In this document: piece after piece, positions 1 through 64,000 of the stretch
Layout of the letters: every line of letters begins with the position of its first letter
Position numbering within the stretch: the first letter of the stretch is position 1
Virus record (IMG/VR): IMGVR_UViG_3300049217_000071
Span: 186,001 to 250,000 of that record
DNA length: 64,000 bases
Direction: 5' to 3' (one strand)
Translations under genes and position numbers: made by a program
Notes under the pieces: generated by a model
The model's database searches: none
The model's input: only the letters and a program-made list of their open reading frames with translations
Told to the model about the DNA's origin: nothing

Positions 1-56
1 CGGAGAGGATATTTACGTATCTCTTTCCAAACTAACATAACGGAGGCTCATGTAGA

Positions 57-82
57 TTATCATGTCAAAGAAAACATGATAA
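57..82. promoter_or_regulatory. Perfect 9-bp inverted repeat TTATCATGT-N8-ACATGATAA upstream of the R-M genes (possible operator)
   Basis: Seen directly; a third TCATGT lies at 48-53. Confidence 0.45.
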
Positions 83-152
83 ATTCGTTTCATTCTATCA
101 TTAGTTTAGCATATATTTCATACACTTACGTTTCGGAGGTTCAACAGTTCAT

Positions 153-881
153 ATGAGCGGTTCGGATAAGTTACGACAGACGATTACAGATAACAAGATT
201 GGTAACGCAAAGGCTCAGAAAGTAGAAAAGGAAGTAGTTGCTGCTACGCGAAAAGCTGTAAAGAAAATGCAAGCTACACATTCAGATTATACGTTTCTTT
301 GGGAAGAAGAGCTGAAGAAATTTGATATACACGCCCATTTGAGAGATCAGTTTTCTGATCCGGCAGTCGGATCAAATTTGACTGTGAATGAGAGTGGAAT
401 CAAGCCAGATGGAGGTTTTCTTTTTCTAGTTGCGCCGGGCAAGCGTAAGTTCCTGTTAGGTGCTGTGGAAGCTAAAAAGCAAGGAACTAACGACGTGAGA
501 GCGGAAGAGGGGAAAGATAAACAAGCACGCGGAAATGCTATTGAAAGAACTTGCAAGAATTATGTTGAGATCGCAAACGCTTTCCTAGGTGAGGATATCT
601 TCTCCTATCTCATTTTCATGAGAGGCTGTGATCTAGAGGACCTTGACTCCTCTATTAGAGACAGGGTAACCAACATGAATCTAGGGTGCCCATTCAATGA
701 GCTATATGTAGATAAAATTGCAGACAAGATGGGAAAATTACATCCAAGGGCGAGTTTGTTTGTGGGAATTACTGACGTTGAGGCTATGTCAGAAAAGATA
801 TTCGAAATGTTAGAAGCCTCCATGAAATATTACTTAAACAAGTATGCGGGAGAGTTTAATGACGCTACTCAACGAAAATGA
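153..881 (+). CDS. EcoRI-family type II restriction endonuclease
   Basis: IKPDGG, EAKKQG, GNAIERxxKN and EIANxF match EcoRI catalytic and recognition motifs; GGAGG SD. Confidence 0.85.
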   Translation: MSGSDKLRQTITDNKIGNAKAQKVEKEVVAATRKAVKKMQATHSDYTFLWEEELKKFDIHAHLRDQFSDPAVGSNLTVNESGIKPDGGFLFLVAPGKRKFLLGAVEAKKQGTNDVRAEEGKDKQARGNAIERTCKNYVEIANAFLGEDIFSYLIFMRGCDLEDLDSSIRDRVTNMNLGCPFNELYVDKIADKMGKLHPRASLFVGITDVEAMSEKIFEMLEASMKYYLNKYAGEFNDATQRK

Positions 882-1965
882 GAATTATCTATCAGAGCAA
901 CTCATTACCTACATCGGCAATAAAAGAAAGCTGCTCAATTTTATTGAGACTGCCGTTCTCAAAGTCAAAGAAGATTTAGGAAAGGATAAACTGTCTCTAT
1001 TAGACGGTCTGGCTGGCTCAGGAGTTGTTAGTCGAGCCTTTAAGAAGCACGCTTCAATTCTTTACTCGAACGACTTAGAGTATTACTCATATATAATTGG
1101 ACAGTGCTATCTAACCAATGAATCAGATGTTCCACTCAAAGAATTGGGCACTCATATCGAACATTTAGAGAAAATAAAACTTCAGAATCGTAAAGGCATC
1201 ATGCGGAAGTTGTATTCTCCGCAAAACGACCAAGACATCAAAAAAGGGGAAAGAACTTTTTTCACTAATCGGAATGCCAAAATCATAGATAACGCCATGC
1301 ACTATATACATAGTAGTGATGTATCTGATAAGGTTAGACCATTTCTTCTTGCGCCGCTTCTATCAGAAGTCTCCATTCATGCTAATACCTCTGGTGTATT
1401 CAAAGGTTTTTACAAGAACTCTAAAACAGGCATAGGTCAATTTGGCGGTGATGGACAAAATGCACTCCAAAGAATACTGGGCGATATTGAAATCAAGAGC
1501 CCCGTTTTTAGTAATTTTTCGTGCCATTGTGAAATGTATAATCAGGATATAAATATTCTGGTTAAAAGTCTACCAGAAGTAGATTTGGCATATTATGATC
1601 CGCCATACAACCAACACCCATATGGTTCAAACTATTTCATGCTCAATATCGTAGCTAAAAATGAAGAACCACAAGAGGTGAGTGAAGTGTCTGGCATTCC
1701 TACTAATTGGAATAAATCAGCCTACAACAAAAGGAAAGAGGCTGAGATTTTTCTTGACGATCTTATCAAGAACACTAATGCTAAGTATGTTGCCCTGTCA
1801 TATAATGATGAGGGAATAATTCCAATTGACAAGATTAAAGACATACTATCTAATTATGGTACAACCTCTCTATTAGAGAAAGATTATAATACCTTTAGGG
1901 GTAGTAGAAATTTAAATGATAGAGACCTCAAAGTAAAAGAGATTCTCTTTTTACTTAAAAAGTAA
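859..1965 (+). CDS. N6-adenine DNA methyltransferase (D12 class, M.NlaIII/M.HpyI-like)
   Basis: YIGNKRKL, DGLAGSGVV, SNDLEYYS, DPPY; start 844 or 859. Confidence 0.9.
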   Translation: MTLLNENENYLSEQLITYIGNKRKLLNFIETAVLKVKEDLGKDKLSLLDGLAGSGVVSRAFKKHASILYSNDLEYYSYIIGQCYLTNESDVPLKELGTHIEHLEKIKLQNRKGIMRKLYSPQNDQDIKKGERTFFTNRNAKIIDNAMHYIHSSDVSDKVRPFLLAPLLSEVSIHANTSGVFKGFYKNSKTGIGQFGGDGQNALQRILGDIEIKSPVFSNFSCHCEMYNQDINILVKSLPEVDLAYYDPPYNQHPYGSNYFMLNIVAKNEEPQEVSEVSGIPTNWNKSAYNKRKEAEIFLDDLIKNTNAKYVALSYNDEGIIPIDKIKDILSNYGTTSLLEKDYNTFRGSRNLNDRDLKVKEILFLLKK

Positions 1966-1977
1966 TGGAAAGGTAAA

Positions 1978-2586
1978 ATGAATATTGTAGAAGATAAAGA
2001 GTTGAATCAAGTTTTGTGGGCTATTTTTGCCAAGAAATATCAGCAAGGGGTGACATTTAAGTGCCTCCATGTATCTGATTTCAAGGAGTCTTTTCAACTG
2101 AAAGCACAAGAGGTTTTCTTTACCCTATCCAATAAAAAATTGGTCAAATCTTATACAGATATTCGAGACTACGTAACGATAGGAGATTTTCAGTTTGCTG
2201 ATTTACGAGATTTGGCACTAAAGAATTTTTCTACTCAGACCAGAGAAATCATTTTTGACTACATCAGACGAGAATTTGCGAATGGTGTACGCGGACATTT
2301 TCAAGCTCATCCTTTCCTCCCCATGCAACTTGGTATTGTTAATAGCTGCCAGATAGTGAACTGCGTAAACGATAAGTGTGAAGATCATCGCTATAGGGAT
2401 ACGCTGAAAGATTTATCTAATTGTGGGGTGTTAGTTAGTGAATCTTCGATCAGATTTACAACTCCACATTTCCGGGATTTTGGATTGCATGAGCCGTCTC
2501 TTTATATTAGGCATTTGTTAGATGTAGCTCCCGCTGATTCCCGATTGTATAGCGATATGCTTTCCTTTCCTCAAAGTTTGGTGTAA
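1978..2586 (+). CDS. Hypothetical protein
   Basis: 202-aa ORF with SD-like AAGG, coupled to the next gene. Confidence 0.6.
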   Translation: MNIVEDKELNQVLWAIFAKKYQQGVTFKCLHVSDFKESFQLKAQEVFFTLSNKKLVKSYTDIRDYVTIGDFQFADLRDLALKNFSTQTREIIFDYIRREFANGVRGHFQAHPFLPMQLGIVNSCQIVNCVNDKCEDHRYRDTLKDLSNCGVLVSESSIRFTTPHFRDFGLHEPSLYIRHLLDVAPADSRLYSDMLSFPQSLV

Positions 2587-3404
2587 TGAAAACGTGTTCT
2601 AAGTGCGGTCATCCCAAAGATGATGAATGTTTTAGTAAGGACGGTCATGGCGGTCGTAAAGCGCAATGCCAAGACTGCGACAAACAGTATCGTCTTGATC
2701 ACAAAGCAGAACAACAAGCCTACGATAAACAGTATTATCAGGATAAGAAAAAGCCGCTTTATGAAGCTAATAAGCCTCTTTTCAAAGAAAAGAATGCCAG
2801 GTATTACCAAGAGAATAGAGAAGACATTATAGACAGGGTTCGTGAATATGCGGACAAGAACGCGGACAAAGTCAAAGAAAGTCGAAAGCAGTATTACGAG
2901 GATAATAAAGATGTCATACTTGAAAAACAGGGCGTCTACTATGAAAGTAATTTTGGCAGGATCAGACTTGTTAAAGAGGCTTATCGACTTACCCATAAAA
3001 AAGAGCGCAATAAGAATCAAAAAGCGAGATATGAAAATGATCCGGTTTTTAGATTAAGGATGAACCTATCTACTGCGATATCTGGTTTCTTGAAAAGAGG
3101 CGGCTCTTCCAAAAATGGAAACTCGTGTTCAGAGCATTTGTCTTACACAATGAGTGAGTTGAAAGATCATCTCGAAAAACAATTTGAGCCGTGGATGACC
3201 TGGAACAATCAAGGACGATATAATCGTGAGAGCTGGGATGATAATGATCCGACCACTTGGACATGGCAAATTGATCACATCATCCCGCATTCTTCTCTGC
3301 CATATACAGATATGAGTGATGATAACTTCAAGAAGTGTTGGGCGCTAGAAAACTTACGCCCACTATCAGCAAAGCAAAACCTAATTGATGGGAACAGAAG
3401 ATAA
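2586..3404 (+). CDS. HNH-type homing endonuclease with N-terminal Cys4 ribbon and Y/K/E-rich helical region
   Basis: CSKC..CQDC; WQIDHIIP...NLRPLSAKQN. Confidence 0.75.
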   Translation: MKTCSKCGHPKDDECFSKDGHGGRKAQCQDCDKQYRLDHKAEQQAYDKQYYQDKKKPLYEANKPLFKEKNARYYQENREDIIDRVREYADKNADKVKESRKQYYEDNKDVILEKQGVYYESNFGRIRLVKEAYRLTHKKERNKNQKARYENDPVFRLRMNLSTAISGFLKRGGSSKNGNSCSEHLSYTMSELKDHLEKQFEPWMTWNNQGRYNRESWDDNDPTTWTWQIDHIIPHSSLPYTDMSDDNFKKCWALENLRPLSAKQNLIDGNRR

Positions 3405-3913
3405 TGTCTAAGAAGACGCTATTATTAAATGCAAGTTATGAGGTATTAAGCTTTATCCATGAGAGAAAAGTCTTCAAGCTCTTGTTCAAGGATAAGGTTG
3501 AAGTCATCTCTACTTGGGAGGATGTTGTCGTGTGGGGAACCGGCAAAGTCAAGCACCCGTCTATCTTGAGATTGAAGAACCACGTCAAACGCAATTACTT
3601 CAACTCTAACTTCAGTCGTAAGGCTCTAGTCAAAAGAGACAGAAACACCTGTCAATACTGTGGTAGGAAGCTGACGGCATCTCAAATCACCATTGACCAT
3701 GTGCTGCCAAGAGCACAAGGGGGCATTACGTCCTTCGTCAACTGTGTGGTGGCTTGCCAAATCTGCAACAATAAGAAGGCTGCTCAAACGCCGGATCAGG
3801 CAGGAATGAAGTTATTGCGAAAGCCTACCCATCCTTCCTTTTCTGCCCAGTATTATGTGGCAGATCCGCAAGAACATTGGCACGCCGATTGGGACGATTT
3901 TATGACCGGCTAA
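3404..3913 (+). CDS. HNH endonuclease (McrA-like)
   Basis: LLLNASYE; RDRNTCQYCG..TIDHVLPRAQGG..NCVVACQICNNKK. Confidence 0.9.
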   Translation: MSKKTLLLNASYEVLSFIHERKVFKLLFKDKVEVISTWEDVVVWGTGKVKHPSILRLKNHVKRNYFNSNFSRKALVKRDRNTCQYCGRKLTASQITIDHVLPRAQGGITSFVNCVVACQICNNKKAAQTPDQAGMKLLRKPTHPSFSAQYYVADPQEHWHADWDDFMTG

Positions 3914-3954
3914 TGTCTTTATGTCAATGGATATGCATATATTGATATCAGGAT

Positions 3955-4419
3955 ATGATAAACGAAGACATAAAGACTTGTATAGTATGTAAGTCGCTTA
4001 AACCCATCGCTATGTTTAATAAGAACAAGAACAATAGCGATGGGCACTCTAATTTTTGCAGAGAGTGCGGAAAGATTTACAATAAAACATACTACACAAA
4101 CAACAAGAGAAAATCACACGACAAACGAAACCAATACAGAAGGAAACAAAGACGGCTCAACAAAAAATTTGTTTTGACCTTTCTGAAAGAGCACGGCTGC
4201 ACAGATTGTCCTGAAAAAGACCCGATAGTATTAGAGTTTGATCACGTTACTGGAATCAAGACTAACAATATCTGCACTATGATAGCCGAGGGTCGTTCGC
4301 TCGTGACGTTGGCTGATGAGATTGCTAAATGTGAAGTTAGGTGCGCTAACTGTCATAAAAGAAAAACCGCTAAAGAACAAAACTGGTGTAAGTTAGATGA
4401 AGATTACTTAGAGAAGTGA
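3955..4419 (+). CDS. HNH endonuclease
   Basis: CIVC..CREC; CTDC..LEFDHV..EIAKCEVRCANCH. Confidence 0.8.
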   Translation: MINEDIKTCIVCKSLKPIAMFNKNKNNSDGHSNFCRECGKIYNKTYYTNNKRKSHDKRNQYRRKQRRLNKKFVLTFLKEHGCTDCPEKDPIVLEFDHVTGIKTNNICTMIAEGRSLVTLADEIAKCEVRCANCHKRKTAKEQNWCKLDEDYLEK

Positions 4420-4667
4420 GAAATAAAATGCAAGATAGAAAAACAGATGTCGCACTAGACAAGCTTGTAGAATTTGGTCATATTGCAGGTTATCATTATA
4501 CTATGATTGAAGATGAACCGGGCTCTGGTAGTCGAGAAACCGAAAGACTGGTGTTGATTTTCAACAACGGTTTCGCTCTCAAAATTAACACGTTCTGCTC
4601 TGGTAGTGCGGAGAATACGGTAATGGAATTTGATACAAAACCCATTATTGAGGGCTTTGATGATTGA
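4416..4667 (+). CDS. Hypothetical protein
   Basis: 83-aa ORF with GTGA overlap. Confidence 0.5.
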   Translation: MRNKMQDRKTDVALDKLVEFGHIAGYHYTMIEDEPGSGSRETERLVLIFNNGFALKINTFCSGSAENTVMEFDTKPIIEGFDD

Positions 4668-4696
4668 GGTTGGTTTATGACTGGGTAAACCTGAGA

Positions 4697-4724
4697 AAGG
4701 GGATAATCAAAAGATTATCCCCTT
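4697..4724. terminator. Perfect 12-bp hairpin AAGGGGATAATC-aaaa-GATTATCCCCTT
   Basis: Intergenic stem-loop after the accessory operon; weak U-tract. Confidence 0.6.
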
Positions 4725-4780
4725 ACTTCGGTCAATAATAAGGAATACCTATATACTTTCTCCGATATATAGGAAGCACC

Positions 4781-5044
4781 ATGACCCAGGTAAGCGCTTG
4801 TAACTGCATTGTTTGTGCCAAGGAGTTCGATCCCGAAGAACTTCAGAGCGTTGCTCTGTCCAAAATCAATGTTACACGCTTCAAGATTTGTCAGGCCTGT
4901 TTAGATCAGTGCGACCCTACGGAAGATTACCGTGAAGCTCGCGATTTAGTGTCATCCTATCTCTGGTTTGCAGAGACTAAGGGTATGTTCAAGCAAGCTG
5001 CCGATATCCTCGATGATTTGTCTTCTAAGAAGAAATCAGAATAA
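4781..5044 (+). CDS. Small Zn-finger protein
   Basis: CIVC..CQAC; CGATATAT motif 10 nt upstream. Confidence 0.6.
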   Translation: MTQVSACNCIVCAKEFDPEELQSVALSKINVTRFKICQACLDQCDPTEDYREARDLVSSYLWFAETKGMFKQAADILDDLSSKKKSE

Positions 5045-5188
5045 TTCAATCACGATCATATAAGGTTCTTCTTCAACCTTCTCTTGCTTTTGAGGGGGTG
5101 GCGGCGGTTCCAACTCAATCTGAAGTTGTTCCGGTTCGTCTTGCTTCTTTTTCTTTATTTGGTGAATATAAGGAAAGAAATCATTCAT
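5036..5188 (-). CDS. Small protein missing from the ORF track (50 aa, MNDFFPYIHQIKKKKQDEPEQLQIELEPPPPPQ...)
   Basis: GAGGTG SD, fills the intergenic gap, TAAT-N6-TCAT motif upstream. Confidence 0.6.
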   Translation of the reverse strand: MNDFFPYIHQIKKKKQDEPEQLQIELEPPPPPQKQEKVEEEPYMIVIELF

Positions 5189-5226
5189 TGAACACCTCTA
5201 TACGGATATGATAGAATATTAGCAAG

Positions 5227-5424
5227 ATGATGTGCGCAGCTTGCTCCAAATTAGCCTTTCTCTATACCAAGAAACCTTGTCGTCGTTGTTCGTCCGTAGT
5301 TTTGATAACCATTGCCGTCTTGTGCGAGGTTTGCTCTCTAAACGATCGAATATGCTCGGTGTGCTTGAAAAAGGTGCCTAATTTGTCTAACCGTAATCGC
5401 GGTTGTGGATGCGGCAAGAAGTGA
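5227..5424 (+). CDS. Cys-rich small Zn-binding protein
   Basis: Four CxxC pairs plus a GCGCG tail in 65 aa. Confidence 0.6.
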   Translation: MMCAACSKLAFLYTKKPCRRCSSVVLITIAVLCEVCSLNDRICSVCLKKVPNLSNRNRGCGCGKK

Positions 5425-5443
5425 TCGGATATATAAGTAAGAG

Positions 5444-5983
5444 ATGATAATCACTAATAACGAAGACCTTCTACGAGTCAAATGTGATCCCGTCACTTCA
5501 GACGAAGTTGGGGCTCTAATAGAGACCTTAGAGAAGGAACTAGAATATGCTAATCGTTTGGGAAAGGGCGGCATTGGTTTGGCAGCTTCGCAGATTGGTC
5601 TTGCCAAAGACATTGCCATCGTGCGTCTTCCCAAAGTTAGCTTCAATCTGGTCAATGCCAGGTTAGAAAAAGGATTTGATCAGGCCCTCTTTACAGAGGA
5701 AGGTTGCCTCTCATTCCCTGGTCGTGTAGAGGACACTCTCCGATTTCAGGAAGTATACATCGTCAACAATCTGGTGGAGCCCCATACCTTGGTGGCTACC
5801 GGATTGGTAGCAGTGGTGTGTCAGCACGAATTAGATCATTGCAACTCTACCCTTTTTATGGATCGTGCCGCCCCTAAACTGGAGGTGGACGCGCCCCTTG
5901 TTCGTTCTACTGTCAAAGTAGGCCCCAACGAAAAATGCCCCTGCAACTCGGGCAAAAAATACAAGAGATGTTGCGGAAGGTAA
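5444..5983 (+). CDS. def: Peptide deformylase with C-terminal SEC-C motif
   Basis: GIGLAASQ, EGCLS, QHELDH; KVGPNEKCPCNSGKKYKRCC. Confidence 0.95.
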   Translation: MIITNNEDLLRVKCDPVTSDEVGALIETLEKELEYANRLGKGGIGLAASQIGLAKDIAIVRLPKVSFNLVNARLEKGFDQALFTEEGCLSFPGRVEDTLRFQEVYIVNNLVEPHTLVATGLVAVVCQHELDHCNSTLFMDRAAPKLEVDAPLVRSTVKVGPNEKCPCNSGKKYKRCCGR

Positions 5984-5985
5984 TT

Positions 5986-6228
5986 ATGACTGACAAGACC
6001 GGAAAGAAAAACATAACTAGTGATGTGATGTTGGCAGACCTAATGTTGCGCGTGACTTCTTTGGAATCCATACTTATTGCTAAAGGCATTTTTACCAAGG
6101 AAGAATTTTCTGCTGTCAATGAGGAAATTGCCAAGAAAGTTGCTAAGATTGTTTTAGAGCAAAATAAAACTCCTAAAGAAGCTGATGAGTTTATTGCTAA
6201 TTTCGAGGCCAATAAAGATAAGAACTAA
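5986..6228 (+). CDS. Hypothetical protein
   Basis: ATG at 5986 (MTDKTGK) just after the def stop. Confidence 0.55.
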   Translation: MTDKTGKKNITSDVMLADLMLRVTSLESILIAKGIFTKEEFSAVNEEIAKKVAKIVLEQNKTPKEADEFIANFEANKDKN

Positions 6229-6230
6229 TA

Positions 6231-6539
6231 ATGCTATTCATTACGCAGGAGGAAGAAATACAGATGAATACTCCTGTGCAAGCATTATATTTCTATGCAC
6301 CTTGGATGCCATTCCATCATAGATTTATGAAGTTGATTGATAATGTAGAAGGAAAACATAAGGAACTACATTTTTTTGCTATTGATGTAGATCAATTTGA
6401 TAGTCAGTGCAAGCGTTTTTCTATTGACTCCGTTCCGACCGTTCTAATTCTGAAAAATGGTAAGGAGGTCGATAGGATCGGTGGATTGGTTCTAACTGCT
6501 CCTTTCGAGCGCGCTTTTGCTGATATATGTGATCATTGA
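6231..6539 (+). CDS. Thioredoxin-fold protein lacking CxxC
   Basis: FYAPW(MPFH), IDVD, SVPTVLILKNGKEVDRIGG. Confidence 0.8.
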   Translation: MLFITQEEEIQMNTPVQALYFYAPWMPFHHRFMKLIDNVEGKHKELHFFAIDVDQFDSQCKRFSIDSVPTVLILKNGKEVDRIGGLVLTAPFERAFADICDH

Positions 6540-6560
6540 ATCGTATAAACGGAGAAACCT

Positions 6561-7028
6561 ATGCCTAAGAAGACCGCTAAGAAAACCAAGAAAAACACCA
6601 AGAGAATCGTGAAGAAAGCTGCCAAGAAGGCCACCAAGAAAGTGACTAAGAAGGTAGTTCGCAAGAGTAAGCCGACCGTGGTAGCAACCCCGCAAGTTGT
6701 GGTAGCACCTCCAGTTGTTGTAGAAACTCCTGTGGTTCCCGTAGCTCCACCTCCCCCTCCAGCGCCGGTGCCCGTTCCTATGTCTAATATGATTTGGAAC
6801 GAGATCGAAAATATGCCTCTGCAAATGTTTGGTTTGCCAGGACAAACTGTTGCAATGCATTGCACGCCAGTGCCTATTGAGCCTAGCAAGCTGTATGTGT
6901 CAATTCGATCTCAAGCCACTTTACCAGCTTTAGAGACGGCTTTGTCCGATAGATTCATAGTTGAAATGGTTGACAAGTGGGTAGCCATTGCACTCAAGCC
7001 GCAGCCTTTGACTCCGGCCAAGAGATAA
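6561..7028 (+). CDS. Hypothetical protein with Lys/Ala-rich histone-H1-like N-terminus and Pro-rich linker
   Basis: KKTAKKTKK..KKAAKKATKK; GGAGA SD. Confidence 0.65.
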   Translation: MPKKTAKKTKKNTKRIVKKAAKKATKKVTKKVVRKSKPTVVATPQVVVAPPVVVETPVVPVAPPPPPAPVPVPMSNMIWNEIENMPLQMFGLPGQTVAMHCTPVPIEPSKLYVSIRSQATLPALETALSDRFIVEMVDKWVAIALKPQPLTPAKR

Positions 7029-7043
7029 TCCCATTGAGGTTGT

Positions 7044-7541
7044 ATGCCATTTGACGAGAAAAAAGAATATACCCCTAAGCAAACGCTGAAGCAAATGCCC
7101 GGCCAGAAGTCGATGTTTGATAACAAACCTCGCCCTCCGACCCAGCAAGAATTTCAGCAGCAGGTGCAAGAATCTCAAGATCAAGTGGCCGGCTATAAGA
7201 AGCGTGCAGCTGAATTGTTTATGCAGTTCAACAAACTAATGGCTGATAAGACGATTCCACGGAATAAGAATATTTTAAATATGGAAACAGAAAAAGAGTT
7301 GATTGGGAATATGGTCAAACTAGCCCAAGCAATGAACCGGGATCCCAATGAACAAGAGGGAGACGGAACTCTTACTTGGGTGATCGCCCTTCTTACTACT
7401 ACGTTGAGACAGCGTGATAGAATCAATGAATTAGAATACTCTCTCAGCTCATTGCAGAAAAAATTGGAATCAACCGCTTTTACTGACTACATAAACAAAG
7501 AAATAAACAAAGCGCTTGACAAACGAAAATCCAATGAATAA
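7044..7541 (+). CDS. Hypothetical coiled-coil protein
   Basis: GAGG SD, 165 aa. Confidence 0.6.
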   Translation: MPFDEKKEYTPKQTLKQMPGQKSMFDNKPRPPTQQEFQQQVQESQDQVAGYKKRAAELFMQFNKLMADKTIPRNKNILNMETEKELIGNMVKLAQAMNRDPNEQEGDGTLTWVIALLTTTLRQRDRINELEYSLSSLQKKLESTAFTDYINKEINKALDKRKSNE

Positions 7542-7611
7542 GTTGGCATTTGTGGGAGTTTAGTATGCTCCACAACTATTTTCTGATTATCAATTTTTGG
7601 GAAATGCAAGC

Positions 7612-7791
7612 ATGACGCCCAAGGAACTACTTCTGTCTTTAGTTGCGGAAGAGAAAGAGCGTTATGGGGAGTATTCGCAATTATGTGCCCTCTATCAAGT
7701 CCAACCAGACCCGTTAGTAACGGCGAGACATCTTGGGAAACTGGAGATCCTACAGCTTCTGTTGCGGGAGAAAACTCTTATCAAGACATAA
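7612..7791 (+). CDS. Hypothetical small protein
   Basis: MTPKELLL.. ORF overlapping the next gene; start uncertain. Confidence 0.4.
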   Translation: MTPKELLLSLVAEEKERYGEYSQLCALYQVQPDPLVTARHLGKLEILQLLLREKTLIKT

Positions 7792-8303
7792 CTAATTTAG
7801 CCGACTCGGTTCCTCTAGAATTTGTCTTGCGTCATTACGGCATAGCCATCAGTCCTCATGCCAACATTACTTGTCCTTTCAAGTCGCATAAGGGCGGTCG
7901 AGAGAGCACCGGCTCTTTTAGATTCTATCCAGATCGCAATGCTTACAAATGTTATGGTTGCGGATCTTATGGTCATACCTGTAGCTTTGTGGCCATTATG
8001 GATAAGTGTAGCAGGCACGCCGCTGCTACTAAGATTTTGCGATTGTTTGGTTCGGACGCAGATCCCGATAAGATTCCAGATACCATCAACTCGCCAGAGC
8101 GATTAGAAATAATGATGGACTTTTCCAATACTGTTAGGGATTTCCGCCAGGCGTACACGGACGCTAAATCACAAGAGTTTATAGAGTTCGTATGTCGGGT
8201 ATATGATCGACACAACCTGAAGCATAAGAACCTCGATAATGAGGCTTTGCGCCGCCTGGTTGAGACGATCAAAGAGAAAATCACTCTACACACCCCACAA
8301 TAA
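7683..8303 (+). CDS. CHC2 zinc-finger protein (DnaG zinc-binding-domain-like)
   Basis: CPFKSH..E.TGSF..YKCYGCG; start uncertain. Confidence 0.8.
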   Translation: MCPLSSPTRPVSNGETSWETGDPTASVAGENSYQDITNLADSVPLEFVLRHYGIAISPHANITCPFKSHKGGRESTGSFRFYPDRNAYKCYGCGSYGHTCSFVAIMDKCSRHAAATKILRLFGSDADPDKIPDTINSPERLEIMMDFSNTVRDFRQAYTDAKSQEFIEFVCRVYDRHNLKHKNLDNEALRRLVETIKEKITLHTPQ

Positions 8304-8309
8304 GGTTGA

Positions 8310-9503
8310 ATGCAAGCTATCATTCTAGGTGATCCACACGTAGGTAAAGGGCTGTCCATTGGCAAGTCTGGCATCGGGGCCACGCTCAATAGTCGCATTG
8401 TCGATCAACTCAATCTGTTGGATTGGACGCTGGAACGTGCCATTGAGTATCATGTGGATCACATTATCATCACAGGCGATGTTTTCGAGGATCCTAAGCC
8501 GCTGCCCTCACTCATCACACATTTTATAGCGTGGCTCAAGAAATGTCAAGTGTACGGTATTCATGTCCACATCGTGATGGGCAACCACGATGTCTTCCGC
8601 AATGGGTTCGTCTACAACTCTACGCTGGATATTATCAGCGAAGTGGATTTGGATAACGTAGATGTCTATAAGGACATCAACACCATTACGATTGGGACGA
8701 CCGCTTTTACATTGGTCCCTTATCGTGATAGAAAAGCTTTTAGTGTTCCATCTAACGCAGAAGCCATTGCGTTGGTGCGAGATAGCCTTGTCTACGAACT
8801 GGCCGCTATACCCATCACCTATCGCAAGGTATTGATAGGTCATTTAGCCATCGAGGGTTCTATCCCGGTGGGTGATGAAATTGATGATCTAACCAACGAA
8901 CTATTCTGCCCCCTGGATATGTTCCAAGGATACGATTATGTGTGGATGGGTCACGTCCATAAGCCACAGGTAATGCAGAAAGCTAATCCATACATTGCTC
9001 ATATCGGTAGTATGGATATCTCCAACTTTGGTGAGACCGACCACAAAAAGCATATCGTCATTTTCAACTGTGATGAAGATAATGGATGGATTGCCGAGGA
9101 TCTGCCGACTCGCCAGCTCAAGAAGGTGGCTATCACCGTCCCCAAAGACACGGAAGACACAACTGCTTACGTTCTGGATGAACTGAAGAAATTGGGCTCG
9201 GTGGACAAGGCCATCGTCAGAGTGGAGATCGGCCTGGGCGCTCCTGAGCTAACGTCGGTCAATAAATCTACTATTGAGAAGTATTTGTCTTCCCAAGGTG
9301 CCTTCAACATTACCGGCATTTCCGAATCCAGAAAATTGGCCCTCATCAAGAAGGACATCAATAACACTATCGATACTAAGATGGATGTGCCAGCCGCTAT
9401 CAAGACTTATGGTCAGACCTATGTGCCAGACAAAGAAAGACCAGCCTTCATTGAGTTGGCTATGGAGATTCATAATCTCTATAAGATGGAGGGTAAAGAA
9501 TGA
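8310..9503 (+). CDS. sbcD: SbcD/Mre11-like nuclease
   Basis: GDPHVG, TGDVFE, GNHD, GHL, MGHVHK. Confidence 0.9.
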   Translation: MQAIILGDPHVGKGLSIGKSGIGATLNSRIVDQLNLLDWTLERAIEYHVDHIIITGDVFEDPKPLPSLITHFIAWLKKCQVYGIHVHIVMGNHDVFRNGFVYNSTLDIISEVDLDNVDVYKDINTITIGTTAFTLVPYRDRKAFSVPSNAEAIALVRDSLVYELAAIPITYRKVLIGHLAIEGSIPVGDEIDDLTNELFCPLDMFQGYDYVWMGHVHKPQVMQKANPYIAHIGSMDISNFGETDHKKHIVIFNCDEDNGWIAEDLPTRQLKKVAITVPKDTEDTTAYVLDELKKLGSVDKAIVRVEIGLGAPELTSVNKSTIEKYLSSQGAFNITGISESRKLALIKKDINNTIDTKMDVPAAIKTYGQTYVPDKERPAFIELAMEIHNLYKMEGKE

Positions 9504-11707
9504 ACCCTTTGAGACTATACATTGAAGGCTTTATGTGTTATGACTGGGCCTATATTGACTTCTCCCAATTTAGTTCTGCTTTGATAGTGGGCAAGATTGA
9601 GGGTAATGACGCTGACTCTAATGGCGCTGGTAAGACTACCATTTTCAAGGCTATCGAATATGTCTTGTTCAATCAATCAGACTTCAATTTGGAAAGAATT
9701 GTTCGAGATGATTGTGCTTCCTGTAAGATAGTTTTTGATTTTGTCATCGGCACACAGGAGTATAGGCTTGCACGCACACGTACGCGCAAAGGTGCAACGG
9801 ATCTTTCTCTCTACGAAAGAAATGGCGTGGATGGTTCTACTGAAGAAGTTTTGCATACGGACAAGTATCAAGCATTGTTTGATGAGAAATACTGGAAGGA
9901 CATTTCTGGTAGACGCACTACTGATACCGAGAAAGATTTAGCTAAACTGTTGAAGATCAATCTCAAGTCTTTCCGAATCTTCGTTCACTTCATCCAAAAC
10001 GATTTTGTCGGTTTGGCCACTGCTACCCCCGAAAAACGCAAGGGTATTCTCAAAGACGCCCTCAATTTGGCTGTGTATGCTAAGTTAGAGAAGATAGCTA
10101 AAGACAAGTGCAGCTTACTTAGTAAAGAGGCAGAAAAAATCCGCCTCCTTATCGATGGCGTAGGAGATCCTGATTTAGCTCTTACTGATTTAGTTCTTCA
10201 ACTATCTAATGTGGAAGTGGGTATCGAGGCGAGCACTACGCACGTAGCGCGTTTGGAAGAATTTCTGGTTGGAAGAAATGAAGACCTGAACAAACTAACC
10301 AACGAATACTCTAACCTGGAAAGCCGATTCTCTAATCTGATTGCTAAAGAGAAAGCACTAACTGCTGAAAAATCTAGACTAGAGATTTCTGTCAAGGAAT
10401 ACACCTCTAAGAAAGCTAATGTCGTCAAAGCTGCCCGTGATTTAGTGGCCGAGATGAAGCAACTGGAAGAGACCCGGAAGCAGTTAGTAGAGATCGATTT
10501 CAACCAAATTGACATCTTGTCGGAGCTGATTATCACCAACAAAGAAAGAGCCGCTCAACTCAGCCTTACTATCCAAACTGATACGGTCCGCTATGAGAAA
10601 CTCAAGAAGCCTATCCCCAAAGATGGTGAGTGCGAGGAATGTCGTCAGCCCATCACATCCGAACATAGGAAAATCTGCCAGGCCAAGCTGGACCAAGAGC
10701 GCACGGAGCGTCAGCAGAATATTCAGACTTGTAAGAAAGAAATTGGTGTATTGACCACGCAGAACGGGTTGCACCAACAGACCATCAATACTCTAACTTT
10801 GTCTAAGCAGCATTTGGAAGGGGTCAACGTCAAGATTGCTTCCAAGAAGAAAGAGCATGCGGATAAGCGTGAAACTCATGACGAATACAAAACCCTGTTG
10901 GATAAATTCACAACTGAACTAGAAGCTAAAAACACTGAGATTGAGAAGGTTAATGAGGATTTACAGAGTTCCTATACAGAGGTAGCAACGGCTCTCAATG
11001 AAAAAATTCAAGAGGCCAAACAGAAAGTGTCTCGCGATAGTGCGAGTTTGTTGGCAGCCAATAAAGAGCTGACGCAGTTCATCAGTAGTAAAGCGGTTAT
11101 TCAACATAGTATCAATCAAAAGACAGAAGATAAGCGTAAAAAGCTGGATTATGGTAAGCTCCTCAAAGAATTGGAGGACAAGCTCAGCGTGTATCCTTCA
11201 ATTTTGCAAGCCTTTTCTAGCACCGGTATTCCCAATCTAATCATCCATAATATCTTAGACGACCTTCAGTTAGAAGTCAATACGCTACTGAATCAATTCA
11301 AACCAGGATTGCAATTGACTTTTACTATCGAAAAAACTAAGGGAGATGGCACGGAAGCTGATACGCTGGACATAGATTACAAACTCAATGGTAAAGATCG
11401 ATACTATGAACAGCTATCTGGGGCTATGAGGTTGATTGTCAATTTCAGTCTAAAGTTGGGGCTATCCTTTCTCCTACAAAAGATGTTAGGCGTAGATATC
11501 AAGTTCTTACTGTTGGATGAACTGGATCAATCTCTGGACAAGTCGAGAGCAGATGCTTTTGCCGATATCATCAGGTTCTTGCATAAGGACTTCAATATCT
11601 TAGTAGTCACTCACAATGACCGTCTCAAGGATAAGTTTTCGCACGCCGTTCTGGTGGAGCAGGATATAAATATGGTATCGCATGCGCAACTGGTTTCTTC
11701 TTGGTAA
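9500..11707 (+). CDS. sbcC: SbcC/Rad50-like ATPase
   Basis: NGAGKTT, coiled coil with CEEC hook, LSGA signature, LLLDE, VTH. Confidence 0.92.
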   Translation: MNPLRLYIEGFMCYDWAYIDFSQFSSALIVGKIEGNDADSNGAGKTTIFKAIEYVLFNQSDFNLERIVRDDCASCKIVFDFVIGTQEYRLARTRTRKGATDLSLYERNGVDGSTEEVLHTDKYQALFDEKYWKDISGRRTTDTEKDLAKLLKINLKSFRIFVHFIQNDFVGLATATPEKRKGILKDALNLAVYAKLEKIAKDKCSLLSKEAEKIRLLIDGVGDPDLALTDLVLQLSNVEVGIEASTTHVARLEEFLVGRNEDLNKLTNEYSNLESRFSNLIAKEKALTAEKSRLEISVKEYTSKKANVVKAARDLVAEMKQLEETRKQLVEIDFNQIDILSELIITNKERAAQLSLTIQTDTVRYEKLKKPIPKDGECEECRQPITSEHRKICQAKLDQERTERQQNIQTCKKEIGVLTTQNGLHQQTINTLTLSKQHLEGVNVKIASKKKEHADKRETHDEYKTLLDKFTTELEAKNTEIEKVNEDLQSSYTEVATALNEKIQEAKQKVSRDSASLLAANKELTQFISSKAVIQHSINQKTEDKRKKLDYGKLLKELEDKLSVYPSILQAFSSTGIPNLIIHNILDDLQLEVNTLLNQFKPGLQLTFTIEKTKGDGTEADTLDIDYKLNGKDRYYEQLSGAMRLIVNFSLKLGLSFLLQKMLGVDIKFLLLDELDQSLDKSRADAFADIIRFLHKDFNILVVTHNDRLKDKFSHAVLVEQDINMVSHAQLVSSW

Positions 11708-11718
11708 GAGGTTAGAGA

Positions 11719-12315
11719 ATGTATAAGGTAGCAATTTCCGGCTTAGCCAATACGGGGAAGAACACCCTCAGCAAGATGATCGTCAAGCAGCTTCGCACAC
11801 GGAAGAAGGAATTGTATTATGTCAAGTATATGGCTTTTGCCGATCCCATCAAGAAGATGGTGCAGATTATGTTTCCCAATCTGCCCAAGAAGTTTCTTTA
11901 CGGCTCTTCCAAGTATCGCAACGAAATCGTTCCCGATGCTTTCAAGGATGGTAAACCCTTGACGGTGCGCCAACTCCTATGTGATCTAGGAACCTCGGTA
12001 GGTCGAGGTTATCAAGACGCTATCTGGCTCAACAATTTTGATGCCCGTTTTGAAGCAGAAACTAAGTGGAAGCAGATGGTGCTCGTAACTGACACTAGAT
12101 TCCGTAATGAGTTCGAGCATCTCAAGCAAAAAGGTTTCTATCAAGTGCGACTCTACCGAGAAACAGACGCCCCCAAGGTAGCTCACATAAGTGAAACCAA
12201 TCAGGGCGAAATCAAAGACCAAGAGTTCGACTATGTCATTCATAATGATAAAGGGTTGCACGATCTCAAAAGAGAGGTGCAAGATAACATCATACCGTAT
12301 TTGAAAAGTAAGTGA
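11719..12315 (+). CDS. Deoxynucleoside monophosphate kinase (T4 gp1-like)
   Basis: GLANTGK, FADPIK, RQLL..LGT, DTRFRNE. Confidence 0.8.
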   Translation: MYKVAISGLANTGKNTLSKMIVKQLRTRKKELYYVKYMAFADPIKKMVQIMFPNLPKKFLYGSSKYRNEIVPDAFKDGKPLTVRQLLCDLGTSVGRGYQDAIWLNNFDARFEAETKWKQMVLVTDTRFRNEFEHLKQKGFYQVRLYRETDAPKVAHISETNQGEIKDQEFDYVIHNDKGLHDLKREVQDNIIPYLKSK

Positions 12316-12339
12316 TGTATATTTCGGTATATATTCATC

Positions 12340-12654
12340 ATGAGCGTAGAAGCGCTAAAGGAAAAATTCGTCCCACAATATATGGCTACCGGCGAGCCTA
12401 AGTTCTATCGCCTTCTGCTTCTCATTGCTCTCAACAAATTAGTATGCATTAGCAAGGGCACCTATAAAGGAACGTCTCCAGAAGTAGAGTTTTTAGACTA
12501 TTATGATCAGTTCATAATCTTGTATAGGAGAGAAGGAGAGGAAGTTTATTTGGATTTAGCTCGCGTCTTTCGTCGAGCCGGTCATAAAATCTACCGCATT
12601 ATGCTCAAGAAAAAAATGACTGAGCGCAATCCAAGATTCCTCAATCTGGTATAA
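12340..12654 (+). CDS. Hypothetical protein
   Basis: 104-aa ORF in operon context. Confidence 0.55.
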   Translation: MSVEALKEKFVPQYMATGEPKFYRLLLLIALNKLVCISKGTYKGTSPEVEFLDYYDQFIILYRREGEEVYLDLARVFRRAGHKIYRIMLKKKMTERNPRFLNLV

Positions 12655-12655
12655 A

Positions 12656-13684
12656 ATGGCCGTTATTTGCGTTACTATCACAGAATCCCGTGAACAAGTT
12701 GTAGCGGGTATTCCTAAGACGATCTCTATCTCTACTAACGTAGCGGCTACCATCTTCTATACTTTGGATGGTACTACCCCGACCCTTTTCTCTACGATGT
12801 ATACGGGCCCCATTTTTTTGCCCTTCAATTCTTTGGTCGTCCATCTCAGTGTATTAGCCACCAACGGCACAGATTACTCCCCTGTGGTAACGGAAACCTA
12901 TCAAACTAATATGGTCCATGGCAACGCACGTCTTCCACATGCGGCTACTAATGCTCGCCCAGGAGATGTTTTGCCAGATACCTATCCGTTTGGAACTCCT
13001 CCCTATCAGCCCAATCAAAAATTCAGAAACCCAGCCGATTCGGGTGTGACGGTTTACAACCCAGAGAAACCAGCCACTCCTACCGGATTTGATGCCAATG
13101 GTAATCCAACCGGGTTTACCAACAAGCCTTTCAATTCCAAGCACTATCAAATCACTTATACCACCACCAATGCAGAGGGTGAAACTGGCCCCAACATTGG
13201 CAACCTTCCAGGCCAGGTAGATTTACCTTATCCTTCTGATATTCAGCCAGATATGGGACAGGAATCTAACCAAGGGCCCGAACAGACTAATCAGTTTACT
13301 ACTACTTTTGATCCCCGAGCTATGGTGATCTTTCAAGACTTTAGCAAAGAGGATCCTAACGATCCGCCACAAATCAATCGTCAGTTTTTCTCTATGGAGA
13401 ATCCAGAGCGTGCCAGAGACGGCACCTTCTTTTACAACACGGGCGTAGATGCTACTGCTCCCGTTAGCGGTTCTTTTGTGCGAGCCCATTTCAATCCAAG
13501 AGACAATACGATTACGCATTACTATCGAGATTCTTGGTCGAACAAATGGATCATTTCTACCGCACCTTATGTGCCTAATGGTTCTTATGATGGCAATCTG
13601 TCCCAGATTCCTCAAGGACTCAAGGGTTCCGGTGCAGGTGTAGTTTTTGAGTGGATTCCATTTCAGAGACGCGTTCTGTTTTAA
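12656..13684 (+). CDS. Protein with N-terminal Fn3-associated/chitobiase C-terminal Ig-like domain
   Basis: ATIFYTLDGTTPT..YTGPI. Confidence 0.65.
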   Translation: MAVICVTITESREQVVAGIPKTISISTNVAATIFYTLDGTTPTLFSTMYTGPIFLPFNSLVVHLSVLATNGTDYSPVVTETYQTNMVHGNARLPHAATNARPGDVLPDTYPFGTPPYQPNQKFRNPADSGVTVYNPEKPATPTGFDANGNPTGFTNKPFNSKHYQITYTTTNAEGETGPNIGNLPGQVDLPYPSDIQPDMGQESNQGPEQTNQFTTTFDPRAMVIFQDFSKEDPNDPPQINRQFFSMENPERARDGTFFYNTGVDATAPVSGSFVRAHFNPRDNTITHYYRDSWSNKWIISTAPYVPNGSYDGNLSQIPQGLKGSGAGVVFEWIPFQRRVLF

Positions 13685-13737
13685 TTGACAATATTTGTCC
13701 GATATATAGCTATTACACATTAAACGAAAAGATTATT

Positions 13738-14526
13738 ATGACAGACGAAGAATTGCGCCTCTCGGTTAGCAAAACCAAAACTTTTTTGGACTGCAAAGCC
13801 AAATATAAGTTCTGTTACGTGGAAAAGTTGCCCCGCAAGGATTGGGACTTCCACACTTTCGGCAAGTTCTGCCATAGAGTCTTAGAGTATTTCCATCAGC
13901 AATACATTGACGGTTGCCTACTCCCTTACAACGTCACTATGACGGATGGGTTCAAGGTAGCTTGGGCAGAATACAAAGACAAGATGACTCCCGAGATGAA
14001 GAAGGAATGCTGGGGAATTGTGGATCAATATCTGCGTCTGGTGACCAAAGATAAAAAAAGCGGACTGCCGGCCAACGTAATTCACGTAGAAAAGCGATTT
14101 GATTTTCAAATCGCCGATAATCTTGTGCTAAACGGAGCAATTGACAGGATTCAGATAGATGCTGATAATGTCATTCACGTAGCGGACTATAAGACGACCA
14201 AACACAAAAAATATCTGAAGAACGATTGGTTTCAACTCCTGACGTATGCCTATGTTATAGTGTCGCAGGATCCGAGCATCGAAAAGGTGAGAGCTTCTTA
14301 CATCTTGCTAAGACACGATTTTGAGTATATGACTACCGAGTTTACCAAGAAAGAGATTTTGGAAGTCAAAGGCAAGTTTGAGAACTATGCCGCTCAGATA
14401 TTGGCTGAAAAAGAATTCGTGCCTACTACAAGCAATCTGTGCAACTACTGTGATTATCAGCAACTGTGTCCCGCAGGAAAATCTATGTCGAGAGACAACA
14501 ACATTTATGGCGAAGTCGCCTGGTGA
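13738..14526 (+). CDS. PD-(D/E)XK RecB/AddB/Cas4-like nuclease, likely Fe-S
   Basis: N-terminal Cys, GAIDRI, DYKT, QLLTYA, CNYCDYQQLCP. Confidence 0.85.
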   Translation: MTDEELRLSVSKTKTFLDCKAKYKFCYVEKLPRKDWDFHTFGKFCHRVLEYFHQQYIDGCLLPYNVTMTDGFKVAWAEYKDKMTPEMKKECWGIVDQYLRLVTKDKKSGLPANVIHVEKRFDFQIADNLVLNGAIDRIQIDADNVIHVADYKTTKHKKYLKNDWFQLLTYAYVIVSQDPSIEKVRASYILLRHDFEYMTTEFTKKEILEVKGKFENYAAQILAEKEFVPTTSNLCNYCDYQQLCPAGKSMSRDNNIYGEVAW

Positions 14527-14532
14527 GGAATT

Positions 14533-15777
14533 ATGCAAATCGAAATTACCGAAGTAGAACCTTGTAAGCTGGTCGTTCATTATGAAGCTAACTTCCTAGA
14601 GATTTCTGACAAGCGAATGGAAGTTCAGAATGCTTTCAAGAAGGCGCCAGTTTCTGGTTTTAGACCCGGACACGCCTCTATGGATGCCATCAAGATGACC
14701 TATGGCAAGCAGATTGACGAAGCGCTCAAGCGTGCTTTGGCAGAAGATGCTTATCATAACACACTCTTCGAGAAGAAGCTCCGCCCACATGGCGCCCCTC
14801 GCTTCAACAATCTACTCTTGGATGGTGGCAAGTTCGTCTGTGAGTTCGAGCTATACACCAAGCCAGAGTTTGAATTGGCTGATTGGAAGGGAATGGAGAT
14901 CCCACAACCGCATCAAACTATGAATGCCAATATGGTTTTGGAGCAGATGCTGCAAGAAATGCGAACCAAGCTGGGAACGGCAGAACCTTACGGTGAAACC
15001 GATTTCGTCCAAAACGGAGACAGCATCATCGTGGATTACGAAGCTTCTATTGATGGAGTCAAGATCGACAATTTGAGCGTAGCTGGCGAGATGATGGTGG
15101 TCGGACAAAATCCTCTCAAGGGATTTGATGACAACTTTTTGGGAATGATTTCGGGTGAAACTCGTGAGTTTGATTTCGATGCTCCTGAAGGTGGCTTACC
15201 ATCTGTCTCTGGCAAGAGAGTTCACTTCAAGGTAACCGTAGCCACGGGTGCCAAGAATATTCCGTGTCCGTTGGATGATGAGTTGGCCAAGAAACTTGGT
15301 AAGAAAGATTATGCCGAGCTATTGGATCATGTTTCTCAAGCCGCCGCAATGCGTGTAGAAACCAACAAGAAGACACTTCTTCACGCAGCCATCGGTAATA
15401 AGATGGTGGCCGATACCAAAATTGCGGTCCCCAACTGGATGACTCTGTCAGAGGCGCAGTATTTGGCCGCTAATGCTCAGATGGATTGGAATGTTATGCA
15501 AGACACTGACAAAGAAAAGATGTTGCAGATGGCAGAAGGAAATGTCAAGCTAACCCTCATCTTGGATAAAGTTAGGGAATTAGAGCCTGCCGCTCAGTTG
15601 ACCGACCAGGAAGTGTTTGGGATTATCAAACACAACTTAGCTCAAAGCCAACAGGGCAATTTAGACGAAGTGATTCAGAATATGAATCGCACAGGTCAAT
15701 TACAGATTATGTTCTCTCGTATTAGGGACGTCAACGCTTTGGATTGCATTTCTAAACAGATCAAAGTAATCGAATAA
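14533..15777 (+). CDS. tig: Trigger factor
   Basis: GFRPGH ribosome-binding signature, FKBP-like middle domain (GFDDNFLGM), LDDELAK; 414 aa. Confidence 0.85.
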   Translation: MQIEITEVEPCKLVVHYEANFLEISDKRMEVQNAFKKAPVSGFRPGHASMDAIKMTYGKQIDEALKRALAEDAYHNTLFEKKLRPHGAPRFNNLLLDGGKFVCEFELYTKPEFELADWKGMEIPQPHQTMNANMVLEQMLQEMRTKLGTAEPYGETDFVQNGDSIIVDYEASIDGVKIDNLSVAGEMMVVGQNPLKGFDDNFLGMISGETREFDFDAPEGGLPSVSGKRVHFKVTVATGAKNIPCPLDDELAKKLGKKDYAELLDHVSQAAAMRVETNKKTLLHAAIGNKMVADTKIAVPNWMTLSEAQYLAANAQMDWNVMQDTDKEKMLQMAEGNVKLTLILDKVRELEPAAQLTDQEVFGIIKHNLAQSQQGNLDEVIQNMNRTGQLQIMFSRIRDVNALDCISKQIKVIE

Positions 15778-15790
15778 CAGGAGAAGATCA

Positions 15791-16102
15791 ATGAGCAAAG
15801 ATGATAAAGACACGGGGCCCGCTATTCTCCCCGAAAAGTGGTTCAAGGTTATTGAGAAGATGCCAGAGTTCAAGGAAACGGCAGATGCTGCCAGCGTAGA
15901 GGATCTCAAAAAGATCATTGTCTCTTGCGAAGGCAACCTGCACGACCTAGCCAAAGAAGAGGCCGCTAACACCAAGCTGTCTAGCGCTAAGGCCATTGCT
16001 AAAGATGAGTCCTTGCAATATAGGGAGGGTCGAAAGGCACAAAATGCCAAGATTCAGTACGCCCTCTTTCTTTTGGAAAGTAAGGGAGTCGATCTCGGAT
16101 GA
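15791..16102 (+). CDS. Hypothetical protein
   Basis: AGGAG SD. Confidence 0.6.
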   Translation: MSKDDKDTGPAILPEKWFKVIEKMPEFKETADAASVEDLKKIIVSCEGNLHDLAKEEAANTKLSSAKAIAKDESLQYREGRKAQNAKIQYALFLLESKGVDLG

Positions 16103-16377
16103 AAGTTGAAAGGTTTGTTATACAAGCCTGCTGTAATAAAAAGGCGATCGTCTTCAAGATTGACCGCCCCATAGGTATGTCTCTACTCCAATTTTTGACA
16201 AGTAACGGGTTTACATTAGCTGATCACTTCACCAAGGCAGGGATGCTGTATGCCGATAATTCGGCCTTAATAATAACAGGTCCCATCGGTTCTGATAAGA
16301 TCAATGCCAAGTGCAAGAAACCCGAGTGCGACCAAATCTTCAATGATTTCGAGGCATTGCTTGTCAAAATGGGGTGA
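16099..16377 (+). CDS. Hypothetical protein
   Basis: ATGA coupling. Confidence 0.55.
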   Translation: MKVERFVIQACCNKKAIVFKIDRPIGMSLLQFLTSNGFTLADHFTKAGMLYADNSALIITGPIGSDKINAKCKKPECDQIFNDFEALLVKMG

Positions 16378-16973
16378 GAATGGTCAAAGAGGCCGAAATA
16401 CACGAGTTGATATCGACGGCCTATCACGAGGCAGGTCATACGGTGTATGCCTTGCTCAATTTTATGAAGGTTGATTTGGTCTCTATTATTAGACCCAAGG
16501 GAAGCAAAAGAATAGGCGAAACTTGCTATTCTCATCCTGCTAACCTTAACTCTGTTAAGAGTGCAAAGCTTTTTCGTATGCTCTCTGAAATAGAGTTAGG
16601 GGTATGTTATGCGGGCGAAGAAGTCGAAAAGATGTTATTCAAGTCTCTTTCCGGCTCTGATCAAGTGCCTCAGTTTATCAAAGATGGTGCCAGCGGCGAT
16701 ATAAAGAGAGCAACGAATTTCATTAGGAAGTATAATCTGTTGCCTCTCGGCAAAAATAAGAAGAGGAGTAATTTCAAGAAGAGATTGTCGAAAAAAATTC
16801 AAGGCGAGCTAAACAATAATTGGGATGCCATTACGTTGATAGCTCATAGCTTGTATCATCACCGCAAGCTGACTTTCGACGATCTACAAAAGCTGCTCAC
16901 TACCAAAACACGCAACAAGAAGTTTTGGAAGAGTCAGTTCAAGAAGATGATCGCTTTTTATAGCGTGCCTTGA
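16374..16973 (+). CDS. Stand-alone peptidase M41 (FtsH protease domain)-like protein
   Basis: TAYHEAGH, YAGEEVE, GASGDIKRAT; no AAA or TM domain. Confidence 0.75.
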   Translation: MRMVKEAEIHELISTAYHEAGHTVYALLNFMKVDLVSIIRPKGSKRIGETCYSHPANLNSVKSAKLFRMLSEIELGVCYAGEEVEKMLFKSLSGSDQVPQFIKDGASGDIKRATNFIRKYNLLPLGKNKKRSNFKKRLSKKIQGELNNNWDAITLIAHSLYHHRKLTFDDLQKLLTTKTRNKKFWKSQFKKMIAFYSVP

Positions 16974-17104
16974 TAGCGTGATATTTACACCGTATTCCCT
17001 AACACTCACATACGCAGTCTACATATATTAGACTGAAAACGCCCCTCAGATGCGGGTTAGATATGTAATTGCTGTTATAATACCCAACCCATATCGGAGG
17101 TCTT

Positions 17105-20100
17105 ATGACCGACTTTGTTTCATTGCATAATCAGACTGATTTTTCTATTCTCGATTCACTTATCTCTCCCAAGGCGCTGTTCAAGCGAGCCAAAGAATTG
17201 GGACAAACGGCCATCGCTATTACAGATCACGGATCGGTGGCAGCCGCCTGGGATGCCTGGAAGGCTTCCAAAGACACCGGAGTCAAGCTCATTATTGGGT
17301 GCGAGTGTTATTTTCAGAATGATGCCGCCAATGTCAATGAGAAGTTCCGACACATTGTTCTGTTGGCCAAGAATGCGGTAGGCTATCGCAATCTACTTAC
17401 ACTCAACAAAAAAGGTTTCGACCAGAGTTCCTTCGTAGGTAAGCGAGTGTATTCCGTTCTGGACTGGAAATTGTTGGAGCAATACTCTGAGGGGCTAATT
17501 TGTTTGACGGCCTGCGGTAATGGTGTGGTGAGTCAATTATTGATGAACCATAAGATGGATGAAGCGGAAGATACTGTGCTGCGCCTCAAGCAGATTTTCG
17601 GCCCTAATTTGGGTTTGGAAGTGCAGCCCAATAATATGAAGCGTGGTTCTAACATCTTCAATGATGAGATTGATCAGTTCTTTCTCAATCGCCAGCTCAT
17701 CAATCTGGGTAAGAAGCACAACATTAGAGTGGTGGCCGCCTGCAACGCCCACTATCTCAAGAAGGAAGAATCGGAAACACACGATGTCTTTTTGGCCATC
17801 GGTTCTCATCAACCTATCTTTTCCAACTTCCGTTTGCGTTATCCCGTCCCAGATTTTTACCTGAAGACCGGCGATGAGGTGAAGGCTTTCTTCACCAGAA
17901 ATTATGGCGAAGTTGTGGCACAAGAACTGTGCGACAACAGCCTTCATTTTGCCAATCTGTGCGAGAAGCCAGAGTGGATTGATCCCAAATACTCTAATCC
18001 TACTGGTAAAGAGCTTCCTATCTTTCCCGTCAAGGACGAGCCTGATTACCAAGAGTTCCTAGAATGGAGACGTGCTCGTCCAGCAGCAGAGCGGGTTTTG
18101 GATGAGGACAAGGCTTTCTTGCGCTTTCATTGCTCTAAGTATTTCGATGCTCGCATCAAGGGATTGAATGATTCCAATGTAGAGCAGTATCAAAACCGTT
18201 TAGTGGAAGAGTTGGATGTTATTGAGTATCACGGTTTCTCCAGCTATATGCTCATCGTGGCCGACTTCATTGATTGGGCTCGTAAACACGACATTGCAGT
18301 AGGTGATGGTCGTGGATCGGTAGGAGGTTCTCTGATTGGGTTCTTGTTAGGAATCCATCAAGCGGATCCTATCAAGTATAATCTGATCTTCGCCCGATTC
18401 CACAACAAGGAGAAGTCTAGCTTCCCAGATATTGATACGGACTTTGCTCCATCAGGTCGTGAGAAAGTGCAGAACTATCTCCGACAGAAATATGGTGACG
18501 ACCACGTAGCTCACGTGTCCAACGTCAATACCATTACGCCCAAAGTGTATGCCAGAGATATTGCACGTGCTTGCGAACTAGGCGGTTCCAAAGATGAGGC
18601 GGTCAAGATTGGTAATGAGGTGGCAGACTGTTTGCCAGCCGAAATCCATTCCATCGATGAAGCTTTGACCAAAGTTCCTTTGTTTGCCGAGTATGTCAAG
18701 AAGTATCCTGAGTTTGAGAAATACAAAGACATCTGTGGCAAGTATCGTGCTTGGTCTACTCACGCAGGTGGTATCGTTATCTCAGCCCGTCCTTTGACCG
18801 GATTGGTGCCGCTCAGAAAAGATAAGGATGGCGCTCTCGCTATTGAGTATGATAAGGATAAGGCCGAAGAAAACGGTCTGGTCAAGATGGATACCTTGGG
18901 CCTTTCTACCCTGGATATCATTGGTCAAACTATGCAACTGATCAAGGAAGCTGGTAAGCCATTGCCTGCTGAACCTATGGATTATGATGTGTATGACAAG
19001 GAAACCTATGACGTCATTTCTGGTGGCGATACCTTCTGCGTTTTCCAGTTGGGAACCAGCGGAGGCACGGTGGATTTGTGCCGTCGTATCAAGCCTAACA
19101 GCATCAATGATTTGGCCAACATCAACGCTTTGGCCAGACCTTCCGCTCGTGATATGCGCAATGACTTTATCAAGACGCGTAATGGGGAAAGGCCTATGTC
19201 TCTCTTGCACCCCAACCTAGGCCGTGCTTTCAATAGCACCTACGGATTCGGTTTGTATGAAGAGTGTTTGATGTATCTGGCTCAGGATATTGCCGGTTGG
19301 AGTTTGCATTCGGCTGACCGTTTGCGTAAGCTGACCAAAGAAAAAGGCAAGAACCCCAAGAAGGCTCAGGAATGGAGAACAGAGTTCATCAATGACGCTG
19401 TCAAAAACAATGTCAATGAAACCATTGCCAAGAGAATCTGGGACGAAGTTGTGGATAAGTTCCAAGGCTACGGCTTCAACGTTTCTCACGCTGTGCTGTA
19501 TTCGATGACTGGCTACAAGACGGCCTTTCTGAAAGCTCATTATCCAATTGAGTTTCTAATGGCCAACTTGATGGCGGAAGTCAAATCTAATACTCCTGAT
19601 GCTAGAGGCAACATTGAGAAGATCAAGAAAGAGCTACGCAAGCATCGTGTCAAGGTAGTGCCGCCCGATGTCAATAAGTCCCAACTGGTTTACACCATTG
19701 AAGATGGCAATCGACTCATCACCGGCTTGGATGCTATCAAGTTTGTGGGTGAGGACGCCATTAAAGACATTATCAGTAAGAGGCCCTTCAAGGACTTTTT
19801 CGATTTTATGGTGCGTGTCAGCTCTAAAGCTGTGCGAGCCAATAGCATTCAAGCTCTGGCTGCCTGTGGCGCCTTGGACTCTTTCAAGATTCCGCGTAAG
19901 CTAATGTTCTTGTATTGCTCGGACTATCGCAAGAAGCTACAAGTTTGGTTGAAGAAGCACGATCCCAATGTGGATCAGTTTGTGTATCCATATCCGTCCG
20001 AACCGGATTGGAGCGATCCTGAGCTATATGCTTTGGAACAGTATTATTTGGGTGAGTCTTTCATCTGTCGACCGGCCCTGGCCTATGGCAATTTCTTCAA

Positions 20101-20626
20101 GGATGATCACAAGACAACCCAAGATGTCAAGAAGGCCAAAGACAAAACCAACGTCAGTTCTTTCAAGGGAATTGTGCGTAGCTTCTTTGAGTTCCGAGTC
20201 AAAAAGGAAACCAGTAAGTATTACGGCAAGCCAATGATCAAAGCTGTCTTGGAAGATAAGAATGGTGATCAATGCACCTGCACCATCTTCCCCGATCGTT
20301 GGGAAACGGTCAAGCAACGTATTCAGGAACTCAACAAGAAGGTGGAATTTGGGGTGGGCATTGCTCTGCACTTTGCTGGCAACACCAATAGCTATGAAGA
20401 TTATATGGGTATCATCTTGGACAATCTGTTCAATATAGCTATTCCGCCTGGATTGCCGGTTGACTTGAAAGCCAAGAGAATCAATCTCAAGGAAGCTAGA
20501 GCCAAGCTTTCGCCGCAAGAGTTGGGTAAAAAGGTCAGAGATATCAAGGACTTGTTTGAGGAAATTGAAGACGTCCTATATGACGAGGGCCTCATCGATT
20601 TAGAGGATGATCCCGAAGATGACTGA
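17105..20626 (+). CDS. dnaE: DNA polymerase III alpha subunit
   Basis: PHP domain (AITDHG), GRGSVGGS, FPDIDTDF, HAGG, KMDTLGL, GYGFNVSHA; no intein seen. Confidence 0.97.
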   Translation: MTDFVSLHNQTDFSILDSLISPKALFKRAKELGQTAIAITDHGSVAAAWDAWKASKDTGVKLIIGCECYFQNDAANVNEKFRHIVLLAKNAVGYRNLLTLNKKGFDQSSFVGKRVYSVLDWKLLEQYSEGLICLTACGNGVVSQLLMNHKMDEAEDTVLRLKQIFGPNLGLEVQPNNMKRGSNIFNDEIDQFFLNRQLINLGKKHNIRVVAACNAHYLKKEESETHDVFLAIGSHQPIFSNFRLRYPVPDFYLKTGDEVKAFFTRNYGEVVAQELCDNSLHFANLCEKPEWIDPKYSNPTGKELPIFPVKDEPDYQEFLEWRRARPAAERVLDEDKAFLRFHCSKYFDARIKGLNDSNVEQYQNRLVEELDVIEYHGFSSYMLIVADFIDWARKHDIAVGDGRGSVGGSLIGFLLGIHQADPIKYNLIFARFHNKEKSSFPDIDTDFAPSGREKVQNYLRQKYGDDHVAHVSNVNTITPKVYARDIARACELGGSKDEAVKIGNEVADCLPAEIHSIDEALTKVPLFAEYVKKYPEFEKYKDICGKYRAWSTHAGGIVISARPLTGLVPLRKDKDGALAIEYDKDKAEENGLVKMDTLGLSTLDIIGQTMQLIKEAGKPLPAEPMDYDVYDKETYDVISGGDTFCVFQLGTSGGTVDLCRRIKPNSINDLANINALARPSARDMRNDFIKTRNGERPMSLLHPNLGRAFNSTYGFGLYEECLMYLAQDIAGWSLHSADRLRKLTKEKGKNPKKAQEWRTEFINDAVKNNVNETIAKRIWDEVVDKFQGYGFNVSHAVLYSMTGYKTAFLKAHYPIEFLMANLMAEVKSNTPDARGNIEKIKKELRKHRVKVVPPDVNKSQLVYTIEDGNRLITGLDAIKFVGEDAIKDIISKRPFKDFFDFMVRVSSKAVRANSIQALAACGALDSFKIPRKLMFLYCSDYRKKLQVWLKKHDPNVDQFVYPYPSEPDWSDPELYALEQYYLGESFICRPALAYGNFFKDDHKTTQDVKKAKDKTNVSSFKGIVRSFFEFRVKKETSKYYGKPMIKAVLEDKNGDQCTCTIFPDRWETVKQRIQELNKKVEFGVGIALHFAGNTNSYEDYMGIILDNLFNIAIPPGLPVDLKAKRINLKEARAKLSPQELGKKVRDIKDLFEEIEDVLYDEGLIDLEDDPEDD

Positions 20627-20767
20627 TATATATGATAAGAATCGACACAGAAAATAACAAATAATAACAAAACCTACTAATAGTTGGTCATTTCGATATG
20701 CACGATGTCAAAAAGTGTTATATATGTGATGACACCAGGCTCTCTGGGAAATGATAAGAAAGTATTT

Positions 20768-21769
20768 ATGAAGCTGAATGATTGGGCCAAAAAGGCAGGA
20801 GTGAAGTATTTGACCGCTTACAGGTGGTTCAAGAACGGCACCCTACCTGTGCCAGCTTATCAAACTGATTCAGGAACCATCATTGTGCAAGACAATTCTG
20901 AAGTATCGGAGCAAAATATGTCTGGCAACTCTGGTGATGCAATGTCCGTCTTATTGAAAAAGACGGTCGAGTTTAGTAAGAACAATTCTTCTATCGAAGA
21001 CTTTGCCGCTTATGTTATTTCCAACTTTCAACTAAAATTGAATGGCACAGCTCCCGATGGTCCAAGATATTCCAAGAACAAGCCAAAGTCAGAAGATATA
21101 CAGAAGCATTTTCAGCAGTTTATTCCTGATAAAGGAAAAGAAGAACAGCTAAAGAGTATCAAAGCTCTTATCAAAGAACAAAACAAGGGAAAAGAAACTC
21201 TCTGTTATCCAGCCTCTGCTGTTGACAAGAGGATGAATGAAGACAAACAAAATCTCGGCCAGCTACCAACCACCGATGATCTAGGATTTATCAGCTCTGA
21301 TGAATTCGTAAGTGATGATCGTGTCGATGATTGGTGTGCCGGCGATATTGTTGAAGGTTCGGTTACACAAAGTGTTGATTTAGATTCAACTCCACAACAA
21401 ATCAACTATACTGGCTCTACTAATCTAGCCTTCAACAATAACTCTAATACTCTATCAGCCAATGATAACACTATGCCTGGCACCAACTTAGGCAGTAGTG
21501 GCACCGTATCTAGTGCTTTGGCCGATTATCGCACACTTGCTGCTGTTCTTGGTGGCACTGCAACTGCCTGTTCCGCTACCCCTTTTCAGGGCACGGCATC
21601 TTCCTGGGCCCCAACTGATGGTGGCGTTTATTTCAACTCGGTTCAGCAGTCGGCTACTCCCTTTATGCCTACCAAAAAGGAACTACAATCGGCTGTCAAG
21701 GTTATAGAAACGGCAGATACTGATCAACCACGTAGCAGACGCGGCCGTAAGCCGTTCAAGAAGGTATAA
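20768..21769 (+). CDS. Protein with N-terminal IS607-TnpA/MerR-like HTH and no recombinase domain
   Basis: MKLNDWAKKAGVKYLTAYRWFKNGTLPVPAYQTDSGTIIV. Confidence 0.65.
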   Translation: MKLNDWAKKAGVKYLTAYRWFKNGTLPVPAYQTDSGTIIVQDNSEVSEQNMSGNSGDAMSVLLKKTVEFSKNNSSIEDFAAYVISNFQLKLNGTAPDGPRYSKNKPKSEDIQKHFQQFIPDKGKEEQLKSIKALIKEQNKGKETLCYPASAVDKRMNEDKQNLGQLPTTDDLGFISSDEFVSDDRVDDWCAGDIVEGSVTQSVDLDSTPQQINYTGSTNLAFNNNSNTLSANDNTMPGTNLGSSGTVSSALADYRTLAAVLGGTATACSATPFQGTASSWAPTDGGVYFNSVQQSATPFMPTKKELQSAVKVIETADTDQPRSRRGRKPFKKV

Positions 21770-21858
21770 TGACTAAGTTTATCAAGAAACATCCCTGGCT
21801 TTTATTTCAAGAAGGTATAATGACTAAGTTTATCAAGAAACATCCCTGGCTTTTATTT
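21755..21858 (+). repeat. Perfect 51-bp tandem duplication covering a stop/start junction
   Basis: TTCAAGAAGGTATAATGACTAAGTTTATCAAGAAACATCCCTGGCTTTTAT x2. Confidence 0.95.
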
Positions 21859-22338
21859 AAGTGCATTGCACTTACCTCCTGGTTTTGCGGCTTCTTGGCC
21901 AAGCATTTGACCAAAGCTATGCTCCTTTTGCTAGACCTCAAGAATAAAGATCCTAACCCACCTCCGCCACCCGCTCCAAGAGAGCCTTCTTTCGAAGATC
22001 AGATGCAAACTACCGCTCAAAAAGGCAATCTCTTCTCCGTTGCGACTCGTGAGAGACCTAAATTCAATTTCCCGTATATTCCTGAGTGGGTAGCCAAGTC
22101 TTTCAAGGATCATACTAAGCACCCGCTTCATAATGTGAAGTTGAAGCCACCATCATTTTTGCCAATGGCCTCCAAACCGGCTCCAGAAGCACCGCTGGCT
22201 CCTACCGTAGCTCTCGAAACCACGCTTGAGGTAGGACGTGCAGCGATTGATAATCTGCGCCAAGCTGTTTCCAATATAGAAAAGGCTGTAGAGCTACCAC
22301 CAACCCGCAAACTCAAGAAATCAAGTAAGAAGGGCTAA
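21769..22338 (+). CDS. Hypothetical Pro-rich protein with duplicated N-terminus and a hydrophobic segment
   Basis: MTKFIKKHPWLLF occurs twice. Confidence 0.55.
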   Translation: MTKFIKKHPWLLFQEGIMTKFIKKHPWLLFKCIALTSWFCGFLAKHLTKAMLLLLDLKNKDPNPPPPPAPREPSFEDQMQTTAQKGNLFSVATRERPKFNFPYIPEWVAKSFKDHTKHPLHNVKLKPPSFLPMASKPAPEAPLAPTVALETTLEVGRAAIDNLRQAVSNIEKAVELPPTRKLKKSSKKG

Positions 22339-22339
22339 T

Positions 22340-23509
22340 ATGCAATTACATCCTACTCAACTCGTCAAGACTTTTCTTCAGGACAAACCAGATTTAATGC
22401 AATCCTATGTGGATTGGGGAACTGTATTTGTGGAATACGCCCTTGCTCCTTTGGGAGGCATTCTATTGTATCTAATAGATGTGCAAGGATTAGACCCAAA
22501 CACTTCATCTATCCAAAAGTATTGCCGAGAATTAGAAGAGGCTGTGGCTAATGTGCAAGACACCAAAGATTTCGATTCTGATTATGATCTTTCTTGGGTA
22601 ACTAAGAAGTGGCAAGATGCCAATAGGGGACTGAAGGCTGTGCAATTGACTCAGGAGAAATTCAGGGAACTAACTGATTTGAGCGATATAGCAGATAAGC
22701 CGGCCGAAGTAGTCGTCAATGGTCGAGTAGCAGACAGTGAGGATGAGTTCTTTGCCAAATGCACCGAAATCAACCGTGTAGCGCCCCCTGCCCCAAAGCG
22801 AGAAATTCCTATCACCACTGAAGAGCAAGAAGCTCGTGATCAGCGTAAGCGCGATGTTCTAGAAAAAATGAAAGCCAAGATAGATTTGAGCAGCAAGTAT
22901 GGTCGTCAAGAGTATAGAAAAGTGGTAGCAGAAGAGGATATCTTGGACAATAATACCAAGTTCAATCCAGGTGGTTTTATGGAAGACAAGCTTAATGAAT
23001 TAGAAGAGCTACTTCAAAAAATGGAAAAGGACTCTCCTCCAAAGTCTAAGCCAACCAAGAAGGCTAACAAGATTACTAAGGTCAATCGAATCAATAAGCG
23101 CCCTTTCATCAAGAAGGAGCCGGCTACTCGTTTGTCCGATGATAATCTGTTGCGTGCCGAGAAGTTAGCTCGTGAAATGGTGGTCAAGGGGCTTTGCGAT
23201 GACAACAATGTTGCCATTGAAGCACAGATTGCTGAATTGGCTAGTCTCTCGAAGCCTTTAGAGGATTTGGCAAAGATTATCAAACGTCATACGCCCAAGA
23301 TACAGTTTTCCAAACGGGCTCATAAAGAAGCAGAGGAGATACAAACCCTAATCAAAAAGGGTCATTTAGATCCGAAAGATTTAGATGAACTGGTAAACAA
23401 TGGTGCTCGTCAAGAAAGTGTTGATTGTTGGAAGCAACAACATAATCACGAGTATAATGAAGCTACCAAGTTCAAGGGCAACTTCAGAAGGTCTCCTTCC
23501 AAAGGATAA
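22340..23509 (+). CDS. Hypothetical protein whose C-terminal part is paralogous to the scaffold C-terminus
   Basis: LAREMVVKGLC..RHTP and KEAEEIQTLIKKGHLDPKD..W match segments of 53149..56838. Confidence 0.7.
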   Translation: MQLHPTQLVKTFLQDKPDLMQSYVDWGTVFVEYALAPLGGILLYLIDVQGLDPNTSSIQKYCRELEEAVANVQDTKDFDSDYDLSWVTKKWQDANRGLKAVQLTQEKFRELTDLSDIADKPAEVVVNGRVADSEDEFFAKCTEINRVAPPAPKREIPITTEEQEARDQRKRDVLEKMKAKIDLSSKYGRQEYRKVVAEEDILDNNTKFNPGGFMEDKLNELEELLQKMEKDSPPKSKPTKKANKITKVNRINKRPFIKKEPATRLSDDNLLRAEKLAREMVVKGLCDDNNVAIEAQIAELASLSKPLEDLAKIIKRHTPKIQFSKRAHKEAEEIQTLIKKGHLDPKDLDELVNNGARQESVDCWKQQHNHEYNEATKFKGNFRRSPSKG

Positions 23510-23511
23510 TT

Positions 23512-23970
23512 ATGCCAATCAGAAGAGTCAAGCAATATTCCGATCGCGGAAGTATCAAGAACCTGCACAACGAGGACGATGACAACTATCCTCCGACTGA
23601 TTTAGAGCTACGACTTAAGCAACTGTATGAGCGTGCCGTAGAAACCAGAGACCAGGGCCTATCGGATTCCTTAGGTTTCATTACGATGAATAGTAAATCT
23701 ATTGATCCGGTATCTGTTTATAGACACCGAGAATATGTTGAGTCTCTAAAGTCTAAACTAACTACTACTGAAAATATGAAGCAGATAGTGGATGCTATGC
23801 CCTTTGTTGACCCAGCGCTCGCTTGCCATCCACTTTCTCTATCCGATATCAGGAAAGCGCAGGCCAACTCTACTTACGCCATTCATCGAGTAGAAGAGTT
23901 TGTCAAGACGGCTGACGCCAATGGAAACATTTCCCACCGCAGCCTTAGAAGTTTTAGAAGAGTGAGTTAA
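23512..23970 (+). CDS. Hypothetical protein
   Basis: AAGGA SD. Confidence 0.55.
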   Translation: MPIRRVKQYSDRGSIKNLHNEDDDNYPPTDLELRLKQLYERAVETRDQGLSDSLGFITMNSKSIDPVSVYRHREYVESLKSKLTTTENMKQIVDAMPFVDPALACHPLSLSDIRKAQANSTYAIHRVEEFVKTADANGNISHRSLRSFRRVS

Positions 23971-23971
23971 T

Positions 23972-24799
23972 ATGAAGTGTATAAGCTGTGAAACAGAAAT
24001 CAATCCAAAGTGGAAACACGCCATTGATATCAACGTCTGCCCTTTTTGTGGACAGAACATTCTCGAAGAGCATCTCAAGAACTTGTTGGCGGATCTAGCC
24101 AAAACGATGCTCGCTTTGCAACAGTATCCTGATCAAGTCAATGATTGGCTGCTCTCTAACTACAACTATGTCAAGACCGACTCCCCAGATCTAGCCTCTT
24201 TCATTCCAAAGGATACTATCAAGGAACTTCGTAAGGCCATTGATGATGAAGAGTTTGAGAATAAGAAGCGCACTATCAAAGTCAAGACCGCTGACGGGGA
24301 ACAGGAGGTGGAGGTGCAAAAGATTCAATCTGATGCGAAAACCAACTCCTTTTTCGAGCGAGCCGAAGCCCTCCGAGATCCTCCCAAGAAAAAAGGAGAG
24401 GAGCCGGAAGCCCCTAAAAGTATTGCCGAAAAGACTCAGCATATTAAGCAAATGGCGCAGCGAATCAAAAAAGAAGCCTCCCAAGGTATTGTCGGCCAAG
24501 CTGACCTGGCATCTATGATGTCGGCCGAGGGCGGTGGTGAAGTAGAAAATCCTGAGTTCGTGGCCGAATTACAGTCCGTGCTTTCGGGCGGTGATATAGT
24601 CAGTTCAGCCTTGCCAGAACCGGCCGGAGGTGACGATGACGTTATTCCGGGTGCCGAGAATGTAGTTTCTAGAATGGCTAATATGGTGGGTAACAAGACT
24701 ACAGCTCAAGAACGCGATATGAAGACTTTGCAGGAAATGCAAAACAGAGTGCAGAACACCTCTAAGAAATTGGGTAAGGGTGGTTTCAGTCGAGCTTGA
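23972..24799 (+). CDS. Zn-ribbon protein
   Basis: CISC..CPFC at the N-terminus. Confidence 0.6.
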   Translation: MKCISCETEINPKWKHAIDINVCPFCGQNILEEHLKNLLADLAKTMLALQQYPDQVNDWLLSNYNYVKTDSPDLASFIPKDTIKELRKAIDDEEFENKKRTIKVKTADGEQEVEVQKIQSDAKTNSFFERAEALRDPPKKKGEEPEAPKSIAEKTQHIKQMAQRIKKEASQGIVGQADLASMMSAEGGGEVENPEFVAELQSVLSGGDIVSSALPEPAGGDDDVIPGAENVVSRMANMVGNKTTAQERDMKTLQEMQNRVQNTSKKLGKGGFSRA

Positions 24800-24820
24800 T
24801 TTTCAGAAAGAGTAAGTGCA

Positions 24821-25111
24821 ATGGGAATCCGAGTAGTCGACAACAAAAAGCTGGATATGACGGATGATGAGTGGACGATGTATCAGCAAATCATCAAGTC
24901 TTACACAACCCTCAGTAATAAGGGCGAAGACCTTTTTATGGAGCTTTTCGAAACTGATGACGAAGGAATTATTGTCTTTCTTAGGCCACCTTCCAAACGT
25001 CAAACCAGCTTGCAGGTCTTCCTCTTTTTGATGGCCCTGATGCAGCACCAACACCTGCGATCTATGCGGAAACAGGTGACCGAAGCCATCGCGGAAATGA
25101 AGAAGAAATAA
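24821..25111 (+). CDS. Hypothetical protein
   Basis: 96-aa ORF. Confidence 0.55.
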   Translation: MGIRVVDNKKLDMTDDEWTMYQQIIKSYTTLSNKGEDLFMELFETDDEGIIVFLRPPSKRQTSLQVFLFLMALMQHQHLRSMRKQVTEAIAEMKKK

Positions 25112-25179
25112 GCGCGTTCATTAGTTTATTTTGTCGAGATAAAGTTCGTTATATTACGTATTACAGAAAGAAGACAGAC

Positions 25180-25689
25180 ATGAGCCAACAAGTAAGACTT
25201 GGTGATTTGATAGGTTCTAACCCTGAGGAAGACTTCAGGAATTTCGACCTCACCGAGGTGCAGCAAGTGCTGAACCAACTTCAACAGGTAGACGCCATTG
25301 ACTTGGCGCACGCAGAATTTTTACAGCAACAAGCATTGAGAGGAGCCGACATCCTGGTAGAGTTTATGGCCAAGGTTGTCAAGACAGTAGGATATCTAGA
25401 AGCGAGAGTAAATAGCACGAAGAACAAAGTATCATTAGAATATGTGGCACCGGACGGTGCACGAACGACAGCAGATATGAAAAGATGGGCAGCCGATACA
25501 TCGCCCGAAGTAGAAAATGTGCAAAACAGACTAGCAGAAGCCAAGGGAGCCAAGGTTGCCCTGGAACGAAAATTCGATATAATCGTCAAAGCCCATCATC
25601 ATTATAAAGACATTGCGACCGGGCTGCGCAAGACGATCCTCGGATATAGTTCAGACATCAACGAAAAGGCGCCCGAAGGCTACGAATGA
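25180..25689 (+). CDS. Helical protein coupled to recA (possible UvsY-like mediator)
   Basis: Size, helical character and position; function is inference. Confidence 0.4.
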   Translation: MSQQVRLGDLIGSNPEEDFRNFDLTEVQQVLNQLQQVDAIDLAHAEFLQQQALRGADILVEFMAKVVKTVGYLEARVNSTKNKVSLEYVAPDGARTTADMKRWAADTSPEVENVQNRLAEAKGAKVALERKFDIIVKAHHHYKDIATGLRKTILGYSSDINEKAPEGYE

Positions 25690-26903
25690 TGGGAGATAAA
25701 ATGTCAGATGATAAGAAAAAGAAAGACGATAAGCTAACCGCGTTTTTCCGAAGTTTCGCCGAAGCTGATGCTGAATTGGATTTCAAGATGGCTCACGAAA
25801 TGGTGGGCGCCAAATTGCCAGGTAGTTCAACTGGTTCATTAGCATTAGATGATGCGTTATCATCTGGTAATCTGCCAAAGGGCAGGCTCTTTCAATATTA
25901 CGGTCCCACCGGTTCTGGTAAGACGCTGATGGCGATGCTAGCCCTCAAAGAAGCTCAGATTGCGGAACCAGGCACTCAGCAAGTTTTTATCGATGCTGAA
26001 GGCACTTTCGATTCTAATTGGGCAGAGGCTCTAGGATTAGACACTTCTAGGATCATCCATATCTTCGGTGAACAAGCCGTCAACGGACGTGATTGTTTCG
26101 AGATGCTTTTGGGTGTTCCCAAAGAAGATAAGAAGACTCACGAGTTGGTCGGCAAAAGCAAGGAAGGTTTGCTAGACAACATTATGAACGGTACCTTCAA
26201 CATCAATTTCGTGGTGTTGGATTCTCTGGGCGCCATCATCCCGCCAGGGGAAGATATCTCCCGAGTTGGTAAGATGAATATGGCCTTGCAGGCTAGATTC
26301 CTTACTACTACTTTCCGTAAGCTGTCTCTAGACGCCAACAAGGCTCAAGTCCCCTTTATTTTCATCAACCATCAGAAAGCTGGTATGGATCCTTACGGAC
26401 CTGACCACACCTTCTCGGGTGGTAATAGCTACGCTCACTTTTTGTCTGCCAACATCTATTTCGAGGCAGTGCAGAGAGCAGACGCTCAGATTCTAGATGC
26501 CAAGGAGCAGAAAATTGGGCATACGATGCGCGCCACTATTGAAAAGTCCAAGTTTGGACCGTGGCCAAGAAAATGTGAATTCAAGGTAAACTTCGGAATC
26601 GGTGTTATAGACAGGCACGAGGAAATCGCCCAACTGGCCGTGGATTACAACGTCGTTGTCAAGACGTCCACTGTCTCCCATGAATACGGAGATAAAAAGT
26701 GGGTAGGCTTTCCCAAGTTTTGTGAAGCAGTAAAAGAGGACCAAAACTTTGCGAATGAACTAGTTGTCAAAATTAGTGCAGCTCGTGAAGCAAAATGGGA
26801 AACAGCACGTAAAGAACAAGAAGCAAAAAAGAATGCCCTACTTGGAGTTGCAGTATCTGAAGAGGATATTGAAGCTTCTAAGAAAGGTAAGAAGGGTAAG
26901 TAA
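25686..26903 (+). CDS. recA: RecA recombinase
   Basis: STGSLALDDAL, GPTGSGKT, FIDAEG, VVLDSLGA, FINHQ, SGG. Confidence 0.93.
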   Translation: MMGDKMSDDKKKKDDKLTAFFRSFAEADAELDFKMAHEMVGAKLPGSSTGSLALDDALSSGNLPKGRLFQYYGPTGSGKTLMAMLALKEAQIAEPGTQQVFIDAEGTFDSNWAEALGLDTSRIIHIFGEQAVNGRDCFEMLLGVPKEDKKTHELVGKSKEGLLDNIMNGTFNINFVVLDSLGAIIPPGEDISRVGKMNMALQARFLTTTFRKLSLDANKAQVPFIFINHQKAGMDPYGPDHTFSGGNSYAHFLSANIYFEAVQRADAQILDAKEQKIGHTMRATIEKSKFGPWPRKCEFKVNFGIGVIDRHEEIAQLAVDYNVVVKTSTVSHEYGDKKWVGFPKFCEAVKEDQNFANELVVKISAAREAKWETARKEQEAKKNALLGVAVSEEDIEASKKGKKGK

Positions 26904-26905
26904 TA

Positions 26906-27283
26906 ATGCCAAGTGATATTGCCGTTGGGGCTAATATAAATACTCCAGAAGGGGCGTTTGCAGTTCTCCCCCGAGGAGCCGCACAACTCAAGAAGCCTCC
27001 CTATCTAATTACATTGATAGAGACCAGCGGCAAAACGCAAACAGTTTCCAGGTTCGTATCTTTGGATAAACCAGAACTCCAGAATGGGTTTATTCAAGTT
27101 AGAGGAATCTTTTGCGACAAAGCGGAAGACGTAATTGTCAAAAGCTTTCAAGACATCTTGACGACTGAACCCAAGGAATCAATCTTGGAGATGATGTTTC
27201 CCATCCATAGAATACACAGCATTAGAAGTTTAGTGTATAGTGCTGTCAAAACGCTAACACCAACTAAGCAAGAAGGAAAGTGA
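26906..27283 (+). CDS. Hypothetical protein
   Basis: Operon context. Confidence 0.55.
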   Translation: MPSDIAVGANINTPEGAFAVLPRGAAQLKKPPYLITLIETSGKTQTVSRFVSLDKPELQNGFIQVRGIFCDKAEDVIVKSFQDILTTEPKESILEMMFPIHRIHSIRSLVYSAVKTLTPTKQEGK

Positions 27284-27621
27284 GCAGTATAATGAAGAGC
27301 AATGTGAGGAAAGTTTATCTAGGAACTGTGTGGCCAGATAATATAGATGTGAATGAATTAACTTTTACGAAGCTTATTACGGTAATAGAAAACCTCTCTG
27401 GGAGAACCTGGACCGGCACGATGACTAATTTGACGACAGCTCTGAACAAAGTTTCGAGTCGCAATCAAAGAAATCTTCTACCCCGTTCCCCAGGTGCTCT
27501 GAGAGTGGTGATAAACAGAATAGCCAACAGGCTACGCAACAGAGGTATTGGCGTCAAGTTTGCACGTACCACTGATCACGCAAGAACACGCACCGTAAGA
27601 TTTACACGCACATCATTCTGA
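27280..27621 (+). CDS. Basic, probably DNA-binding (winged-helix-like) protein
   Basis: WTGTMTNL..LPRSPGALRVVINRIANRLRNRGIGV. Confidence 0.5.
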   Translation: MSSIMKSNVRKVYLGTVWPDNIDVNELTFTKLITVIENLSGRTWTGTMTNLTTALNKVSSRNQRNLLPRSPGALRVVINRIANRLRNRGIGVKFARTTDHARTRTVRFTRTSF

Positions 27622-27708
27622 TGTGATGAATAGATTACGATCGATGTTTGTTAAGTAGATAGTAAACGTACCTTTGTGTACAATAGAAAATAACAGTTAG
27701 GAGATCAT

Positions 27709-28416
27709 ATGACTACATTCGGTGAAATTAATTGGAGTGATGACGTTTTTGGTGGCCAAGATGGCAAAAAGAACACCAACTCTAAGGACCTGTTCCTTAG
27801 ACTAGATGAAGGCCCAAACGAGGTGAGACTGATTACTCAGCCTTTCCAGTATTTGGTCCACAAGTACAAGAAGGCTGATGACACTGGCTTCGGTCAGAAG
27901 GTCCCATGCTCCGCTATCCACGGAAGCTGCCCGCTCTGTGCTATGGGCGACAAGGCCAAGCCACGTTGGTTGCTCGGTGTAATTAGCCGCAAGACCAACA
28001 CCTACAAGATCTTGGACATTTCTTTCGCTGTTTTCGGACAGATCAGAAAGTACGCTAAGAACGCTGCTCGTTTTGGTGATCCAACCAAGTACGATATCAA
28101 CATTGAGGTGGATAAGAACGGTGGAGCCACTGGCTACTACTCAGTTCAAGCGCTCAATAAAGAAGCTCTTTCCGCTACGGATCAAGACATCAAAGACAAA
28201 GTTGACTTCGATGATTTGAAGCGTAGGGTCACTCCTCCAACTCCTGACATCGTTCAGAAGAGAATGGATAAGATTGACGGCGTTGCTACCCCAGCAACCG
28301 GAACTGCCCCAGCTTCGGCTGCCAAGAAAGCTGCGCCTAAGGCTGCAACCCCTCCAGTTAGCATGACTGATGAAGAGACTTTAGATGAGTCCTTCCCCGC
28401 TCATGATGCATCATAA
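27709..28416 (+). CDS. Single-stranded DNA-binding protein (gp32-like)
   Basis: H..C..CPLC Zn site, DPTKYDINI, acidic C-terminal tail, AGGAG SD. Confidence 0.7.
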   Translation: MTTFGEINWSDDVFGGQDGKKNTNSKDLFLRLDEGPNEVRLITQPFQYLVHKYKKADDTGFGQKVPCSAIHGSCPLCAMGDKAKPRWLLGVISRKTNTYKILDISFAVFGQIRKYAKNAARFGDPTKYDINIEVDKNGGATGYYSVQALNKEALSATDQDIKDKVDFDDLKRRVTPPTPDIVQKRMDKIDGVATPATGTAPASAAKKAAPKAATPPVSMTDEETLDESFPAHDAS

Positions 28417-28438
28417 TCTAAGTTCCCCTTAGAGAACA

Positions 28439-28472
28439 AAAAGGTCCAAGGCTCCCCCGCTTTGGTCCTTTT
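28439..28472 (+). terminator. Intrinsic terminator-like hairpin
   Basis: AAAAGGTCCAAGGC...GCTTTGGTCCTTTT after the SSB gene. Confidence 0.6.
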
Positions 28473-28482
28473 CTATTTACAC

Positions 28483-28490
28483 TGATATAT
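28483..28490 (+). promoter_or_regulatory. Representative of candidate promoter motif A, (T/C)G(A/T)TATAT
   Basis: Also at 4763, 5427 (GGATATAT), 6521, 13700, 20624, 20716, 25147, 31168, 31708, 45857, 59289, 60081 and 43932(-). Confidence 0.65.
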
Positions 28491-28498
28491 TACTTGGT

Positions 28499-29059
28499 AT
28501 GTCCAAGATTATATTAGGGTTTGACGTTTCCAGTACCACCATCGGTTGGTGCGTTTTGAGTCTCGATGAGAAAAACAATATCTCTTTTGTCAAAGCAGAT
28601 TATGTGAAGCCAGTCAAGAAAGGCTCTATTATTGAGAGAATAGTAGATACCAGAGATAAAATCCAAAAAATCATTGACGAAGTCAAGCCAGACTATATTG
28701 GTATCGAAGATATCATCAAGTTTATGGCAGGGAAGAGTAGCGCTCAAACCATCATAATGCTAACTACATTCAATCGAATGATTGGATTATGTGCTTATGA
28801 TTATCTACATAGGTCTCCTGAATTGTTTAGTGTTATGACCATCAGACACGGACTCAAACTGGATAATGTCTTTCCAAAAAAAGAAGATATGCCCGCTCTT
28901 GTCTCGCAACGTTTAGGAATTATATTCCCTTACCAGCTCGGAAAAAAGGGCGCTCTCAAAGTGGAGAACTATGATATGGCGGACGGTATTGCCGTAGCGT
29001 TATATTATGCATTGGTTCTGACCGGGCAAACCAAGGTCAAGCGCAAGGGTAAGAAATGA
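28499..29059 (+). CDS. RuvC-like Holliday junction resolvase
   Basis: ILGFDVSSTTIGW, IGIED, DMADGIAVA. Confidence 0.8.
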   Translation: MSKIILGFDVSSTTIGWCVLSLDEKNNISFVKADYVKPVKKGSIIERIVDTRDKIQKIIDEVKPDYIGIEDIIKFMAGKSSAQTIIMLTTFNRMIGLCAYDYLHRSPELFSVMTIRHGLKLDNVFPKKEDMPALVSQRLGIIFPYQLGKKGALKVENYDMADGIAVALYYALVLTGQTKVKRKGKK

Positions 29060-30015
29060 ATCTCAAGGAAGCCTACGCAACTCTAGAACTTGCCGAGGGT
29101 GATACCCCGGAAGAGGCTAAGAAACAATACCGCAAGTTGACCAAGAAATATCATCCAGATGTTAGCAAAGAAAAAGATGCGGATGAGAAGATCAAGAAGA
29201 TCAATGAAGCCTATGAGTGTGTCAAGAATGGCAAAGGCAATGATCGCGAACCCGCTATGCAGCGTGGTAATGGGAGGTATAACCCTTTCCATAGACAACA
29301 AGTTGTGCAAATAGAGAATGTAGAGCTGCATCTAAGTATTGATTTCAAGGAATCCGTTTTAGGTTGTAAGAAAGAGGTCAAGTATTCTCGCAAAACCAAG
29401 TGTCAAAGCTGCGATGGATCTGGAGAGGTTGTTCTCAACAATGGATGTAAGAAATGTGGTGGTCGTGGTCAAGTAACCAGTCAGAGAAGTGGCATGATCT
29501 TTATGCAAACTTGTCCCGAGTGTTTTGGCAAGACCCACGTAACCGAGTGTACGGTTTGTCACGCGCAGGGGCTCACACAGACGGACGTGTCTGTGCAGGT
29601 GTCCGTACCTGCGGGCATAACTGATAAAGCCGTTTTGCGTTTGCAGGGTATGGGTAACTATGCTGGTTCGCTGATGGGATTTGTAGATCAGTATGCGGAT
29701 GTCTTTTGCCATGTCAATGTAGCTTCAGAGCCGGGCCTTCGTATAGAGGGTAAAAGCGTAGTAACGGATCTCAGTATCTCTTTGTTAGACGCTTTGCGCG
29801 GCTGTGAACGACAGGTCAAGACCATTTTTGGTACCAAGGGTATTACCATAAAGCCACATTCTAGAAACCATGACGAGGTGATTATTCCCCATCATGGAGT
29901 GGGTGGAACGGGAGATCAAAAGGTCATTCTGGACGTCCAATACCCCAAGAACGTAGATAAACTGATTGCTCTTTTAGCAGATGAGGTGAACCATGGCTTT
30001 GGCTCTGTACTGTAA
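29056..30015 (+). CDS. dnaJ: DnaJ co-chaperone
   Basis: J domain with HPD, four CxxCxxxG/K repeats, C-terminal domain. Confidence 0.92.
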   Translation: MNLKEAYATLELAEGDTPEEAKKQYRKLTKKYHPDVSKEKDADEKIKKINEAYECVKNGKGNDREPAMQRGNGRYNPFHRQQVVQIENVELHLSIDFKESVLGCKKEVKYSRKTKCQSCDGSGEVVLNNGCKKCGGRGQVTSQRSGMIFMQTCPECFGKTHVTECTVCHAQGLTQTDVSVQVSVPAGITDKAVLRLQGMGNYAGSLMGFVDQYADVFCHVNVASEPGLRIEGKSVVTDLSISLLDALRGCERQVKTIFGTKGITIKPHSRNHDEVIIPHHGVGGTGDQKVILDVQYPKNVDKLIALLADEVNHGFGSVL

Positions 30016-30355
30016 TAATACCTATGTGGATGCTTTTGGTAAGACCAAGAGGTGTGGTCAGATGGAGCCCTTCATCGATCCTAAAACCGATAAGGTCTAT
30101 TGTGCTAACTGCGAGCAAGAGATGTCGGGTGTGACACATTTCACCAAGGTGACGCTCAAGAACCTCAAGCAATTTAGAGCTAAGAAAGTCATTGCCTTCG
30201 GGGTCAAGTGTCAAAACTGTGGTCGTGAGGATCGCCCCAAGATTGTAGGTGATGATATAGTGTGTCCAGCGTGCAACAAGCCGCATACGCATCTCAGCGC
30301 CCCTTTCAAGGCGATGTTGAAGGAGAAGCTCAAGACGGCCGGAAAAGACGTGTAA
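29993..30355 (+). CDS. Double Zn-ribbon protein
   Basis: C..C/CANC and CQNC/CPAC; GAGGTG SD. Confidence 0.65.
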   Translation: MALALYCNNTYVDAFGKTKRCGQMEPFIDPKTDKVYCANCEQEMSGVTHFTKVTLKNLKQFRAKKVIAFGVKCQNCGREDRPKIVGDDIVCPACNKPHTHLSAPFKAMLKEKLKTAGKDV

Positions 30356-30361
30356 GGTCCT

Positions 30362-31138
30362 ATGTTAGATAAGATAGTTCAAGAGTGCCACTTCCTGTTG
30401 AAGAATTTTCCAGGAGCGGAAGGGTGCCGATCCTACTTGGACGCTCGCCTGAGCGCTCAAGCACAGGAAGAGTTCCAGTTTGGTTATTTCCCTGGGGTGC
30501 AAAATATGCCAGTCCTGACCGATTTGGTTGGGGAGGATCTGCTTCGTCAAGCGGAACTGTATGGCACCCGTATGATTGAAGATTCTCTGTTTCCTCGCAC
30601 CATCGGATGGAGTTCCTTCGAGAACCATCCTTTGATTATGCCTTATCGCAATCCTTATGGTCAGGTGGTGGCTTTGGTAGGCAGAACCATCTTGCCAGAG
30701 ACAGAGTATAAAGAAAAGAAAATCTCCAAATACAAGAATACCGCAGAGAGCGGTTTGTTTGTCAAAGGCAACAATTTATTCGGTTTATACGAGAATAAGC
30801 AAGCTATTGTAGATCTTGGCTGCGTTTACATCGTAGAAGGACAGTTCGATGTAATTAAGGCTTATGAGATCGGTTTTAGGAATATTGTGGCATTAGGCAA
30901 CAATAATATGACAGCCTATCAATTTTCTGTCATTAGCAGATACTCCAACAACCTGTTTTTGTTGCTGGATAACGATGAAGCTGGACAAAAAGGGAGGAAA
31001 AGCATCATTAGTAAGTTCGGCGCACATGCCGACATTCGTAATTTTTACTTGCCAGATGAATACAAAGATGTAGACGAATACATTACTAAGGGGAAGATTA
31101 GTAGTTATGCGGAGATGTCTTTTCTGATCAAAGGTTGA
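30362..31138 (+). CDS. dnaG: DnaG-type primase catalytic core (TOPRIM) without Zn-binding domain
   Basis: GR, KYKNT, LFGL, IVEGQFDV, LDNDEAG, KDVDEY. Confidence 0.88.
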   Translation: MLDKIVQECHFLLKNFPGAEGCRSYLDARLSAQAQEEFQFGYFPGVQNMPVLTDLVGEDLLRQAELYGTRMIEDSLFPRTIGWSSFENHPLIMPYRNPYGQVVALVGRTILPETEYKEKKISKYKNTAESGLFVKGNNLFGLYENKQAIVDLGCVYIVEGQFDVIKAYEIGFRNIVALGNNNMTAYQFSVISRYSNNLFLLLDNDEAGQKGRKSIISKFGAHADIRNFYLPDEYKDVDEYITKGKISSYAEMSFLIKG

Positions 31139-31238
31139 AATAAAAGAAATTCTCAGCCTTTCTCTATTGTTATATTGCAATTGCATATTCACAGGTTTAT
31201 ATCGCAGTGTTCAATAATCAACGGGGAAATGAGGTTCT

Positions 31239-31679
31239 ATGGTCAAGAGACAAAACAGAAGTGATCGCTACCAGTGGGTGCTCTTGGAAACAGTGTGTTC
31301 CAATGATATGATGGAAGCTTTTTGCAATGAAGACAGCATCTCGGCAAGACTGAATCCTTTCGAGTATAACGAAAACCTGATCGAGTTGGAAGAACAACTC
31401 AAGAAAGAGTTTTGGAGAGTGGTAGATACTCTACTCACCCCACGACAGAAGCAAGTGATCCGCCTGTATGCTGACGGCTATACCCAAATGGAGATAGCTA
31501 AGATGCTAAATGTGAACCAGAGTTCCATTACCAAGTCTCTCAACGGTAATGTCGATTACAAGAATGGTAAAAAGGTATACGGCGGGGCCAGGAAAAAGAT
31601 CAAGAAGATCATAGAGATGGACGACAAGATCAAATCCATTTTGGAGCAGATGCGGGCTTGTCGTGACGAAAAATGGTAA
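31239..31679 (+). CDS. Sigma-70 region-4-like HTH transcription factor
   Basis: LTPRQKQVIRLYADGYTQMEIAKMLNVNQSSITKSL. Confidence 0.75.
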   Translation: MVKRQNRSDRYQWVLLETVCSNDMMEAFCNEDSISARLNPFEYNENLIELEEQLKKEFWRVVDTLLTPRQKQVIRLYADGYTQMEIAKMLNVNQSSITKSLNGNVDYKNGKKVYGGARKKIKKIIEMDDKIKSILEQMRACRDEKW

Positions 31680-31723
31680 GAAAAAATATTGAGAGCACGC
31701 AATAAGCTGATATATGTATCAGT

Positions 31724-32629
31724 ATGAAAACTTGCTCTATGTGCGGAAAACCCAAAGATATCGGCTGCTTTGTCAAACAGGCAAAGTCAGCCGATGGTCT
31801 TTTTCCGTGGTGTGAAGATTGTCGTCGACAATACCGTAAAGATAAGTATAACGAAGATTTACAGAAGAGTCGCGATTACACCAATGATTGGAGAGCCTCT
31901 CGCATTCAATGGTTTCAAGAGCTAAAGTCTAACACGCCCTGTGTAGATTGTGTTCAGATATACGAACCATTCTGTATGGACTATGATCACGTCCCAGGTC
32001 GAGGTGAAAAAATCAAGAGTGTTAGTCGTATGGTAATAGATAACACATCAAAGGAAGTTATCCTTGCCGAGATAGAGAAGTGTGATCTTGTGTGCTTGTT
32101 GTGCCACAATAAACGCACATATAGTCGTTTTGATGAAGTTTTAGGAAGCGACAGAAAATATCCGCCACATGTGCAACGAAACATTGATATGATCAATAAG
32201 TTCAAGACGCATCTGTGCGTCATCTGTGGTAATCAATATGAGCATTATAATATGCAGATTGATCACATTGATTCGATGACTAAGCTGTATGATGTATGTC
32301 AGTTGAAAAGTTGTAAAGTGGAAAAACTATTGATCGAGCTAGCAAAATGCCAAGTTCTATGCGCCCTGTGTCATCGTAGAAAATCCATTGTTGAGCAGCA
32401 GGACGACAAATACTCGGCACCCCGCCATACCCCACCCAAGCGTCAGCAGTTGTTCTACGATCCTATCACCAACACAAAAGAATGTGGACTATGTCATCAA
32501 ATCAAAGATGGATCATTATTTCGCGCAAACAGTAAAACTGTGTCAGGGTTGGATACATATTGTAAGGAGTGTTTCAATGAGTATCGAAGAGAAAAACGAG
32601 CAGGAGAGGCACATACAAAAACTTCGTAA
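31724..32629 (+). CDS. Tandem double-HNH homing endonuclease
   Basis: Two CxxC..DH..E..KC..C..CH units flanked by Cys4 ribbons. Confidence 0.8.
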   Translation: MKTCSMCGKPKDIGCFVKQAKSADGLFPWCEDCRRQYRKDKYNEDLQKSRDYTNDWRASRIQWFQELKSNTPCVDCVQIYEPFCMDYDHVPGRGEKIKSVSRMVIDNTSKEVILAEIEKCDLVCLLCHNKRTYSRFDEVLGSDRKYPPHVQRNIDMINKFKTHLCVICGNQYEHYNMQIDHIDSMTKLYDVCQLKSCKVEKLLIELAKCQVLCALCHRRKSIVEQQDDKYSAPRHTPPKRQQLFYDPITNTKECGLCHQIKDGSLFRANSKTVSGLDTYCKECFNEYRREKRAGEAHTKTS

Positions 32630-32642
32630 TGCTATCGATCTG

Positions 32643-32786
32643 ATGAAGATATTAGGTATCTCAACTGTGAATGAAGCTCGAAATAGTTATGCATATGTGT
32701 CGGTGCTTGATCTGTATGACATCCTGATGGATGACAAGAAATACAAAGACCTGATCTCCAAGCTCAAATTGAAAGCTTTTTGGTAG
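32643..32786 (+). CDS. Possible small protein ending in KLKLKAFW
   Basis: Short ORF in the gap; the only plausible gene seen that ends in TAG; start uncertain. Confidence 0.35.
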   Translation: MKILGISTVNEARNSYAYVSVLDLYDILMDDKKYKDLISKLKLKAFW

Positions 32787-32818
32787 TCGGCAAAGTCGTT
32801 TTGTTGTGGAGATGGTAA

Positions 32819-32867
32819 TATTCTGTAATTTATCTAGCGGGTCCGCCTGCTGATAAAGTGCAGAATA
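32819..32867 (+). other. Long (about 21 bp) imperfect hairpin at the replication/head boundary
   Basis: TATTCTGTA/TGCAGAATA, TTTATC/GATAAA, AGCGGG/CCTGCT, with G-U pairs on the + strand. Confidence 0.55.
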
Positions 32868-32920
32868 GTATCAATATTCTTCTATCTAAGGTAGGTAGAT
32901 TCTGCGCAATGGGAGACGTA

Positions 32921-33382
32921 ATGCCGAAAATTAGTATCGATTACTCAAGTTTAGCCACACAGATCACTAAAAAAGCGTATCGACTTGCTGATGTCAAAGA
33001 TCAGTTGGAGACGGTAGCATTCGACATTGTGAGATTCAAGGACGGCGATAAAGGCGCGGACTTATGGCAAGTTCAGAACGCCTCCGATGGTGATTACATC
33101 GTAGCGCTGTATGATGACGAAGAGGCCGAGAAGACCGCCGCCTCCGTGTGGGGAGTGTTGGTTTCTAAGGGCGGCAATGATTTGCAGATCTCCTACAAGG
33201 GCGATCCTTTGGTTCGACTCTCGGCTGCTAAGCTGGGTATCCCAAGTTCCGAATTACATAAGGCTGAGCAGTATCTACCAGAAAGATTGGCCACCAATCA
33301 AAAGTTGGTCAAGGCTCTTCTTAGTGAATTGACGGACGCAGCTAGACTAGAGGTATCCAAGAGATACCCAGAACTGGTATAA
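32921..33382 (+). CDS. Putative virion/head-region protein
   Basis: GGGAGA SD before ATG 32921; first gene of the late block. Confidence 0.55.
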   Translation: MPKISIDYSSLATQITKKAYRLADVKDQLETVAFDIVRFKDGDKGADLWQVQNASDGDYIVALYDDEEAEKTAASVWGVLVSKGGNDLQISYKGDPLVRLSAAKLGIPSSELHKAEQYLPERLATNQKLVKALLSELTDAARLEVSKRYPELV

Positions 33383-33399
33383 CGGAATAGGTGTATAAT

Positions 33400-35007
33400 A
33401 TGAGCCTCGACAAATTACATCAGATGGTAGGTTCTCTAACAAAGGCAATAGAGGACAATCAAAAACTGGCTACTCCTATTTTGGCTGCCAAGCTAAACAG
33501 GTATTCGGCTGCTAATCCACATGACCAAACCATCGGAACGATGGCTAGAGTTATGGGCGATTTGGTGGATCATAACACTCTCTTCATTCGCAAGTCTGAA
33601 TTGAAGTCTCTCTACAATAAGCTCTATTCTCGTGGCACCAAGTTTGCCGAGTTGTTTCAAGAAGAGTTAGGAGAAACTCCTAAGGAGCCAGAGCTTACCC
33701 TCAATCAACGCGATGAATCCTTTAAGCACAATCCATATCATGTGGGTGATCAGGTATTGGCTAACGCTCTAGAGAGTGTTTTCGATAAGCATACTCCACT
33801 CAAGATGTATTCCCAGCCGTTGGCTGATAAGGCTATCAAGTCAGTTGCTACTACCTTGAATGCCTGGAACCTACGTCCTTCTAAGCTCTCCGTCAGTGAT
33901 GGTAGCGATAAGTTCATCGTTATCAAGGCTGACTACGAAACTCCTAAGGGAGTGACTAGCTTCTACGTTCCCGTGGAAGTAACCAAGACAGACGCTATTG
34001 ATCCAGAAGTTTTTATGGGCAACACTGGCCCCCAAGATCTCAACAACACCACCATCAAAGCTTACTTGCACCAGCAAGCTGGCACTAAGATGAAAGTGGC
34101 CGGCACCGATATCCTCAAGGCTCTTACTACCGCTTCTTCCGAGAAGCGTGAAGTAACGGCTGCGGAACTAGCTGTGACCCGACTCAACGCTACCCGTCAG
34201 GGCAGGTCTGAGTTTGCCGGTTCACCAGACGGTTGGCTTGGTCTCAAGGTGGAAGCTGCTGCTAAGGAAGATGTCAAGCTTCCTAAGTCAGATGAGTTCT
34301 TCTCTTTCGAGAAGCAGTTTACCTCTCCTCAGGGCCTAGCCTCTTGGAGATTTGGTGCTGACAAAGTAGTGGCTGCTCGCGACCATATCGCTCGTGAATT
34401 GGTCTCTATCGGTTTCACTCGTCCACAAGTCGTGGTGCGTGATAACGATGAGAACACCATTTTCTACAGTGTCTCTTTGGACACCGGCAAAGTTGCCTTT
34501 ACCGTTCCAGTCAAGATTGCGGATGGTAAGATTACTAAACCAACTATCTTACTATGCAACGGTTCTATTGCTCCGTTTGATAGAGAAGGTATCAATCAAC
34601 TCGTCAGCACTAATAAGGTTGATGCTAAGGCTGCTGCCGTCGCCTCTACTATGGCCTCTCTCAAGCCAAGCGAAGTCATCACCGACCTACGCAAGGCTGT
34701 TTCTGAAGGCAATCTTTCCAAGGCGGAAGACGCCCTCAACGTATTGGCCAATTCAGGAGATGCCAAGGCTTATGCCACCGCATTCTCTATCTATATGACT
34801 GCCATGGCTGGCAACAAGGTCGAAGAGACTCACTGTGCCAAGATGGTCAAGGGTAAAGTTAGCGAATACCCAATCTGTACACACACCGGTTTGCCCATCA
34901 ACAAGGTATACCAAGACAAGGATGGAAACTGTCGTCCATTGTATCGTAGAGGTATGGATGAGACTTACGAGGGAGCTTCTTTTCTCAACGCTAAGATCTT
35001 AGGGTGA
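33400..35007 (+). CDS. Putative virion/head-region protein
   Basis: Long ORF with highly biased codon usage; Cys cluster at the C-terminus. Confidence 0.55.
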   Translation: MSLDKLHQMVGSLTKAIEDNQKLATPILAAKLNRYSAANPHDQTIGTMARVMGDLVDHNTLFIRKSELKSLYNKLYSRGTKFAELFQEELGETPKEPELTLNQRDESFKHNPYHVGDQVLANALESVFDKHTPLKMYSQPLADKAIKSVATTLNAWNLRPSKLSVSDGSDKFIVIKADYETPKGVTSFYVPVEVTKTDAIDPEVFMGNTGPQDLNNTTIKAYLHQQAGTKMKVAGTDILKALTTASSEKREVTAAELAVTRLNATRQGRSEFAGSPDGWLGLKVEAAAKEDVKLPKSDEFFSFEKQFTSPQGLASWRFGADKVVAARDHIARELVSIGFTRPQVVVRDNDENTIFYSVSLDTGKVAFTVPVKIADGKITKPTILLCNGSIAPFDREGINQLVSTNKVDAKAAAVASTMASLKPSEVITDLRKAVSEGNLSKAEDALNVLANSGDAKAYATAFSIYMTAMAGNKVEETHCAKMVKGKVSEYPICTHTGLPINKVYQDKDGNCRPLYRRGMDETYEGASFLNAKILG

Positions 35008-35010
35008 TCC

Positions 35011-35976
35011 ATGAGGCTATTTAGACTAGCTGCCCTGATGGAAAACAAATACCACCTTACTTCCACGGCAGCCGCTTGGAACGAGGAGGCTAAGAGGGCG
35101 GTGAAGAATGCCTTCAATTTGTATGTCAATCCAGATAGTCCTTCTTTGAAGGAACCCATTCTACAGATGTTGGCTGACAGCGGAGAGCCTGTTTCTAAGA
35201 GCATTCTCGCCAAAATGAATAGCGTAGTGGCTAATCTAGATCACCCAAATCACGAAAAGATTTTAGGTCTGATCAAGGAGGTAGTCGACACCATCACTCC
35301 AGAATCCAAAAAGGAAGTGAGAAACTTCATTCATACTCATACTAAAGGAACTACTGAGGCTCAGCGTAATCATCGTGAGCGCCTCAAGTCTAAGTTTGAT
35401 ACCGTGACCGTTCCTCTCATCTCCGTTCTTTCCAAGATCGTGGGTAAGGAGAGAGTTCTGCCAATTCAGAGAATGGAATTGAGTAAAGAGAAACTGCTGA
35501 TGTTCTCTCGCACAGCCGCCGCCCAGAAATATGGCTTCGATAATCTAGATGTTTTACAGCGTTTACTGCAATATCCTGACCTAAAAGAAAGACTAACTAC
35601 TCTTATTAATGCCGTGGATCGAGGCCATATTCCAGTAGATGGACCTGAGATTATGAAGGAAACCGGCGAAATCAAAGCTTTATTGGCACAGAAAGCTGCT
35701 ACTAATGAGCCATTTTTAGAGGCAGGTGAGGATGAAGCTCAAAGAGCACTACAACAACCAGCTCCGGAGACTATAGTGTCTAAACAAATGCTAGCTCGTA
35801 AAGAAGAGATCAAACAAGAGCGTGAAGAAGAAGAGGCAGCCCAACAAAGAGATGCCGAAAATGCTGAGAGAGAAAAAGCCTTTCAACAAGAACAGATAGA
35901 AAAAGATAGGGAACGTCACATCGGGCACAACACTAGCAGTCTTTCCCTAGAGAGACTATTGAGGAAATATCAATGA
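35011..35976 (+). CDS. Hypothetical protein (head region)
   Basis: 321 aa with charged C-terminus. Confidence 0.55.
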   Translation: MRLFRLAALMENKYHLTSTAAAWNEEAKRAVKNAFNLYVNPDSPSLKEPILQMLADSGEPVSKSILAKMNSVVANLDHPNHEKILGLIKEVVDTITPESKKEVRNFIHTHTKGTTEAQRNHRERLKSKFDTVTVPLISVLSKIVGKERVLPIQRMELSKEKLLMFSRTAAAQKYGFDNLDVLQRLLQYPDLKERLTTLINAVDRGHIPVDGPEIMKETGEIKALLAQKAATNEPFLEAGEDEAQRALQQPAPETIVSKQMLARKEEIKQEREEEEAAQQRDAENAEREKAFQQEQIEKDRERHIGHNTSSLSLERLLRKYQ

Positions 35977-36686
35977 GAACCGCTGAATTACTACAGGCCA
36001 TGGCTTCGTGGCTAGAAAGTCCAAACAATGAAGCGATGCTGCTAGCCGAAGGTGACGAAAAGTGCCTGAGTGTAGTCGCCGAGTCTTGTGTTTTGGCCGC
36101 CGCCCTCCTCAAGAAGGCTGCCGAAGAAGTGGATGCTATCGAGCCTCCAGACCCTTCCACCATCACTCCACAATCCGTAGCAGAGATCGCTGCTTTAGCT
36201 GACGCTTTGGATGCTTCTGGTGATCTTCAACTTAAGAAGCAAGCTTCTGTTTTGGATGAACTATTGATGACCATTGCTGCTCCGCCTAATGCTTATGCCG
36301 CTAGAAAAGATTTGCAAGACCAACGAGCCATTGAACTCAAGAAAAAGTATGAGCAGCCTGGTGAAGAATTGCGTAAGCAAATGAAGGTTAGCGAGACTGA
36401 GAAGGCTATCGAGAAGAGCAATATGACTAAGCAGTACAAGATCCTAGAAGCTCCCCTCAGTACCCGCTATTGTCCAGACCATGCCGGTGCTCAAATCGCC
36501 CGTATCGGTGAACACATGTGGCAGTGCGAATTAGATAAGAAGACCTATAATTTCGAGACTGGTTTTGAGCTGAACAACGGTGTCAGAGTTCCGGGTGGAG
36601 ATGTAGCTCAGCAGACCCAAGGTCTCAACATCCCTTACCACGCTATCTTCGATACTCGTGAAGGCCGTCTTGGATACAACAAGTGA
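35973..36686 (+). CDS. Putative head-region protein
   Basis: LADALDASG module; LSTRYCPDH..WQC. Confidence 0.55.
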   Translation: MRTAELLQAMASWLESPNNEAMLLAEGDEKCLSVVAESCVLAAALLKKAAEEVDAIEPPDPSTITPQSVAEIAALADALDASGDLQLKKQASVLDELLMTIAAPPNAYAARKDLQDQRAIELKKKYEQPGEELRKQMKVSETEKAIEKSNMTKQYKILEAPLSTRYCPDHAGAQIARIGEHMWQCELDKKTYNFETGFELNNGVRVPGGDVAQQTQGLNIPYHAIFDTREGRLGYNK

Positions 36687-36691
36687 ACGAA

Positions 36692-36832
36692 ATGATCAAC
36701 AAATCTTACGAAGCTATTAAAGAAGCCCTCTCAAGAATGCCTCTTGAAGAAGCTAAAGAGTTTGTGAGACTTTTCAACGAGAAACTAGATGAACAAAAAC
36801 GCACTCAAGAAAATTCTGGAGCACCCAGATAA
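36692..36832 (+). CDS. Small protein missing from the ORF track (MINKSYEAIKEALSRMPLEEAK...)
   Basis: Fills the gap; GTG at 36683 would give GTGA coupling. Confidence 0.45.
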   Translation: MINKSYEAIKEALSRMPLEEAKEFVRLFNEKLDEQKRTQENSGAPR

Positions 36833-37544
36833 AGATGAAATCATTACCAAGTTAGTCTTGGATTTCCCAGCCAAAGATATTCACGAGTGGTTAAAAGATA
36901 AATACACCAATGTAAATGAAGCTAAACTAGTTATTCCAGAAAAGAACATCAAGACATTCAGAGATAATTACCTCGACATCTACAATATGATTCGAGATGA
37001 TATTGCCAAGAGTAAGCAGGCCTTGGCCACCAGCACAGAAGTGGCCTTGGAGTTATCTGTTCAGAATAATCCAACTTATAAGAGTAAGATGTTGGAACTG
37101 GCTGATAAAGAAATCGATGTACGTAAAACGGTGGCCCGTATGTGTGCTGCCCTGGAAACCCGTTTTGGTCAACTTTTGGATAGGATTCAAGAGGACCCAA
37201 GCGATATCAACACTAAAGTAGAGCGCGTCACCATTGAATATGGTGAATTGCTCGGCGGCCTTCTAGAGAAATACTATAAGTTCACTGAGTCCCCAGCCGA
37301 CCAGATTATTCAGCACAATGTCACCGTCCAAATGGTGGATCAGCATATTTCCGTATTTCATGATGTAGTCCGCGAGGTTCTATCTCAAATGGATTTGGAA
37401 AGCTCTATGCTATTTATGGAGCTTTTCAGTGAGAAAATGGCCAAACTAAAAGCCACTCTTCCTGAACCAGGTCTCAATACAGATATGAAGGTTGCGGAAG
37501 CCAAACTACTCAACGAAACCATCAATCAAAAGCTGAACAAATAA
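36789..37544 (+). CDS. Hypothetical helical protein
   Basis: 251-aa ORF coupled to the next gene. Confidence 0.55.
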   Translation: MNKNALKKILEHPDKDEIITKLVLDFPAKDIHEWLKDKYTNVNEAKLVIPEKNIKTFRDNYLDIYNMIRDDIAKSKQALATSTEVALELSVQNNPTYKSKMLELADKEIDVRKTVARMCAALETRFGQLLDRIQEDPSDINTKVERVTIEYGELLGGLLEKYYKFTESPADQIIQHNVTVQMVDQHISVFHDVVREVLSQMDLESSMLFMELFSEKMAKLKATLPEPGLNTDMKVAEAKLLNETINQKLNK

Positions 37545-39451
37545 TGCCGCACGATCCTTCCTACCCAGTTTCTTCTCCTAAAGTGCAGGAAGCGATCCGT
37601 CCATATTCTGATGAAGAACTATCTACCGATAAAGATATGGATGAAAAAATCGAGAAGCTAATGAAGTTTTTCGATGAGCACGGTATCACTTATGATAAGT
37701 TTGTTTCTCCGTCCAGAGATTTTATGGACACCAGTAAGAAAGCCTATCCTAACTATGAGCATTTTGCGTATGTGCCAGGTCAGCATGACACACAGAAATG
37801 GTTGATGGCCGTTAAGGACATGTATTACAAGAAGAAGAGGGGCGTACCCTTTGAAGAGGCTGTTCGCCAGACAACGGGTGGTTGGAAGAAAATGGAGACT
37901 TATGACTTCCTAAATTGGCTCAAGTTTTACGAAGAGGGTGCACACATGAAATACAAATTCGCACAGGTATGGTATGAAAATGGACAGCCAGGATACTTTC
38001 TGCACATCAAGCAGGACACCCAGCAGGTCGCCACACCAACTGTGGATGTGGATGCCGCCCGTGAAGAAGTAAGTCACCAAGAAGAGAAAAGGCAGATCAT
38101 TGAGAAGCAACGAGCCAAGATTATTGGTCGTTTGGATTCCGCTGAAAAGCTACTTCGCTCTCCTGATGGACAAATTTTTGCCGGTCCCGAATTAGAAGGT
38201 TTGATGGAGGCCATTTATGGTCTCAAGAAAAAGGTTCAGTTAGTCAATAAGCTTAGCGTTTCTACTCGTCTCTATGAAGATATGATTGTTCGTGAGTCCA
38301 ACGTTTTGAGACGTAAAGGTTTTGTCAAAGCCGCTAGCTTGCTTTACTCTGTAGCTCAAACCCCCGGTGCGGATGCTGTACTCGGTCCCGATGGACAAGC
38401 TACCGGTGGTGCCGTACCTCCTCCAGCTCCTCCGCCCGATCCCTCTGGTGCAGGCCAATCAGGAACTATGGTAGGCTTACCAGCTACTACCCCAGGTACT
38501 AACCCAAATACTCCAGTGGATGGCGCGGCCCAAACAGAAAGCCAACCATCTGCCGCAGGTCTTCAGCCGCCAGCCGGCCCTCCTGGGACCGCTCAGTCTA
38601 GTCCTGCCATTATGCCTCAAGAAGATCCGCAGCCAGCCGGTATCAAAGAGTTCATGGAGAATATGAACGATGGCAATAAAACCGATGCAGATGATTTGGA
38701 AGTGACTGACAATTTGGAAGTGGATGATCCAGAGCAACAACTCATGGTATCAGAAGCTCAAGCTATGCCCACCGCCCCAGGTGGACCACCTCCAGCTACT
38801 TTGGAAGATGTTCCTATGACGGACACTCCTCCACCAGCACCACTCAATCCGGTAGATCCAATTCCTGCTATTCCTGAAGCTAAACCTGTCGCAGCTCCAG
38901 TAGCTCCAGCTGGTGAAGAACCTTTGGAAGTAACAGAAGACGATATCCCACAAGACACTCCATCAGGTGGTAGCAGTGGTAGTTTAGAGAGCAAGCTAGA
39001 CAGCACATTTGAGAGCGTCACGATGGAAGAAATTGTGGCCGAGCTAAAGGACATTTCCCAATACTACAAGGTTAGAGAAATGCCAAGACGTCTTGCCCGC
39101 CTAGACATGATGTTTGATAGCAAGGGTATTTCTGCTTACTTCCCTTCTTTAGCAGAAGCTCAAAGAAGCGCCCTAGAAGCTAACAACTATATCTCTACCC
39201 GTATCGATGATATCTTATCTAAGGTCAGCGGTTCCCTTGCTTCCAAGGATGTAGGCGCCAAACTCAAGGAAGATCAAGATAAAGAGAAGGCTCGTAAGCA
39301 GATGAGAAAAGATCAAGAGAATGCCGAACTAGAAGGTGGCGGGGCTGCCCCTGCCGCTGGTAAAGAAACTCCACAAGTAGAGATGGGTGAGTTAGCTCCT
39401 CCAGCCGGTGCTCCCGCTAAAGCTCCGGTAGCTCCACGACCGTTAGGCTAA
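37544..39451 (+). CDS. Putative head protein with Pro/Ala/Gly-rich linkers
   Basis: KKAY, KFAQ, SVAQ, SEAQ motifs; low complexity. Confidence 0.55.
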   Translation: MPHDPSYPVSSPKVQEAIRPYSDEELSTDKDMDEKIEKLMKFFDEHGITYDKFVSPSRDFMDTSKKAYPNYEHFAYVPGQHDTQKWLMAVKDMYYKKKRGVPFEEAVRQTTGGWKKMETYDFLNWLKFYEEGAHMKYKFAQVWYENGQPGYFLHIKQDTQQVATPTVDVDAAREEVSHQEEKRQIIEKQRAKIIGRLDSAEKLLRSPDGQIFAGPELEGLMEAIYGLKKKVQLVNKLSVSTRLYEDMIVRESNVLRRKGFVKAASLLYSVAQTPGADAVLGPDGQATGGAVPPPAPPPDPSGAGQSGTMVGLPATTPGTNPNTPVDGAAQTESQPSAAGLQPPAGPPGTAQSSPAIMPQEDPQPAGIKEFMENMNDGNKTDADDLEVTDNLEVDDPEQQLMVSEAQAMPTAPGGPPPATLEDVPMTDTPPPAPLNPVDPIPAIPEAKPVAAPVAPAGEEPLEVTEDDIPQDTPSGGSSGSLESKLDSTFESVTMEEIVAELKDISQYYKVREMPRRLARLDMMFDSKGISAYFPSLAEAQRSALEANNYISTRIDDILSKVSGSLASKDVGAKLKEDQDKEKARKQMRKDQENAELEGGGAAPAAGKETPQVEMGELAPPAGAPAKAPVAPRPLG

Positions 39452-39456
39452 AATGA

Positions 39457-40230
39457 ATGAAACTCCGAGAGCTACTAGATATGATGCAAAAAACTGCTGT
39501 CGAAATTGGTGCCTCTGCTCCAATGATTTGCGGTGGTACGCCCAGAGATAAGTTTCTTGGACGTTTGGAAAACATTGCAGATATCGATGTAACGACCGGT
39601 GATAAGACGGTAGACTATCTTTCCCAAGAGTTTGCTATCAAGTTGCGTAAGCAATTCAACATTACCAGAAAAACGATGGAAGACGGTCATAGCACCATTT
39701 TTGTGGGTAGCTTGAAGGTGGATTTCTCATCCAATTTCATGGTGCCCAATATCGACACCATCCTGGGTCAGATGAACATCCCTAACCCTTCCGATATGCA
39801 AAGAGAGATGTATAGTCGAGACTTCACTTGCAACGCTCTATTGCTGTCGCTAGATCTCAAGAAGATTACCGATCCTACGGGGCACGGCTTTCAAGACATT
39901 CGAGACCGTAAAATCAAGACTTGCCTATCGCCTGAGATTACTCTTACCTCTAATAGAAACCGTGTCGTCAGGGCCATCTATTTGGCTTGCAAGTTGGATT
40001 TCGATATCGATGAGGCTATTATCGATTACGTGCGAAAGAACCCTCAGACAGTCAAGATATCCACTACTAAATCAATGTCAGATAAGCTAACAGAAGCTTT
40101 TACCAGAGATGCCGATAAAGCTTCTAAACTGATTACTAGAATGGGTTTATGGAATTACATTCCTATCAATGAAAAGATGTATCCATACTATCAAGCACAA
40201 CTGAAAGGTAATCTCAATGTCGGTCAATAA
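39457..40230 (+). CDS. Class II tRNA nucleotidyltransferase/poly(A) polymerase family protein
   Basis: GGTPRD..DIDV, RDFTCNAL, DPTG.GFQD, RVVRA. Confidence 0.85.
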   Translation: MKLRELLDMMQKTAVEIGASAPMICGGTPRDKFLGRLENIADIDVTTGDKTVDYLSQEFAIKLRKQFNITRKTMEDGHSTIFVGSLKVDFSSNFMVPNIDTILGQMNIPNPSDMQREMYSRDFTCNALLLSLDLKKITDPTGHGFQDIRDRKIKTCLSPEITLTSNRNRVVRAIYLACKLDFDIDEAIIDYVRKNPQTVKISTTKSMSDKLTEAFTRDADKASKLITRMGLWNYIPINEKMYPYYQAQLKGNLNVGQ

Positions 40231-41551
40231 GAAGGCTTATTTTCAAGGTGGGGGCGGAGTCAACGAACCTACGCCAGGCAAAAAGAAATACAAGTCAGAT
40301 CCGGCCCTGGTGGTGCAGCCCCGTTTTAAAGAGCCATTTTATCGCAACTACGATTTGTATACGATTCCAGGAATGGAAGAGGTGGGTCCTGGCACCGGTT
40401 GGCATGGCCTGCAAAATTATAAAAGCGTTCAGAACTTCTTGAAAGATCGAAGAAAGCGCCTGCAACCCCGTTATGTAGCCGATGATTCTTGGCAAATTGA
40501 TTCAGGGGAAAGAGTCAAGAAGAACCCAGACAAAAAAGCCAGAATGACTATTCTAGAAAGAATCATCAAACAAGCGGTAGCCTGTCAAGATTCGGATATT
40601 GAGTATTCTGATGGAAGAGACGCTTGGATTTGCGGCAATTGCTTACACATGGGACCAAATGCCGGAGGTCCAACTCCATCTGTCAAGGAGCTACACGCTG
40701 GTAAAAATCATAACTCGGATAAGATAGATTGGCGAAATGGCCACTATGAAAATGACCCTAAGTATCTGGCTCTCAAAGAAGAGAGGCGCCACAGAGATGA
40801 AAACGATGGTCCCAATTTCGATTATGGTCATGGGGCTTATGACGCCATGAACAAAGGCGAAAAGATGAAGACTATCACCGATTTCAAGCGCACTAGCCCA
40901 GGTGCCCTAATGGGTGTCAAAGCTGATCATATGATGGCACCTAAAGAACACGGCACCAGTATTTACAACTGGAAGAATAGTCCTTATCAAGGAACTCCGG
41001 GTGCCAAGAACAAGAGAAAGAAAGATACCAACAATATCGATTTCCCCATTGATGAAGAAGTAAATCATCAAGGTGAAATGGTGTATCCCGGAGAAGAGAA
41101 CTATCAAGCTCCTAAGCACTTAGTTGGTCCCGCAGGACCTCCTGGTGATGTCAGCACCTATCCTGGTGATGTAGGGCCAACCGACCAATCTTCCTACATC
41201 AACTCCGCTCAGATAGCCGGAGAGCATTCTTATCTTCCCAAGTCAGATGAAGAGTCTAGATCCGATGAGGCTTTGGATTTCGGAAGAGATTATACAGACG
41301 AAACTCTCTTAGGCCGCCCTAATGGTGGGGGTGAGTCTTTGTCTGATGAGATGCAAGATGACGATAAAGAAATGGATTTGGATGCGCTAGAGGCTAAGTA
41401 TCTAGGATCCACAGAAATTGGATTATTTGGCTTGCCAGATGGGGTAGATCCCGAAGGCCATGATGCCGATCAAACCGAACAAATAGAACAGCCTTTTACT
41501 GGCACATCTGATATTGGCACTCAAATGTATGAAGACAAATGGAACATCTAA
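40217..41551 (+). CDS. Putative head protein with N-terminal YFQGGGGVNEPTP module
   Basis: Module shared with the protease-scaffold. Confidence 0.6.
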   Translation: MSVNKKAYFQGGGGVNEPTPGKKKYKSDPALVVQPRFKEPFYRNYDLYTIPGMEEVGPGTGWHGLQNYKSVQNFLKDRRKRLQPRYVADDSWQIDSGERVKKNPDKKARMTILERIIKQAVACQDSDIEYSDGRDAWICGNCLHMGPNAGGPTPSVKELHAGKNHNSDKIDWRNGHYENDPKYLALKEERRHRDENDGPNFDYGHGAYDAMNKGEKMKTITDFKRTSPGALMGVKADHMMAPKEHGTSIYNWKNSPYQGTPGAKNKRKKDTNNIDFPIDEEVNHQGEMVYPGEENYQAPKHLVGPAGPPGDVSTYPGDVGPTDQSSYINSAQIAGEHSYLPKSDEESRSDEALDFGRDYTDETLLGRPNGGGESLSDEMQDDDKEMDLDALEAKYLGSTEIGLFGLPDGVDPEGHDADQTEQIEQPFTGTSDIGTQMYEDKWNI

Positions 41552-41609
41552 AACCAAGCAATATCATTGCATATAACCATATGAAGAAAGCAGACCCAGA
41601 GGTATCTCA

Positions 41610-42572
41610 ATGACTTTACAATCCCAAGCCCAAGAGCTATTCGTTATGGATATGAGCCCGCCTAAGGCTTCGCAGTTGCCAGCTATGGATACTCATATGA
41701 TGGACGAGCAGCAACACGAGCATCACCACGAAATGGAAAGTGGCCACCACATGATGGGAGGCCCAGCCGCCATTGAAGTGGGTGAACCAGTTGATATCTC
41801 TATCGTAGTAGAAGAGTTGCCAGGCGCACCAGCCGGCACCAAAGACCCTGAGCCGATGATTGAGGTTCAAGAGGAACCTATTCACGCCACCGAAAAAGAA
41901 GATGCCAATGATGCGAAGAAAAGCGACAAGGGCGGCAAAGGCGAAAAGTGGGATTGGGCTAAGCAAGGTCCACACGGTTTCGTGGCTTGGATCAAGAGTA
42001 GAATCGAAGATGTGCCACAGCACTCTGGTTATGATTCTGCCGGTCTAGAACGTGCTATGGCTTATATGGAAAGAGTGGACAACGAAATCTCCAAGGCTAT
42101 GAGAATGGACTTGGATGGTGAACTAGACGCTAACAAGATTGAGAAAGTGCGTTCCGAGTTAGATGAAGGTATCGCTAGACTACAAGCTCGTCTTGATAAA
42201 GTCAAGGACGCTAAGAAGTCCTCCAAAAAGCGTAAGAAGTCCGCTGAATATGAAATGGACAGCGAAGGGTTTGTCAAAGAAGCTCAGAAGATTACTGGTG
42301 TGCAAGGCGTTTACGTCACCGTTCCACTTCTCATTTCTAGAGTAGCTCGTGTATGTGTCAACGGCACCGTATCAGCAGGTCACGACATTGAAGACTTGTA
42401 TGCACGTCAAGTCAAGATGTATAATCTTGACAAGCGTGAGCAGGCTGAAGTAATGCAGCTTTTGTTTGATATGGGATACCCACTTCGTCAAGATCGTGGC
42501 TTTATGCCAGACGACAACTTGGAAATTTGGGACAGCGACAATATGGATTGGGCCGCCAACTATAGAGGTTAA
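41610..42572 (+). CDS. Putative head protein
   Basis: GAGG SD; His-rich N-terminus; DANDAKK, KEAQ. Confidence 0.55.
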   Translation: MTLQSQAQELFVMDMSPPKASQLPAMDTHMMDEQQHEHHHEMESGHHMMGGPAAIEVGEPVDISIVVEELPGAPAGTKDPEPMIEVQEEPIHATEKEDANDAKKSDKGGKGEKWDWAKQGPHGFVAWIKSRIEDVPQHSGYDSAGLERAMAYMERVDNEISKAMRMDLDGELDANKIEKVRSELDEGIARLQARLDKVKDAKKSSKKRKKSAEYEMDSEGFVKEAQKITGVQGVYVTVPLLISRVARVCVNGTVSAGHDIEDLYARQVKMYNLDKREQAEVMQLLFDMGYPLRQDRGFMPDDNLEIWDSDNMDWAANYRG

Positions 42573-42574
42573 TA

Positions 42575-43237
42575 ATGGCTAAACAACCAAGACAACAGCC
42601 GGTCATTCACCGTCAGTCTGAAGAAGAGGTCAGTGAAGACCATTGGCTGCGTCAGTTCGAGCAGAAGCTACAAAAGACCAGCGTGCAACCACGTGGTAAT
42701 GAGTCTTTGTTCGAGCAGATCAATACCATTATGAATGGCAAATCTAAGTATCCTTCCGTGCAAGCTGCCGTGGATGATATGATGCACCGTAGTGGTTTGT
42801 CTGGTTATCTAGACAATGTCAAGACTTCCGAAACAGAAGCTCCTACCCAGCCGAAAAAAGTGGCCCAGCAAGTGGATCGAGCTAGACTGCAAGAAGTCAA
42901 AACTAATCCGAAGACACCTAAGGTCATCGAAGAGAAGCCAAGCATTCTACACACTCTGGAAAACATCATTCGAGACTCCAAGGGTAATCTTTCTGTGCCA
43001 ACCATCATCAGCCGTCTTCACGCTTTGCATGCCTCTGATGTGACGGATGAATCGGCTTGGGACGATGATAAACTCATTCGTTTGGTTAGCTATTTCAACA
43101 TCAAGGCCAAGAAAGACAACCCAGCTAACTTCGAGAATTTCGATAACCTGGGCAAGCGAGATCATTCTACCGCCGACTCCGATATTGATCCATCCAACAC
43201 AGACGCTTTCAATGTGTTGATGCCTGCCAAACTTTGA
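42575..43237 (+). CDS. Putative head-region protein
   Basis: GAGG SD; KKVAQ. Confidence 0.55.
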   Translation: MAKQPRQQPVIHRQSEEEVSEDHWLRQFEQKLQKTSVQPRGNESLFEQINTIMNGKSKYPSVQAAVDDMMHRSGLSGYLDNVKTSETEAPTQPKKVAQQVDRARLQEVKTNPKTPKVIEEKPSILHTLENIIRDSKGNLSVPTIISRLHALHASDVTDESAWDDDKLIRLVSYFNIKAKKDNPANFENFDNLGKRDHSTADSDIDPSNTDAFNVLMPAKL

Positions 43238-43923
43238 GGTTTTTCTGGTGGATATTTAGCGAGAGATATCTTGCTACAATTACAGTTGAAACATAAAGCC
43301 TGCAATCCTAGGTTTTGTGGGAATTCGTGATTTATTAACCAACGATAAAAGGCTGATCCGGTTTTGTATCCATATTTACGACGTTGTTCTGCTCCGTCAT
43401 TATTTTTATGGTCGATGGTTAGTCGCTCGATTCTATCTTCTGAACATTCTGCACAACAACCACCATATATTGCAATTACTATCTTCTTTTTCTGTAGTGC
43501 ACGTTTATCTTTGTAAACGACATTTTTACTACAATTGCAGTTGTAGCATAGAACTTGGTATACATCTCTATTTATCAAATTGTTATACAAGTGATCAATT
43601 AGGTTTCCTGTCATTTCTCTACGATGGGCATTCCCACCACCATTGATGTGATCGATAGTGAGTTTGGTATAATCATCTTCTCCACAACCAGCGCATTGAT
43701 TGCCATAAAAAAGAATAACCGCACTACGTCTCATACGTTGTCTGTCAAGTTGTTTTTTACCGTAGTTAGGATCACTTTTATGGTATGTTCTGCCGTACTC
43801 TCGGAAACAGGGCGTGCATAGATAATTGCTGCGTTTGACCAGATATTTGAGCCAGTTTTCCCTGGTTAGCTTTACATTGCATTTGATACATCTTTTGAGA
43901 CTACGATTTTTTTGTGAGTGCAT
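43162..43923 (-). CDS. Antisense tandem double-HNH homing endonuclease
   Basis: Two YG..CxxC..LTIDH..G..QxLCxNCN units. Confidence 0.85.
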   Translation of the reverse strand: MHSQKNRSLKRCIKCNVKLTRENWLKYLVKRSNYLCTPCFREYGRTYHKSDPNYGKKQLDRQRMRRSAVILFYGNQCAGCGEDDYTKLTIDHINGGGNAHRREMTGNLIDHLYNNLINRDVYQVLCYNCNCSKNVVYKDKRALQKKKIVIAIYGGCCAECSEDRIERLTIDHKNNDGAEQRRKYGYKTGSAFYRWLINHEFPQNLGLQALCFNCNCSKISLAKYPPEKPQSLAGINTLKASVLDGSISESAVE

Positions 43924-43950
43924 ATAGAGTAATATATCACTATTCCTAGT

Positions 43951-45828
43951 ATGCCCACTCTAGAAATCGAAAATAAAGACATGTTCAATAAGCTGAAGAA
44001 ACAGCTAATGATGTACGATCCTGTTTATTTCGCAGAGGAGAATCTAACCTTAGAAGGTAAGCCCTTCACCTTACACGGCAACGGATATAAGCCCTTCAGC
44101 GAAATCTACCGATACGTAGGAGTCAAAGCTTTAGAGCCAGATTCTAAACCGATTCTCATCGTGAAAGGCCGTCAGGTTGGCGCTACTACTATGGCTAGTG
44201 CCCTAGAGATGTATTTTATGGGCTGTGGGCTTTTTGGCAACGGTATTCGTCCACCTATCCGTGTCATTCACGCTTTTCCACAGTTAGAACTAGCTGCCGC
44301 TTATTCTAAGACCAAGCTCAATCAGATTATTGCTACTGCCAAAATCCCAGAAGGCACCAATACAACCAAAGGTTCCCGCCCTAAGTCTTGTATGCAACTT
44401 CTCTTGGATCAATCAGCAGCTACCAACGATTCCTTGCACTTCAAGCAGTTTGCAGGCGGCAACCATTTATGGGTAGAGTCTACTGGTATTGATGCTGACA
44501 GAATTATGGGTCGTACTGCCGACATCATCTTTTTTGACGAAGTGCAGAAGACGACTGCCCAGGCTATGGGAAATGCTCTCAAGATTTTGACCAACGCCGC
44601 CTATGGTAGACCTACTAAAGGCGTGCAAGTTTACTTCGGAACCCCGAGACGTAAAGGCTCTGATTTTCACGGTATGTGGGAGAAGTCTTCTCAACAGTAT
44701 TACTACCTAGGATGTGAGAAATGCGAAAAGCACTTTCCATTTTACACTCCAGGCTCTGATGACTGGGAAAAGATTTGGATCCATGGTAAGGTAGTCAAGT
44801 GCCCATTGTGCGGCCACGAGCAAGATAAACTAGAAGCTCAAGAACGTGGCAAGTGGGTTGGTCTGAAAGATGCCAGCGAGTCCGATTTCATTGGGTTTCA
44901 CATCAATCAACTCTACATGCCAAGATTTACCCGTGAAGACATAGAAAATGAAAAGCCGGGCAAGCATCCTATCAACACGGAGAGAGTTTATCAGAACGAA
45001 GTTTTGGGAGAGTTCTTTCAAGGAGATTCCAGTCCTATTACTCCAGAAGAGATTCGTTTGCTATGCAGAGATGAGGGTAGAAAATTCAGTGCTCGTATTG
45101 TGCCCACCAAGGGATTGACGCAGCAACTAGCTATTCTGGGCATCGACTATGGTGCTCGTTCCGATTTGGAGCAGTTAGCTCAGCCCGATAAAATCAAAGC
45201 TACCGGGCAATCTTACAGTACGGCCGTAGTTCTATTGACTAAGGGCCCAGGATTACTTTCTATCGAGATGGCTCTCAAGTTCAAGCGCAATGACCCGGCC
45301 AGTAAGAAAGGTATCATCGATCAATTGATGAGGCAATACAACATCAGTTTGGCGGTAGGAGATATTGGTTATTCCAATGACTTCTCTTATGACTTGCACC
45401 AAACTTATGGAGACAAATATCTCGTCTCTCGTGCTCATAACAGAGTCAATGATCACGTCAAGGTCAATGCAGATGCCTTTCCTAAAGAGATCATCTTTGA
45501 GAGAGATTTCTATATCGGTGAACTGTATGAACAAATGAAGAAGGGTATGATCAGATTTCCTTATGGTGATTATGAGAAGATAGCTTGGTTAATTGATCAT
45601 TGTTGCAGTATGGAACTCAAGCCCTCTATTTCTAGATACGGAGATCCTAGCATCCATTATGTCAAGGGCGGCACCCCAAACGACGGTTTCATGGCGTTAT
45701 TGAACGCCTACATTGCCTATAAGTTTTTGGTTAGTCGAGGCTTTACCAATAACAATCCACTCTTGCAAACCACTAAAAATGCCAATAAACCATTGGTTAT
45801 CTCTGGGTATGTGCCCCGAAGAATATGA
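43951..45828 (+). CDS. terL: Terminase large subunit (lambda GpA-like)
   Basis: KGRQVGATT, FFDE, GTP, CxxC..CxxC, GFHINQLY, NEVLGE, GIDYG. Confidence 0.9.
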   Translation: MPTLEIENKDMFNKLKKQLMMYDPVYFAEENLTLEGKPFTLHGNGYKPFSEIYRYVGVKALEPDSKPILIVKGRQVGATTMASALEMYFMGCGLFGNGIRPPIRVIHAFPQLELAAAYSKTKLNQIIATAKIPEGTNTTKGSRPKSCMQLLLDQSAATNDSLHFKQFAGGNHLWVESTGIDADRIMGRTADIIFFDEVQKTTAQAMGNALKILTNAAYGRPTKGVQVYFGTPRRKGSDFHGMWEKSSQQYYYLGCEKCEKHFPFYTPGSDDWEKIWIHGKVVKCPLCGHEQDKLEAQERGKWVGLKDASESDFIGFHINQLYMPRFTREDIENEKPGKHPINTERVYQNEVLGEFFQGDSSPITPEEIRLLCRDEGRKFSARIVPTKGLTQQLAILGIDYGARSDLEQLAQPDKIKATGQSYSTAVVLLTKGPGLLSIEMALKFKRNDPASKKGIIDQLMRQYNISLAVGDIGYSNDFSYDLHQTYGDKYLVSRAHNRVNDHVKVNADAFPKEIIFERDFYIGELYEQMKKGMIRFPYGDYEKIAWLIDHCCSMELKPSISRYGDPSIHYVKGGTPNDGFMALLNAYIAYKFLVSRGFTNNNPLLQTTKNANKPLVISGYVPRRI

Positions 45829-45910
45829 AAGCGGCCTAAATACTTGGGTTTTCTACTGATATATCACATATAGGGTATTAGTAGAGAGTATAGTGGAACT
45901 ATGAGGCAAT

Positions 45911-47824
45911 ATGGGCAGCATTAAAAAATCAGGTTTAGGGAATGATCAATCCTTCTCAGCAAGGTTTATTTCCAACAGATCTAATATTCCACACGTTAGT
46001 GCGATTATGGCTAACGGTATTTCTGAAGAGAGAAGGGTTATTCTTTCTGATGAAGTCGATCAAGGTTTCTTTCGAGACGGCTCTGGCCCCAATTACAACA
46101 AGCTTTCGATGGAAAATGCAGAAACGACCAATGCCCGTGTAGTGTCTTCCGCTCATTCTCAGCCATCCATCATTTCCAAATACGCTCAATCTGTCAGCAG
46201 TGTAGGTGGTATGTTCCGTGGTATCCACGGAGACTCTGTCAAACAGACTCCAGAAGTATATTCTCCTCTTTGGTTGAATTCTAACCTCAATCTTCCACGT
46301 GATCGTGCTACTATCAATGCTTGGTGCCGCAGCTTTTTCGCCCTCAATCCCTTTGTGCATAACGCTATCAGCTTGCATAGCACTTATCCAATCAGTAAAT
46401 TGAACATCAAGTCTCCCAACAAGGACATCGAAAAGTTCTTCAATGACATGATCGAAGAAATCGATTTGATGAACATCTGCGTGCAGATCGCACAAGAGTA
46501 TTTTTTGCTGGGTGAAGCCTTTGTTTACGCTGAATTAGACGAAGGTAAGGGAAAATGGAGCCGCCTTCACATCCAAAACCCAGACTTCATGATTGTCAAG
46601 CGTACGGTAGTAGCTTCCGAGCCTATCATCATGCTTCGTCCTGATGAAAACCTCAAGAAGATCATCTTCTCTAACCGTCCCACCGATATTGAGCAGCGTA
46701 AGCAGCTCAACGCTCACATTATTGACTCCGTGAGACGTGGTGAGAACATTCCGCTCGACAATTTCCACGTTTCTCACTTAGCTCGTAGGATTAGCCCTTA
46801 TGAAATCAGAGGCACCGGTCTCCCCGTTTGTATTTTCCGTCAGTTGATGCTCTTTGACAAGCTAAGAGAGTCAAAGTATGCTCAAGCTGACAATATGATC
46901 AACCCACTTACCATCGTCAAGATTGGTTCGGCCGATTACAAGCCAACTTTTGCTGACTTGGAAGCTTGGAGAGGCGTCTTTGAGGGAGCTCAATACGATA
47001 AGGACTTCAAGATCTTTACCCACGAAGGTGTAGATGTTACCAGGGTCGGTTATGGCCAAGGTATCTACGATATCTCTAACGATATCACACAACTCATCAA
47101 GGAAATTTACGTAGGTTTACAGGTTCCACCTGTTATGATGGACGGTGGTGCGGATACTACTTACGCTAATGGTGGTGTAGCTTTAGATGTGTTGCGTCAG
47201 AGATACATGCAGTTCCGTAATATGATGTCTCACTGGCTGAAGACCAAAATCTTCGCCCCTATCTCTAAGATTCAGGGATTCTACGATTACTCGGGTGGTG
47301 ATAAGCAACTCATCGTTCCAGAAATCGATTGGAACCACATGAGTTTGTTTGATGCAGGCGACTACATCAACGGACTCGTGACTTTGACTCAAGGTGGTCC
47401 AGATCAGAAGAGAGTTTCTTTGCAAACTCTGTATCGTTCTATGGGCCTAGAGTTTGAGGACGAAATGCGTAAGATGCGTAAGGAAAATATCCAGCAAGCT
47501 ATCTCCAAGAAAGAAGTGGCCGCTTTGGAAAAGATGGATCTCAATGCTCTACGTGCTTTGGATGATGAGGACGAGATTCCAGAGCCATCTACCAGTGACC
47601 AAGCTGTGGAACCAGCCGTTCCGGGTGAAGTGGCGGGCGGACCTCCAGGAACACCTCCAGATGGTATGCCTGATCTAGGATTACCGGGTGGCGCACCAGG
47701 TGGTGGGCCTCCCCCTCCGCCCCCACCAGGTCCTCCACCACCAGCCGCTCCACCAGGAGGCGGAGCAGGCAGTCCAGGTGGCGGTGGCGCATCCCCAGCC
47801 GCTCCGGCAGCTCCTCCAGGCTAA
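45911..47824 (+). CDS. Portal protein with N-terminal extension and Pro/Gly-rich tail
   Basis: Directly follows TerL; GEAFVY..LHIQNPD, H.AR..SPYEIRGT; size. Confidence 0.8.
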   Translation: MGSIKKSGLGNDQSFSARFISNRSNIPHVSAIMANGISEERRVILSDEVDQGFFRDGSGPNYNKLSMENAETTNARVVSSAHSQPSIISKYAQSVSSVGGMFRGIHGDSVKQTPEVYSPLWLNSNLNLPRDRATINAWCRSFFALNPFVHNAISLHSTYPISKLNIKSPNKDIEKFFNDMIEEIDLMNICVQIAQEYFLLGEAFVYAELDEGKGKWSRLHIQNPDFMIVKRTVVASEPIIMLRPDENLKKIIFSNRPTDIEQRKQLNAHIIDSVRRGENIPLDNFHVSHLARRISPYEIRGTGLPVCIFRQLMLFDKLRESKYAQADNMINPLTIVKIGSADYKPTFADLEAWRGVFEGAQYDKDFKIFTHEGVDVTRVGYGQGIYDISNDITQLIKEIYVGLQVPPVMMDGGADTTYANGGVALDVLRQRYMQFRNMMSHWLKTKIFAPISKIQGFYDYSGGDKQLIVPEIDWNHMSLFDAGDYINGLVTLTQGGPDQKRVSLQTLYRSMGLEFEDEMRKMRKENIQQAISKKEVAALEKMDLNALRALDDEDEIPEPSTSDQAVEPAVPGEVAGGPPGTPPDGMPDLGLPGGAPGGGPPPPPPPGPPPPAAPPGGGAGSPGGGGASPAAPAAPPG

Positions 47825-47899
47825 AGAGCTAAATCCATAGATAATCCCTCTACATATTAGAGCATACTTTTAGTAATTGCACAAAGTAAAGGGACTGCT

Positions 47900-49138
47900 A
47901 TGCAGAAAACTGCTCAAAAACGAAGTCTTCTCAACCAATTAAGAGAAAAAGCCAACATTCCTGGCGCCATGATCGAGGGTTTCTTCAAGCCGGAACTCGA
48001 CAGGATTATGAACGATCTCAGAATGAAGGATGATAACATCCGCACCATCCTGACCGGTCAAAAGATTGGTAAGGCTGAGGTGAATTTCACTCCAGGTGCT
48101 TCTATCAAAGAATTGGTCAAGTCGGCCCGCAGAAACTTCAACCGTCGTGAGTACATGGCAGGAGTTGCTGATCTAGGACAGTTTCATAAGAGAATGTTCG
48201 AGGTCAAGAAGTATATCAAGGAGCTAGAACTAAGTGTGGCTAGAATTCATCATAACTTTTTGTTCCAACACCTGACCCCTAAGCAAAGAGAGCATATTGA
48301 AGGTTTAGAAAGCCATATGTCCGCCGTCCCCGAAGCTACTGCCGATCTACAAATCGATAACTTTATCAAGCGCGCTGGTTTGGTTGACTTTTTGCACAAC
48401 ATCGTTGATAAGCGTGGTCGTGCCTTAGCTATCTGGGAGAAAAAGTATCCTAACGTGGCTAAAGATTTGCGTGAAGGTGGCAATCGTCTCATTGATGCAG
48501 CCGATTCCATTTTAGCTGACACTCTTTCACTATTGAGAGAGATGGCTACCTACCGCGCCACTCGTAGTGTCGATAATTACCTAGAGTCTGCCAAGAAAAT
48601 CGTCAAGTGTTTTGATCGTTTTGATGCAGGCGACAGAGGTTTCCGTAGCTTCTATGAAAAAACCGTCAAGCCATATCTAATCACTCAGAAGCAAATAGAA
48701 AAAGAACAAGGCAGCTCTACTCCTGAACAAGCTCCAGCTCCTACCGCTACGGTTCCTGATCCAGGCGCTATGGGCGCCCAACCCGTAGCATCACCTGCGG
48801 AAGAGACCCCAGTTACCGAGAGAAGTGGTCCGCCATCTATGCAAGAAGATCCCGAAGCGTTTCTTGTCAATCAAAAACCAGCTACTCCACCAGCTAATGT
48901 GCCAGCTCAACTTGGTCCAACTCCCGACAAGTTGGCCCCAGTTGCTCCTGCGCCTAATCCACAACTTCCTTTGCCAGGAATTGCTCACAGCAAATTCATG
49001 GAATCACTAGAGTCTATGAGTGGGGAAGATCCTCGTATTTTGGCCAGCTACATTGCTAAGTATGCTAGATCAGTTCAGAGCAGTGATCCAGAAACGGCCC
49101 TCAAACTATTTGAAGTAGCAAGAAAAATCAAGGAGTAA
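47900..49138 (+). CDS. Putative head protein
   Basis: MQKTAQ start; Pro-rich linker. Confidence 0.55.
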   Translation: MQKTAQKRSLLNQLREKANIPGAMIEGFFKPELDRIMNDLRMKDDNIRTILTGQKIGKAEVNFTPGASIKELVKSARRNFNRREYMAGVADLGQFHKRMFEVKKYIKELELSVARIHHNFLFQHLTPKQREHIEGLESHMSAVPEATADLQIDNFIKRAGLVDFLHNIVDKRGRALAIWEKKYPNVAKDLREGGNRLIDAADSILADTLSLLREMATYRATRSVDNYLESAKKIVKCFDRFDAGDRGFRSFYEKTVKPYLITQKQIEKEQGSSTPEQAPAPTATVPDPGAMGAQPVASPAEETPVTERSGPPSMQEDPEAFLVNQKPATPPANVPAQLGPTPDKLAPVAPAPNPQLPLPGIAHSKFMESLESMSGEDPRILASYIAKYARSVQSSDPETALKLFEVARKIKE

Positions 49139-49140
49139 GA

Positions 49141-50289
49141 ATGGCCAATTTAGGATCCAATTTTTATCCTAAACTAGTTCAGATGACCACTGAGCTAGGG
49201 ATGAAACCAGAAGATCTCATCGCAGTGATGACGTCTGAATCTGGTATGAATCCGGACGCTCATAATCCTGGTGGTGCTTCTGGCCTGATTCAATTTATGC
49301 CTGGCACCCTCAAAGGCTTAGGATTTTCTGGGAGTACTGCCGAGTTTAGGCAGTTATCTGGAGAAGACCAACTTCCTTGGATAGAGAAGTATATCAAACA
49401 ACATATGGCCCAACAGGGTGGCAAATCATTTACCTCTGGTGGTCAATATTACGTAGCTAATCTCTGGCCGGTAGCTTTGCAACTACCAGGCGTACAACGA
49501 AGCGATCCTAATACTGTCATTCTAGAAAAGAATCCACAAGGACAGGGCGGATTTAGCCAAAAATATCTGGCTATCGGCTCTAAAATACCCGTATCAAATG
49601 AGGCTGCTGCCTATAAAGAAAACTACCCATTGTTTGACAAGGAAAAAAAGGGATACATCACATTAGGAGATCTAAATCGTCAGATAGATCAGAATAGGGG
49701 CACTCACATTTATCATAATAGCGTTTCCTCTATGCAAAATTCTACTGGATATCAGCCAACCAATCATCCAGTATTTCCGCAGCAAAACTTACCGCGTAAA
49801 GCGCCGGCTAACACCAATATGTTGGCCGAACTTAGTGGCCCTGGCGATCTAGACACCATTCTCAACAGATTCATTTCGATGTTTTCCGTAGCTTCCACAA
49901 AGATTTCTCTCAAGAGACTCTACAAGGAAGCTCTACCATCTCACGATATTCTCATCCAAATCAAAGCTCCTGATTATACGAGCGCTATCGAGTTCTCTCG
50001 AATTTTGTGCACAGCATTAGATGAGGAACTGCTCTCTACTTCTTTCACACACACGGATAGTCGTCAGGTGGAAGTGGAGTGCTCTATCCAAGGTCCCGCC
50101 AAGGAATGTTTTGCGGCCGTTCAGCAGTTAGCTCAGGCGGTAGCCGAAACTTTTCAAGATGCCACCGTTAAAATAGGTGGAATTGCAATTAAGACCAATT
50201 GCATTATGAATAAGAAGTCATTCTATCAACCTATTAGTTTGAGAACAGCCGACACTAACTATAGAAAATTCATCCTCAAATTTGTCTAA
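49141..50289 (+). CDS. SLT lytic transglycosylase domain protein
   Basis: ESGMNP.A..GASGLIQFMP. Confidence 0.85.
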   Translation: MANLGSNFYPKLVQMTTELGMKPEDLIAVMTSESGMNPDAHNPGGASGLIQFMPGTLKGLGFSGSTAEFRQLSGEDQLPWIEKYIKQHMAQQGGKSFTSGGQYYVANLWPVALQLPGVQRSDPNTVILEKNPQGQGGFSQKYLAIGSKIPVSNEAAAYKENYPLFDKEKKGYITLGDLNRQIDQNRGTHIYHNSVSSMQNSTGYQPTNHPVFPQQNLPRKAPANTNMLAELSGPGDLDTILNRFISMFSVASTKISLKRLYKEALPSHDILIQIKAPDYTSAIEFSRILCTALDEELLSTSFTHTDSRQVEVECSIQGPAKECFAAVQQLAQAVAETFQDATVKIGGIAIKTNCIMNKKSFYQPISLRTADTNYRKFILKFV

Positions 50290-50295
50290 GGAAAT

Positions 50296-50712
50296 GTGAT
50301 GCCATCAGAAAAAGAAGTCATAGATGCAATTAAGTTAGTCCAAGGCTCTGGCAAAACATTCGCTGAGTTCTTGGCCGAATTATTCAAGGACAAAATCATC
50401 GAAGTCTATGTAGGTGATGCCTATGAAGACGTCAGCACCGAACAAATCTCTACTACTTACCCTGCCGTCTTCTGTGGCAAGGTAGTGGCCGCTTACCGTG
50501 AATGTCTAGTTCTCAACTGTGCCTTCGTCAATAACAACCGCCATTTACAATTAGGTAATTTGATGTTTGTCAATGAGAGAGCCATCCGAGCCCTCAATGA
50601 AGTCGATGGTCTCGGCACTCTAGAAGATATGATGCTTCGCAGCAAAGAAACTTTGGATATCAAGCGATCTTTTCCAAATACTAAACCACATGTCAAACCA
50701 CCTACCAAATGA
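50296..50712 (+). CDS. Hypothetical protein
   Basis: 138-aa ORF with SD. Confidence 0.55.
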   Translation: MMPSEKEVIDAIKLVQGSGKTFAEFLAELFKDKIIEVYVGDAYEDVSTEQISTTYPAVFCGKVVAAYRECLVLNCAFVNNNRHLQLGNLMFVNERAIRALNEVDGLGTLEDMMLRSKETLDIKRSFPNTKPHVKPPTK

Positions 50713-51452
50713 ACGATGTCAACACTATCATACAACTGGCCAACGCCTATGAAAATGGGTGTTTAGAGAGCCTGGTCAAGCTTGCAAAAATTCGCAAGAT
50801 GCCAGACGGTAGGTATCGTGTATTGTCTCCAACGGGTAAGAATCTAGGGACTTATAAATCTCAAGAGGCTGCTAAGAAGCGTCATGAGCGAGAAGAGTTC
50901 GTCAAGAAATTTGATCATTCTAACGCAGAAGATGGGGCCAAGATCATTGACCTAACTGACATTGATGAATTCAGCTATTCAGCTATTATGCGTAAAGTTC
51001 GTGCTAAATGTAGTCCCGAACAGGTTAGGCAGTTTCTTGTTTTATACAAGAACCAATTTGATAGAGCTGTCAAGGGCAAGCTACACAGGCCAGAGCGAAT
51101 AGCTTTACAAACAGCTATGATCAAATTCAATAAGCTGTATAAGGTCAAGATTGATAAGAAGATGATCAAGAGTGCCGCTATTTCAGAATTGGGCAACTCT
51201 GAGCAAGTAGGGCAATATCTATCTGACATTGTCAAATTCGTTCTCAATAGATTGCCATTAGATAAGCGTCAACACGCCTTAGATAGTCTCAAACAAAAGT
51301 TTAGCACCTTGAGCGAACTAGATATTTCCAGCAAAGTGTTGCCACAGTCTTCCGCGCTGGGCCAATCTATTACCTTCGTCAAAACCGTCTTGTTCAACCA
51401 CGATGCCCGCTACGTTCGAGAAGTTCTAAACAGCCTGGTGAAACATCTATGA
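50709..51452 (+). CDS. Putative head-region protein
   Basis: KIRK..GRYRVLS..GKNLGTY.S...AKKR module. Confidence 0.55.
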   Translation: MNDVNTIIQLANAYENGCLESLVKLAKIRKMPDGRYRVLSPTGKNLGTYKSQEAAKKRHEREEFVKKFDHSNAEDGAKIIDLTDIDEFSYSAIMRKVRAKCSPEQVRQFLVLYKNQFDRAVKGKLHRPERIALQTAMIKFNKLYKVKIDKKMIKSAAISELGNSEQVGQYLSDIVKFVLNRLPLDKRQHALDSLKQKFSTLSELDISSKVLPQSSALGQSITFVKTVLFNHDARYVREVLNSLVKHL

Positions 51453-52216
51453 TTCAACGATTTCGCAAGGTGGCGCCTGGCTTGTATCGTGGTTCCGCAC
51501 CCGACCCGCAAGATGTTATGAAGCTCAAAGAACAATTGGGCATTCGCAAAATTGTGAGTCTAGATAAAGAGACTGGCGAAAAGATTGATCGTGCCTGTAA
51601 GTTATTGGGTATCAAACACATCAAACTATATTTGGATGGTAGTCGTAAAACTCTATTGCACTTTCTATCTCAAGATCTAAAAAAGGTTTTTTTAGAAGGT
51701 GGCCCCACTTTTATGCATTGCCACGAAGGCAAAGATAGAACTGGATTTGTTTCTGCTTTAGTGAAGTGTAAGTATTTAGGAATGGATCCTGAAAAAGCTA
51801 TTGAAGAGGCTAAATCCTTAGGCTTTGGTATTGGTGTGGATCCCTCTATTATACATCTCTACGAAAAGATCATTCGCTCTTGTAAAAAGGTCAAAGATAC
51901 TAATAATGCCGATATAGTGTCTACTGAAAGAGAATACCAAGGAGATAATCGTGATGGCTTTTTGGATGAAGTCAATCAAGGCTCCTTCGCCCCATATCTA
52001 GATCATACCCGTCAAAACCCAATGGACGCCCTTTATCCTTATACGCTAGATCAATCACCTACCCGTGAAAACTATCCAGATACATCATTATTTCAGTATG
52101 ATCCTAGTAAGGGAGACGCTGTTCCCAATGTTGGAGAGTTTGACAACGATGCAGGTCAGCGTGGTTTCGGCCCTTCCGAAAATTACAATGGATTCTTTTC
52201 AGATGTAGGTAAATAA
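51449..52216 (+). CDS. Cys-based protein tyrosine/dual-specificity phosphatase
   Basis: LYRGSAP, HCHEGKDRTG (CX5R). Confidence 0.88.
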   Translation: MIQRFRKVAPGLYRGSAPDPQDVMKLKEQLGIRKIVSLDKETGEKIDRACKLLGIKHIKLYLDGSRKTLLHFLSQDLKKVFLEGGPTFMHCHEGKDRTGFVSALVKCKYLGMDPEKAIEEAKSLGFGIGVDPSIIHLYEKIIRSCKKVKDTNNADIVSTEREYQGDNRDGFLDEVNQGSFAPYLDHTRQNPMDALYPYTLDQSPTRENYPDTSLFQYDPSKGDAVPNVGEFDNDAGQRGFGPSENYNGFFSDVGK

Positions 52217-52866
52217 TGATCAAGAAGGCATACAGTATACAAATGAGTTATGACGTGTCTGATAGTGAAAAACATCAGGCAGAGAAGGCACTTTTGTATT
52301 TCAATGTTACCGAGAAGTTGCTAATGCAAGCCTCGGACTACATGAATGTGATGAAGACTCCTTTTAAGGATAATCCAGACATGCAGCCAGATGACATTAT
52401 GAAGGCCCGCGCGGCTATCCGTCGTTTTAGAGATCATTGCATTGATGATTTCGATAAGTTCAAGCGTTCTGCTTTTCAGTGCGTCAATGCTATGCAGACT
52501 TTTTCCACTGACACCCAAACTCTCAAACTAATGAAGTCTTTCATCACCTCTATTGACGAATTAGAGACAAAAGTGAACGCTTTCTCAGATATCTTCAATG
52601 ACTTGCAATCCAAAGACTTTGCCAAGGACGTGGTAACGCACATCGAAGACATTCAGAAGCAGTGTGATGATATCGAAGAAATCATTGACGAAAGAGTCAA
52701 AAACCATATTCAGACTAATATTCTAGCTACCAGTTGGGTAGATGCTATTAGCAGCGATTTACAGATGAAGATTGAGCAAAAAACTCCTCTTATATTGGAT
52801 CTTTACAATAAAAGAGAAGATCAGCTCAACGATGCTATTGAAGAAAGGGGCACAGTGGGGAACTGA
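52216..52866 (+). CDS. Putative head-region helical protein
   Basis: MIKKAY start. Confidence 0.55.
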   Translation: MIKKAYSIQMSYDVSDSEKHQAEKALLYFNVTEKLLMQASDYMNVMKTPFKDNPDMQPDDIMKARAAIRRFRDHCIDDFDKFKRSAFQCVNAMQTFSTDTQTLKLMKSFITSIDELETKVNAFSDIFNDLQSKDFAKDVVTHIEDIQKQCDDIEEIIDERVKNHIQTNILATSWVDAISSDLQMKIEQKTPLILDLYNKREDQLNDAIEERGTVGN

Positions 52867-52886
52867 GGTTTCGGCTTCAAGGATGG

Positions 52887-52900
52887 TAATATCCTTACAT
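52887..52900 (+). promoter_or_regulatory. Representative of candidate late promoter motif B, YAAT-N6-RCAT
   Basis: Also at 41559, 47842 and 54123; variants at 32872, 52936, 32681 and 5208(-). Confidence 0.45.
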
Positions 52901-52981
52901 AATAAATGAAGTTGAGGCAACGCTGCAAATTGTAGCAATATTGCCTTATAATTATGTAGAGTCTCCGTTCGGAGAGAATAT

Positions 52982-53143
52982 ATGTCATTTATCAAACACG
53001 GTGATGGAAAAATAGTAGATGTTCTCGATGAGACCGATCTGACTGCTGAGCAAAAACAAGCGGTCAAGAAGATGTCGGAACAACTCGTCAAGCAATCTGA
53101 CGATGCAACTGATTCTTCTAAAACGAAGAAGTCAGGGAGTTAA
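52982..53143 (+). CDS. Small protein missing from the ORF track (MSFIKHGDGKIVDVLDE..., 53 aa)
   Basis: GGAGA SD; stop lies 5 nt before the protease start. Confidence 0.65.
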   Translation: MSFIKHGDGKIVDVLDETDLTAEQKQAVKKMSEQLVKQSDDATDSSKTKKSGS

Positions 53144-53148
53144 TATAC

Positions 53149-56100
53149 ATGACCATAATCAAACTGGGCGAAGCACACGAAATCAAACTAGAGTCGGCGG
53201 AGTCCTGTATTCCAGAAGTGAGCCCCGAGGTTCTAGAGAACTTTAGGAAGTTTGCTCAAAACCTCAAGAAGATCGCCCCTAAGGCTGAAGACTTCTTGTA
53301 TTTCTCTGCCGTTATGATGCATGCTGCCGAGGCCTCTTGTCTCAATGACGATGGCACTCCTAAACTAAATGTTCGAGGTGAAGCTGTCCAAGTAGGCTGG
53401 GATACCAGTAATGGAACTTGGAAATGGACTACCAATGATCCTAGCATTAAGCCTTATAAGAATTCTAATGGGGATATCTTCCCAGAATTAGAGTTAATCA
53501 AAGCTTACAAGAAATGGAAGCACAAGCCCCTCTGCGTGGATCATAAATCGAATTCGGTTGATCACGTCAGGGGCTTTATTGTTGATACTCACTACGATCG
53601 TAATCTCAAAAGAGTGATCGCATTATGTGCCTTAGATAAGGCTGGGTTTCCTCAACTAGCTCGTCAAATTTCTACTGGCGTTTCTAACTGCGTATCTATG
53701 GGTACGGCAGTGGGTCGTGCCATTTGCTATGATTGTCAAAGAGTCGCCCGCACGGAAGCCGATTTCTGCACTCATATGAAGAACAAGTCTTGCTACGGTG
53801 AAATAAACGTAGACCTCAATCCTATTGAACTTTCGATTGTGGTCAACGGTGCCGATCCTAGAGCCAGCATCAAGCATATTATCGCCGCAGCAAATACTCT
53901 TAATACCTATGTGGAGAATAAACAAAAGGAATTAGCTAAGTTAGCTGATCTTAACTTCAATGCTTCATTAAGTGTTGATGACCCACAAGGACAAGAAGGT
54001 TTGAGCCATACTCAGTTTCAAGTCAATGGCAATAATCTAGAAAAGTTCAAAGCTGACCTAGATCAAGCCTTTGCTAAACTATCTGAAATAGCCGGTACCG
54101 TAAAAAATACTGAAAAAGATACTAATCTTTCTGCATCTAATCAGTCGTCGGGTTCAATTGCGATGGATGAAGGCGCCCCGACTGATTCTGGATTGGCTCT
54201 CCAAACTCCGCAGACTGCAAGGTTTGCATCAGCAAGTGTAGAGGCGGAATCTCTAGCTGAACTTCACGAAATAACAGCCACTATTGAAGCAAAGCTAAAT
54301 CAAATGAAGCAGGGCTTAGAAAAACTAGCAGCTACTTCTACAAAAACACAAGAGGAAAATATGTCTGGATCAGAAAAACTAAAAGCACAAGGTTATTTCC
54401 AGGGCGCTGGTGGTGTTAACGAGCCTACTCCAGGCCAAGTTAAGTACCCTAAGGACCCACTTAATGAGCAACTTCGTGAACACGAAGACAAGCAGATGGT
54501 GGGCGAGCCTCCTTTCCCAGAAGTGGGACCAGTGGACGGCATGCATCCTTCTCCAAGTTCGGCTGATCCTTCCGACGAGTTAGCTCGTAAGAAGATGTTA
54601 GCTCGTGCTGATCTAGAAGAGCGCGCTATGAAGCGTAATGCCATCGTTCAGTTGGCAAAAGAAGCTCTAGAGAGCAAGTCTTACTTTCAAGGTGGCGGTG
54701 GCGTCAATGAGCCAACCCCAAACAAGCCAAAGTATCCAAAGGACAAGCTCAACGAAGAGCTACGTGAATACGAAGACAAGCAAATGGTTGGTCAACCACC
54801 ATTCCCAGGCGTAGGTCCTGTCGACGGTCTTCACCCATCCCCATTCTCCGCAGATCCAAAGGATGAATTGAAGCGTAAGAAAATGCTCGCCAGAGCTTCC
54901 TTGAGAGCCAGATTCGTCAAGGCTGCCAATGGTGACGGTACCCAGAACAAGTCCAAGAGTGCTTGGGAAGTTTTCCTAGGCGACAAGCTCCTATTGACTG
55001 CTTCTGTCGATGAACTATCCGGTGGACACACCGACATGTTGTATGACAGCATTGCTACCAAGGAATTTGGTGGTAAATTGATCGAAAAGGTCAAGGTCAA
55101 TGGTGCTCCAGCCGTAGCCCAACTAATCAAGAAGGCTCAGCCTATGCCTCCAGCCCCTCCGGGTGGTGATGCAGGTGCCCCTCCAGAAGCTCCAGACCCA
55201 GATGCTGGTCCTCCAGTAGAAGATGCTGGTAAGTCTGGTGATCCAAAGCAACACGCTATGGAATTGGCTAAGACAGTTAGAGACACTGCCTCCGATTTGA
55301 TGGAAGCTGTTCGCGCCCTTACCGGCGAGAGCGCTGAAATGGGTGGTGAAGGTTCTAGCGCACCAGAAGGTGGCGTTGGTGGACCAGCAGGTGGACCAGC
55401 CGCGATGGCTGATGACTCCTCAGGTTCCGGCTCTGCTACAGGCAAGACCTCTACCGCTGAAGGTTTTAGTACTGCAACTCTCAATAACTTGAGAAAGGAA
55501 CTCAACAGTTCTCTAACTCTCGCTATGAAAGAAGCTGTCGCTGAACTCAACGATCACGGTCAAGAATTGGACATGATTGTCAGCATGTACGACAAGGGTG
55601 CTGTTACCGATCAAAACTCTGACTTCGTCAACAACGTCGTAACCGACGCCTTGAATGAAGCCAAGACTACCGTGGCTGACGGATTCAAGCTAATGACCGC
55701 TTTCGTCAAGTATGCCCGTGGTACTCAAGCTATTGTCAAGCGTGCTGAGATCGAAACCGAACTTCAAGCACTTGCAACTGAAGGAGATACTATGAGCGAT
55801 ACAAAAGATAGTCACTCCGCAGATGGCGGTGACTTAATGGGACTAATCAACGACACCAACGCAGATCTAGACGCTGTCAAGATGATGGTTGATGATAATG
55901 ACCACGAAGGTGGCATGGAAGGACTAGATGACTTAGATGACTTAGGTGATCTAGGACTCGATGGTCTATCCGAAGGTTTAGTTGATGATAACGCTGGTGT
56001 GATGGTTGATACCCCAGCCAAAGCCGCAGAGGTTACCAAAATGAATCCAGATGCTAGTGTAAAAGTTGCCTCCTTTGATACCAAAGAGGGCCGCGCAGCT

Positions 56101-56838
56101 CTAAGAGCCAAGTTGGCCGCTGATGCTACCGGCAAGGAAGAGAATGGAGAAATCCAGGATGCTTCCAAGATTAAGTTCAGTGATATGTTGGATCAAGCCG
56201 ACAAGTTGACTGATGGTCAAACTCAATTGGATGTTAAGCCATCCGATAGTCTTGGATTGGTAGAAACTCTACCAGAAGTTAATAAGGCTATGTTGGAACT
56301 TGCTAAGGCTCCACCAAACGTCCGTAAGGAAGCTGCTGCAATCCAGAAACTCGTTTCTGAAGGCAAGCTAGATCCAAAGGATGTGGACGCTCTAGTCGCA
56401 GAAGGTCTAGACAAGGAAGCTGTCTCTTACTGGAAGAAATACTACGGTGAAGTTGATGGTGGCGGTGAATTTGCCAGTGAATTGGTGAAGGAACATGTCA
56501 AGTCCGCAATGGCCGAAGAACTAAACCAGTTCAGAGTCAAGCTAGCTCGTGCCTACGAATTAGCTTATGATATGGCTGACCGTGGACTATGTCATCACGA
56601 AAGACCAGCAATTAGCGCTCAAGTGGATGAAATCATGAAGTTCAATGATGAATCCTTTGACTCTCTCAAGAGAGTAGTTGCTCGTCACACTCCATTACTT
56701 CACAAGGAAGCTGGACGTATCCCACAAGTTGGTTTGAGAGGTGATCAAGATGTCACCCCATCTACCCAAGCAGTGGTTGAAGAGGATGCATATGCACAGC
56801 TATCTTCAATGTTCGGCACCAAACGCGGTGTGTTCTAA
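53149..56838 (+). CDS. Prohead maturation protease (HK97/assemblin clan)-scaffold fusion
   Basis: PLCVDH..VRGFIVD, VSMG, ELSIVVNGADP.A in the N-terminal ~260 aa; long helical/acidic remainder. Confidence 0.8.
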   Translation: MTIIKLGEAHEIKLESAESCIPEVSPEVLENFRKFAQNLKKIAPKAEDFLYFSAVMMHAAEASCLNDDGTPKLNVRGEAVQVGWDTSNGTWKWTTNDPSIKPYKNSNGDIFPELELIKAYKKWKHKPLCVDHKSNSVDHVRGFIVDTHYDRNLKRVIALCALDKAGFPQLARQISTGVSNCVSMGTAVGRAICYDCQRVARTEADFCTHMKNKSCYGEINVDLNPIELSIVVNGADPRASIKHIIAAANTLNTYVENKQKELAKLADLNFNASLSVDDPQGQEGLSHTQFQVNGNNLEKFKADLDQAFAKLSEIAGTVKNTEKDTNLSASNQSSGSIAMDEGAPTDSGLALQTPQTARFASASVEAESLAELHEITATIEAKLNQMKQGLEKLAATSTKTQEENMSGSEKLKAQGYFQGAGGVNEPTPGQVKYPKDPLNEQLREHEDKQMVGEPPFPEVGPVDGMHPSPSSADPSDELARKKMLARADLEERAMKRNAIVQLAKEALESKSYFQGGGGVNEPTPNKPKYPKDKLNEELREYEDKQMVGQPPFPGVGPVDGLHPSPFSADPKDELKRKKMLARASLRARFVKAANGDGTQNKSKSAWEVFLGDKLLLTASVDELSGGHTDMLYDSIATKEFGGKLIEKVKVNGAPAVAQLIKKAQPMPPAPPGGDAGAPPEAPDPDAGPPVEDAGKSGDPKQHAMELAKTVRDTASDLMEAVRALTGESAEMGGEGSSAPEGGVGGPAGGPAAMADDSSGSGSATGKTSTAEGFSTATLNNLRKELNSSLTLAMKEAVAELNDHGQELDMIVSMYDKGAVTDQNSDFVNNVVTDALNEAKTTVADGFKLMTAFVKYARGTQAIVKRAEIETELQALATEGDTMSDTKDSHSADGGDLMGLINDTNADLDAVKMMVDDNDHEGGMEGLDDLDDLGDLGLDGLSEGLVDDNAGVMVDTPAKAAEVTKMNPDASVKVASFDTKEGRAALRAKLAADATGKEENGEIQDASKIKFSDMLDQADKLTDGQTQLDVKPSDSLGLVETLPEVNKAMLELAKAPPNVRKEAAAIQKLVSEGKLDPKDVDALVAEGLDKEAVSYWKKYYGEVDGGGEFASELVKEHVKSAMAEELNQFRVKLARAYELAYDMADRGLCHHERPAISAQVDEIMKFNDESFDSLKRVVARHTPLLHKEAGRIPQVGLRGDQDVTPSTQAVVEEDAYAQLSSMFGTKRGVF
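54394..54897 (+). repeat. Two copies (288-nt period) of a ~72-aa module YFQG.GGVNEPTP...RKKMLARA
   Basis: Seen in the translation. Confidence 0.9.
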
Positions 56839-56868
56839 AGCTTAACCTGACTCCAAGAGGATGAATAA

Positions 56869-57651
56869 ATGAAAAACCAAAGCGTATCAGATTTTGTCGC
56901 TGCAACTATGGATGCAGTGCTAAACAGCCCAGAACACAAAGCCTTGTTCGGCTCCCAATACAAGTATGCACAGTCCAAGGATGCTATGTGCGCCAAGCAC
57001 GGCAAAATGGACTCTTGCGCAGCCGATGATCAAGATGCCAAGAAGAAGGACTCTAGCTCTGCCTCTGACATGAACGATGCCAGAAAAGTAAAGAAGTATG
57101 ACTCTTCTGATGCAGATGACCAGGATGCTAAGAAGAAAGACTCTTCCGATGCTGATGATCAAGATGCTAAGAAGATGCCACCATGGCTAAAGAAGAGGGA
57201 CGAATCTTCTGCTGACGATCAAGATGCCAAGAAGAAAGATTCTTCTGACGCAGATGATCAAGACGCCAAGAAGAAAGACTCTTCCGATGCTGACGATCAA
57301 GATGCCAAAAAGAAGGACTCTTCTGACGCTGATGATGACGACCTAGAGGCTTCTGCCGCTTTTGATATTGCTATCGATAGTTTGCTCACCGCCTCCGCCG
57401 CTCTTGATTCCGTGGGTCTCGGTAAGGGCTCTTCAGTTATCTTGAAGGTAGCTTCTTTGGTTGTTGAAGCCAAGAAGAAGGAAAAGGATTCCAAGAAAAA
57501 GAAGAAGGAAGACTCTAAGAAGAGTGATTCCAAGAAGTCTTCTACCAAGGATTCTCAATCCGCTAAGGACAAGAAGTCTCCTCCAAAGAAAGACTCCAAG
57601 AAGGATGAGAAGAAATCCTCTTCCAAGCCTTCCTCTTCTTCCAAGAAGTAA
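56869..57651 (+). CDS. Low-complexity D/K/S-rich putative internal head protein
   Basis: GAGGA SD; DSSDADDQDAKKK repeats. Confidence 0.65.
   Translation: MKNQSVSDFVAATMDAVLNSPEHKALFGSQYKYAQSKDAMCAKHGKMDSCAADDQDAKKKDSSSASDMNDARKVKKYDSSDADDQDAKKKDSSDADDQDAKKMPPWLKKRDESSADDQDAKKKDSSDADDQDAKKKDSSDADDQDAKKKDSSDADDDDLEASAAFDIAIDSLLTASAALDSVGLGKGSSVILKVASLVVEAKKKEKDSKKKKKEDSKKSDSKKSSTKDSQSAKDKKSPPKKDSKKDEKKSSSKPSSSSKK
57025..57340 (+). repeat. Tandem ~39-nt coding repeats (DSSDADDQDAKKK, about 7 copies)
   Basis: Units diverge at synonymous positions. Confidence 0.9.
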
Positions 57652-57664
57652 ATCGTAATAGTTG

Positions 57665-57734
57665 CACCCTCAGAAGGAATTGAACCTCCGCTCCCATAGT
57701 TTAGCAGACCTGGGCAGGAACCACCAATGAGGGT
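57665..57734 (-). tRNA. Non-canonical tRNA-Ser(GCU)-like RNA, 70 nt, with vestigial D-arm, short variable loop and no encoded CCA
   Basis: ACCCUCA/UGAGGGU acceptor stem plus G73; GGAGG-UUCAAUU-CCUUC T-arm; CU-GCU-AA loop. Confidence 0.7.
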
Positions 57735-57777
57735 GTAACTATATGTCGAATTAAACATACGTTACAGCTACTTATCG

Positions 57778-58338
57778 ATGAATACAACCATCTGTTCAAT
57801 ATATAAAATTGTCAATAATATGGACGGCAATGTATATATTGGGCAAACATGGATTCCTGTTCAAGCTAGATTTAGGAGGCACAAGTATGCTTCCAGTAAT
57901 TGCATCAAGCTTGCAAGAGCCATAAAAAAGTACGGAGAAGATAACTTCAAAGTCGAACTAATTACTGTCTGTGGCACCCAAGAGGTTGCAGATTATTTGG
58001 AAGCCTATTTTATCAACAAATTTGACTCTATCAGGAGTGGATACAACATACTGGCTGGTGGTAAGACAAGTAGCAGAAGGGGAGCAAAACACTCCCAAGA
58101 AACTAAGGATAAACTGTCAAAATTAGCCACAGGGCGTAGGCACTCGATCGAGACAAAAGAAACTCTGTCCGCACTAAGAAAAGGCATTCCACTCTCGATC
58201 GAACATAGATCCAAGTTATCAGAGGCTAAGAAAGGCAAAAAGTTCACCGAAGAGCATAAATCTAAATTACTTGGAAATCATAAGGGCATGACGTGGAATA
58301 TAGTAGACGGCAAAAGAGTGTGGATGGAGAAACGATGA
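57778..58338 (+). CDS. GIY-YIG homing endonuclease with NUMOD3 repeats
   Basis: SIYKI..VYIGQT, GYN, HSQETKDKLS repeats. Confidence 0.9.
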   Translation: MNTTICSIYKIVNNMDGNVYIGQTWIPVQARFRRHKYASSNCIKLARAIKKYGEDNFKVELITVCGTQEVADYLEAYFINKFDSIRSGYNILAGGKTSSRRGAKHSQETKDKLSKLATGRRHSIETKETLSALRKGIPLSIEHRSKLSEAKKGKKFTEEHKSKLLGNHKGMTWNIVDGKRVWMEKR

Positions 58339-58568
58339 GCGTCAAATTATTCAATATGTCTAATTTTGAGGACGAAATCTATCGTTCTATGGAAACAACC
58401 CTGGCCAAAAACCAGACGGAAAATACCTACCGGTTCCAAAAACTCGCCAAGGCTGTCGATTTCTTGAACACTGCCGCTGAGATCTTTGATCAAGCTGGCA
58501 TGTTAGAGGAATCTCGTCAAATCACTGAGATTTTACGTAGTTTAGCCAAGGACTTCTCCAATGAATAA
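58335..58568 (+). CDS. Small helical head-region protein, paralog of the next gene's N-terminus
   Basis: ATGA coupling; FEDE..M..KA...L..A.EIF...G. Confidence 0.6.
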   Translation: MSVKLFNMSNFEDEIYRSMETTLAKNQTENTYRFQKLAKAVDFLNTAAEIFDQAGMLEESRQITEILRSLAKDFSNE

Positions 58569-59265
58569 GAAGATGTTTGAGGACGAACTAATCGTTGGTA
58601 TGCAACAAGAGTTGCGCAAGCAAGCTTCGGCCGATCCGCCTAACCTTGTCAAGGCAGCAGAATGTTTGCATGCTGCCCTGGAAATCTTTGAGGGCGTTGG
58701 TTTACAAGCCAAGGCCGATCAAGTCCTACAAGTTTTGGAAGGTATTAGCAAGCAAGCTGTTCCATATTCTAAAGCAGAGAAAGTGCCCGCTCCTGAAGAA
58801 CTTATGGCCGCCGGCATTACGCAGCGCGACATGCAGGGTCTGGCCAAGGGTGATAAATCCTCTGTGGCAAAGTTTAACATTGTCCTACGTCAAATGGGAA
58901 TCTCTGACCATGCCATGGGCCAGCTCATCGGGCCCACCAATGTGATGTCTGAAGAAGATGCCCGCAAGGTCATCAATCCTAACCTCGCATTCAGTAAGGT
59001 ATGGGAAATGCAGGCTGTTGGTCAAGACGTTATGCAGGCTAAGCACAAGCAACCAAGTCGTCCAGATAAGATTCATGATCCTCATACCAAAGGACTCACT
59101 CCTGATAAAGAAGTAGAGAACCTCAAACATCATGGCATTGTTTTTAATATGGCCGATGATGGTGCTGCTGAAGATGCATTAATGAATATGGAAGTCCAAG
59201 ACGATGCTTTGGAAGTTTCCGATCAAGATGTTCCATTAGCTGATTTTGAGGACGAAAGAAACTGA
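58561..59265 (+). CDS. Putative head protein
   Basis: Shares its N-terminal module with 58335; KQAS, KQAV. Confidence 0.55.
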   Translation: MNKKMFEDELIVGMQQELRKQASADPPNLVKAAECLHAALEIFEGVGLQAKADQVLQVLEGISKQAVPYSKAEKVPAPEELMAAGITQRDMQGLAKGDKSSVAKFNIVLRQMGISDHAMGQLIGPTNVMSEEDARKVINPNLAFSKVWEMQAVGQDVMQAKHKQPSRPDKIHDPHTKGLTPDKEVENLKHHGIVFNMADDGAAEDALMNMEVQDDALEVSDQDVPLADFEDERN

Positions 59266-59331
59266 CCGTTTAGATAATCCTTTTGTTTCGTTATATGTAA
59301 TAGAGAGCCATATAGATGACGAAGGATATTT

Positions 59332-60021
59332 ATGCTTAGATTAGTACAAGTTGGTAATACTTTACCCGTCAGTTTTATTTGCGATCCCTCGGCTGAGTTC
59401 CAGCCTGGTATGGTAGCCGAACTTACTGTTATTGGTAATCAGGTAATGGCTACTGTTAGTAATGGAACTGCCCCAATTGGTATTATTGATGATATCAAAA
59501 CCAAAGCTTTTACCAACGTTTCCTGGAATGAAACGGTTATTGTGCCAGCCGTCCCTGCGGTAGGCCCCAACAATACCATCGTTACCCCAGTAGATATCAA
59601 GGCCGAATTACGCCGACCTAACATCATCCCTTCTAGTTTCAATTCTACTGTCAATGTGGTGCTCAATCCTATCAACGGTATTATTACCTTCATAGCGGGC
59701 ACCCCACTCAATATCGATTTAAATGGATCTGGTTCTCCCAATGGTATCAAGGCTATTGTTAGCTACACCTATATGGTATCCAATATTCCAGGTGATGATA
59801 GCACGGCCGGTTCTGGTAGAATGACCGTTTGGTTTGAGAGAATGTTCTTCCAAACCGAACAGTATGAAACTAACCAGCAATATCCAGTGCGCGCCAATGT
59901 GTATGTGAGTGAAGTGGGGCTTCTGACCACTCGTAGGCCAAGCCCAATTCATCCAGCCGTGGGTATGGTAACAGCCCCTCCTACCCCGATGAATGCTATG
60001 GTAGAAATTTTGTGGTTCTGA
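59332..60021 (+). CDS. Beta-rich virion protein (possible head decoration/cement protein)
   Basis: PIGIIDD, DDST.GSGR.TVW, LYVS-like/GLLTT, VGMVTAPP; function is inference. Confidence 0.45.
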   Translation: MLRLVQVGNTLPVSFICDPSAEFQPGMVAELTVIGNQVMATVSNGTAPIGIIDDIKTKAFTNVSWNETVIVPAVPAVGPNNTIVTPVDIKAELRRPNIIPSSFNSTVNVVLNPINGIITFIAGTPLNIDLNGSGSPNGIKAIVSYTYMVSNIPGDDSTAGSGRMTVWFERMFFQTEQYETNQQYPVRANVYVSEVGLLTTRRPSPIHPAVGMVTAPPTPMNAMVEILWF

Positions 60022-60096
60022 CCTAACCTGTTGATTTTGTTACGGTAATCGACTATGGGCCGCTAAAATATGTTCGTAGGTGATATATAGGTTTGT

Positions 60097-60816
60097 ATGG
60101 AAACGCACTACCTATACAAAATCACGGATACGCTAAATAACAAGGTTTACATCGGTCAAACGGCTGATAACAAAAAGAGATGGTCGCAACACAAGGCTTA
60201 CGCCAAACATCCTGAAAAAACGGGCCAATACATCCATCGTGCGATAGCAAAATATGGTGTGGAGAATTTTATATTCGAAATCATTGCTGCCTGCAAGACA
60301 CAAGAAGATACTGATGAAACTGAGAGTGTTCTAATTGAGCAATATGATAGTCGCAATAAAGAGCACGGATATAATCTGATGATTGGTGGCAGCCATGGAG
60401 GACATTCAGAAGAAACGAAGAAGAAACAATCCGATGCTACTTTCAAGCAAATTGCCGAGAAAGGTCATCCCGCCCAAGGCACCAAACGAACTCCCGAACA
60501 AATCCAACATCTTGTGCAAGCTCGTCAAGAAAACCCGGTGGAATATACACCAGAAATCAGACAACGAATGTCAGAAGCACATATAGGACATACGGAGTCA
60601 GAAGAAACCAAGCAAAAGAAATCGGAAGCTGCTACCTCAGATTGGGAGAAACGCAATGCCATCCGAGAGGCAACGGGAGAATTGAAATGCAACGCCCCTG
60701 GTTGTAATATCTCTGGCAGCAAGCAAGCCTACAAAATGATCAATGGTATCAGCTATTGCAACAAGCACGGACTGCGTCTGTGGCGCTATGGCAGACTAGA
60801 TCGCATAAACCCCTGA
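60097..60816 (+). CDS. GIY-YIG homing endonuclease with NUMOD3-like repeats and C-terminal Cys/His motif
   Basis: YLYKIT..VYIGQT..RW..H, GYNL. Confidence 0.9.
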   Translation: METHYLYKITDTLNNKVYIGQTADNKKRWSQHKAYAKHPEKTGQYIHRAIAKYGVENFIFEIIAACKTQEDTDETESVLIEQYDSRNKEHGYNLMIGGSHGGHSEETKKKQSDATFKQIAEKGHPAQGTKRTPEQIQHLVQARQENPVEYTPEIRQRMSEAHIGHTESEETKQKKSEAATSDWEKRNAIREATGELKCNAPGCNISGSKQAYKMINGISYCNKHGLRLWRYGRLDRINP

Positions 60817-60892
60817 ATACCTTTGTGATAATGTTTTGCTGGCCTATGCAAAATCCCGTATAATATTGACAATCTCCACCCGTTGAGGCCAA

Positions 60893-62056
60893 ATGACATT
60901 CAAGCACGTAAAATTCGCGGATTCTCCTACCATGCGATCCCTAGAAAAGGTAGCTTATGACAAAGGCTGGGTCAAACCAGAGCCATTGGTCAGAACATCC
61001 TCTCCAAAGGCGCCTAATTTGGCACCTACTGATAACCTGATGACCAACATACTCAAGTTGTGTGCTGGCCTTCGTGGAACTCAGAGTATGGAAAAGTATG
61101 CTGATGAATTAGAGACCTGCTACCTCAACTACAAGAGTGCCCAAACAATGTATGATGCACACGGTGAAAAAGGTGAAGATGTTATTCACTCGGCTCATCC
61201 AAAGGGGAGCCATAAGTTAGAGGGCGTAGATAGCAGCGAAGCTGTCTTCGAGGATATTCTTGACCAACACGTCAAGTCATTACAGATGATTGAGAAGAAG
61301 CCAAGTGGCAAATTGAGCGACGCTGCCCAGATTATGGGTGCCGTAAAAAAAGCCTTGGGGGCGGAAACAACTCTTGATGAACTTTATGCGACTGCCGGTG
61401 AGGCTTTCCAAAAGTTTAGAAGATTGTATTTTGCCATCGTTCTCAAGCTAGGTGAAGAGGGAACATATAACGAGCAATTTTTAGATGCCGTTCAAAACTA
61501 TAACCTTGGACAAAAAAAGATTGACAGTAGTATTAGGGACTCTGCTTTAGTTAGCTCACTTGATGGTCTAAAAGAAGAAAAGGCCCCAGGAATGTTGTCC
61601 GGTGGTACTGCCAGGGCTACTTGGGCAAATGAAATACTACCAATATTTAAGATTGCTTATCGATATGCAGAACAATTTAGAGATGCTATTGCTAAGATAC
61701 GTACACTGGAAGCAAGATCCGTGCAGCAGTCTACTACTAAAGAATTTGATCCCGAATCTCTTTCTGTTACACCAATTTCTTCCGATCCAACAACTAGCGG
61801 TGTAGCTCAACAATTGCTGCCGCTTTACAATGAGATTACACAAAGTATTGGGCAATCCAAAACTAAAGCTGCCACCCTACCTAATGGCGCCGCCCTTTCT
61901 GTTTGGTTTGACAAGGCTCAACAGCTTGCTAAAACCACTTTCGAACTTGGTTTTCAACAAGCCGCTAAAAATCCTGCGGCAGCTCAACAGCTCTTGAGTA
62001 AACTGACGGATATCAAAGCTAAAGTTGATAGGGCTCAGCAGAAATTATCGGTATGA
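60893..62056 (+). CDS. Putative virion protein
   Basis: GAGG SD; KSAQ; helical module. Confidence 0.55.
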   Translation: MTFKHVKFADSPTMRSLEKVAYDKGWVKPEPLVRTSSPKAPNLAPTDNLMTNILKLCAGLRGTQSMEKYADELETCYLNYKSAQTMYDAHGEKGEDVIHSAHPKGSHKLEGVDSSEAVFEDILDQHVKSLQMIEKKPSGKLSDAAQIMGAVKKALGAETTLDELYATAGEAFQKFRRLYFAIVLKLGEEGTYNEQFLDAVQNYNLGQKKIDSSIRDSALVSSLDGLKEEKAPGMLSGGTARATWANEILPIFKIAYRYAEQFRDAIAKIRTLEARSVQQSTTKEFDPESLSVTPISSDPTTSGVAQQLLPLYNEITQSIGQSKTKAATLPNGAALSVWFDKAQQLAKTTFELGFQQAAKNPAAAQQLLSKLTDIKAKVDRAQQKLSV

Positions 62057-63216
62057 ACAAACAAGCAATAGTCAGTCTGATCAAAAAGATGGGCCAGGGA
62101 TTAGAAGAAGCTCCGGGTCTGGGCGGAGGTTTGGAAGAAGCTCCAGGTCTAACCAAAATCGGACCTACTCCGAGTGGAGGTTTAGAAGAAGCCCCAGGCG
62201 TGACCAGGATAGGGCCAGGTGGTGTCATGCCTGGCACTGTAACCCCACCTTCCGCTAATGCCCTGCATTCTATCAAGGTGATGCAACAGGCTCTTGTTGA
62301 TTTGGCTAGAGACGTCATGCAACAGCTTAGCGTGCAGAACATTGCCCAACCAGGACAGCAGGCCGGACAAGCCGCTGGTAGAAATGCTTTCGGTGATTTT
62401 ATCACCAAAAACTATTTAGCTAACTCTGATGTACCTGGCGTGGAATTCAATCCTGATGCTAATGCACAATACATGGCACAGAAGCAGCCTACCGAGCCTA
62501 GCAAACTCAACGTGGTCATGGATACTATGCGAAGGATTGGCGATCCAAAGACCGGAGAGTTTGCCGTGGATGGTAAGTGGGGACCTCGTACCAATGCAGC
62601 CCTACACAACGCCTATGCTTATGGTTTCGCTTTACTCAAGTTGGCGGGAGACTTTCATTTCCAACCTACTTCCTACACGCCAGAAAATCTAGCCGCTTTC
62701 AGAGGTGAAATCCCGGCAGAATACACGGATTTCGATCTAACACAGAAAGTAGATGCGGCTCCTGACGCTGCTAAACAAATAGAAGCTATTCGTAAGTTGT
62801 TTGGTGAAGTCAAGACCCACATCTTAGAGAAGCCGGCCTATCGAGCCTATATCGAAGGTGACCAACCTCTACATACCTATACAAAACCAGGCTCCGCTTA
62901 CATGCTGGACCCTAAAGCTATTGATAGTATGAGTCAGCAATTCAATACTAGACTTCGTGTTAGCCTCAAGACTCCTAACGGAGGATGGGTGAACCAGCCT
63001 ATCACCGTCAACGATTTGACTAGCTTAGATGCGCTCAAGAAATGGCAACAGGCTCATGCTCCGCAGGCACCACTACCTACTATCCTCAATTCACTCAAAT
63101 CAAATCTCGATATGATGGACGGTAATCATCCTGTCAGTGCTGAACAACCAGTCCAAAGACCACAGCAACCTCAACCTACGCATCGTCAGCATAACAGAAG
63201 ACGCCAAGGCCAATAA
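62053..63216 (+). CDS. Putative virion protein with GLEEAPG x3 repeats and a peptidoglycan-binding-like motif
   Basis: VDGKWGPRTNAAL. Confidence 0.55.
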   Translation: MNKQAIVSLIKKMGQGLEEAPGLGGGLEEAPGLTKIGPTPSGGLEEAPGVTRIGPGGVMPGTVTPPSANALHSIKVMQQALVDLARDVMQQLSVQNIAQPGQQAGQAAGRNAFGDFITKNYLANSDVPGVEFNPDANAQYMAQKQPTEPSKLNVVMDTMRRIGDPKTGEFAVDGKWGPRTNAALHNAYAYGFALLKLAGDFHFQPTSYTPENLAAFRGEIPAEYTDFDLTQKVDAAPDAAKQIEAIRKLFGEVKTHILEKPAYRAYIEGDQPLHTYTKPGSAYMLDPKAIDSMSQQFNTRLRVSLKTPNGGWVNQPITVNDLTSLDALKKWQQAHAPQAPLPTILNSLKSNLDMMDGNHPVSAEQPVQRPQQPQPTHRQHNRRRQGQ

Positions 63217-64000
63217 TGTCTTTTCTACACACCGATCCACAACTACTTAGCGAGTTACTCAAATACGGCCAGAACCCTGACGCCTATGCGCAGCAGACTG
63301 CCAATTTTGCGAACATCCGTCAGTTGATTGGTAATTTGGAAAGCCAACTTGTGCCGGGTGCCGAGAACGAAGTGTCTCACGAGGGTGATCCGGGAACAGC
63401 CGCTGTCCTCCGAACGCAAAACCTAGAGAGCCTAGGAGCTTTGGTCAATTTTTTGGAGACCAACAAGATTACCATCAATGGCAAGAGAATTGCTTACTCT
63501 CCGGGCGAAAATCCGCACACCGAAGATTATGTTCCCTATCAATTAGAGCCGGGTGGATCTTTACTAGAGCCGGTCGACAGAAGCAAAATGACGCAAGGTT
63601 TCGTAGTCAACAAAGATCTCTTAGCTGCTTATCTAGTTTCGCTACAACAGCGTCAACAAGAGAAGCCTAATCCAGTGATGAATGTGATGCTAACTAAACT
63701 GATCAAAGAGACCAATGACCTCTTGGAAACCAAGATCAGTGAGAAGTATGTGGCGCCTGCTAAACCTGGACAAACTGTTGCGCCATCTGGTGCTAAATCA
63801 GAACAATCGGGGGCCGCTGTCCCAGATATGGGCGCTACTTTGGAATACTTGGCCGATTTGGTGCCTTTCAATAGTCAGTTTATCAACCTCGACTCTCTCA
63901 AAGATTTTGCTGATAGGTTTGCCGCCCTCATGCCTAATGATGCTGGTATTACTAATCAAGCTCGTCAAGTGGATCAGTCCATCGGTATTGCTAAGAGTTT
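63216..64000 (+). CDS. Partial ORF running off the window (MSFLHTDPQLLSELLKYGQ...)
   Basis: TAATG coupling; appears open to the window end. Confidence 0.6.
   Translation, partial: MSFLHTDPQLLSELLKYGQNPDAYAQQTANFANIRQLIGNLESQLVPGAENEVSHEGDPGTAAVLRTQNLESLGALVNFLETNKITINGKRIAYSPGENPHTEDYVPYQLEPGGSLLEPVDRSKMTQGFVVNKDLLAAYLVSLQQRQQEKPNPVMNVMLTKLIKETNDLLETKISEKYVAPAKPGQTVAPSGAKSEQSGAAVPDMGATLEYLADLVPFNSQFINLDSLKDFADRFAALMPNDAGITNQARQVDQSIGIAKS

What the first reader, a model, noticed from the sequence alone, without database searches (positions are those of the whole stretch)
57665..57748. Hidden antisense tRNA-Ser(GCU)-like RNA with a mitochondrial-style architecture
Seen: the minus strand reads ACCCUCA UUGGUGGUUCC UG CCCAGGU CUGCUAA ACUAUGGG AGC GGAGG UUCAAUU CCUUC UGAGGGU G(CAA). 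It has a perfect 7-bp acceptor stem, discriminator G, a canonical T-arm and a canonical C32-U33-GCU-A37-A38 loop. The D-arm is reduced to at most 2 bp around a retained GG, the anticodon stem extends to 7 bp with a bulged A, and the variable loop is only 3 nt. A motif-A variant (CGACATAT, 57741-57748) ends 6 nt before the 5' end, and the flanks extend the acceptor helix to about 15 bp like a precursor. Known: bacterial SerRS recognises the long variable arm, which is absent here, and D-armless tRNA-Ser(GCU) is characteristic of animal mitochondria. Inference: it could be an orthogonal tRNA needing a phage synthetase, a decoy for host anticodon nucleases or modification enzymes, or another tRNA-mimic ncRNA. 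Standard tRNA finders may miss it.
Basis: partly seen in the sequence, partly recalled or inferred. Interest (0 to 1): 0.85.

Follow-up and report, generated by a model that had tools for sequence, protein, structure and literature searches.

The report
tRNA-like gene riding a homing endonuclease
The 70-base antisense tRNA look-alike in this jumbo phage is real and is kept by selection in related phages, but it descends from a phage arginine tRNA and travels with a mobile nuclease gene, so it is not a mitochondrial-style serine tRNA.

Summary
Minus strand 57734..57665 reads exactly as described. Default ARAGORN and Rfam gathering thresholds miss it, but the Rfam tRNA model aligns end to end at 22.5 bits (threshold 29).

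It is not a chance match or a neutral relic. The element and the adjacent GIY-YIG homing endonuclease (57778-58338) form a ~690-bp insertion that 30 syntenic IMG/VR loci lack. Eight related endonucleases sit at this same site in other metagenomic phages. Four of them carry the same reduced-D-arm element. One (L132) carries a canonical tRNA there (44.5 bits). Three carry none.

Among window, L124 and L135 the element is 90-94% identical, while four-fold sites of neighbouring genes are saturated (32-35%). One anticodon-stem pair is A-U, G-C and U-A in the three sequences.

The ancestry is tRNA-Arg, not Ser. The best outside matches are almost all phage tRNA-Arg, and the anticodon arm resembles Arg(UCU) with U34 changed to G.

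Best reading: a selected, tRNA-Arg-derived tRNA mimic carried as cargo of a homing-endonuclease cassette, probably non-decoding. Transcription, charging and function are untested.

The parts
57665..57734 (-). tRNA-like core (70 nt): acceptor stem, reduced D region, extended anticodon arm, 3-nt variable region, T-arm, discriminator G
   Evidence: Sequence; Rfam tRNA 22.5 bits over the full model; own model R1 92 bits; RNAalifold consensus cloverleaf
57693..57714 (-). Extended anticodon arm: 7 bp with a bulged A. The loop CUGCUAA is at 57701-57707 and the GCU triplet at 57703-57705
   Evidence: Pair 28-42 is A-U (window), G-C (L124) and U-A (L135). Pair 31-39 is U-A, or A-U in L123. The arm resembles phage tRNA-Arg(UCU) with position 34 changed from U to G
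57673..57689 (-). T-arm GGAGG / UUCAAUU / CCUUC, containing the only GGTTCRANTCC match in the window
   Evidence: nearly invariant in all five family members
57717..57725 (-). Remnant of the D-arm: 2-bp helix GG/CC around UGGUU. It has no A14, A20 or A21
   Evidence: the G-C pair becomes A-U in L123
57659..57664 (-). 3' trailer (G)CAACU(A), which pairs with the 5' leader. It is not CCA
   Evidence: Invariant in all five loci; helix extension
57735..57765 (-). Conserved 5' leader block and hairpin (GUAAC...GUUAC arms). It includes ACAUAUAG four nt before the tRNA-like 5' end. The leader AGUUAC can pair either with this hairpin or with the trailer
   Evidence: Its role as promoter or processing signal is inferred, not shown
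57778..58338 (+). GIY-YIG / NUMOD3 homing endonuclease. A public gene call starts at 57820
   Evidence: Pfam and PHROGs; NCBIfam; homologs
57652..58334 (.). Insertion of tRNA-like element plus endonuclease, relative to HE-less relatives
   Evidence: Intergenic gap is 909 bp here against ~220-260 bp in most relatives. The last ~220 bp align to the relatives' gap
58335..58568 (+). Small conserved gene (77 aa) whose start overlaps the endonuclease stop. It marks the downstream edge of the insertion site
56869..57651 (+). Upstream gene (260 aa, Lys/Ser/Glu-rich tail), in the head-gene module. It marks the upstream edge of the insertion site

Best explanation
The element is a gene derived from a phage tRNA-Arg, most like Arg(UCU). 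It is carried, in the opposite orientation, as cargo of a free-standing GIY-YIG homing-endonuclease cassette inserted between two head-module genes.

In one lineage (L132) it still folds as a canonical cloverleaf. In the window's lineage the D-arm has collapsed to 2 bp, the anticodon stem has been rebuilt to 7 bp with a bulge, and position 34 is G.

Selection keeps it as a folded minus-strand RNA whose acceptor/T-arm minihelix and loops are almost invariant.

The following steps are inferred, not shown. I think it is transcribed from the conserved leader block. It would then be trimmed and CCA-tailed like a tRNA, either by host enzymes or by the phage's own CCA-adding-like protein at 39457-40230. 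It would act as a non-decoding tRNA mimic that binds a tRNA-recognising factor, such as a tRNA-targeting defence nuclease or a modification enzyme. It would not act as a serine tRNA. The endonuclease spreads the pair between phages.
For: Real and tRNA-derived:
- Rfam tRNA model hit over the full model.
- L132 has a canonical tRNA at the homologous position: called by default ARAGORN, Rfam 44.5 bits.

Linked to the endonuclease:
- Present in 5 of 8 endonuclease clusters at this site (window, L123, L124, L135, L132/L133).
- Absent from all 30 endonuclease-less loci and from endonucleases at other sites.

Under selection:
- 90-94% identity among window, L124 and L135, against 32-35% at four-fold sites of flanking genes.
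- 5 pairs changed on both sides. The covariation score was reached by 1 of 500 shuffles and far exceeds the slid controls.
- A 1-nt indel in the D region rules out a conserved ORF on either strand.

Minus strand:
- All six G.U cells in the cloverleaf would be A.C mismatches on the plus strand, and none go the other way.
- The T-loop and anticodon loop keep the tRNA consensus.

Arg ancestry:
- The top outside hits of model R1 are tRNA-Arg.
- The most similar of 78 phage tRNAs are mostly tRNA-Arg.
- All six IMG/VR tRNAs sharing L132's 5' half are tRNA-Arg.

Probably non-decoding:
- No A14, A20 or A21, and no Ser identity elements.
- L135 has C33 and C55. L132 has C37 and G38. L123 has two mismatches in the anticodon stem.

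Context:
- GIY-YIG endonucleases are known partners of phage tRNA genes, and of tRNA-based counter-defence (PMC2330249, PMC13096335).
- Phage tRNAs counter tRNA-cleaving defences (PMC10264068, PMC11464382, PMC11555353).
Against: - There is no expression data of any kind. Every gene of 120 aa or more in the window that I take to be real is on the other strand, and no promoter could be demonstrated.
- Thermodynamic and consensus folds of the plus strand are almost as good.
- The family has only five distinct sequences, so the covariation statistics are thin.
- Three endonuclease lineages at the same site do without the element, so it is dispensable for homing.
- The near-invariance of the window/L124 loops, including U33, A37 and the T-loop, would also fit a working tRNA.
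- The binding partner is pure inference.
Confidence: 0.5

Rival explanations
1. It is a working decoder: a D-arm-reduced class I tRNA with anticodon GCU that reads AGC/AGU. It would be charged either by ArgRS, through C35 and U36, or by some other enzyme. It would act as a nuclease-resistant or recoding tRNA.
For: - The window and L124 copies keep U33, A37, A38, the T-loop, a perfect acceptor stem and a GG in the D region.
- Every nucleotide, loops included, is conserved against saturated neutral divergence.
- The homolog in L132 also carries a serine-codon triplet, GGA.
- AGY is 32% and UCY 52% of serine codons in the window.
- The phage encodes a CCA-adding-like enzyme.
Against: - The Rfam score is below threshold for all four reduced copies.
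- The long variable arm that bacterial SerRS needs is absent (established knowledge).
- A20, a major ArgRS determinant, is lost.
- Arg insertion at AGY would mistranslate the phage's own genes, which do not avoid AGY.
- L135 has C33 and C55. L132 has C37.
- No synthetase is present in the window.
Confidence: 0.15
2. The selected structure is on the plus strand. The antisense image of an old tRNA gene would form a 13-15-bp-stemmed structure in the late mRNA, between the upstream head gene and the endonuclease. It would uncouple or damp endonuclease translation, or serve as a processing or stability site.
For: - A plus-strand RNA very probably exists, because all the genes I take to be real here are on the plus strand.
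- The plus-strand fold is -32.8 kcal/mol with z -4.1, better than the minus strand.
- The consensus fold energy is -24.0 against -25.6.
- The invariant flank mismatch A.C on the minus strand is a G.U pair on the plus strand.
- Endonuclease-only loci have a Shine-Dalgarno-like spacer 9-11 nt after the upstream stop. Loci with the element have a long structured spacer and a weak or absent Shine-Dalgarno sequence.
Against: - Six G.U cells inside the cloverleaf become A.C mismatches on the plus strand.
- Conservation of the tRNA-specific T-loop and anticodon-loop sequences has no plus-strand rationale.
- L132 keeps a canonical minus-strand tRNA.
Confidence: 0.15
3. It acts at the DNA level. The T-arm and acceptor segment would be a recognition, cleavage or immunity site for the neighbouring GIY-YIG enzyme, as T4 SegB recognises GGTTCRANTCC in tRNA genes. 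Conservation would then reflect protein-DNA contacts or homing co-conversion.
For: - SegB's 27-bp site is centred on the tRNA T-arm motif (PMC2330249).
- The element contains exactly that motif.
- Across all five members, the T-arm plus the 3' acceptor strand plus the trailer is the most invariant block.
- The trailer is CAAC rather than the CCAR that SegB prefers.
Against: - Compensatory base-pair changes in the anticodon stem and acceptor stem are not expected for a duplex protein-binding site.
- The empty sites of endonuclease-less relatives contain no T-arm motif, so homing at this locus does not use it.
- The enzyme is only about 35-40% identical to annotated Seg-type or intron-type enzymes, and it is not shown to be a SegB ortholog.
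Confidence: 0.08
4. It is a neutral tRNA pseudogene that only looks conserved, because the ~100-bp patch was exchanged recently between phages.
For: - All four reduced copies score below tRNA thresholds.
- L123's copy is clearly more degraded (78% identity to the window), although its endonuclease is the closest relative at 85% amino-acid identity.
- A canonical tRNA exists in L132.
Against: - Window, L124 and L135 differ at only 4-7 of 71 columns. At least four of those substitutions form two compensatory double changes at one pair, and others keep pairing as G.U.
- Flanking four-fold sites are at random-level identity.
- No paralog with this acceptor stem was found elsewhere in the source contig to act as a conversion donor.
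Confidence: 0.07

Closest known systems
Phage-encoded tRNA-Arg genes, especially Arg(UCU), in phage tRNA clusters
   Same: - Acceptor stem ACCCUC(A/G), the T-arm and, in L132, the whole D-arm match phage tRNA-Arg.
- The anticodon arm of the window copy resembles Arg(UCU).
- Class I body with a short variable region.
   Different: - The anticodon triplet is GCU here and GGA in L132, not an Arg anticodon.
- The D-arm has collapsed and A20 is lost.
- The anticodon stem is 7 bp with a bulge.
- It scores below tRNA-model thresholds.
- It is a single gene on the antisense strand inside a head-gene operon rather than part of a tRNA cluster.
T4/T6 SegB-tRNA association: a GIY-YIG homing endonuclease embedded among tRNA genes (PMC2330249; PMC13096335)
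   Same: - A free-standing GIY-YIG endonuclease sits within 50-150 bp of a tRNA-type gene.
- The endonuclease and the tRNA are inherited together.
- In T6 the pairing serves counter-defence against a tRNA-cleaving system.
   Different: - Here there is one reduced tRNA-like gene, divergently oriented.
- The cassette sits in a structural-gene site whose empty form has no tRNA sequence.
- Orthology to SegB is not shown, and recognition of tRNA DNA by this enzyme is untested.
Animal mitochondrial tRNA-Ser(AGY/GCU) lacking the D-arm
   Same: GCU triplet, missing or reduced D-arm, lengthened anticodon stem. ARAGORN's mitochondrial mode calls the element mtRNA-Ser(gct).
   Different: - There is no shared ancestry: the family is Arg-type.
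- It is a bacterial-virus context with no dedicated mitochondrial-type SerRS or EF-Tu.
- The T-arm and T-loop are fully canonical here.
- The resemblance is convergent in shape only.
Non-decoding tRNA mimics: mascRNA, viral tRNA-like structures, the tmRNA tRNA-like domain
   Same: The acceptor/T-arm half is kept and the D/anticodon half is altered. Such RNAs are handled by RNase P, RNase Z and the CCA enzyme (established knowledge).
   Different: - The Rfam mascRNA model scores only 16.4 bits against a threshold of 42.5.
- ARAGORN finds no tmRNA.
- There is no G3.U70.
- Here a full anticodon arm with a tRNA-like 7-nt loop is retained.
Non-canonical bacterial and phage tRNAs, the 8/4 and 9/3 allo-tRNAs (PMC5389517)
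   Same: Unusual cloverleaf geometry found in metagenomes and phages, with a mismatch between anticodon and body identity.
   Different: - Allo-tRNAs have a Ser-type body with a long variable arm and altered acceptor/T-stem lengths.
- This element has a standard 7/5 acceptor/T branch, an Arg-type body and no long arm.

Membership tests
Canonical tRNA (Rfam RF00005 / ARAGORN default) | Score at or above the curated threshold; called by a standard finder | tested here: not met
   22.5 bits against gathering score 29. Default ARAGORN makes no call. L123 scores 18.4, and L124 and L135 have no tRNA-model hit. The homolog in L132 does pass: 44.5 bits and a default ARAGORN call.
Canonical tRNA (Rfam RF00005 / ARAGORN default) | 7-bp acceptor stem, discriminator base, 5-bp T-stem with a GTTCRANYC-type loop | tested here: met
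Canonical tRNA (Rfam RF00005 / ARAGORN default) | 3-4-bp D-stem with A14, G18-G19 and A21 | tested here: not met
   Only a 2-bp helix. GG is present, but the D region contains no A.
Canonical tRNA (Rfam RF00005 / ARAGORN default) | 7-nt anticodon loop with U33 and a purine at 37, conserved among homologs | tested here: inconclusive
   Met in window, L124 and L123. L135 has C33. L132 has C37 and G38.
Canonical tRNA (Rfam RF00005 / ARAGORN default) | Transcribed, processed, CCA-tailed and aminoacylated | not testable with these tools
   No expression data are available. The 3' flank is CAA, not CCA.
Bacterial tRNA-Ser (class II) | Long variable arm, the main SerRS determinant | tested here: not met
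   The variable region is 3 nt. It is 7 nt in L132.
Bacterial tRNA-Ser (class II) | Serine anticodon | tested here: met
   GCU in the four reduced copies and GGA in L132. This is the only Ser-like feature.
Phage tRNA-Arg lineage (descent) | Body sequence closest to tRNA-Arg among all isotypes | tested here: met
   The seven best outside hits of R1, and 9 of the top 10, are tRNA-Arg. Alignment ranking among 78 tRNAs is. Six of six IMG/VR tRNAs sharing L132's 5' half are tRNA-Arg. Caveat: several of these loci were fetched using the acceptor sequence.
Phage tRNA-Arg lineage (function) | Arg anticodon together with A20, C35 and U/G36 | tested here: not met
   The window type keeps C35 and U36 but has G34 and no A20. 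L132 keeps A20 but has G35.
Homing-endonuclease / tRNA cassette (SegB-like association) | GIY-YIG endonuclease gene within 1 kb of a tRNA-type gene and inherited with it | tested here: met
   43-nt spacer here. Presence of the element tracks the endonuclease: 5 of 8 endonuclease clusters at this site, against 0 of 30 loci without it.
Homing-endonuclease / tRNA cassette (SegB-like association) | The endonuclease recognises tRNA T-arm DNA | not testable with these tools
   The motif is present in the element but absent from the empty sites. This needs a cleavage assay.
Neutral tRNA pseudogene | Diverges at the neutral rate and shows no structure-preserving substitutions | tested here: not met
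   90-94% identity against 32-35% at four-fold sites. Compensatory pairs.
mascRNA-type or tmRNA-type tRNA mimics | Match to the family model | tested here: not met
   mascRNA 16.4 bits against 42.5. No tmRNA found.

The most novel reading that the evidence does not exclude
The RNA could be a translationally active, D-arm-reduced class I tRNA used in a bacterial cell. It would read serine AGY codons (UCY in the L132 lineage) without the long variable arm. That shape could be invisible to defence nucleases that cut class II tRNAs. Alternatively it could be charged through C35/U36 by ArgRS and so recode AGY. Either way it would be spread between jumbo phages by a homing endonuclease.
Probability: 0.12. 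Interest if true: 0.9.

Novelty: new variant of a known kind. Interest (0 to 1): 0.6.

Why it matters
Phage tRNA genes and their partnership with GIY-YIG endonucleases are known, and phage tRNAs are now recognised as counter-defence tools. This case is different in one respect: a tRNA gene has lost its D-arm and its original anticodon, falls below every standard detector, and is still held almost invariant by selection while its neighbours have diverged to saturation.

If it is a non-decoding mimic, it would be a compact natural example of a tRNA decoy moved around by a homing endonuclease. It would also show that routine phage annotation misses such genes.

If it still decodes, it would be the first D-arm-reduced tRNA shown to work with bacterial machinery.

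Either way it gives a small, precisely defined RNA with natural variants (canonical, reduced, absent) at one locus, which makes it directly testable.

Tried and rejected
- Other tRNA-like elements in the window: none.
- DNA similarity of the locus to GenBank phages: none. The conserved 229-aa neighbour also has no GenBank phage match.
- Exact and degenerate pattern scans for more copies. IMG/VR returned only the source contig. JGI metagenome contigs returned only a genuine tRNA-Arg(ACG). GTDB genomes returned nothing. So there is no host tRNA or prophage source.
- The element in the 30 endonuclease-less relatives, or next to related endonucleases at other sites: absent.
- An endonuclease tree to decide gain versus loss of the element: unresolved apart from the window+L123 pair.
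- Promoter evidence. The sigma-70 scan found nothing. A looser [GA]CATATA[TG] core is enriched in intergenic DNA on both strands and lies upstream of several genes, but it is near-palindromic and AT-rich, so it does not settle the strand. The invariant stretch in the first 10 endonuclease codons is also present in element-less loci and lies at variable distance, so it is not a tRNA promoter.
- Thermodynamic folding to choose the strand: not decisive.
- Codon usage: uninformative.
- A protein-coding reading of the element: rejected because of the 1-nt indel between homologs.
- Sub-threshold Rfam hits here (Plastid-ycf2, IMES-5, snoRNAs): the first is the antisense image of a tRNA, the rest are noise.
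- Bacterial Schlafen as a class II tRNA cutter: the paper reports Lys, Ala and Met targets, so it gives no support.

Full report
WHAT IS THERE

The window is bases 186001-250000 of a 268,344-bp IMG/VR jumbo-phage contig. Every ORF of 120 aa or more that I take to be a real gene lies on the plus strand. They encode replication and recombination functions, then terminase, portal and other head proteins.

The finding lies in the 126-nt gap between a 260-aa head-module gene (56869-57651) and a GIY-YIG/NUMOD3 homing endonuclease (57778-58338). It has a perfect 7-bp acceptor stem, G73 followed by CAA, a 5-bp T-stem with loop UUCAAUU, an anticodon loop CUGCUAA, a 2-bp D remnant, a 7-bp anticodon stem with a bulged A, and a 3-nt variable region.

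Default ARAGORN and Rfam at gathering scores report nothing in the whole window. With permissive thresholds the Rfam tRNA model aligns end to end at 22.5 bits (threshold 29). ARAGORN calls it Ser(gct) only in relaxed or mitochondrial modes, which also produce many false calls nearby. The T-loop motif GGTTCRANTCC occurs only here in 64 kb. No other tRNA-like element exists in the window.

IT IS HALF OF A MOBILE INSERTION

Thirty IMG/VR loci keep the gene order 1229 aa, 260 aa, small gene, 234 aa, 229 aa, with neighbour proteins 40-90% identical. None has the endonuclease or the element. Their gap is mostly ~220-260 bp, against 909 bp here. The last ~220 bp of the window's gap align to theirs and turn out to be a small 77-aa gene. 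Junction sequences show a clean empty site: stop codon, 10-25 nt carrying a ribosome-binding site, then the small gene.

A protein search found seven closer endonuclease homologs, 60-85% identical. Every one sits at this same site in other metagenomic phages. These loci fall into three states.
- L123, L124 and L135 have the reduced tRNA-like element in the same antisense position.
- L132/L133 has, at the homologous position, a 75-nt (ARAGORN: 76-nt) gene that default ARAGORN calls a tRNA and that scores 44.5 bits with Rfam.
- L125-131 and L136 have the endonuclease only, 9-11 nt after the upstream stop.

Related endonucleases at other sites have no such element. So the element tracks the endonuclease: 5 of 8 clusters at this site, against 0 of 30 loci without it. 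The endonuclease tree does not resolve whether the element was gained or lost.

IT IS UNDER SELECTION AS A STRUCTURE

Between window, L124 and L135, four-fold degenerate sites of the endonuclease and the two downstream genes are 32-35% identical, which is saturated. The element is 90-94% identical. The few differences preserve structure.
- Anticodon-stem pair 28-42 is A-U, G-C and U-A in the three sequences.
- Pair 31-39 flips to A-U in L123.
- The D-remnant pair G-C becomes A-U in L123.
- Acceptor pair 7-66 is G-C in L132.
- Pairs 5-68 and 50-64 alternate between Watson-Crick and G.U.

On the five-sequence alignment, 90% of cells pair. Five pairs show double changes. The covariation score is reached by 1 of 500 shuffles, and sliding the partners by 1-3 columns drops pairing to 39-59%. 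A 1-nt indel in the D region excludes a conserved reading frame.

A neutral pseudogene is therefore rejected for the window/L124/L135 group. L123's copy has two anticodon-stem mismatches and a broken first T-stem pair. It is only 78% identical to the window although its endonuclease is the closest relative, so it may be decaying.

WHICH STRAND

Energies do not decide. With flanks the plus strand folds as well or better, and the plus-strand consensus is -24.0 against -25.6 kcal/mol.

Three things favour the minus strand. First, the homology to tRNA, with a canonical tRNA in L132. Second, the retention of tRNA-type T-loop and anticodon-loop sequences. Third, all six G.U cells inside the cloverleaf would be A.C mismatches in the plus strand, and none go the other way. 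The one exception is an invariant A.C in the flanking extension, which is a G.U pair on the plus strand.

I could not show a promoter. The 30 nt upstream of the element on the minus strand are conserved at a fixed distance in four of five loci. They form a hairpin whose 3' arm is the leader.

WHAT IT DESCENDS FROM

A covariance model of the family (R1) finds phage tRNA-Arg genes with anticodons UCU, ACG, CCU, CCG, GCG and UCG as its best outside matches. That is the top seven, and nine of the top ten.

Plain alignment against 78 phage tRNAs ranks tRNA-Arg first. All six IMG/VR tRNAs that share L132's 5' half are tRNA-Arg. The window's anticodon loop and its 3' stem strand match Arg(UCU) tRNAs apart from U34 to G.

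Caveat: some of these loci were fetched through the acceptor sequence. However, Arg tRNAs not selected that way score equally high.

The Ser label thus rests on the triplet alone. There is no long variable arm and no Ser-type acceptor. The two major ArgRS determinants are split: the window type keeps C35 and U36 but has no A20, while L132 keeps A20 but has G35. The likeness to animal mitochondrial tRNA-Ser(AGY) is convergent.

No copy or host source exists in GTDB genomes. No second tRNA with this acceptor stem was found in the source contig.

HOW IT PROBABLY WORKS

Shown:
- It is a tRNA-Arg-derived gene linked to a homing endonuclease.
- It is kept by purifying and structure-preserving selection.
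- The acceptor/T-arm half and the flanks are nearly invariant across both types, while the D/anticodon half differs completely between the L132 type and the window type.

Inferred: it is transcribed from the minus strand, matured like a tRNA, and acts as a tRNA mimic rather than a decoder.

The non-decoding reading rests on four points: the missing D-loop residues, the lack of any matching identity set, C33 and C55 in L135, and C37/G38 in L132.

Two papers give the framework. T4 SegB, a GIY-YIG enzyme, sits among tRNA genes, recognises the GGTTCRANTCC T-arm motif in DNA, and drives inheritance of the tRNA region (PMC2330249). SegB homologs co-localise widely with tRNA genes, and amplify a tRNA gene that defeats a tRNA-cleaving defence (PMC13096335). 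Phage tRNAs that neutralise tRNA-targeting defences are documented (papers listed).

The window also encodes a 257-aa CCA-adding-like nucleotidyltransferase. It encodes no synthetase.

The rivals are a working AGY decoder, a plus-strand mRNA structure that insulates endonuclease translation, a DNA site for the endonuclease, and a recently exchanged relic. Each is laid out with its evidence in the Rival explanations section. None is excluded outright except neutral decay for the window's own lineage.

VERDICT

It is a new variant of a known kind, the phage tRNA plus homing-endonuclease cassette. It has one unusual feature: a selected, D-arm-collapsed, sub-threshold tRNA derivative. Function remains to be shown by RNA sequencing and biochemistry.

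Noticed in passing
window 39457-40230 (+): A 257-aa class II nucleotidyltransferase (PolyA_pol head domain, E 3.6e-11). Its best NCBIfam and PDB relatives are CCA-adding enzymes, but it is far below family cut-offs and much shorter than they are. A phage tRNA 3'-end enzyme would fit a tRNA-like gene that lacks an encoded CCA.
   Followed up: partly
window 58335-58568 (+): A small 77-aa gene whose ATG overlaps the endonuclease stop (ATGA). Its 5' part (58364-58514) is 67-82% identical at the DNA level in all relatives. That is far above the neighbouring genes, so it is a likely recognition region for the homing endonuclease.
   Followed up: partly
window 60097-60816 (+): A second, very divergent GIY-YIG/NUMOD3 endonuclease two genes downstream. 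The same site is occupied in L004, L006, L015, L016 and L140, so this head module is a repeated landing ground for endonuclease genes. No tRNA-like element accompanies it.
   Followed up: partly
window 57735-57765: A hairpin with GTAAC/GTTAC arms between the element and the endonuclease start. One arm is also the leader that pairs with the tRNA trailer, so the two helices are mutually exclusive. A hairpin is present at this place in all five loci, with a different sequence in L124.
   Followed up: partly
window intergenic regions, e.g. 109, 3935, 17021, 43920, 45866 (+) and 57739-57746 (-): The k-mers GCATATA, GATATAT and TATATGT are 6-9-fold enriched in intergenic DNA. [GA]CATATA[TG] lies 20-85 nt upstream of several genes, including the DNA polymerase, terminase and portal genes. 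This may be the phage's promoter core, but the motif is near-palindromic, so the strand is ambiguous.
   Followed up: partly
window 5444-5983, 14533-15777, 16374-16973, 29056-30015: The phage encodes a peptide deformylase with a SEC-C motif, a trigger-factor-like protein, an FtsH-type M41 peptidase fragment and a full DnaJ. That is an unusual set of translation-coupled and folding functions.
   Followed up: no
window 17105-20626 (+), 153-1965 (+), 3404-3913 (+): A bacterial Pol III alpha-type replicative polymerase, an EcoRI-like endonuclease next to a Dam-class methyltransferase, and an HNH endonuclease.
   Followed up: no
L124 7520-7574 (-): A sub-threshold type I hammerhead ribozyme match (21.4 bits, threshold 34) just beside a LAGLIDADG endonuclease gene in a related phage.
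   Followed up: no
window 56869-57651 (+), C-terminal ~55 residues: A Lys/Ser/Glu/Asp-rich low-complexity tail on the gene just upstream. It varies in length among relatives and is the source of several spurious Rfam and ORF hits on both strands.
   Followed up: no
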